NCBI GenBank assembly: GCA_900234795.1
Contig: LT962688.1
Coordinates: forward strand, 4,290,001-4,322,000
DNA length: 32,000 bases
Source: Methylorubrum extorquens
GTDB taxonomy: Bacteria; Pseudomonadota; Alphaproteobacteria; Rhizobiales; Beijerinckiaceae
Direction: 5' to 3'
Of this stretch, positions 1-32,000 are shown piece after piece. Below the pieces are notes generated by a model. The model saw only the letters and a program-made list of their open reading frames with translations. It searched no databases and was not told the DNA's origin. The stretch's first letter is position 1, and the number at the start of each line of letters is the position of its first letter. The translations under genes and the position numbers were made by a program.

Positions 1-357
1 AAGACCGTGATGACCACCGAGCAATTGCTCACGGCCCAGCGCCTCGTGCGGCGCCTGCCGGTGGGCGATGCCGTGCTCGATGCCATCCTCGACCTCGTGC
101 GCTCGGCCCGTCCCGAGGGCGGCGATCCGGCGGTTGCCAAGAAGCTGCTGTGGGGGCCGGGCCCCCGCGCCAGTCAGGCGCTGACGTTGGCTGTGCGCGC
201 CCGAGCGCTGATCGAGGGCCGGGTCGCCCCCTCCGTTGCCGACGTGAAGGCTTTGGCCGAGCCGGTGCTCAAGCACCGCATGGCGGTGACCTTCGCCGCG
301 CGGGCCGACGGCGAGACGGTGACCGGCCTGATCGGCCAGCTCGCCGCGAAACTCTGA
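1..357 (+). CDS. MoxR-like AAA+ ATPase, C-terminal part (5' end lies upstream of the window)
   Basis: The frame is open from base 1. The translation (..WGPGPRASQALTLAVRARALIEGRVAPSVADVKALAEPVLKHRM..) matches the conserved C-terminal lid of MoxR/RavA-type ATPases. It is followed by DUF58, the canonical partner. Confidence 0.85.
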   Translation, partial: KTVMTTEQLLTAQRLVRRLPVGDAVLDAILDLVRSARPEGGDPAVAKKLLWGPGPRASQALTLAVRARALIEGRVAPSVADVKALAEPVLKHRMAVTFAARADGETVTGLIGQLAAKL

Positions 358-368
358 GCCCGCCGCGG

Positions 369-1283
369 ATGGCCTCCACCCGGCTCGTCGAGGCCGAGAG
401 CCGCCGCCCCGGTGGCCCCGAAACCGGTGGCGCCCTGGCGCTCGCCGAGGTGATGCCGCGGCTCGTGCTCGAATCGCGGCGCGTCTCCGGCACCCTGGCG
501 CACGGCCTGCACGGACGCCGCCGCGCGGGGCCGGGCGAGAGCTTCTGGCAGTTCCGCCCCTTCGTGCCCGGCGAGGCGGCGGCTCGCGTCGACTGGCGCC
601 GCTCTGCCCGCGACGACCGGCTCTATGTGCGTGAGCGCGAGTGGGAGGCGGCCCACAACATCTGGATCTGGATCGACCGCTCCGCCTCCATGGGCTTCGC
701 CTCAAGTCTCGCCCAGACCTCCAAGGTCGAGCGGGCGCTGGTGCTGGGGCTGGCGCTGGCCGACACGTTCGTGGAGGGCGGCGAGCGCGTCGGCCTGCTC
801 GGGCTCACCCGTTCCAGCGCGACGCGCGGCATCGTGGAGCGGCTTGCCCAGGCGCTCGTCAACGACCGCGCTGGCTTGACCCAGGATCTGCCGCCGGGAG
901 CGACGCCCGGCCGGTTCGACGAAGTGGTGCTGATCAGCGATTTCCTCACGCCGCTGGATCGGGTGCGCAGCGCCGTGCAGACGATCTCGGCGCGCGGCAC
1001 CCACGGCCATCTCGTGCTGGTGGCCGATCCGGTGGAGGAGACCTTCCCCTTCACCGGCCAGGCGGTTCTGCACGATCCCGAGGGCGGCCTCAGCCTCGAT
1101 ATCGGCGAGGCCTCGGCATGGGGCGAGGCCTATCGCACCCGCATCGCGGCCCATCGCGACGGCCTGTCCGAGATCGCCCGACAGCGGGGCTGGACGCTGA
1201 CGATCCACCGGACCGACCGGCCGGCGAGCGAGGCGGCGCTGCGGCTGCTGACTCTCGTCGCCGCCGCGCGCGGCCTCGGCTGA
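369..1283 (+). CDS. DUF58 domain protein (vWA-like partner of MoxR)
   Basis: ATG at 369, in frame with track ORF 150..1283. The motif FWQFRPFVPGEAAARVDWRRSARDDRLYVREREWEAAHNIWIWIDRSASMGF is typical of DUF58. The track's N-terminal extension overlaps the MoxR gene and is Arg/Gly junk. Confidence 0.85.
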   Translation: MASTRLVEAESRRPGGPETGGALALAEVMPRLVLESRRVSGTLAHGLHGRRRAGPGESFWQFRPFVPGEAAARVDWRRSARDDRLYVREREWEAAHNIWIWIDRSASMGFASSLAQTSKVERALVLGLALADTFVEGGERVGLLGLTRSSATRGIVERLAQALVNDRAGLTQDLPPGATPGRFDEVVLISDFLTPLDRVRSAVQTISARGTHGHLVLVADPVEETFPFTGQAVLHDPEGGLSLDIGEASAWGEAYRTRIAAHRDGLSEIARQRGWTLTIHRTDRPASEAALRLLTLVAAARGLG

Positions 1284-1296
1284 AAGGCGAAGCGCA

Positions 1297-4137
1297 TTGT
1301 TCGGAGTTCCGCTGACCTTCGCCGCCCCCCTCGCGCTGGCCGCCCTCGTCGCGCTGCCGGCCCTGTGGATCCTGCTGCGGGTCACGCCGCCGCGCCCGCA
1401 GCGCATCCATTTCCCGCCGCTGGCGCTGATGGCCGACCTGCTGCCGAAGCGCGAGACGCCGGCCCGCACGCCGCCCTGGCTCCTGGCCTTACGGATTCTC
1501 GCCGCCGCCTGTCTCATCCTCGCGGTGGCCGGACCGGTGTGGAATCCCGGCGGCATCGGCGCCGCATCGGGGCGCAACCCGCTGCTCCTCATCCTCGACA
1601 ACGGTGTCGTCGCTGCCCACGACTGGCGCGACCGCCTACGCGCGGCGACCGACGAGATCGAGGCCGCCGCTCGTGACGGTCGCCCGGTGGCGCTGGTCGC
1701 CAGCGCCGAGCCCCCCGCGCCGTTCGAGGCGAAGGCCCCGGCCGCCGCGCTGGAGCGCCTGCGCGCGATCAAGCCGCGCCCGCATCTTGGTGACCGCGGG
1801 GCGCATTTGGCCTCGATCGGCACCTTCCTGGAACGGATGCCCGGCGCCTCGATCGTCTGGATCAGCGATGGCGTGCGCGGCGTGGGCGAGGCCGATTTCG
1901 CCACGTCCCTCGGCGAGATGGCGGCGCGTCACGGCAGCGCGGTGACCGTGCTGAAGGCCGAGCGATCCCCGGCGCTGGCGCTCGAAGGCTCCCCCGTGCA
2001 GCCGGGCGAAAAGCTCTCGGCGCAGGTGCTGCGGGCCGAAGGCAACGGCCGCGATACCGGGCTGGTGCGGGCGCTCGACCAGAAGGGCCTGCCGCTCGCC
2101 GAGAGCCGCTTCACCCTGGAGCCGGAGGCGCGCGAGACCCGTGTCAGCTTCGACCTGCCGGTGGAGCTGCGCAACGCCATCGCCCGCCTCGAGATCGAGG
2201 GCGAGCGTTCGGCCGGCGCCGTGGTGCTGATGGACGAGCGCGGCAAGCGCCGCCGGGTCGGCCTCGTCTTCGGCGGCACGCTCGATCAGGCCCAGCCGCT
2301 GCTCGCGCCGACCTACTACCTCGCCAAGGCGCTCACCCCCCTTCGCCGACGTGCAGCAGCCCCGCGGCGGCCAGGGCACGGCCGAGTCCATCGGCCAGAT
2401 GCTCGACAATCAGGTCTCGGTGCTGGCGCTCGCCGATGTCGGCGCGCTGGACGAGCGCACCCTCGCGCGGGTCGAGCAATTCGTGGACGAGGGCGGGCTG
2501 TTGCTGCGCTTCGCCGGTCCCCGGCTCGCCGCCGGCAACGATCCGCTCGTGCCGGTGCGCCTGCGCCGGGGCGGGCGCTCGCTCGGCGGCACCCTCTCCT
2601 GGGACCGGCCGCGCACGCTCGCGGCCTTTGCCCCCGAGAGTCCCTTCGCCGGCCTGAACCCGCCGGCCGATATCGGCGTGCGCCGCCAGATCCTCGCCGA
2701 GCCCGACGGCGACCTGCCGGGCAAGACCTGGGCGGCGCTGGAGGATGGCACGCCCATCGTCACGGCGCAGAAGCGGGGGCAGGGGCTCGTGGTGTTGTTT
2801 CATGTGACCGCCGACACGACGTGGTCGAACCTGCCGCTATCGGGGCTGTTCGTAGACATGCTGCGCCGGGTCGTCGGGCTCGCCGGCCCCTCGGCCAAGC
2901 TCGGCGAGGGCGACGGGCGGCCGGCGAAGGCCGCTTTTTGCTGGCGCCGCGCCTGACCCTCGACGGCTTCGGTGCGCTCGGCTCGCCGCCGGCGAGCGCC
3001 ACGGCCGTGCCGGCCGATTTCGCCGACCGCGCCGGCCCCGAACACCCGCCCGGCTTCTACGGCACGGCGGAGGGCGGCATCGCCGTCAACGCGCTGGCGC
3101 CCGGCGACCGGCTGCAACCCCTCGACCTCACCGGCCTCAAGGGCGCCCGCACGGGTTCGCTCGCGGGCGCCGAGACGCTGGATCTGCGCGCGCTGCTGTT
3201 CACCCTCGCGCTGGCCCTTCTGGCCCTCGACACCCTGGCCGGCCTCTGGCTCGGCGGATTTTTTCGCAAGTTCGGTCGAGGTTCACACGGGAAGGCGGCA
3301 CCGGCCGCCCTGCTTCTGCCGGTTTTGCTCGGCCTTGCGCTGGTCTTCGCCCCGCCTCCGGCACGGGCGCAGGAATCACCGGCCAACCGCCCGAACGGCA
3401 TCGAATCGGCGCTAGCCACCCGCCTTGCCTTCGTCGTCACGGGCGACGCCGCGACGGACACGGCGAGCCGGGCGGGCCTGTCGGGCCTAAGCCAGATGCT
3501 GGTCGCCCGCACCGCCCTGGAGCCCGGCGAGCCCGCGGGCCTCAATCCGGAGAAGGACGAACTCGCCTTCTACCCGCTGATCTACTGGCCGATCGTCGCC
3601 GGCCGGCCGCAGCCGAGCGAGGCGGCGATCCGCAAGATCGACGCCTTCATGCGCAACGGCGGCACGGTGATCTTCGACACCCGCGATGCCCAGACCGCCC
3701 GCCCCGGCGGCCCGCCGAGCCCGGAAGCGGCCTATCTCCGCAAGATGCTCGCCACCCTCGAAGTGCCGGAGCTTGAGCCGGTGCCGGCCGACCACGTGCT
3801 CACCAAGGCGTTCTACCTGGTGGATTCCTTCCCCGGCCGCTTCGGTACCGGCCAGACCTGGGTCGAGACGATTCCGCCCGCAGGCGAGGGCGGCGAGCGC
3901 CGTCCGGCTCGGGCCGGCGACGGCGTCACCCCGCTCATCATCACCGGCAACGATCTTGCCGCCGCCTGGGCGGTCGGCCGCAACGGCGAGCCGCTCTACC
4001 CCGTCACCGGCGGCGACCAGCGCCAGCGCGAGATGGCGTTCCGCGGCGGCATCAACATCGTGATCTACACCCTGACCGGGAACTACAAGGCCGATCAGGT
4101 CCACGTGCCGGCCTTGCTGGAGCGGTTGGGACAGTGA
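1297..4137 (+). pseudogene. BatA_N (aerotolerance-regulator N-terminal) / DUF4159 membrane protein; disrupted as sequenced by two compensating frameshifts
   Basis: TTG start. The N-terminus LTFAAPLALAALVALPALWILLRVTPP is BatA_N-like. The C-terminus (..FYPLIYWPIVAG..GGTVIFDTRD..GNDLAAAWAV..GGINIVIYTLTGNYKADQVH) is DUF4159-like. Between about 2340 and 2940 the sensible protein sequence runs in another frame (track ORF 2351..2956), while the long ORF reads Arg-rich nonsense. The switches are at the C6 run 2336-2341 and the T5 run 2935-2939. Confidence 0.8.
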
Positions 4138-4164
4138 TTTTTTCCGCGCGACGTGCCGACATCG

Positions 4165-4295
4165 CCCTCTCCCCTCTGCGGGAGAGGGTGGCCCCCGAAG
4201 GGGGTCGGGTGAGGGGAGCGCCGCCTCCGGAAGGGCCTGAGCCGGCCCCTCTCCCGCCTGCTCCGCAGGCACCCTCCCCCGCAGCGGGGGGAGGG
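4165..4295 (-). repeat. 131-bp GC-rich MITE/REP-like element, copy A (inverted relative to copy B at 26278-26408)
   Basis: Hand alignment of this segment against the reverse complement of 26278-26408 gives 5 substitutions plus 1 single-base indel. The ends are hairpins (CCCTCTCC..GGAGAGGG and CCCTCCCC..GGGGAGGG) that are also imperfect inverted repeats of each other. There is a central CCCCC-GAA-GGGGG hairpin. The strand label is arbitrary. Confidence 0.85.
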
Positions 4296-4327
4296 ATTTT
4301 TGTCGTTTCCACTGAAGGCCCCGCCCG

Positions 4328-6418
4328 ATGCTGAGCCTCAGCTTCACGCCCCTCGTCCCCTGGCCGGTGCTCGTCGGATTCGGCGTGCTCGCCGTGATCC
4401 TCGCCGTCGTCGCGGTCCTCGCGCGTGGGCGCACGGCCCTGTTGCGGGCGGTGGCGCTCGGCCTCGTCATCGCGGCGCTCGCCAATCCCTCGCTCGTGCG
4501 CGAGGACCGCGACCCGGTGAAGGACGTGGCGGCCATCGTCGTCGATCGCTCCGGCTCGCAAAGCTTGGGCGATCGCCCGGCCATGACCGACGCGGTGAAA
4601 GCCGAGCTGGAGCGCCGCTTCGGCGCGCTGGCGAATATCGAGCCCCGCTTCATCGAGGTCGGCGACGCCCAGGGCGGGGAGGGCGACGACGGCACCAAGC
4701 TGTTCACGGCGCTGACCCAGGCGCTCGCCGACGTGCCGCCGGAGCGGATCGCCGGCGTGGTGATGCTCACCGACGGCGTGGTGCACGACATCCCCGCCTC
4801 GCTCGAAGCGCTTGGCCTCAAGGCGCCGCTGCACGTTCTCGTCACAGGACGGCCGGACGAGCGCGACCGTCAGATCAAGATGCTGGAGGCGCCCCGCTTC
4901 GGCATCGTCGGCCGGGACGTCACCTTGCGCGGCGAGGTGATGGAGCGCGGCGGCACCGGCACGGCGACTGTCACCGTGCGCCGCGACGGCGAGGAGATCG
5001 ACCGCCAGAGCATCGCCACCGGCGTGCCGTTCTCGCTCACCACGCATATCGAGCATGGCGGCCCGAACGTGGTCGAGATCGAGGTCGAGCCGCTGCCGGG
5101 CGAGCTGACCACGGTCAATAACCGCGCCGTCCTGCCCATCGAAGGAATTCGCGAAAAACTGCGGGTGCTGCTCGTTTCCGGCGAGCCGCATCAGGGCGAG
5201 CGCACCTGGCGCAACCTGCTGAAGTCGGACGCTTCCGTCGATCTCGTCCACTTCACCATTCTCAGGCCGCCGGAGAAGCAGGACGGCACCCCGATCTCCG
5301 AACTCTCGCTGATCGCCTTCCCGACCCGCGAGCTGTTCGTCCAGAAGATCAAGGATTTCGACCTCATCATCTTCGACCGCTACGCCAACCAGAGCGTGCT
5401 GCCGTCCGCCTATTTCGACAACATCGCCCGCTACGTCCGCGAGGGCGGTGCGCTCCTCATCGCCGCCGGGCCGGAATTCGCCGGTCCCGCCAGCCTCGCC
5501 CGCACCCGGCTCGCCTCGATCCTGCCGGGCGATCCCTCGATGAAGGTGGTCGAGCAGCCGTTCAAGGCGACGCTCACCGAGACCGGCCACCGCCACCCCG
5601 TCACCCGGGCGCTGCCGGGCTCGGAGGCGAATCCGCCGGCCTGGGGCGACTGGCTGCGCATCGTCTCGGCCCAGACCCGTCCCGGCGTGCAGCCGATCCT
5701 GTCGGGCGCCAACGGCCTGCCGCTCCTGGCGCTCTCGCGTGAGGAGAAGGGCCGCGTCGCCCTGATGCTGTCCGATCAGGCCTGGCTCTGGGCCCGCGGC
5801 TACCAGCAGGGCGGCCCCTATCTCGATCTGCTGCGGCGCCTCGCCCACTGGCTGATGAAGGAGCCCGCCCTCGAAGAGGAGGCCCTGCGTGCCCAGACCA
5901 CGGGCCGGGGCCGCGAGGTCCGCGTCGAGCGCCAGACCATGGCCGAGGAGGCCGGCCCGGTCACGATCACCGGTCCGACCGGCAAGGAGCGCAGCCTCGA
6001 CCTGTCGAAGGCCGAGACCGGCCTGTTCACCGCGACCTTCGAGGCGGAGGGGCTCGGGCTTCACACCATCCGCTCGGGCAACCTCGTCGCCTTCGTCAGC
6101 GTCGGCCCGGCCAACCCGCGCGAACTCGCCGACGTGTTCAGCGATACCGATCGGCTGAAGGGCGTGGCGGACGGCTCCGGCGGCACGGTGCGTCGGGTGG
6201 CGGCGGCCGGCGGCGGCATCGAGGTGCCCCGCCTCCAGATCACCCGCGGCGGCCGTCTGGGCGGCGCCGACTGGATCGGCTTCCGCCCGAGCGACAGCGC
6301 CACGATACGCGGCGTCGAGGTCTATCCCCTCGGCATCGGCCTGTGGGCGCTCGTGGCCCTCGCCGCCGCCGTGCTGGCGATGTGGCTGGTCGAGGGACGG
6401 CGCGGCCGCGCGGCGTAG
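4328..6418 (+). CDS. Large membrane protein, fourth gene of the MoxR/DUF58/BatA-like module (N-terminal TM helices, vWA-like and amidotransferase-like regions, C-terminal TM)
   Basis: Intact 696-aa ORF with strong GC3 bias. N-terminal TM segments are followed by AAIVVDRSGSQSL (a vWA MIDAS-like start). A central LRVLLVSGEPH..DLIIFDRY..GGALLIAAGPEF block follows, then a C-terminal hydrophobic helix. Confidence 0.75.
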   Translation: MLSLSFTPLVPWPVLVGFGVLAVILAVVAVLARGRTALLRAVALGLVIAALANPSLVREDRDPVKDVAAIVVDRSGSQSLGDRPAMTDAVKAELERRFGALANIEPRFIEVGDAQGGEGDDGTKLFTALTQALADVPPERIAGVVMLTDGVVHDIPASLEALGLKAPLHVLVTGRPDERDRQIKMLEAPRFGIVGRDVTLRGEVMERGGTGTATVTVRRDGEEIDRQSIATGVPFSLTTHIEHGGPNVVEIEVEPLPGELTTVNNRAVLPIEGIREKLRVLLVSGEPHQGERTWRNLLKSDASVDLVHFTILRPPEKQDGTPISELSLIAFPTRELFVQKIKDFDLIIFDRYANQSVLPSAYFDNIARYVREGGALLIAAGPEFAGPASLARTRLASILPGDPSMKVVEQPFKATLTETGHRHPVTRALPGSEANPPAWGDWLRIVSAQTRPGVQPILSGANGLPLLALSREEKGRVALMLSDQAWLWARGYQQGGPYLDLLRRLAHWLMKEPALEEEALRAQTTGRGREVRVERQTMAEEAGPVTITGPTGKERSLDLSKAETGLFTATFEAEGLGLHTIRSGNLVAFVSVGPANPRELADVFSDTDRLKGVADGSGGTVRRVAAAGGGIEVPRLQITRGGRLGGADWIGFRPSDSATIRGVEVYPLGIGLWALVALAAAVLAMWLVEGRRGRAA

Positions 6419-6423
6419 CGGAG

Positions 6424-6461
6424 GTGACGACCGGCAGGGCGGCTGTCGTCACGGCCGTTTT
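6424..6461. terminator. Candidate intrinsic terminator between convergent genes
   Basis: GTGACGAC (6424-6431) pairs with GTCGTCAC (6445-6452) and is followed by GGCCGTTTT. It lies in the 55-bp gap between the stops of 4328..6418 (+) and the AraC gene (-). Confidence 0.35.
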
Positions 6462-6473
6462 AGGAATCGGCGG

Positions 6474-7340
6474 TCACGATCGCTTTTTCCATTCGCCGGG
6501 CGTCATCTGGGTCGCGGTCTTGAAGGCGCGCGTGAAGTGGCTCTGCGAGGCATAGCCGCAGGCCAGCGCCACTTCGGCCAGTCCGGCCGGTTCCCCTCTC
6601 AAGAGCTGTTTTGCCCGCTCGATACGCCGTGCCCCGAGATAGCGATGCGGGGGCATGCCGAAGCTCACCCGAAACATCTTGGCGAAGTGGAACGTGCTGA
6701 GGCGAGCTTCCGCGGCCAATCGATCGAGCGTCAACGGCTCGTCGAGATGCGCTTCGATCAACGCTGCGATCCGTCGCCGCGTCGTGGGCGACAGGCCACC
6801 GCGGACGGACGCCTGCCCCGCGGTCTTGGCGTAGTGCCGGAGGAGGCGGTGAACGAGGAGGTGGCAGGCGGCATCCAGCGCCGGGCCATCGCCTCCCTCC
6901 TTCCAGTCGAGCGGCATCACGCCACCGCGAACGATCATCGCCATCGCGGGATCGTCGGAGAAGGTCAGGTCTTGAACGTTGATCCGGCGCGGATCGACGT
7001 CGAAGGCCGTCAACGCCCGATAGGCGAGCACGTCAGGCTCGATATAAAGGTGGAACATCCGGAGCGATCCGCCGATGTGCCAGCGGCTCTCGTGTCCGGC
7101 GGGCAAGAGGCAGAGCTTGTCCGGCCCGCCGCCCGACAAATGCCGGTCTTCGCGCACGACGCGCTCGCCCCCGTCGAGATAGATGCTGAGCGTGTGGTGA
7201 TCGGGCCGATCGTAACGGGCTTGGTTGTCTCGGTTGCTCCACTCGGCGAGCGAGAGTCCGCGCCCGATCGTTCCCGACCGCATCAGCTGCGCGCCGGTCC
7301 GGGAGAGGGTGCGGGCAACGCTGGGGGACGGGCGTTCCAT
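6474..7340 (-). CDS. AraC-family transcriptional regulator
   Basis: The C-terminal double HTH (..LTLDRLAAEARLSTFHFAKMFRVSFGMPPHRYLGARRIERAKQLL..ACGYASQSHFTRAFKTATQMTPGEWKK) is canonical AraC/XylS. The start is taken at MERPSPS (ATG 7340). The track ORF extends further upstream without support. Confidence 0.85.
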   Translation of the reverse strand: MERPSPSVARTLSRTGAQLMRSGTIGRGLSLAEWSNRDNQARYDRPDHHTLSIYLDGGERVVREDRHLSGGGPDKLCLLPAGHESRWHIGGSLRMFHLYIEPDVLAYRALTAFDVDPRRINVQDLTFSDDPAMAMIVRGGVMPLDWKEGGDGPALDAACHLLVHRLLRHYAKTAGQASVRGGLSPTTRRRIAALIEAHLDEPLTLDRLAAEARLSTFHFAKMFRVSFGMPPHRYLGARRIERAKQLLRGEPAGLAEVALACGYASQSHFTRAFKTATQMTPGEWKKRS

Positions 7341-7509
7341 GCTCACCGCCGAGAGAGACGCCTCGTTCCTTGGACTGCGCCTCGCATCGGTGCAACGCGC
7401 CCGCGGGAAAAGCCCAAGATTGTGCAAAGCCGTCGCCGATCCGCGAAAGCATCGTGGTGCGGCATCGGCTGTTCTCTCGGTGGCCTCAACCGGCCTCAAG
7501 GGACCGCCC

Positions 7510-8412
7510 GTGACCGCCTTCTTCTACGCGCTGACCGTCCTGATCTGGGGCACGACTTGGATCGCCATCAAGAGCCAGCTCGGGGCCGTGCCCGTCGAGG
7601 TCTCGATCGCGTACCGCTTCGCCCTGGCCGGATCGGTGCTGTTCGTGGCTTTGGTCGCGATGCGGCGCGTCCAACCCATCGCCCTTCGCCATCAGCCCTT
7701 CGTCGCGCTTCAGGCCGTCTGCCTCTTCTCGTGCAACTTCCTGTGTTTTTACAACGCGACGATCTACGTCCCGAGCGGCATCGTCTCGGTGGTGTTCTCG
7801 GCGGCCACGATCTTCAACATGGCGAACGCCTTCCTGATCCATCGCCGCAAGCCGGAGGGCCGGGTTCTGGGCGGTGCGATGTTCGGCGTCGCGGGGATCG
7901 CCTGCTTGTTCTGGGAAACGGTGACGAGCACGCAATTCGGCGCCGACACGGCGTTCGGCTTAGGTTTGGCGCTGCTCGGCACGTGGTTCTTTTCCGCCGG
8001 CAACCTCGTCTCGGCCCGCAACCAGCGCCATGGCCTGCAGGTCGCGTCGGTGAACGCCTGGGCGATGCTGTACGGGGCCGGGATCGTGTCGCTCGTCGCC
8101 CTGGTGCAGGGCATCCCTTTCGCCTTCGAAACCTCACCCGTCTATGTCGGATCTCTCCTCTATCTCGCCATCCCCGGCTCGGTGATCGGCTTCACCACCT
8201 ACCTCACCGTCGTTCACCGCCTCGGACCGGAGCGGGCGGCCTCTATGACCGTGCTCTTTCCGGTCGTCGCCCTGACGATCTCGGTCTTTGCCGAAAGCTA
8301 CCGGGTCACGCCGTTGGTCGGCTTGGGCCTCCTGTTCGTGCTCCTCGGCAACGGCCTTGTTCTCGGACGATGGCACCGCCCGGCTGCTCGACGTCCCATG
8401 GCGAAAGCGTGA
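7510..8412 (+). CDS. EamA/DMT-family transporter (10-TM permease)
   Basis: Hydrophobic protein with two EamA-like halves (..YALTVLIWGTTWIAIK.. and ..LYLAIPGSVIGFTTYLTVVHRLGPERAASMTVLFPVVA..). GTG at 7510 is preceded by AAGGGA; GTG at 7480 is an alternative start. It is divergent from the AraC gene. Confidence 0.8.
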   Translation: MTAFFYALTVLIWGTTWIAIKSQLGAVPVEVSIAYRFALAGSVLFVALVAMRRVQPIALRHQPFVALQAVCLFSCNFLCFYNATIYVPSGIVSVVFSAATIFNMANAFLIHRRKPEGRVLGGAMFGVAGIACLFWETVTSTQFGADTAFGLGLALLGTWFFSAGNLVSARNQRHGLQVASVNAWAMLYGAGIVSLVALVQGIPFAFETSPVYVGSLLYLAIPGSVIGFTTYLTVVHRLGPERAASMTVLFPVVALTISVFAESYRVTPLVGLGLLFVLLGNGLVLGRWHRPAARRPMAKA

Positions 8413-8567
8413 GAAGACAGTCTTCCCAAGGCGGGTGGTCCAAGCTGTCGGGATGAACCGCATCCGTCGCCGGGCATTCGGAACCGGCCGGCCGGGCCCG
8501 ATCACGTTCGAATTGGGACGCGGCCCGGACTCTGGTGGCCGGGCGCGACCTGTGCAATCCCGGCCTG

Positions 8568-11500
8568 ATGACCGACTCACTCCCGTTCCTGGCCGGCGGC
8601 GGCGAGGCCGCCCGCATGATCGCCGAGCGCGACTGGTCGGATCATCCCCTCGGGCCCCCGCAGACCTGGCCGGAATCGCTGCGCACCGCGCTCAGCCTCG
8701 TGCTGAACTCGCCCGAGAGCATGATCCTGGCCTGGGGGCCGGAGCTGCACTTCTTCTTCAACGACACCTACTTCCCGCTGCTGGGACCCCGTCTCCCCTG
8801 GGCCATGGGCGAGCGCTTCGACCGGGTCTGGGCCGATGCCTGGGATCAGGCCAAGCCGATCATCGACGACGCCTTCGCCGGCAAGAGCCGCCGCTTCGAG
8901 GATCTGCCCTGGACGCTGGCCACCGACCGGGGCGAGGCGCAGACGTGGTGGAGCTTCTCCTACTCGCGGGTGCTCGACGGGGAGGGCCGCATCGCCGGCC
9001 TGTTCGTCTTCACCAACGAGACGACGAAGCGCATCCGCATGGAGGCGCTCCAGCGGGAGAGCGAGGCAGCCCTGCGCCGCAGCGAATCCTTCCTGGCGGC
9101 GACCCTCCAGGGGCTGCCGGTCGGCGTGATCATCGCCGACGCGGAAGGGCGGATCGTCCACGACAACGTCGCCAACCGCGAGATCTGGGGGATGCCGCCG
9201 CAGACCGTGAATTGGGAAAGCTACGGCGACTGGGTCGGCTACTGGCCGGAGACGGGCGAGCGCCTGCGCGCCGAGGAATGGGGCATGGCCCGCGCCCTGC
9301 TGCACGGCGAGACCGTGCGCGGCGAACTCGTCGAGATTGAGCGCTTCGACGGCGGCGGGCGGCGCCTGTTCCTGAACAACGCCGCACCGATCCGCGATCG
9401 CGCGGGCGCCATCGTCGGCGGCGTGGTGGCCGAACTCGACGTGACCGAGCGGATCGAGGTCGAGCGGCGGCTGCGAGAGAGAGCGAGGCGCTCGCCCGCG
9501 TCAACGCCGAGCGGGTCCAGCTCGCGCTCTCCGCCGGCGCGATCGTCGGCACGTGGTTCTGGGATCTGCCCAGCGACCGCTTCACCGTGGACGAGGGGTT
9601 CGCCCGCGCCTTCGGCCTCGATTCGGCGCTCGGCCGCGAGGGCCTGAGCCTCGCCCAGGTGGTCGAGACGGTCCATCCCGACGACAAGGCCGGGCTGGCG
9701 AAAGCGATCGGCGAGGCCATTGCCCGCGGCGGCGCCTACGCCCACCAGTACCGGGTGCGGCGGGCGGACGGGCGCTATTACTGGATCGAGGCCAACGGCC
9801 GGGTCGATCATGCGCCCGACGCCACGCCGCTCAGCTTTCCCGGCGTGCTCATCGACGTGGAGGAGCGTCGCGCCGTCGCGGCCGAGCGCGACCGGGCCAC
9901 CGCGCTCCTGCGCGAGAAGGCGGTCGAGTTCGAGACGCTGGCCGACAACATCCCGGCCCTGTGCTGGATGGCCCGGGCCGACGGCCACATCTACTGGTAC
10001 AATCGGCGCTGGTACGACTACACCGGCACCGATGCCGAGAGCATGCAGGGCTGGGGCTGGAAGGCGGTGCACGATCCCGCCGCGCTGCCCGGCGTGACCG
10101 AGCGCTGGCAGCACTCCATCGCCACCGGCGAGCGCTTCGACATGACCTTCCCCGCTGCGCGGCCGGGACGGCACGTTCAGCCCCTTCCTGACCCGCATCG
10201 TGCCGATCCGCGACGAGACCGGCACCGTCGTGCGCTGGTTCGGCACCAACACCGACATCACCGATCTGCGTGCGGTCCAGGATGCCCTGCACCGGCTCAA
10301 CGAGACCCTGGAGGAGCAGGTCGCCGCTCGCACCGCCGAGCGCGATCAGATCTGGCAGGCGTCGAGCGACCTTCTGGCCGTGGCCGATTTCGAGGGCCGC
10401 TTCGTCAGCCTCAACCCGGCCTGGAGCGCCACGCTGGGCTGGAGCGAGGCCGAGTTGAAGGCGGTCCCCTTCCTCGACTTCGTCCACCCGGAGGACCGGG
10501 AATTGACGCTCGCGGCCGCCGCCAGCCTCGCCCGCGGCGAGATGCAGCTCGGTTTCGAGAACCGCTACCGGACCCGCGACGGGGATTACCGCTGGTTCTC
10601 CTGGAACACCGTGCCGCGCCAGGGGCTCATCTACGCCTCGGTGCGCGACGTCACCGCGATCAAGGGGCAGGCCCGCGCCCTGGCCGAGGCCGAGGAGGCC
10701 CTGCGCCAGTCGCAGAAGATGGAGGCGGTGGGCCAGCTCACCGGTGGCCTCGCCCACGACTTCAACAACTTGCTCGCCGGCATCTCGGGCAGCCTGGAGC
10801 TGATGCAGACCCGCATCAGCCAGGGCCGGCTCAAGGATGTCGACCGCTACATGGGCGCCGCCCAAGGCGCGGCCAAGCGCGCTGCCGCGCTGACCCACCG
10901 CCTGCTCGCCTTCTCCCGCCGCCAGACGCTGGACCCGCGGCCCACCGACGTGAACCGGCTGGTGATGGGCATGGAGGATCTGATCCGGCGCACGGTCGGT
11001 CCCACCATCACCATCGAGGTGGTGGGGGCGGCCGGGCTCTGGCCCTCCCTCGTCGATCCGCCGCAGCTCGAGAATGCGCTGCTCAACCTCTGCATCAACG
11101 CCCGCGACGCGATGCCCGAGGGCGGGCGCATCACCATCGAGACCGCCAACAAGTGGCTCGATGCCCATGCCGCGCACCAGCACGACGTTCCGCCGGGCCA
11201 GTACCTCTCGCTGTGCGTGACCGATACCGGCACCGGCATGAGCCCGGACGTGCGGGCCAAGGCGTTCGACCCGTTCTTCACGACCAAGCCCACCGGCCAG
11301 GGCACGGGTCTCGGCCTGTCGATGATCTACGGCTTCGCCAAGCAGACGGGCGGGCAGGTGCGGATCTATTCCGAACTCGGCCAGGGCACGACGGTCTGCA
11401 TCTACCTGCCCCGCTTCCACGGCGAGGCGGAGGATCTCGATTCGCTCGGCCCCCTGGTCGATGCGCCGAGTGCCGAGCAGGGTGAGACGGTGCTCGTGGT

Positions 11501-11849
11501 CGATGACGAACCGACCGTGCGGATGCTGGTGACGGAGGTGCTGGAAGACCTCGGCTATACCGCGATCGAGGCTGCCGACAGCGCCGGCGGCCTCAAGGTG
11601 CTGCAATCGGACGTGCGCATCGACCTGCTCATCTCCGATGTCGGGCTGCCCGGCGGCATGAACGGCCGCCAGATGGCCGATGCGGGCCGTCTCTCGCGCC
11701 CCGGTCTCAAGGTGCTGTTCATCACCGGCTATGCCGAGAACGCGGCGGTGGGCAACGGCCATCTGGAGCCCGGCATGGCGGTGCTGACCAAGCCGTTCGT
11801 GGTCGAGACCCTGGGCCTGCGCATCCGCGAGATCATCGCGCGGGGGTAG
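8568..11849 (+). pseudogene. PAS/PAC-rich hybrid sensor histidine kinase with C-terminal receiver; disrupted as sequenced by two compensating frameshifts
   Basis: The protein is recovered from three track ORFs (8535.., 9587.., 10200..). It has multiple PAS modules (..YRVRRADGRYYWIEANG.., ..NRYRTRDGDYRWFSWNT..), a HisKA H-box (GGLAHDFNNLL), HATPase N/G boxes (NLCINARDAM, DTGTGM, GTGLGLS) and a REC domain (VLVVDDEPTVR..LLISDVGLPG..TKPF). The frame switches at (GA)4 9475-9482 and at C4 10150-10153. Confidence 0.85.
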
Positions 11850-11883
11850 TAAGGGGGAGTGGCCGGGGCTCCCAGTCGCCGCG

Positions 11884-13965
11884 TCAGGCCCGGATCGAGC
11901 CGACGAAGTGCTGGACGGAACTCCGGAGCTCGGTGGATTGCCCGTTCAGCGCGATGGCGTCCTGCAGCACCCGATCCGCCGCACGCCCCGTGGCGCTGGA
12001 GGCGCCGATGACGGATTCGATCTCGCCGGTGGCCAGGCGCATGCCGTGCGAGGCGGCCGAGATGTTGTGGGCGATCTCCTGGGTCGCGGTCGATTGCTCG
12101 TCGATGGCATAGGCGATCGCGTCCGCCATGCCGGTGGCGCGCTGGATCGCCTGCGTGATGTTGCCGATGGCCTGCACCGTCTGCTCCGTGGCCACGCGGA
12201 CCGAGCCGATATGCGCCGCGATCTCGTCGGTGGCCCGGGCCGACTGACCCGCCAGCGCCTTCACCTCGGCGGCGACGACGGCGAAACCCTTGCCGGCGGC
12301 GCCGGCGCGGGCGGCCTCGATCGTGGCGTTGAGCGCCAGCAGGTTCGTCTGCTCCGCCACGCCGCGGATGAGGCCGAGCACTTCGCTGATCCGCGCGGCG
12401 GCGGCGCCGAGATCGGCGACCTTGGCTTCCGTCGAGGCGGCTTCCTGAGCGGCCTCCGAGGCTGCCGCGGACGACCCCCGCGCCTGCTGACGGATCTGAT
12501 CGATCGAAGCGGACAGCTCCTCCGCGGCCGCGGCCACGGCCTCGATGTTCTGCGAGGCCGAGCGGGAGAGCCGTGCGGCCTCCGCCGAACGCAGGTCGGC
12601 TTCCCGGGCCGTGCCGGCCAGGTTCGTGGCCTGCGCCTCGAACGAGCCCGCCGCCGTCGCGACCTGGCCGACGATGCCGCCGACCGAACTGCCGAACTGG
12701 TCCGCGGTCCGCTCTAGGCTCTGGCGCCGCTCCACCTCGGCGGATTGCCGCAGGCCCTCTCGCTCTCCTCTCAGCCGCTCCGCCTCGGCGCCGTGCGCCT
12801 TCAGGACATCCACCGCGCGGGCGATTTCGCCGATCTCGTCGCGGCGGTCCGTTCCGGGCACCTCGACGTCCCGTGTGCCCTCCACGAGCTGCGTGATGGT
12901 CCGCGCCAGCGAGGCCAGCGGCTGCACGACGCGGCGGGTGAAGAAGACCACGATGCCGAAGGTGAACAGGATGACGAGGAGCAGGGTCGCCCCCGCCACG
13001 GCGAGGCGCTGCAGCGCCGAGGCGATCGTCTCGTCGGCGGTGGCGAGGGCCGATTGCAGGGCGGCGTCCCTGACGCTGAGGATCGACTGGAGCATTTTGG
13101 TGGTGTGGGGCCGCCATTCCGTGAGGGTCATCGGCGGCTCGGTCCCATCCCGGCCGGCCGCGAACATCCCCGCCACCACCTGTCCCGGATCGGCGATGAA
13201 GTTGCGCTCGACCATCGTGAGGGCATCGACCAGAGGGCCTTGCGTCTCGACCTGCATCACGCTGCGCTGCAGCCGCTGCCAAGCCTGCTCGATCCGGCCG
13301 TTCATCTCGTGGATCTGCACGGTCAGGGCCGGAGAGAAGCGCTGCTTGGCGCCCGCATACTGACTGAACCAGATCGAGCGGCTGCCGCCGATGTCGCGCA
13401 GCTCCATCGCGAGGCTGACGACCGGCACCGAGCGGGCGACCTCGGGATTCTCCCGGGTGATGTCGATCTCGATCATGCCGAGCGTCTTCGCGTTCTGGGC
13501 GACGACCGCGATGATCGCCTTCTGGAACGACTTGGCGGCCTGCTCGTCGCGCTCCTTGAGCGGCTTGGCGATCTCGCTATCCGCCGCCGCACGCGCGCCC
13601 TCGAGTTGGCGGATCGTCGGCTGCAGGGCTTGATCGAGCACGGCCCGCTTGTCGGCGGGCAGGGCCGCGACGGCGCCCGTGATCCGGCCGGCGACGGCCT
13701 CGGTCGCCTTGCGGTTCGCCTCCGCCGAGGCCCGGATCGGCGCCTGCTCGGCGCTGTCCGAGAGCAGAAGCTGGTTGTAGGAGCCGCGTTCGAGGGCGAG
13801 GCGCTCGTTGAAGCGGGCGATCTCGCCCAGGACCCCGACGAGCTGACGTGCCTCGTCGGCCTGCGACCAGCGCTGCCATTCCTGCCAAGCGATGAAAGAG
13901 CTCGAACCCGCGGTCACGAGTCCGACAGTGGCCATGCACGAAACGAAGAGATTCCGGACGCGCAT
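11884..13965 (-). CDS. Methyl-accepting chemotaxis protein
   Basis: Intact 693-aa ORF with an N-terminal TM, a periplasmic-type sensor region, a second TM and a HAMP domain. The highly conserved signalling hairpin is present (..[35 protein letters not shown]..). Confidence 0.9.
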
Positions 13966-14259
13966 CGGCCCCCCAGTTGTTTTTTCGAAATTTTCGCCAC
14001 GTCGGCGCTGGGGCGATTACGCTATGATATTTGTGAACGATCGGTTGACCGGGAATCGAACTGGGTAACGCCGGTTGTTGCACGTTTGCGTGAATTTCGG
14101 AGTCTGGGTTCACGTGTCTTTCCGGAGACGCTGACCGGCGCGGGTCAGTTCGCGGCCCGCTCGGCCGAGAACGCTACCGTCGGCGTCGGATCTTCGAAGC
14201 TTGGCTCGGCGGTGACGACTTGGACGTTGCGCTCGCAACCCAGATGCCGGCCGGCCGCC

Positions 14260-15145
14260 TCAAGCTTCCAGCCGCCCGAAGAACGCCGCGATCGCCGCCG
14301 CTGCCTCTTCGGGGCGTTCCCGATGCGGAAAGTGCCCGGCACCCTCGAACGGGGCGAGATCGAGATTCGAGAAGGTCTCGCCGAGCCGGTCGGTCCAGGC
14401 GTAGGGGAAGAGCGGATCCTGCGTGCCCCAGCGGATACAGGTCGGCACGCGGATCGGCGGCAGGGCCGGCGCCTCGCCCCGCACCATGGCGAGCCGTCCC
14501 GCCTGCCGGCTCAGGTACCAGTTGAAGCCGCCCTGCAGGTTGCCCGGGACCAGGAAGTTGTCGGTGAAGGCATCGAGCACCGCGTCGAAGGCGGATGGAT
14601 TCCCGCCGGCCCAGTGGCGCAGGAAATGGCCGATATAGGCGCGGCAGCTCTCGCGGCTGGCGCCGACCACCTCTGCGGCGAACGGCTTGAGGTGGAAGGA
14701 CTGGTACCAGATCTCGGCCAGCATCTCCGGTTGGGCCAGACGCGGGCCGATGCCGGGATAGGGGCAATCGAAGAAGAACAGGCCGGTGAGCCGGTCCGGA
14801 TGCGAGCGCCCGAGGGCTTGCCCGACAGAGGCGCCGACATCGTGCCCGACGATCCCGACACGCGCGAGGCCGAGGGCATCGAGTAGGCCGACGATGTCGG
14901 CGGCGTGGACCTCCGGACCGGCCTTGTCCGAGGGGGCCGTGATCGGGCTTCTCGCTGGCGCCGAAGCCGCGCAGGTCCGGCGCGATCAGGCTGAAGCGGT
15001 CGGCGAGCCGGGCCATCACCGGCTCCCAGGTCAGCCAGAATTCCGGCCAGCCGTGCAGCAGCACCAGGGGGCTGCCGGTTCCGGCCCGGGCGACGTGCAG
15101 CTGCACGCCGTTGCCCGTCACCGTGTCGTGCCGGATCTCCACCAT
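14260..15145 (-). pseudogene. Alpha/beta hydrolase (epoxide-hydrolase/haloalkane-dehalogenase-like fold); single frameshift as sequenced
   Basis: The N-terminus [59 protein letters not shown] then leaves frame. Removing one base of the G5 run at 14932-14936 continues it as [45 protein letters not shown], joining track ORF 14260..14724. Confidence 0.8.
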
Positions 15146-15355
15146 GCTCAGCCGTCCCTCTTCCTGTCGTGCCGCCTGCGAAGCCTTCCGCGGGCAACGC
15201 GGCGGCCCCGCCGGTCCGTTCCGCAGCGCGCCGTCATAGGCCCGTGCCGTGAGGCCTCGTCGGACCAATCCGGAACGGGGCCGGCTTGACCGGGCAAGCT
15301 GGACCGTTTCAATGCGTCCATTCCTGCCGGTCGCGGGAGAGAGAGATGGCACCGT

Positions 15356-15814
15356 ATGAGGCGGCAGATGGCGACGACGGTTCGGTGGCTCGCGCTCCCG
15401 CTCGTGCTGGGCGGCAGCCTCGCCGTCTCGGGCTGCACCGGCTTCGGCTACATCTCGCAGACCTACGTCAGCCAGGTGCCGCAGGTCGTCACGATCGGCT
15501 GTAACGAGCCCTACGAGGTCTACGACAACCGCCAGCGCCGCCGGGTTCTGGTGGTCTCGAACGCCCTGCGCGAGGTGACGGGCTGCGATGTGGGCCGGGT
15601 CGGCAACGGGCGTCCGCCGGCCGAGACACGGGCCGCACGCTTCCGCACGGCGGCACGCACCTATCTCGACGAGACCGTGCGCGAGGATTGCAAGATCACC
15701 GGCGAGACCGTGTTCAGCGATCTGCAGACCGAGTTCGCCTATGCCTGCGACGCGCCGGTGGAGCCGCGCGGCACGGCGGTGCCGCGGCTGCCCGGACGGC
15801 GCAACCAGCGCTGA
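15356..15814 (+). CDS. Hypothetical lipoprotein (Cys-rich)
   Basis: Signal peptide with lipobox LAVSG|C. There is strong third-position GC bias through the whole ORF, a GGGAGAGAGAG purine tract upstream, and five further Cys residues in the mature part. I recognise no family. Confidence 0.65.
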
Positions 15815-15838
15815 TCGGGGGCGCGATCGGGCCCGCCT

Positions 15839-16120
15839 TCAGGTTTCGTGCTCGGCTTCTTGCGGACTGACGAAGGTCCGCTCCGTCGCATCGCCCGCCG
15901 CGGCGAGCAGCGCCCGAGCGAAGGCCCGCGCCTCGGCGCGGTCGAGGCTGAGGATCGCGGTGACGGGGCGGCCGCCGAGATCGGGCAGTCCCAGTTCGAG
16001 GCGCACGCCCTCGCCCTCCGGCGTGGCGGACAAGCTCCAGCCGCGCTCACCGCTCGGTGCGTTGCCCGTTCCCTCGCCTGATCCACTGCCCATTCCAACG
16101 CCCTTGCCGGGCTCGTTCAT
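15839..16120 (-). CDS. Small hypothetical protein (93 aa, Gly-rich N-terminus)
   Basis: ATG at 16120 is preceded by GGAAGGA, and codon bias is good. It forms the C-terminal part of track ORF 15839..16912, whose upstream part is antisense to the fae-like gene and implausible. I recognise no family. Confidence 0.4.
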   Translation of the reverse strand: MNEPGKGVGMGSGSGEGTGNAPSGERGWSLSATPEGEGVRLELGLPDLGGRPVTAILSLDRAEARAFARALLAAAGDATERTFVSPQEAEHET

Positions 16121-16291
16121 CGAATCGATCCTTCCGGTCCTTGCCGAGCCTGACATGGAGGGTTTCGCCGCCTCAGACCAGGGGCGCGGCGCGGGCGGGC
16201 GGCTCGGCGAAGACGATTGACGCGCGCGGCCGGGGATGATGTCTGCGCGCCGACCGCCCGCCGGGCGCGACACCACACGACAACGTAAGGG

Positions 16292-16840
16292 ATGACCGAC
16301 ATGTCCGAGATCTGGTTCCGCACCGGCGAGGCGACCGTGCTCGCGGCCGAAGGGCAGTTCACCGACGCGATGCCGGAGGTGCTGATCGGCTCCACCCGCG
16401 GCCCCGTGGGCCACGGTTTCGCAAGCATGCTGGGGCAGGTCCAGGGCCATACCCGCATGTTCGTGGTGCGCGACCTCAACCAGCTCGTGCGCCCCTCCAC
16501 GATCATGACCACCAAGGTCACGATCCACACCGCCGAATATGCCGAGCTGCTGGGCGGTGTGGTTCAGGCGGCCACGGCTGACGCCATCGTCGATTGCGTG
16601 ATCGAGAGCATCCTGCCGAAGGACGGCCTCGACGAACTCTGCATGATCATCACGATCTGGCTCGACGAGCGCTGCGGCACGGACGAGAACCTCGACCGCA
16701 AGGATCTCTACCGCACCAATTACGAGGCGACGAAGCTCGCCATCGCCCGCGCCATGAAGGGCGAGCCGACGATCGACGAGCTGATCGCCAACCGCAAGAC
16801 GGTGAAGCACTACGCGCTTGAAGACATCATCGAGTATTGA
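16292..16840 (+). CDS. Formaldehyde-activating enzyme (Fae) family paralogue
   Basis: The block ..LYRTNYEATKLAIARAMKGEPTIDEL.. and the N-terminal GEA.V...G......EVLIGS pattern correspond to conserved blocks of Methylobacterium Fae as I recall them. The size (about 180 aa) fits. ATG 16301 is an alternative start with better spacing to the AAGGGA Shine-Dalgarno. Confidence 0.75.
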   Translation: MTDMSEIWFRTGEATVLAAEGQFTDAMPEVLIGSTRGPVGHGFASMLGQVQGHTRMFVVRDLNQLVRPSTIMTTKVTIHTAEYAELLGGVVQAATADAIVDCVIESILPKDGLDELCMIITIWLDERCGTDENLDRKDLYRTNYEATKLAIARAMKGEPTIDELIANRKTVKHYALEDIIEY

Positions 16841-16953
16841 TTTTTCGCACGCGACGGGACGCAGCTTAGGCCGCGCCCCGGTCGATGGGCTTCGGTCGCT
16901 CGGTCCGATCATCCCGCGGTTTTGGGAGGGTCGGACCGCCTCACGCGAGAAGA

Positions 16954-18495
16954 CTACTTCTTGGCGACGTAGGGGGCGATCATCTTGCGCGGATCGACGA
17001 TCCGGTCGTAGTCGGCCTCGGAGACGTAGCCGAGCTTGAGCGCCGCCTCCCGCAGGCTGAGATCCTCCTCGTGCGCGAGGTGAGCGATCTTCGACGCCTT
17101 GTCGTAGCCAATCGTCGGGGCCAAAGCCGTCACCAGCATGAGCGAGCGATCGACGTAGTCCTTGATCCGCTTGTGATTGGGCTTCGTGCCCTCGATGAGG
17201 TGCTTGCGGAAGTTGCGGCTGCCGTCGCTCAGCAGCCGGATCGACTGCAGGACGTCGTAGATCATCACCGGCTTGTAGACGTTCATTTCAAGCGAGCCGC
17301 TGGCGCCGCCGAACCCGGTGCTGACGTCGTTGCCCATCACCTGAAGGGTGACCATCGTCAGCGCCTCGACCTGGGTCGGATTCGTCTTGCCCGGCATGAT
17401 CGAGGAGCCCGGCTCGTTCTCCGGAATGATCAGCTCGGCCAGGCCCGCCCGCGGACCGCAGGACAGCAGCCGGATGTCGTTGGCGATCTTGTAGAGCGAG
17501 CCGGCCAGCGTCCGCAGCGTGCCGGACAGGTGGACGATGGCGTCGTGCGCGCCTTGGACCACGAACTTGTTGGGCGCCGTGACGAAGGGCAGGCCGGTCA
17601 GCCGCGCGATCTCCTTCGCGCTCGCCTCGGCAAAGCCCGGCTGCGCGTTGATGCCGGTGCCGACCGCGGTGCCGCCGAGGGCCAGGCGGTACACGCCCTT
17701 CAGCGCGTCGTCGAAGCGCTCCAGGTTGTCGCTCAGCATGCCCGAATAGCCCGACCATTCCTGCCCGAGCGTGATCGGGACGGCATCCTGCATATGGGTG
17801 CGCCCGATCTTGATGATGTCCTTCCACGCCTCCGCCTTCGCGGCGATGCTGTCCCGCAGCTCGGTGATGGAAGGCGCGAGCCGCTGCCGGACCGCGATCG
17901 CGGCGGCCATGTACATCGCCGTCGGGAAGGTGTCGTTCGACGACTGGGCCATGTTGACGTGGTCGTTGGGATGCACGGGATTCTTGCTCCCGAGCGGCTG
18001 ACCGGCGATTTGGCTGGACCGGTTCGCGATCACCTCGTTGACGTTCATGTTGAACTGCGTGCCGCTGCCCGTCATCCAGACGTGCAGCGGAAACATCTCC
18101 GCGTGCTGTCCGGCCAGGATCTCGTCGCAGACCTGAACGATGAGCTTGTGCTGCGTCTCGCCGAGGCGGCCATCCGCGAAGTTGACGTTGGCGGCGGCCT
18201 TTTTCAGGATCGCGTAGCTCGACACGAGCTCACGCGGCATCCGCTCGATCCCGATGTCGAAATTCTCGATCGACCTCTGCGTCTGGGCGCCCCACAGCTT
18301 GTCGCAGGGGATCTTCACCTCACCCATGCTGTCCTTCTCGACGCGGAAGCACTCGCCGCCATCCGTCGCAGGAATCCCGGCGGGCTGCACGCCGGCTTTG
18401 CCGGTCTCCGCGGCCGCCACCTTCGGGATTGTCGCACCGGCCGCCAAGCCGATCGACGTGAGCAGTCCGGTCTTGAGGATGTCCCTGCGCTCCAT
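16954..18495 (-). CDS. fumC: Class II fumarate hydratase (FumC-like) with an N-terminal twin-arginine signal peptide
   Basis: FumC-type blocks are present: [20 protein letters not shown], the fumarate-lyase signature [20 protein letters not shown], and QVMGNDV. The roughly 50-aa N-terminal extension is [30 protein letters not shown], which has an RR-x-I-L-K Tat motif, a mildly hydrophobic h-region and an AxA site. ATG at 18495 has an upstream AGAAAGGG. Confidence 0.85.
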
Positions 18496-19061
18496 GGAGC
18501 CGTGCCCTTTCTTGCTCTCGCGACCGACGTGCCGAGGAGGACGGGCGATCGCGACCCGTCCGGCCGCGGCCCGCACGCGATCCTCCGGCGAGGCGCACGC
18601 GATCAATGATCCATCGTCCACGGGCAGGATGAGCCCGGCCGGGCGACGGCCGGGGCTGCATGCGTGGCGCAAGTCAGGCGATCAATTGTTATAACAGGGT
18701 AGGCCTGACACTTGGCCTGCCTTGTAGGACTCTCACACGATGCCTTGGCGGCTCACGGCAGATGAGTGCTGAGTTTCCAGGCTTAGGGTCGATCTTGTGC
18801 TGATATAATTCAATATCGCCAGGTCGGCATCGATCGTGCCGAATGGGCGTGTCTCTCAGGATACGCCCGCTGCGCCATCGCGCCCGGGGCCGAAACGGTC
18901 AGGGATCCGGCATTTCGTGACGCGGGCCCATATCGGACTTGGCCAGATCGGACTTGGCGGACATCACCGCGCGTCGTGCCCGAACTTCGGATGCTCTCAG
19001 TCCGGGGGAGAGCGCCGGCGACCGGAAGCGGCGCACCGATCCCTGGCCCTTGGGCCGGGCG

Positions 19062-19664
19062 TCAGAACTCGATCCCCTCCTGCGCCTTCACCCCCGCCGA
19101 AAAATGGTGCTTCACGCTGCCCATCTCGGTGACGAGGTCGGCGGCCTCGATCAGCGCCGGCTTGGCGTTGCGGCCGGTCACGACGACGTGGAGGTCGGGG
19201 CGCCGGGCGGCGAGGTCGGCGAGCACCGCGTCGAGTTCGAGGTAGTCGTAGCGCAGGGCGATGTTCAGCTCGTCGAGGACGAGCAGGCGGATGCTCTCGT
19301 CCGCCATCAGAGCGCGCGCGGTTTCCCAGGCGTTATGGCAGGCGGCGATGTCGCGGGCCTTGTCCTGCGTCTCCCAGGTGAAGCCCTCGCCGAGCGCCTG
19401 CCAGACGATCTGGTCGCCGAAGCTTTTGAGCGCACGGGCCTCGCCCGTGTCCCAGGCGCCCTTGATGAACTGCACCACGCCGACCCGGTGACCCCGCCCG
19501 AGCATGCGCAGCACGAGGCCGAGGGCGGCCGTCGTCTTGCCCTTGCCGGGGCCGGTATGGACGATCAGCAGGCCCTTCTCGATCTTCTTCGAGGCGACCT
19601 CGGCGTCCTGCACCGCCTTGCGCTTGGCCATCTTTTCGCGGTGGCGCGTGTCGTCTTCGGTCAT
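19062..19664 (-). CDS. cobO: Cob(I)yrinic acid a,c-diamide adenosyltransferase
   Basis: 200 aa with P-loop HTGPGKGKTTAALG, then VVQFIKG and LLVLDE..DLHVVVTGR, typical of CobO/BtuR. The start overlaps the cobP stop (TGATG). Confidence 0.9.
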   Translation of the reverse strand: MTEDDTRHREKMAKRKAVQDAEVASKKIEKGLLIVHTGPGKGKTTAALGLVLRMLGRGHRVGVVQFIKGAWDTGEARALKSFGDQIVWQALGEGFTWETQDKARDIAACHNAWETARALMADESIRLLVLDELNIALRYDYLELDAVLADLAARRPDLHVVVTGRNAKPALIEAADLVTEMGSVKHHFSAGVKAQEGIEF

Positions 19665-20194
19665 CAAGGATTCTCGCGTGAGGGTTTGACCGTCAGCGGC
19701 AGCCCGGCGACGGTGAGCACGACCCGGTCGGCCTCGCGCGCCAGCCGCTGGTGCAGCCGCCCGGCCGCATCGCGGAAGCGGCGGGCGAGGGCGTTGTCCG
19801 GCACGATGCCGAGGCCGACTTCGTTGGCCACCAGCACCAGCGGACCCGGCGCCGCGGCGCAGGCCCGTGCCAGGGCCTCGGTCGCCGCATCGAGATCGGC
19901 CTCGGCCAGCAGCAGGTTGGTGAGCCAGAGCGTGAGGCAATCGACCAGCACCGGCCCGGTCGCGGCAGCCACCGCCTCCGGCAGCGCCATCGGCACGTCG
20001 AGGGTGTGCCAGGAGCCGGAGCGCCGCGCCCGGTGCTCGGCGATGCGGACCCGCATCTCCTCGTCCCAGGCCTGCGCCGTGGCGATGTAGAGCCAGGGGG
20101 CGGGACAGGCCTCGATCAGCCGCTCGGCATAGGCGCTCTTGCCCGAGCGCGCACCGCCGAGCACCAGGGTCATCCGGGGGGCGGCCTGAAGCAT
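19664..20194 (-). CDS. cobP: Adenosylcobinamide kinase / adenosylcobinamide-phosphate guanylyltransferase
   Basis: Contains MTLVLGGARSGKSAYAE..YIATAQAWDEEMRVRIAEHRARR..LVDCLTLWLTN..LVLVANEVGLGIVP, which are CobP/CobU hallmarks. The start is uncertain: 20194 has the best Shine-Dalgarno, with 20173 and 20230 as alternatives. Confidence 0.85.
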   Translation of the reverse strand: MLQAAPRMTLVLGGARSGKSAYAERLIEACPAPWLYIATAQAWDEEMRVRIAEHRARRSGSWHTLDVPMALPEAVAAATGPVLVDCLTLWLTNLLLAEADLDAATEALARACAAAPGPLVLVANEVGLGIVPDNALARRFRDAAGRLHQRLAREADRVVLTVAGLPLTVKPSRENP

Positions 20195-20240
20195 CCGCAC
20201 CCTTTGCCTCAGGCGCCGCCAGCGCGTCAAAGCCAGTCTA

Positions 20241-20258
20241 TTGACAACGTGTTGTCAA
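20241..20258. promoter_or_regulatory. Candidate MarR operator: 8-2-8 inverted repeat TTGACAAC-GT-GTTGTCAA
   Basis: Perfect 8-bp arms, 18 bp upstream of the MarR ATG, in the 81-bp divergent gap towards cobP. The left arm contains a -35-like TTGACA. Confidence 0.45.
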
Positions 20259-20275
20259 ATCGGCAGCATATTGTC

Positions 20276-20767
20276 ATGAAACGGCCGGAACACGAGGCTG
20301 CGGACGCCGCGACGGCTCTGGTGCTGGAGATCTTCCGGTCTAGCGGCGCGCTGCTGGCCGCCGGCGACCGGCTGGTGGGGGATCTCGGCCTCACCAGCGC
20401 CCGCTGGCAGGTTCTGGGCGCCGTCGCGCTCGCGGCGCAGCCGCTGCCGGTCGCCCGCATCGCCCGCGACATGGGCATGACGCGCCAGGGCGTGCAGCGG
20501 ACGGTCAATGAGCTGGCGAAAGCGGGCCTCGTGAGCTTGGCGGACAATCCCCACCACCTGCGCGCCCGCCTCGTTCTCCTCACGCCCGCGGGTCGGGATG
20601 CCTACGCGGCGGCGGCGGTGCGGCAGGCGCCCTGGGCGGCTGCACTTGCCCGCGGTCTCGACCCTGCGGCGCTCGAGGCGGCCCGCACACTCGTGCGAAC
20701 CATCGGCGAGCGGGCCGGCGAACGCCGGAGCGGCGAACAACCGGGAGACCACGATGCTGATCGGTGA
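20276..20767 (+). CDS. MarR-family transcriptional regulator
   Basis: Winged-helix block LTSARWQVLGAVALAAQPLPVARIARDMGMTRQGVQRTVNELAKAGLVSLADNPHHLRARLVLLTPAG. ATG at 20276 is in frame with the over-long track ORF 19751..20767. Confidence 0.85.
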   Translation: MKRPEHEAADAATALVLEIFRSSGALLAAGDRLVGDLGLTSARWQVLGAVALAAQPLPVARIARDMGMTRQGVQRTVNELAKAGLVSLADNPHHLRARLVLLTPAGRDAYAAAAVRQAPWAAALARGLDPAALEAARTLVRTIGERAGERRSGEQPGDHDADR

Positions 20768-21176
20768 ACTCGCCCTCGTCGCGGCGGCGGCCTTTGCCGG
20801 CGCCGCGCTCTATGTCGGCTTCGTGGAGCATCCGGCCCGGCTGGTCCTCGGCCCGGCCTCCCAATTGCAGCAATGGCGCCCGAGCTATCGCCGCGCGACC
20901 CGGATGCAGGGCGGCTTGGCGCTGGCCGCCACCGCCCTCGGTCTGCTCGCCTGGGCGCGTACCGGCGATCCGCGATGGGGGCTCGGGGCGGCGCTCGCGC
21001 TCGCCAACTGGCCCTATACGATGCTGGCGATCATGCCGACCAACCGTGCCCTGCTCGCCGCATCGAGTGCCGATCCGGTCGTGGCGCCGCTGATGCAACG
21101 CTGGATCCGCCTGCACGCAGTCCGCAGCGGACTCGGTCTGGCGGCGGTGACGGCCTTCCTCTGGGCGCTGCGGTAA
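20754..21176 (+). CDS. DUF1772 (anthrone-oxygenase-like) membrane protein
   Basis: 140 aa with four hydrophobic segments and a ..LANWPYTMLAIMPTNRALL.. motif typical of DUF1772. The ATG overlaps the MarR 3' end by 14 nt, suggesting co-transcription. Confidence 0.7.
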   Translation: MLIGELALVAAAAFAGAALYVGFVEHPARLVLGPASQLQQWRPSYRRATRMQGGLALAATALGLLAWARTGDPRWGLGAALALANWPYTMLAIMPTNRALLAASSADPVVAPLMQRWIRLHAVRSGLGLAAVTAFLWALR

Positions 21177-21232
21177 TCGCGGCCGGTCCGGGACACGTTG
21201 TGCGTCCGTCCGCATCAGGCTATGACCGCTCC

Positions 21233-21406
21233 GTGACGGTGCCCCGGCAACGGGGTGAAAAGGGAATGCGGTGAGAGGTTTTCCAGAAGCCTCGATTCCG
21301 CGGCTGCCCCCGCAACTGTAAGCGGCGAGTTCCTGCCACGAGCCACCGGGTGATCCGGGAAGGCGGCAGGCACGATACCAGCCGCGAGCCAGGAGACCTG
21401 CCGTCC
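21233..21406 (+). promoter_or_regulatory. Cobalamin (B12) riboswitch
   Basis: Conserved elements occur in the canonical order: GGTGAAAAGGGAATGCGGTGAGA, GCTGCCCCCGCAACTGTAAGCGG (B12-box region), GCCACCGGG..CCGGGAAGGC, and AGCCAGGAGACCTGCC. A P1-like pairing joins GACGG (21235-21239) with CCGTC (21401-21405). It lies directly upstream of cbtB. Confidence 0.85.
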
Positions 21407-21460
21407 AGCGAAGTTTTGTTCTCGAACGCCGCCGGTGGGGCGGCCGGAGCTCGTGACCCG

Positions 21461-21643
21461 ATGACGACTGCGACCCTTCAGACCCAGGCCGCCACCACCC
21501 GTTCGGCCGAGGGCGCCCGCGCGCTCCTCGTCGCCGCCTTCCTCGGCCTCGGTCTCGTCTTCGTGGCGGGCTTTGCTCCGGCGAGCGTCCTGCACAACGC
21601 GGCGCACGATTTCCGCCACGCGCAGAACTTCCCCTGCCACTGA
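21461..21643 (+). CDS. cbtB: Cobalt transporter subunit CbtB
   Basis: 60 aa with a single TM and the characteristic C-terminus HNAAHDFRHAQNFPCH. It sits downstream of the B12 riboswitch and upstream of cbtA. Confidence 0.8.
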   Translation: MTTATLQTQAATTRSAEGARALLVAAFLGLGLVFVAGFAPASVLHNAAHDFRHAQNFPCH

Positions 21644-21673
21644 TCCGCGCATCCAGCGGCTTCAAGCAGTTCC

Positions 21674-22441
21674 ATGATCATCCGGTTGCTGTCGGCGGCG
21701 CTCGTCGCCGGCTTCCTCGCGTCCGTCGTCGCGACGGGCCTGCAGCTCACGCTGACCTCCCCGCTGATCCTTCAGGCGGAGACCTTTGAAGGCGAGGGCG
21801 CGCATGCCGCCCTCGCGCCCTCCCGCGATGAGACCTCCTTCGCCGCTCTGATCGTCCCGGCCCACGCGCATGCGCATGGCGAGGGCGGACACGATCACGG
21901 CAAGGCCGACGCGTGGCAGCCCGCGCCGGGCCTTCAGCGGATGGCCTTCACCGGTCTCGCCACGCTGGTCGGCGGCGTCGGCTACGCGCTGCTGCTCGCG
22001 GCGGTAATGCTGGCGCTGCGCCGCGAGCCGACCCCGCAGGGCGGACTCGTCGTCGGCATCGCCGGCTTCCTCGCGGTGGTCCTCGCCCCGGCCATCGGCC
22101 TGCCGCCGGAACTGCCGGGTATGGGCGCCGCGCCGCTTGTGCTGCGCCAGTCGTGGTGGCTGATGACGGTGGTGGCGACCGGGCTCGGCCTCTACCTGAT
22201 CGCCGTGCGGCGGGTGCCGCTGACGATCCTCGGTGGCCTCGTGCTCATCGTCGCGCCGCATCTCGCGGGCGCGCCGCAATCGATCGACACCGTCTCCTCG
22301 CAGGTGCCGCCGGCCACGGCCGCGCAGTTCGCTGCGCGCGCGCTCGCCATCGGCTTCGTGTTCTGGGCGGTGATCGGGCTCGCCTATGGCTGGGCCTGGG
22401 GGCTGTTCGGCCGCGAGGCGGGTGCCCGTGCGAATGCCTGA
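21674..22441 (+). CDS. cbtA: Cobalt transporter subunit CbtA
   Basis: 255-aa multi-TM protein with a His-rich loop (PAHAHAHGEGGHDHG), in the typical cbtB-cbtA arrangement in a cobalamin locus. Confidence 0.8.
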   Translation: MIIRLLSAALVAGFLASVVATGLQLTLTSPLILQAETFEGEGAHAALAPSRDETSFAALIVPAHAHAHGEGGHDHGKADAWQPAPGLQRMAFTGLATLVGGVGYALLLAAVMLALRREPTPQGGLVVGIAGFLAVVLAPAIGLPPELPGMGAAPLVLRQSWWLMTVVATGLGLYLIAVRRVPLTILGGLVLIVAPHLAGAPQSIDTVSSQVPPATAAQFAARALAIGFVFWAVIGLAYGWAWGLFGREAGARANA

Positions 22442-22892
22442 TCCCGATACCGCCATCCTGTCGGTCTGCACCACCTGTCGCGCGGCGGGCGATGTCTCCG
22501 AGCCGCGCGCCGGGGCCAAGCTGCTGGCCGCGCTGCTGGCGGAGGCCGGGCGCGAGCCCGTGCCGGGCCTGACGATCGAGGGTGCCGAGTGCCTCTCGGT
22601 CTGCAAGCGGCCCTGCACCGTCGCGGTCGTCTCGCCCGACCGCTGGACCTACGTCTACGGCGACTTCGACGCGCTCGAAGACCCCGACACCTCCGCCCGA
22701 ACCCTTCTGGCGGGCCTGCGTCGCTACCTCGAGACCCCCGACGGCGTCGTGCCCTGGCGCGAGCGCCCGGAGGCGTTTCGCAAGGGCGTCGTTGCCCGCA
22801 TCCCGCCGCTCAGAGTTCCTCACGAAACTCCTGGACAGGAGTTTCGTGAGAGACACTCAGCTGGCCCCGAACCGGAAGTCTCAGAGCCATGA
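22434..22892 (+). CDS. DUF1636 metal-binding (thioredoxin-like, Cys-cluster) protein
   Basis: The motifs SVCTTCR and ECLSVCKRPCTVAV are typical of DUF1636 proteins found in cob clusters. ATG 22434 overlaps the cbtA stop, and the stop overlaps the cobW ATG (ATGA). The last roughly 25 codons run through a 15-bp palindrome and may be a secondary extension. Confidence 0.7.
   Translation: MPDPDTAILSVCTTCRAAGDVSEPRAGAKLLAALLAEAGREPVPGLTIEGAECLSVCKRPCTVAVVSPDRWTYVYGDFDALEDPDTSARTLLAGLRRYLETPDGVVPWRERPEAFRKGVVARIPPLRVPHETPGQEFRERHSAGPEPEVSEP
22819..22850. repeat. Perfect 15-bp inverted repeat CTCACGAAACTCCTG-GA-CAGGAGTTTCGTGAG
   Basis: Read directly from the sequence. It is relatively AT-rich for this window and sits 39 nt upstream of the cobW start, inside the tail of the DUF1636 ORF. 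Confidence 0.6.
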
Positions 22893-23923
22893 GCCTCGTG
22901 GACAAGATCCCCTGCACCATCGTCACCGGCTTCCTCGGAGCCGGCAAGACGACGCTCGTGCGCCACACCGTCGAGAACGCCCGCGGGCGCCGCCTTGCCA
23001 TCATCGTCAACGAGTTCGGCGATCTCGGCTTCGACGGCTCGTTCCTCGCCGCCTGCGGCATCGAGGGCTGCAACGAGGATTCGGTGGTGGAGCTGCCCAA
23101 CGGCTGCATCTGCTGCACCGTGGCCGACGATTTCGTGCCGGCGCTGACCAAGCTGCTCGACCGGCCCGAGCCGCCGGAGCACATCCTGATCGAGACCTCC
23201 GGCCTCGCCCTGCCCAAGCCCCTGGTCCAGGCGTTCCAGTGGCCGGCGATCCGCTCGCGGGTCACCGTGGACGGCGTGGTCGCGGTGGTGGACGGCCCGG
23301 CGGTCGCCGCAGGGATGTTCGCCGAGGACCCCGACGCGCTTGCGAACCAGCGCGCGGCGGACCAATCGGTCGATCACGACAATCCGCTGGAGGAGGTGTT
23401 CGAGGACCAGATCCTCTGCGCCGACCTCGTGGTGGTCAACAAGGCCGACCTGCTCGACGCGGCGGGCCGCGACAAGGTCCGCGCCGACATCCAGGCGCAC
23501 CTGCCCCGCGCGGTCGAGATCGTCGAGACCGAGCACGGCCGGCTCGACCCGCGTGTGCTGCTCGGCATCGCGGCGGCGGCCGAGGACGACCTCGACGCCC
23601 GTCCCTCGCATCACGGCGAGGGCGAGGATCACGACCACGACGATTTCGAATCGGTCGCGATCCCCGTCGGCATCGCCGGCAGCCCGGAAGATCTGTCCGC
23701 CCGCGTCGAGAAGGCGGCCGAGACCGAGGGCGTGCTGCGGATCAAGGGCTTTGCCGAAGTGAAGGGCAAGCCGATGCGTCTCGTGGTGCAGGGTGTCGGC
23801 CGGCGCGTCGCCTCCCATTACGACCGCCCGTGGAAGGGCTCGGAGCCCCGTGACGGACGCCTCGTCGTCATCGGCCTGAAGGGCTTCGATCAGGACGCGG
23901 TCGCCGCCGCCCTGCGCGGATGA
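22889..23923 (+). CDS. cobW: Cobalamin biosynthesis GTPase CobW (COG0523 metallochaperone)
   Basis: Contains TIVTGFLGAGKTTLV, the CxCC motif GCICCTV, and a His/Asp-rich stretch SHHGEGEDHDHDDFES. 344 aa. Confidence 0.9.
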   Translation: MSLVDKIPCTIVTGFLGAGKTTLVRHTVENARGRRLAIIVNEFGDLGFDGSFLAACGIEGCNEDSVVELPNGCICCTVADDFVPALTKLLDRPEPPEHILIETSGLALPKPLVQAFQWPAIRSRVTVDGVVAVVDGPAVAAGMFAEDPDALANQRAADQSVDHDNPLEEVFEDQILCADLVVVNKADLLDAAGRDKVRADIQAHLPRAVEIVETEHGRLDPRVLLGIAAAAEDDLDARPSHHGEGEDHDHDDFESVAIPVGIAGSPEDLSARVEKAAETEGVLRIKGFAEVKGKPMRLVVQGVGRRVASHYDRPWKGSEPRDGRLVVIGLKGFDQDAVAAALRG

Positions 23924-24816
23924 ACCGGGGCGAGGCCGCAGGCCGGCGGCCGCGCGGGCTCTGGCTCGCGGTCCCCGTCCTCGTCCTGCTCGCCGGCTGT
24001 TCCGACAGCGGGCGCGAGGCGGACGGGGCGATGCGGATGGCCCAAGCCCCTGCGCCCGCGCCCTTCGTCTCCGCCGCGCGTGACGGAAGCGCGGCCAAGC
24101 TCGCCTATCGCCACGACCTCACCGTCGGCCTCGGGCCGGACCGGGTGGCGCCGCACTTCGCCGCCGCCCGCGACCGCTGTCTCAACGAAGCTGCGACCTG
24201 CACGCTGCTGAATTCCTCGATCCGGGACGGCAACGGCGCGAGCCCGCCGCAGGCGCAGATCGAGGTGCGGCTGCCGCATGCCGCGGTCGCTCCTTACGTC
24301 GCCTTCGTCACCGGTCCGCTGCCGGGCGAGGCGGCGGGCGACGTCGTGCTGATCGAGCAGGCGACCCGCGCCGAGGATCTGACGGCCTCGATTGCCGATA
24401 CCGGCCGCCGCCTCGCACAGCTCAACGATTACCGCACCCGCCTGACCGCGCTCGCCGAGAAGCCGGACAACCGGGCCGAGGATCTGATCAAGATCGCGGG
24501 CGAGCTGGCGCAGATTCAGAGCCAGATCGAGGAGGCGGAGGGGACGCGCCGCGGGCTCGACGAGCGCGTGGACACCGAGATCGTCACGGTGGACTTCCGC
24601 ACCAGCCGGGCGCGGGCCGGCGCCTTCGCCCCGGTGCAGGAGGTCTGGGCCCGCAGCGGCCCGATCCTCGGCGAGAGCGCGGCCTCGGCCCTCCGCTTCA
24701 CCGTCGCGAGCCTGCCCTGGCTGCCGATTGTCCTTTTTGCCGCCTTGCTCCTCCGGCTGGTCTGGCGCATCCGGCGCAAGCGGGCCCATCCGGCGCGCGT
24801 CCCGTTGGAGCCGTGA
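23920..24816 (+). CDS. DUF4349-like lipoprotein with C-terminal membrane anchor
   Basis: Lipobox LLAG|C and a central coiled-coil block (EDLTASIADTGRRLAQLNDYRTRLTALAEKPDNRAEDLIKIAGELAQIQSQIEEAEG..VDTEIVTVDF) that matches the DUF4349 pattern as I recall it. There is a C-terminal TM (LPWLPIVLFAALLLRLVW). The ATG overlaps the cobW stop (ATGA). Confidence 0.65.
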   Translation: MNRGEAAGRRPRGLWLAVPVLVLLAGCSDSGREADGAMRMAQAPAPAPFVSAARDGSAAKLAYRHDLTVGLGPDRVAPHFAAARDRCLNEAATCTLLNSSIRDGNGASPPQAQIEVRLPHAAVAPYVAFVTGPLPGEAAGDVVLIEQATRAEDLTASIADTGRRLAQLNDYRTRLTALAEKPDNRAEDLIKIAGELAQIQSQIEEAEGTRRGLDERVDTEIVTVDFRTSRARAGAFAPVQEVWARSGPILGESAASALRFTVASLPWLPIVLFAALLLRLVWRIRRKRAHPARVPLEP

Positions 24817-24829
24817 GGGCGCCCGCGCC

Positions 24830-27800
24830 ATGCACCTGATCCGCCTCGATACGGTCTCCCTCGACGAGGGCGAGGCGGCGGTCGATCTCGGCCAGAGCCC
24901 GGGCGAGATCGTCTTTCTGTCGTTCACCGATACCGACCTCGCGGCTGTCGCGCGCGCGCATGCGGCCGAGCCCGGCCTGCCGTCGCTGCGGCTCGCCAAG
25001 ATGGCGCAGCTGCGCCACCCGATGTCGGTCGATCTCTACGTCGATGCGGTGATCGCCCGCGCCAAGGTCTGCGTGATCCGCTGCCTCGGCGGGCTCGACT
25101 ATTGGCGCTACGGCATCGAGCGGGCTGCCGCGACGGCACGGGCGCAGGGGGTCAAACTTGCGGTTTTGCCCGGCGACGACCGGCCGGACCCGCGCCTCGA
25201 CGCCTTCTCGACCGTGCCGCCCGAGACCTGCATCCGCCTCGACGCCTATTTTCGCGCGGGCGGCCTGGAGAACCTGAAGAACCTGCTGCGCCGCCTCGCG
25301 GCGGAGGCCGGGGGCGCCTTCGAGCCCGCGCCGCCGAAGGCGTTGCCGCGCGGCTTCGCGTGGTGCCCCGGCTGCGGGCCCGTCGCGCTCGAGACGGCGA
25401 TGCGGGCCGCCGGGCCGGGGCCGCTGGCGCTGCTGCTGGTCTACCGCTCGGCGGTGCTCTCCGGCGAGACGGCGCCGGCCCTGCAGCTGGCCGCCGCGCT
25501 GAGTGAGCGCGGCATCGGCAGCGTCACCCTCGCGGTGTCGAGCCTGAAGGACCCGGAGGCCGTGGCGAGCTTGCGCGCGGCGCTCGCCCTGCGCCGGCCC
25601 GACATCGTGCTCGCTGCCACCGCCTTCTCCGCCCGCGACGATGCCGGCTTCGTGCTCGACGCCGCCGATTGCCCGGTGATCCAGGCCTACACGATCGGCG
25701 CGCCCCGCGACGCCTGGGCCGCCTTGGGCCGCGGCATGAACGCGTCCGACCTCGCCATGCAGGTGGCTTTGCCGGAATTCGACGGACGCCTCTCGGGCTT
25801 CCCGATCTCGTTCAAGGAGGAGGCCGCGGCGGTCGAGGGTTTTTCCGAGCGCCGCGCGGTGCCCGATCCCGCCGGCATCGCCGCTTTGGCCGAGCGCGCC
25901 ACCGCCTGGATCCGCCTGCGTCGAACGCCGCGCGAACAGCGCCGGCTGGCGATGGTGCTCTCCGATTACCCCCGCCCGCGGCGGCCGCGCCGGCTACGCG
26001 GTCGGCCTCGATACACCGGAAAGCGCCCGCGCCATCGCGGCCGACCTCGCCGCATCGGGCTTTGCCGCTGGGGCGCTGCCGGAGGCCGGTGCGCTGATGG
26101 CGTCGCTGACGGAGGGCGAGCCGGGCTTTTCGGTCTCGCTGGCCGATTACGCGGCGTGGTTCGAGGAGCTGCCGGAAGAGCGCCGGACGGAGCTGACCGA
26201 ACGCTGGGGCGCACCGGAGGCCGATCCGCTCTGCCGGGACGGGGCGTTCCGGTTCCGGATGGTGCGAGCCACAGATACCCCTCCCCCCTCTGCGGGGGAG
26301 GGTGCCTGCGGAGCAGGCGGGAGAGGGGCCGGCTCAGGTCTTTCCGGAAGCGGCGCTCCCCTCACCCGACCCCCTTCGGGGGCCACCCTCTCCCGCGGAG
26401 GGGAGAGGGATGAGAGTCTCACCCTCTTCCTCCAGCCCGATCGCGGCCGCGCCGCCGATCGCAAGGCCGGCTACCATGACCCCGACGAGCCGCCGACCCA
26501 CGCCTATCTCGCCTTCTACCTGGGCGTTCGGACAGCGTTCGACGCGCTGATCCATCTCGGCACCCACGGCACCACCGAGTGGCTGCCCGGCAAGGCGGTG
26601 GCGCTCTCAGGCGCGTGCTGGCCGGCGCTGGCCGTCGGGGCGCTGCCGGTGGTCTATCCGTTCATCGTCGACGATCCCGGCGAGGCCGCGCCGCTCAAGC
26701 GTCGGCTCGGCGGGATCGCACTGGGCCACCTCACCCCCACCATCGAGGCGGCCGGGCTCACCCCCCCGAGGCTGCGGCGCTGCGCGAACTGGTCGAGGAA
26801 TACTCCGCCGCGAGCGTGCTCGATCCGCGCCGGGCCGGGCTGATCGCCACGGCGATCCTCGACGAGGCAGCCTCCGCCGGCCTGCTCGCGGGCGCAGGGA
26901 TCGATGGCGACACGCCGATGGCCGACGCGCTGACGGCGCTCGACGCGCATCTGTGCGATCTGGGCGAGACCCCGTTCCGCGACGGCCTGCACGTCTTCGG
27001 CCGTGCACCCGCCGATGCCACCGAGCCGGTTCGCGCCAGTGCCGAGGCCGAGCGCGCCGCGCTCGCCGCTGCGCTCGACGGCCGCTTCGTTGCCCCGGGC
27101 CCCGCCGGCTCGCCCTCGCGCGGGCGCCTGGACGTGATGCCGACCGGCCGCAACCTGACGACCCTCGATCCGCGCGCCCTGCCGACCCGCGCCGCGACGA
27201 TGCTCGGCGCCAAAAAGCGGCGGACGCGGTGGTGCGCCGCTACCTTCAGGACGAGGGCGAGTACCCGGCCCGGATCGTCATGGATCTCTGGGCCTCGCCG
27301 ACGCTCCGCACGGGCGGCGAGGACGTGGCGCATGCGCTGGCCCTGATGGGCGTGCGCCCGGTCTGGGACCATGCCTCGACCCGTGTCACCGGCTTCGAGG
27401 TGCTGCCGCTGGCCCTCCTCGACCGGCCGCGCATCGACGTGACCTGCCGCGTCTCCGGCGCGTTCCGCGACACCTTTCCCGAGACTCTGGCGCTGCTCGA
27501 CCGCGCGGCCCGCGCCGTCGCCGCCCGCGAGGAGGAGGACGAGGAGAACCCGCTCGCCGCCGCCCGCCGCCGGGGCGAGTCCGCCGCCCGCATCTACGGC
27601 GCGGCCCCCGGCCGCTATGGCGCGGGCGCGGCCGAGACCGCGCTCGACGGCGCGTGGGAGGCGCGCACCGATCTCGGCACCGCCTATCTCGCCGCCACCA
27701 CCCACGCCTACGGCGACACGGAAGGCGCGGACGCGGATTTCGCCGCCCGCGTCGCGGCGGCGGACGCCTATGTCCACGCCTTCGACGTCGCCGAGCGCGA

Positions 27801-28267
27801 CCTGCTCGACGGCGATGCGGCCGCCGACGCCATGGGCGGGTTCTTTGCCGCCGCCGCGTCCGAAGGGGAGGGCGCCCGCGCTCTACAGCCTCGACGTCTC
27901 GAACCCGGAGGCGCCGCGCACCCGCACTGCCCGCGAGGACGTCGCCCGGCTGATCCGCGGCCGGCTCGGCCATCCGCGTTGGATCGCGGCGCAGCTCCGC
28001 CACGGCTACCGCGGCGCGCAGGAATTCGCACAAGGCATCGACGCGGTGTTCGTGCTCGCCGCCGCGACTGATGCGGTTTCGAGTCAGGATCTCGACCGGC
28101 TCTACGGCGCCTGGATCGCCGACCCGGAAACCTTCGATGCCCTGAAGGCAGCCAACCCCGAGGCGACCCGCGCCATCCTCGAGCGCTTCGATGAGTTGCG
28201 CGCCCGCGGCCTGTGGCAGAGCCGGCGCAACGCTGCCCCGGCCGATGCTTTGCTGGCCGCCGAATGA
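24830..28267 (+). pseudogene. cobN: Cobaltochelatase subunit CobN; as sequenced it has four frameshifts and a repeat-element insertion through which the frame stays open
   Basis: CobN sequence is recovered from five track ORFs in frames 2, 0, 2, 1, 2. Examples are ..VLSDYP|ARGGRAGYAVGLDTPES.., ..HLGTHGTTEWLPGK.., ..RLDVMPTGRN.., ..IVMDLWASPTLRTGGEDV.. and ..HPRWIAAQLRHGYRGAQEF... The switches are at C5 25969-25973, C7 26761-26767, A5 27212-27216 and G4 27865-27868. The net shift is zero. Confidence 0.9.
26278..26408 (+). repeat. 131-bp GC-rich MITE/REP-like element, copy B, inside the cobN coding sequence
   Basis: It is the reverse complement of 4165-4295 (5 substitutions plus 1 indel by hand alignment). 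It is translated in the cobN frame as ..TPPPSAGEGACGAGGRGAGSGLSGSGAPLTRPPSGATLSRGGERD.., between the conserved FRFRMVRA and LTLFLQPDRG blocks. Confidence 0.85.
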
Positions 28268-29551
28268 GCGCCCGCCGCACCCTGCCCGAGGGCGCCCGCC
28301 GCGGCTGGTGCCCCTCGCTCGCCCGGCCGATGCCGACCGGCGACGGGCTGCTCGCCCGCATCCACCCGCCGCTCGGGCGCCTGACGCCGGCGCAGTTGCG
28401 CGCGGTGGCGGACGGCGCGCGGGCCTACGGCAACGGACATATCGACGTGACCGCCCGCGGCAACCTCCAGATCCGCGGCGTCAGCGAGGCGAGCGCCGCG
28501 CCGCTCGCCTGCGCCCTCGCGGAAGCGGGCCTCGGCGACACTCGCGACGACGGCGGCCCGCAACGCCTGACGCTGACGGCGCCCCCTCGCCGGCCTCGAT
28601 CCCACGGAACAGATCGACGTGCCGGCGCTCGCCCGCGCGGTGGAGGCGGCGGGGCTCGCGGTGCCGGGCCTGCCACCCAAGACGCTGGTGGCGATCGATG
28701 GTGGCGGCGCCCACGGCCTCGGCACGGTCGAGGCCGATTTCTTCCTGTTCGCCGAAGGGCAGGGGCAGGTCGCTTTCGGCCTCGCGACCGAAACCGGTCC
28801 CCTGCGCTGCGGCGTGCTGCCCGAGCGCCAGGCGGCGGGCGCCATCGGCCTTGCGCTCGCGGCCTTCGCCGAGATCGGTGGACGCCGAATGCGCGACCTC
28901 GACGCCCACGGGCGGGCCGTGATCGCGGCGGTGGCCGGCTTCTTCCCGTTCGAGCCGACGCCGCTCGCGCCGGCTCCGGCTCCGGCCGCGCCGGGGCTCG
29001 CCGCCCTGAGCGCGGACAGCGCGGCGCTCCTCGTCCAGGCGCCGTTCGGCCGCTGCACCGCGGATCGGCTGGAACAGGTCGCCGCGCTGGGCGGAGCGCA
29101 GGATGTGCGGCTGAGCGCGGAGCGCGGCCTCGCCCTCGTCGTTCCCGCAAGCCGCTCGGCCGCCCTCCAGGCCGAATTGGCGCGGGCCGGCTTCATCGTG
29201 GCGCCGGACGATCCGCGCCGGGCGGTCGCCGCCTGCCCCGGTGCGCCGGCCTGCCGCTCCGGCACGACCCCGGTGCCCGACCACGCCGCCCGGCTGGCGC
29301 AGGCGCTGGCGCCGCTGGCCGGCCTCACCGCTCATGTCTCGGGCTGCGCCAAGGGCTGCGCCCATCCGGGCCCCGCCGATCTGACCCTGGTGGGCCGCGA
29401 CGGCGCCTACGATGTGGTGCTCGCCGGGCCCCCCTCTGGCGAGCCGGCAACGCGTCTCGCTTTCGAGGTGGCGCTGGACCGGATAAGGAAGGCCGCAGCC
29501 GCCGGGCTTCCGGCGCTGGACCCCGTGTTTCAAGACGACGTGCCAGGATAA
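28264..29551 (+). pseudogene. cobG: Precorrin-3B synthase CobG (oxygen-dependent route); single frameshift as sequenced
   Basis: MSARRTLPEGARRGWCPSLARPMPTGDGLLARI..HIDVTARGNLQIRG.. continues after the C5 run 28582-28586 in the next frame as LAGLDPTEQIDVPALARAVE...AACPGAPACRSG..VSGCAKGCAH (a sulfite/nitrite-reductase-like 4Fe-4S/siroheme fold). The ATG overlaps the cobN stop. Confidence 0.85.
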
Positions 29552-29557
29552 CGTGCG

Positions 29558-30190
29558 ATGAGTGCCCGCCACGACTACATCCGCGACGGCGGCGCGATCT
29601 ACGCGCGCTCCTTCGCGATGATCCGCGCCGAATCCGATCTCGCCCGCTGGTCCGGCGCGGCCGAGCGCGTGGTGGTGCGGATGATCCATGCCTGCGGCAT
29701 GACCGACCTGCCGCGCGACGTGGAGATGTCGGACGATTTCGCCGCGGCCGGCGAGGCGGCTTTGAAGGCCGGCGCGCCGATCCTGTGCGACGTGCGCATG
29801 GTCGCCGACGGCGTGACCCGCACCCGGCTGCCGGTAAAGAACGACGTGATTTGCACGCTCGGCGATCCGCGCGTGCCGGGGCTGGCGGCCGAGATGGGCA
29901 CCACCCGCTCGGCAGCCGCGATGGAGCTGTGGCGCGAGAAGCTGCCCGGCAGCGTCGTCGCCGTCGGCAATGCGCCGACCGCCCTGTTCCGCCTGCTCGA
30001 ACTGCTGGATGAGGGCGTCGCCCCCCCGGCAGCGGTGATCGGCATTCCCGTCGGCTTCGTCGGCGCGGCGGAATCCAAGGAGGCGCTGGCGCGGGATGGG
30101 CGCGTGCCCTTCGTCGTGGTCCATGGCCGCCGCGGCGGCAGCGCGATGACGGCCGCCGCCGTCAACGCGCTCGCGAACGAGATCGAGTGA
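29558..30190 (+). CDS. cobH: Precorrin-8X methylmutase
   Basis: 210 aa with ..YIRDGGAIYARSF..VVVRMIHACGM..VAVGNAPTALF..IGIPVGFVGAAESK..GGSAMTAAAVNAL, typical of CobH/CbiC. Confidence 0.9.
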   Translation: MSARHDYIRDGGAIYARSFAMIRAESDLARWSGAAERVVVRMIHACGMTDLPRDVEMSDDFAAAGEAALKAGAPILCDVRMVADGVTRTRLPVKNDVICTLGDPRVPGLAAEMGTTRSAAAMELWREKLPGSVVAVGNAPTALFRLLELLDEGVAPPAAVIGIPVGFVGAAESKEALARDGRVPFVVVHGRRGGSAMTAAAVNALANEIE

Positions 30191-30987
30191 TGGAGGGGAG
30201 CGTGCGCATCGACGCGCCGGCCGAGACCACGGACGGCGCGGGCGAGACCCCCGCCGCGGCCAAAACCGGTACGCTCTACGGCGTCGGCATGGGGCCGGGC
30301 GATCCGGATTTCCTCACCGTGAAGGCGATGCGGGTGCTGGAGCACGCCCCCGTGCTCGTCCACTTCTGCAAGCGGGGCAAGCGCGGCAACGCCCGCACCA
30401 TCGCCGACGCGGTGATGATCGATCCGACCCGCGAGTTTCCGCTCGCCTATCCCTACACCACCGAGCTTCACCCCGATCACCCGGAATACGTCGCGGCGTT
30501 GGCCGGCTTCTACGACGAGGCGGCGGGACGGCTCGCCGACCATCTTGGTGCCGGCCGCGACGTGGCGATCCTGTCGGAGGGCGATCCCTTCTTCTACGGC
30601 TCGTTCATGCATCTGTGGCGCCGCCTGAAGGACCGCTTCCCCGTCGAGGTGATCCCCGGTGTCACCGGCATGTCGGGATGCTGGACGCGGGCCGGCACGC
30701 CGATCACCTGGGGCGACGACGTGCTCACCATCCTGCCGGCGACGCTGCCGCGCGAGGCGCTGGTGGAGCGGCTGAAGGGCACGGATGCGGCCGTTATCAT
30801 GAAGCTCGGCCGGCACCTGCCGAAGGTGCGCGGCGTGCTGGCCGAGACCGGCTTTCTCGCCCGCGCGGTCTATGTCGAGCGCGGCACCATGGCCGGCGAG
30901 CGGGTGGTGCCGCTGGCCGAGAAGGAGGACGACGTCGCGCCCTACTTCTCCATGGTGCTGGTGCCCGGCGAGGGCCGGCGCCCGTGA
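30190..30987 (+). CDS. cobI: Precorrin-2 C20-methyltransferase
   Basis: Tetrapyrrole methylase fold: LYGVGMGPGDPDFLTVKA, ILSEGDPFFYGSF, IPGVTGMSG. ATG 30190 overlaps the cobH stop (TGATG); the track starts 3 nt earlier at a GTG. Confidence 0.9.
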   Translation: MEGSVRIDAPAETTDGAGETPAAAKTGTLYGVGMGPGDPDFLTVKAMRVLEHAPVLVHFCKRGKRGNARTIADAVMIDPTREFPLAYPYTTELHPDHPEYVAALAGFYDEAAGRLADHLGAGRDVAILSEGDPFFYGSFMHLWRRLKDRFPVEVIPGVTGMSGCWTRAGTPITWGDDVLTILPATLPREALVERLKGTDAAVIMKLGRHLPKVRGVLAETGFLARAVYVERGTMAGERVVPLAEKEDDVAPYFSMVLVPGEGRRP

Positions 30988-31745
30988 GCGCGTCAGGAAG
31001 CGTGACGATCATCGGCCTCGGGCCGGGTGATCCGCGCCTGCTCACCGAATCGGCGCGCGACGCCCTCGACCGGGCGCAGGATCTGATCGGTTACATCCCC
31101 TACGTCGCCCGCGTGCCGGAGCGCGAGGGGCTGACCCGTCACGCCAGCGACAACCGCGTCGAGGTGGACCGCGCCCGGCATGCGCTGGAGCTCGCCGTGG
31201 CTGGCCGGCATGTCGCGGTGGTCTCGGGCGGCGATCCCGGCGTGTTTGCCATGGCGGCCGCCGTGTTCGAGGCGGTCGAGCACGGACCCGCGCACTGGCG
31301 CGACCTCGACATCCGGGTCGAGCCCGGCATCACCGCGATGCTCGCCGCCGCCGCCCGCCTCGGCGCACCGCTCGGCGGCGATTTCTGCGCGATCTCGCTG
31401 TCGGATAACCTCAAGCCCTGGGACGTTGTGACCGCCCGGCTGGAGGCGGTGCTGCGGGCGGGGCTCAGCGTCGCCCTTTACAATCCAATCTCCACCGCAC
31501 GGCCGTGGCAACTCGGCCGGGCGCTGGCGCTCGCCGCCGAGATTCTGCCTGCCACGACGCCGGTCATCTTCGCCCGCGCCGTGACCCGGCCGGACGAAGC
31601 GTTGCGGGTGCTGACCCTGAATGAGGCCCGCACCGCGCCGGCCGACATGGCGACCATGGTCATCATCGGCGCCGCCACGACGCGGCTGATCGAGCGGGAA
31701 GGGCGTCTGCCCTTCGTCTACACGCCGCGGAGCGTCACGCTCTGA
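30984..31745 (+). CDS. cobJ: Precorrin-3B C17-methyltransferase
   Basis: VTIIGLGPGDPRLLT, VVSGGDPGVFAMA, EPGITAM and CAISLSD are CobJ-type methylase blocks. GTG 30984 overlaps the cobI stop (GTGA). The track ORF start at 30615 lies inside cobI and is rejected. Confidence 0.88.
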   Translation: MSASGSVTIIGLGPGDPRLLTESARDALDRAQDLIGYIPYVARVPEREGLTRHASDNRVEVDRARHALELAVAGRHVAVVSGGDPGVFAMAAAVFEAVEHGPAHWRDLDIRVEPGITAMLAAAARLGAPLGGDFCAISLSDNLKPWDVVTARLEAVLRAGLSVALYNPISTARPWQLGRALALAAEILPATTPVIFARAVTRPDEALRVLTLNEARTAPADMATMVIIGAATTRLIEREGRLPFVYTPRSVTL

Positions 31746-31830
31746 CGCGGACACCTCCGCAGCGTACTCCTACAATCGAAGGATGTGCTGTTCCGAGGTT
31801 CAGGTCCCTGAATCCCGCGTGCTCCAAGCT

Positions 31831-31911
31831 TTAGAACACGTTGAAGAACCACAGCAGAAGAATGATCGGCAGCGGAATGCCGATCAACCAGAGAAGTCCA
31901 CCTTTGAGCAT
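31831..31911 (-). CDS. Candidate 26-aa hydrophobic small membrane protein (too short for the ORF track)
   Basis: My translation is MLKGGLLWLIGIPLPIILLLWFFNVF*. GGGAGA lies 7 nt upstream of the ATG. It sits in a lower-GC region after the cob operon. Confidence 0.35.
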   Translation of the reverse strand: MLKGGLLWLIGIPLPIILLLWFFNVF

Positions 31912-32000
31912 CGTGCTGTCTCCCGTGTGATGGAGGCGGTGACGCGCACTCCTTAGCTTATCTACCAATGAGGCTCGGTTGGCGTTCCTGATCTATGGAA

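Follow-up and report, generated by a model that had tools for sequence, protein, structure and literature searches.

The window (the whole 32,000-nucleotide stretch of Methylorubrum extorquens DNA that was analyzed) contains a set of B12 genes in the order cbtB-cbtA-DUF1636-cobW-DUF4349-cobN-cobG-cobH-cobI-cobJ, with a riboswitch at its head. This organization shows cobN to be part of an operon that is predicted to be regulated. CobN is an enzyme central to aerobic B12 synthesis, and the M. extorquens group comprises model methylotrophs that depend on B12 enzymes. The following features are relevant here:

21221..21419, + strand, cobalamin riboswitch (RF00174, 117.9 bits), heading the operon that contains cobN
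24830..28267, + strand, cobN, cobaltochelatase large subunit, 1143 aa after removal of six surplus bases
26271..26417, + strand, whole inserted block in cobN, 147 nt, encoding TDT...RDES, with limits that are approximate at the junction bases
26279..26409, + strand, core of the repeat element in cobN, 131 bp, ends CCCTCCCCCC...GGGGAGAGGG, read through in the cobN frame
28264..29548, + strand, cobG, overlapping the cobN stop codon and interrupted in this sequence by a run of C5
4165..4295, - strand, second copy of the element, inside the 190-bp gap from the BatA/DUF4159 gene to the next gene

The repaired cobN open reading frame and M. bullatum CobN can be aligned over their full length (73% identity), CobN homologue matches carry PF02514 (CobN/Mg-chelatase large subunit), and a CobN of 1143 aa is called in three near-identical genomes. 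In the window itself cobN falls into five frame segments through four frameshifts, all of them outside the element and overlooked in the preliminary description of this DNA. Together with the break in cobG, these are:

25969..25973, + strand, C5 run (C4 in relatives), +1 frameshift in cobN, artefact
26761..26767, + strand, C7 run (C5 in relatives), +2 frameshift in cobN, artefact
27212..27216, + strand, A5 run (A3 in relatives), +2 frameshift in cobN, artefact
27865..27868, + strand, G4 run (G3 in relatives), +1 frameshift in cobN, artefact
28582-28586, + strand, C5 run (C4 in relatives), break in cobG, artefact

At twelve places across the window a short repeat shows a window-specific +1/+2 expansion, versus 0–12 substitutions against near-identical genomes, and the gene breaks, which affect at least five window genes, are all such expansions of homopolymers or (GA)n. 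One genome (L132) equals the window over 5.7 kb save for the expansions, and two others (L129 and L135) are 99.86% identical to it and lack them; in these near-identical genomes CobN has 1143 aa and CobG 428 aa. Comparison with these genomes shows the cobN and cobG frameshifts to be errors of the window sequence, since genomes 99.86–100% identical contain none of them and the same type of error recurs across window genes. Systematic errors of this kind mimic pseudogenes. Real frameshifts in a pseudogene cobN were considered and ruled out, as breaks of the same type occur in four other genes and the near-identical genomes are intact.

The element in cobN (26279-26409, + strand) and the reverse complement of 4165-4295 are identical at 126 of 131 positions (96%), with mismatches at 26289, 26339, 26341, 26349, and 26397, in agreement with the earlier description of a shared 131-bp element in opposite orientation and about 95% identical. 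The pair forms by far the longest inverted repeat of the window (148 nt, 92%; the runner-up is 42 nt, 74%), and a 39-mer of the element has two exact matches in the window versus 0.00 expected from shuffles. The element has a terminal inverted repeat, with 24 of 30 positions identical between its first 30 nt (5′) and the reverse complement of its last 30 nt (3′), and the predicted RNA fold of the cobN copy is a long hairpin with paired ends (-102.7 kcal/mol, z -5.1). The intergenic copy, found at the same location in three related genomes, has at its end a G+C hairpin and then ATTTTTG and is terminator-like on the + strand. A terminator check of 26279-26409 gave neither a T-tail nor a terminator-like site, which rules out a terminator role for the cobN copy.

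The boundaries of the insertion were taken from anchored motifs in the window and in loci with an empty site. With codons starting at 0 mod 3, the window reads ..DGAFRFRMVRA-TDTPPPSAGEGACGAGGRGAGSGLSGSGAPLTRPPSGATLSRGGERDES-LTLFLQPDRG.. free of stops, and GAGSGLSGSGAPLTRPPSGATLSR is a tryptic peptide predicted from the insert. Relative to the empty-site alleles the inserted block replaces 6 ancestral nt (Gly-Thr/Lys) and lengthens the gene by a net 141 nt (47 codons), the anchors being separated by 200 nt in the window versus 59 nt in L002 and L128. The insert is a multiple of three because the 131-bp core together with non-repeat junction bases (about 26271-26278 and 26410-26417) substitutes for the 6 ancestral bases. 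Inspection of the flanks of the cobN copy showed no target-site duplication. The preliminary description had correctly placed the element between two blocks that are nearly contiguous elsewhere, in a local frame that stays open into the downstream block. It rightly recognized an extra insert, which it sized at about 48 codons instead of 47, and it attributed the in-frame length to flanking bases or a duplication, of which the former are present as junction bases and the latter is not seen.

The insertion point (GAFRFRxVRA/LTLFLQPDRG) is the turn of a β-hairpin. An AlphaFold model of CobN (mean pLDDT 84, pTM 0.83) agrees with the solved M. tuberculosis CobN structure 7c6o at a TM of 0.75, and its strands at residues 472-479 and 530-534 bracket the insert, over which (residues about 484-525) pLDDT falls to 28-48. 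The segment is absent from the solved CobN structures. The model predicts that the 47 residues, rich in Gly, Ser, Pro, and Ala, are disordered, and it places them at the hairpin turn, in keeping with the loop insertion envisaged earlier.

Full-length orthologues were drawn from DNA loci, since protein searches gave only fragments of up to 660 aa. The element disrupts short-read assemblies within cobN, which accounts for many "partial CobN" entries in the databases. The window, L003, L104, and L129-L131 carry the element at the cobN site, which is empty in L002 and L128; the in-frame insertion is shared by Leaf123 (L104), DSM 13060 (L003, P0121), L129, L130, and L131. At least five genomes with the insertion have a cobN 91–99.9% identical to that of the window and a CobN called intact at 1143 aa. 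Among species, the CobN hairpin shows at least five states of occupancy, in a series that comprises an empty site, one element (A), another (B), nested elements, and a remnant of 42 nt. Extra residues occur here in several Methylobacterium CobNs and stem from different repeats, and many CobNs besides that of L002 have no insert at all. Comparison of the junctions at nine loci showed that an ATGAG right junction recurs, which hints at a common origin of the insertions at this site. The empty site in L002, a closer relative whose site has exactly the ancestral length, argues for independent insertions or precise loss.

The element belongs to a family with at least 120 exact 24-mer matches in a family scan; among the matches listed, all lie in Methylobacterium/Methylorubrum records. 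Many species of these genera carry several copies per genome, with 12 element places in a 2.8-Mb record of M. bullatum. The 113 full copies share the sharp ends seen in the window, with a modal length of 125-131 bp and variants up to about 169 bp that have only about 25-40 extra bases. The family is about 77% G+C, and the window element shows 75-97% identity to over 100 dispersed copies, which share its sharp ends. No flanking direct repeat that would mark a target-site duplication was found among the 113 aligned copies, whose 5′ flanks favor AA/GA and whose 3′ flanks favor TT/AA/AT; many members have an A-run on the 5′ flank and a T-run on the 3′ flank. Across 60 distinct copies, 98% of cells show pairing, and at one pair of the hairpin four pair types occur, with 21 double changes. 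The element matches no family in Rfam (the only scoring family in the window is the cobalamin riboswitch), and in the literature searched we found no description of this Methylobacterium repeat family.

In each of the six frames, 65-94% of 77 canonical copies are free of stops. Other in-frame intragenic copies lie in inter-domain linkers of a urea-carboxylase-like gene, an ATP-dependent DNA ligase, and an Lhr helicase, the linker of the latter carrying the element in both orientations. Intragenic copies make up about 6% of the sample (7 of 113, in 4 genes), with at least three distinct frames and orientations of translation among them.

A palindromic repeat that inserted in the hairpin turn of CobN and is read through and tolerated is, in our judgment, very likely to account for these observations. 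A non-autonomous, MITE-like repeat would have entered the turn in an ancestor of the M. extorquens group, and the combination of few stop codons in any frame of the element with a chance net gain of 141 nt would have kept the reading frame, leaving CobN with a disordered segment that the enzyme tolerates. We infer that the insert is translated and harmless. As no target-site duplication is visible, arrival of the element by transposition is inferred solely from filled versus empty sites and from the dispersed copies. The encoded peptide is probably a passenger, since its amino-acid changes look unconstrained and copies elsewhere are read in other frames and orientations. Of the two outcomes offered in the preliminary description, a repeat tolerated as a loop insertion agrees with the clean empty site, the intact CobN of at least five genomes, the position in a turn, and the predicted disorder, and a first hit in the decay of cobN does not agree with the strong purifying selection on the gene or with frameshifts that are artefacts common to many window genes.

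That cobN is a decaying pseudogene, in which the repeat marks the first inactivating hit or one among several, would fit the five frame segments and the broken cobG of the window, but the error-type expansions in at least five genes and the uninterrupted CobN and CobG of L132, L129, and L135 make this highly improbable. Moreover, between L129 and L104 cobN differs at 33 of 952 codon positions 1 and 2 (3.5%) and at 85 of 475 third positions (18%), a roughly fivefold slower evolution of positions 1 and 2, so that strong purifying selection since the insertion is clear; cobN is intact and under such selection in all sequenced relatives that carry the insert. There is next to no probability that the segment is a native, lineage-specific CobN loop from which the intergenic copy derives or which it resembles by chance. 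The extra residues in several Methylobacterium CobNs could be read in this way, but they come from different repeats, the identity to intergenic sequence and to the dispersed, sharp-ended copies would be left unaccounted for, and in the closer relative L002 the site is empty and of ancestral length; the family census and the empty site together refute this reading.

Against a simple passenger stands the finding that conservation of the element exceeds that of synonymous sites: it is 94-99% identical between lineages in which cobN third positions are 78-92% identical, and the intergenic copy shows the same trend. A purely passive passenger would not give such conservation unless gene conversion or a constraint on the hairpin is involved. 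The element may have been kept in cobN for a role as nucleic acid, as a boundary for mRNA processing or stability, a site of ribosome pausing between domains, or a DNA structure to which a host factor binds. The very stable predicted fold, the pairing maintained across the 60 copies with its double changes, and the unconstrained look of the amino-acid changes would be consistent with this. However, gene conversion among hundreds of copies, or pairing needs of mobile ends, would give the same pattern, the comparisons involve small counts (1-8 differences each), the cobN copy without its T-tail is not terminator-like, and L002 and many other CobNs manage without the insert; we consider such a role improbable. 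A broader possibility, which we put forward tentatively and regard as rather unlikely, is that Methylobacterium repeats, rather than inserting at random and persisting by chance, repeatedly colonize, and turn over at, a few structural loops of conserved enzymes, such as the CobN hairpin with its several states and the Lhr linker with its two orientations, and that the hairpin is held by selection (changing several-fold more slowly than synonymous sites). If true, this would imply a role inside coding regions, in mRNA processing or stability or in translational pausing between domains.

The best-documented cases of selfish DNA read as protein come from Rickettsia, whose genomes are reduced and AT-rich. 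Under the preferred reading of a tolerated insertion, large GC-rich free-living Alphaproteobacteria would have such cases as well, the CobN hairpin would be a permissive loop usable for tagging or engineering, and the series of states at one site, from empty to remnant, would provide natural material on the origin, turnover, and decay of inserts without loss of frame.

The preliminary description had called the element MITE/REP-like, a label that holds for its small size, terminal inverted repeats, dispersal, and filled and empty sites, and fails for the size and tag of the REP unit and for a target-site duplication. A REP unit measures 20-40 bp and carries GTAG or CGTC as a tag at one of its ends (PMC3733652), whereas the Methylobacterium unit measures 125-131 bp, has ends CCCTCC.../...GAGGG, and lacks either tag. 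A likeness to REP/BIME elements is seen in the intergenic copy at 4165-4295 with its hairpin and ATTTTTG and in the A-run and T-run flanks; the T-tail is missing from the cobN copy. Among bacterial MITEs, intragenic copies in frame are known for ERIC/IRU, pneumococcal BOX, Coxiella QMITE1, and Anabaena MITEs (PMC10969869, PMC5896051, PMC3184786). Like these, the element is small, non-coding, free of a transposase gene, and dispersed, with terminal inverted repeats, filled and empty sites, and occasional ORF fusions, but it differs in having no visible target-site duplication. The single MITE that PMC2680597 reports for M. extorquens genomes, MiniMdi3, is unrelated and about 400 bp long.

The resemblance to the Rickettsia palindromic elements (RPEs) is functional only. 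According to passages in PMC10969869, RPEs (Ogata et al., 2000, 2002) are palindromic repeats of ~100-150 bp that lie in frame in unrelated housekeeping genes, and their families have a conserved encoded peptide and nearly half of their copies within genes. Both systems consist of dispersed palindromes, inserted in frame in unrelated genes, with the peptide at sites compatible with the fold. There is no sequence relation between them: the family described here is about 77% G+C, its listed matches all fall in Methylobacteriaceae, its copies are read in several frames and both orientations with no single conserved peptide, and its intragenic share is about 6% (7/113) compared with nearly half for RPEs.

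The 131-bp palindromic element that the preliminary description placed inside cobN (the gene for the cobaltochelatase large subunit of B12 synthesis, 24830–28267, + strand), with a second copy in the opposite orientation, is present at both sites: the cobN copy (26279–26409, + strand) and the intergenic copy (4165–4295, − strand) are the same sequence, identical at 126/131 positions. The pair forms the longest inverted repeat of the window (148 nt at 92%; the runner-up has 42 nt at 74%), and a 39-mer taken from the element is found exactly two times (0.00 expected from shuffled sequence). The cobN frame (codon starts at 0 mod 3) was likewise confirmed to be open across the element, reading stop-free through ...DGAFRFRMVRA TDTPPPSAGEGACGAGGRGAGSGLSGSGAPLTRPPSGATLSRGGERDES LTLFLQPDRG.... 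The end of the intergenic copy together with ATTTTTG makes a terminator-like site (4272–4305, + strand) directly after the BatA/DUF4159 gene. In many members of the family an A-run precedes the element on the 5' side and a T-run follows it on the 3' side, the arrangement expected of bidirectional terminators.

Among the public loci compared with the window (L-numbers), two orthologues have an empty site, a cobN allele without the element: L002, whose cobN is 83–87% identical to that of the window and whose site reads GAFRFRALSLGTLTLFLQPDRG, and L128, where it reads GAFRFRAVRAGKVLIALQPDRG. In both, the spacing between TTCCG.TTC and CAGCC.GA.CG.GG measures 59 nt, compared to 200 nt in the window, a net gain of 141 nt; the insertion previously proposed is thus real, with a size of 47 codons instead of about 48. 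Approximately 147 nt (26271–26417) stand where the empty allele has six bases coding for Gly-Thr/Lys, and 8 + 8 junction bases, foreign to both the repeat consensus and the empty allele, border the 131-bp core. Flanking bases thus complete the in-frame length, as had been suggested; the duplication offered as the other possibility did not hold, as no direct repeat is visible around the cobN insertion. Immediately 5' of the element, the window/L129 lineage shares only 57% identity over 21 nt (26258–26278) with L130, L131, L104 (Leaf123) and L003 (DSM 13060), which are mutually identical there; this divergence of window/L129 is far above that in the rest of the gene.

According to a GC3 frame plot and tblastn with the intact CobN of M. 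bullatum, cobN in the window is not a single ORF but consists of five segments, and other genes contain breaks of the same type.

Frame segments and breaks in the window
24830–25972, 25971–26777, 26765–27214, 27214–27867, 27866–28255: cobN frame segments (GC3 plot and tblastn)
25969: cobN break 1, C5 run, longer than in relatives
26761: cobN break 2, C7 run, longer than in relatives
27212: cobN break 3, A5 run, longer than in relatives
27865: cobN break 4, G4 run, longer than in relatives
28582: cobG break, C5 run
1325, 2336, 2935: BatA/DUF4159 gene breaks
9475 in (GA)n, 10150: PAS histidine kinase breaks
14932: alpha/beta hydrolase break

All four cobN runs exceed those of relatives by one or two bases. 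Compared with public genomes 99.86–100% identical to the window, twelve homopolymer or (GA)n runs are lengthened by +1/+2 in the window alone (1325, 2336, 2935, 9475, 10150, 14932, 15337, 25969, 26761, 27212, 27865, 28582). These expansions are insertions throughout, with zero deletions, a pattern that points to a systematic error in sequencing or assembly. Apart from the expansions, 5.7 kb of L132 match the window without a difference, and L129 and L135 each show 99.86% identity to it, over 8.45 kb (5 substitutions, 5 gaps) and 16.4 kb (12 substitutions, 8 gaps), respectively. The expansions explain every gap in L129 and L132 and 7/8 gaps in L135; the remaining one, at 4192, is a change in L135 itself. 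The near-identical genomes encode CobN of 1143 aa, CobG of 428 aa, the kinase of 1103 aa and the hydrolase of 294 aa, and taking six bases out of the window restores the 1143-aa CobN. Because twelve expansions break five genes in 32 kb otherwise identical to intact genomes, they count, on sequence comparison, as errors of the sequence rather than biology, to be flagged as data errors. A cobN pseudogene was rejected, as the same type of break occurs in other genes and the near-identical genomes are intact. No such length difference from L129 or L132 affects the element in cobN, and its length of 131 bp is therefore reliable.

Where the window has 57 residues, the solved CobN structures 9uk9 and 7c6o have only approximately 10. 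An AlphaFold model of CobN with the six surplus bases removed (78 sequences; mean pLDDT 84.2, pTM 0.83; superposition on M. tuberculosis CobN 7c6o with TM 0.75) places the insert between the strands 472–479 (AFRFRMVR) and 530–534 (LTLFL), with pLDDT values per ten-residue block from 481 to 530 of 47, 28, 28, 48, and 59. Based on these strand positions and pLDDT values, the insert is predicted to be a disordered loop placed at a beta-hairpin turn, in line with the loop for which modeling had been proposed.

The insertion is common to lineages that are 91–99.9% identical in cobN (L129, L130, L131, Leaf123 and DSM 13060). In the 1427 nt that precede the insert, L129 and Leaf123 differ at 33/952 of codon positions 1 + 2 (3.5%) and at 85/475 of third positions (17.9%), which argues that selection on the CobN protein has continued since the insertion. 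The gene is part of the operon cbtB-cbtA-DUF1636-cobW-DUF4349-cobN-cobG-cobH-cobI-cobJ, upstream of which lies a riboswitch:

21221–21419, + strand: cobalamin riboswitch (RF00174, 117.9 bits)

The ethylmalonyl-CoA pathway of M. extorquens requires B12-dependent mutases, and the organism grows without added B12; both fit an active CobN. We infer that the insert is translated and that CobN is active. Of the two readings in the preliminary description, a repeat tolerated as a loop insertion in an enzyme is supported by the empty-site orthologues, its in-frame presence in related lineages, the predicted loop and the lack of the segment in solved CobN structures, whereas a first hit in the decay of cobN is not, as protein selection continued and the frameshifts are errors of the window. 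In the near-identical genomes, the cob operon is followed, just past the point where the window ends on the right, by genes for a phage terminase, portal, protease and capsid (L129, 9004–12633).

The element itself changes slowly. The cobN copy is 94–99% identical between lineages that agree at 78–92% of cobN third positions, and the intergenic copy differs by 1.5–2.3%, compared to 5–7% at third positions of the neighbouring gene. Changes within the insert are few and mostly nonsynonymous. With these small counts, the slow change would point to hairpin constraint or gene conversion among copies, and not to selection on the peptide.

In the intact CobN of M. bullatum (1160 aa) the same turn holds a different, unrelated palindromic repeat, in frame, which translates as ...PHPEVPERSASLEGG...LEASFEAA...PQDE.... 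At least 10 further loci carry copies of this second family.

Copies of the second repeat family
L001, 5838–6008: M. bullatum cobN
L014, approximately 1076–1250
L106, L092, L103, L123, L051, L120, L072, L105, L046: further copies

The CobN turn contains a variant with the same ends and a different interior in strain J-077, nested elements in a metagenomic relative (L126), a retained 42-nt remnant in L125 and yet another right junction in L004. The turn may be either an insertion hot spot or a site of turnover with precise loss. Several of the variants share the short motif ATGAG at their right junction, which hints at one old insertion with a turned-over interior, but in L002, a closer relative, the site is empty and matches the ancestral length exactly. 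Short-read contigs begin or end in or beside the cobN element (L004, 1–60; L132, L133 and L134, position 1; L126 and L127, ends), which accounts for many Methylobacterium database entries named 'cobaltochelatase subunit CobN, partial'.

As a step towards the genome-wide census that had been called for, a search across genomes showed a dispersed family: a 24-mer of the invariant part of the element matched at least 120 stretches in a collection of species-representative genomes, and among the matches listed all records are Methylobacterium, Methylorubrum or Methylobacteriaceae. One 2.8-Mb record of M. bullatum has the element in 12 places, and in Methylobacterium sp. E-045 (L047, 4326–4729) it stands three times in tandem with a spacing of approximately 190 bp. 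Alignment of 113 full copies gave sharp ends (5'-CCCTCCCCCC...GGGG(A/G)GAGGG-3'), a modal length of 125–131 bp with variants of 150–169 bp, a mean G+C of 77%, flanks that are mostly ..AA or ..GA (5') and TT, AA or AT (3'), and no consistent target-site duplication. The terminal inverted repeats match at 24/30 positions, and the whole element folds as a long hairpin with side hairpins (RNA −102.7 kcal/mol, z −5.1; DNA −50.5 kcal/mol, z −4.3). In a consensus structure of 60 distinct copies 98% of cells are paired, one hairpin pair showing four pair types and 21 double changes. Rfam has no family for the element. It works like a MITE, a class of small non-autonomous repeats, as judged by its size, its inverted ends, its copy number and the existence of both filled and empty sites, though it lacks the target duplication. 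The M. extorquens genome paper describes MiniMdi3 of ~400 bp, unrelated to the element, as the only MITE there (PMC2680597).

In every one of the six frames 65–94% of 77 canonical copies are stop-free, owing to the high G+C content; a copy inside a gene will therefore generally remain open, and the remaining requirement is a length that is a multiple of three. cobN is not the only such gene: 7/113 copies are in-frame insertions in four bona fide genes, flanked on each side by coding-type GC3.

In-frame copies
cobN: three genomes
1212-aa urea-carboxylase-like protein, between CT_A_B and CT_C_D: L026, approximately 6400–6530 (Methylobacterium sp. Leaf91 entry, with L066)
ATP-dependent DNA ligase, upstream of the ligase domain: L066, approximately 4370–4500 (Methylobacterium sp. 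Leaf91 entry, with L026)
Lhr-type helicase, between DEAD and Helicase_C

Orthologous Lhr-type helicases of Leaf91 (L092, approximately 5725–5870) and BTF04 (L065, approximately 2270–2410) have the element in the shared linker, inverted in one relative to the other and in frame in both. As intragenic copies are translated in differing frames and orientations, there is no 'designed' peptide.

Palindromic repeats in frame within housekeeping genes are already known, classically as the Rickettsia palindromic elements (RPEs), and also as ERIC, BOX, Coxiella QMITE1 and Anabaena MITEs (PMC10969869). We found no earlier description of this Methylobacterium repeat family in the literature, and as far as found the family appears to be undescribed. 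The element works like an RPE in that it likewise lies in frame inside unrelated genes. However, it has no sequence similarity to RPEs, has a different host range and lacks the single conserved peptide described for them; it is not a member of the RPE family.
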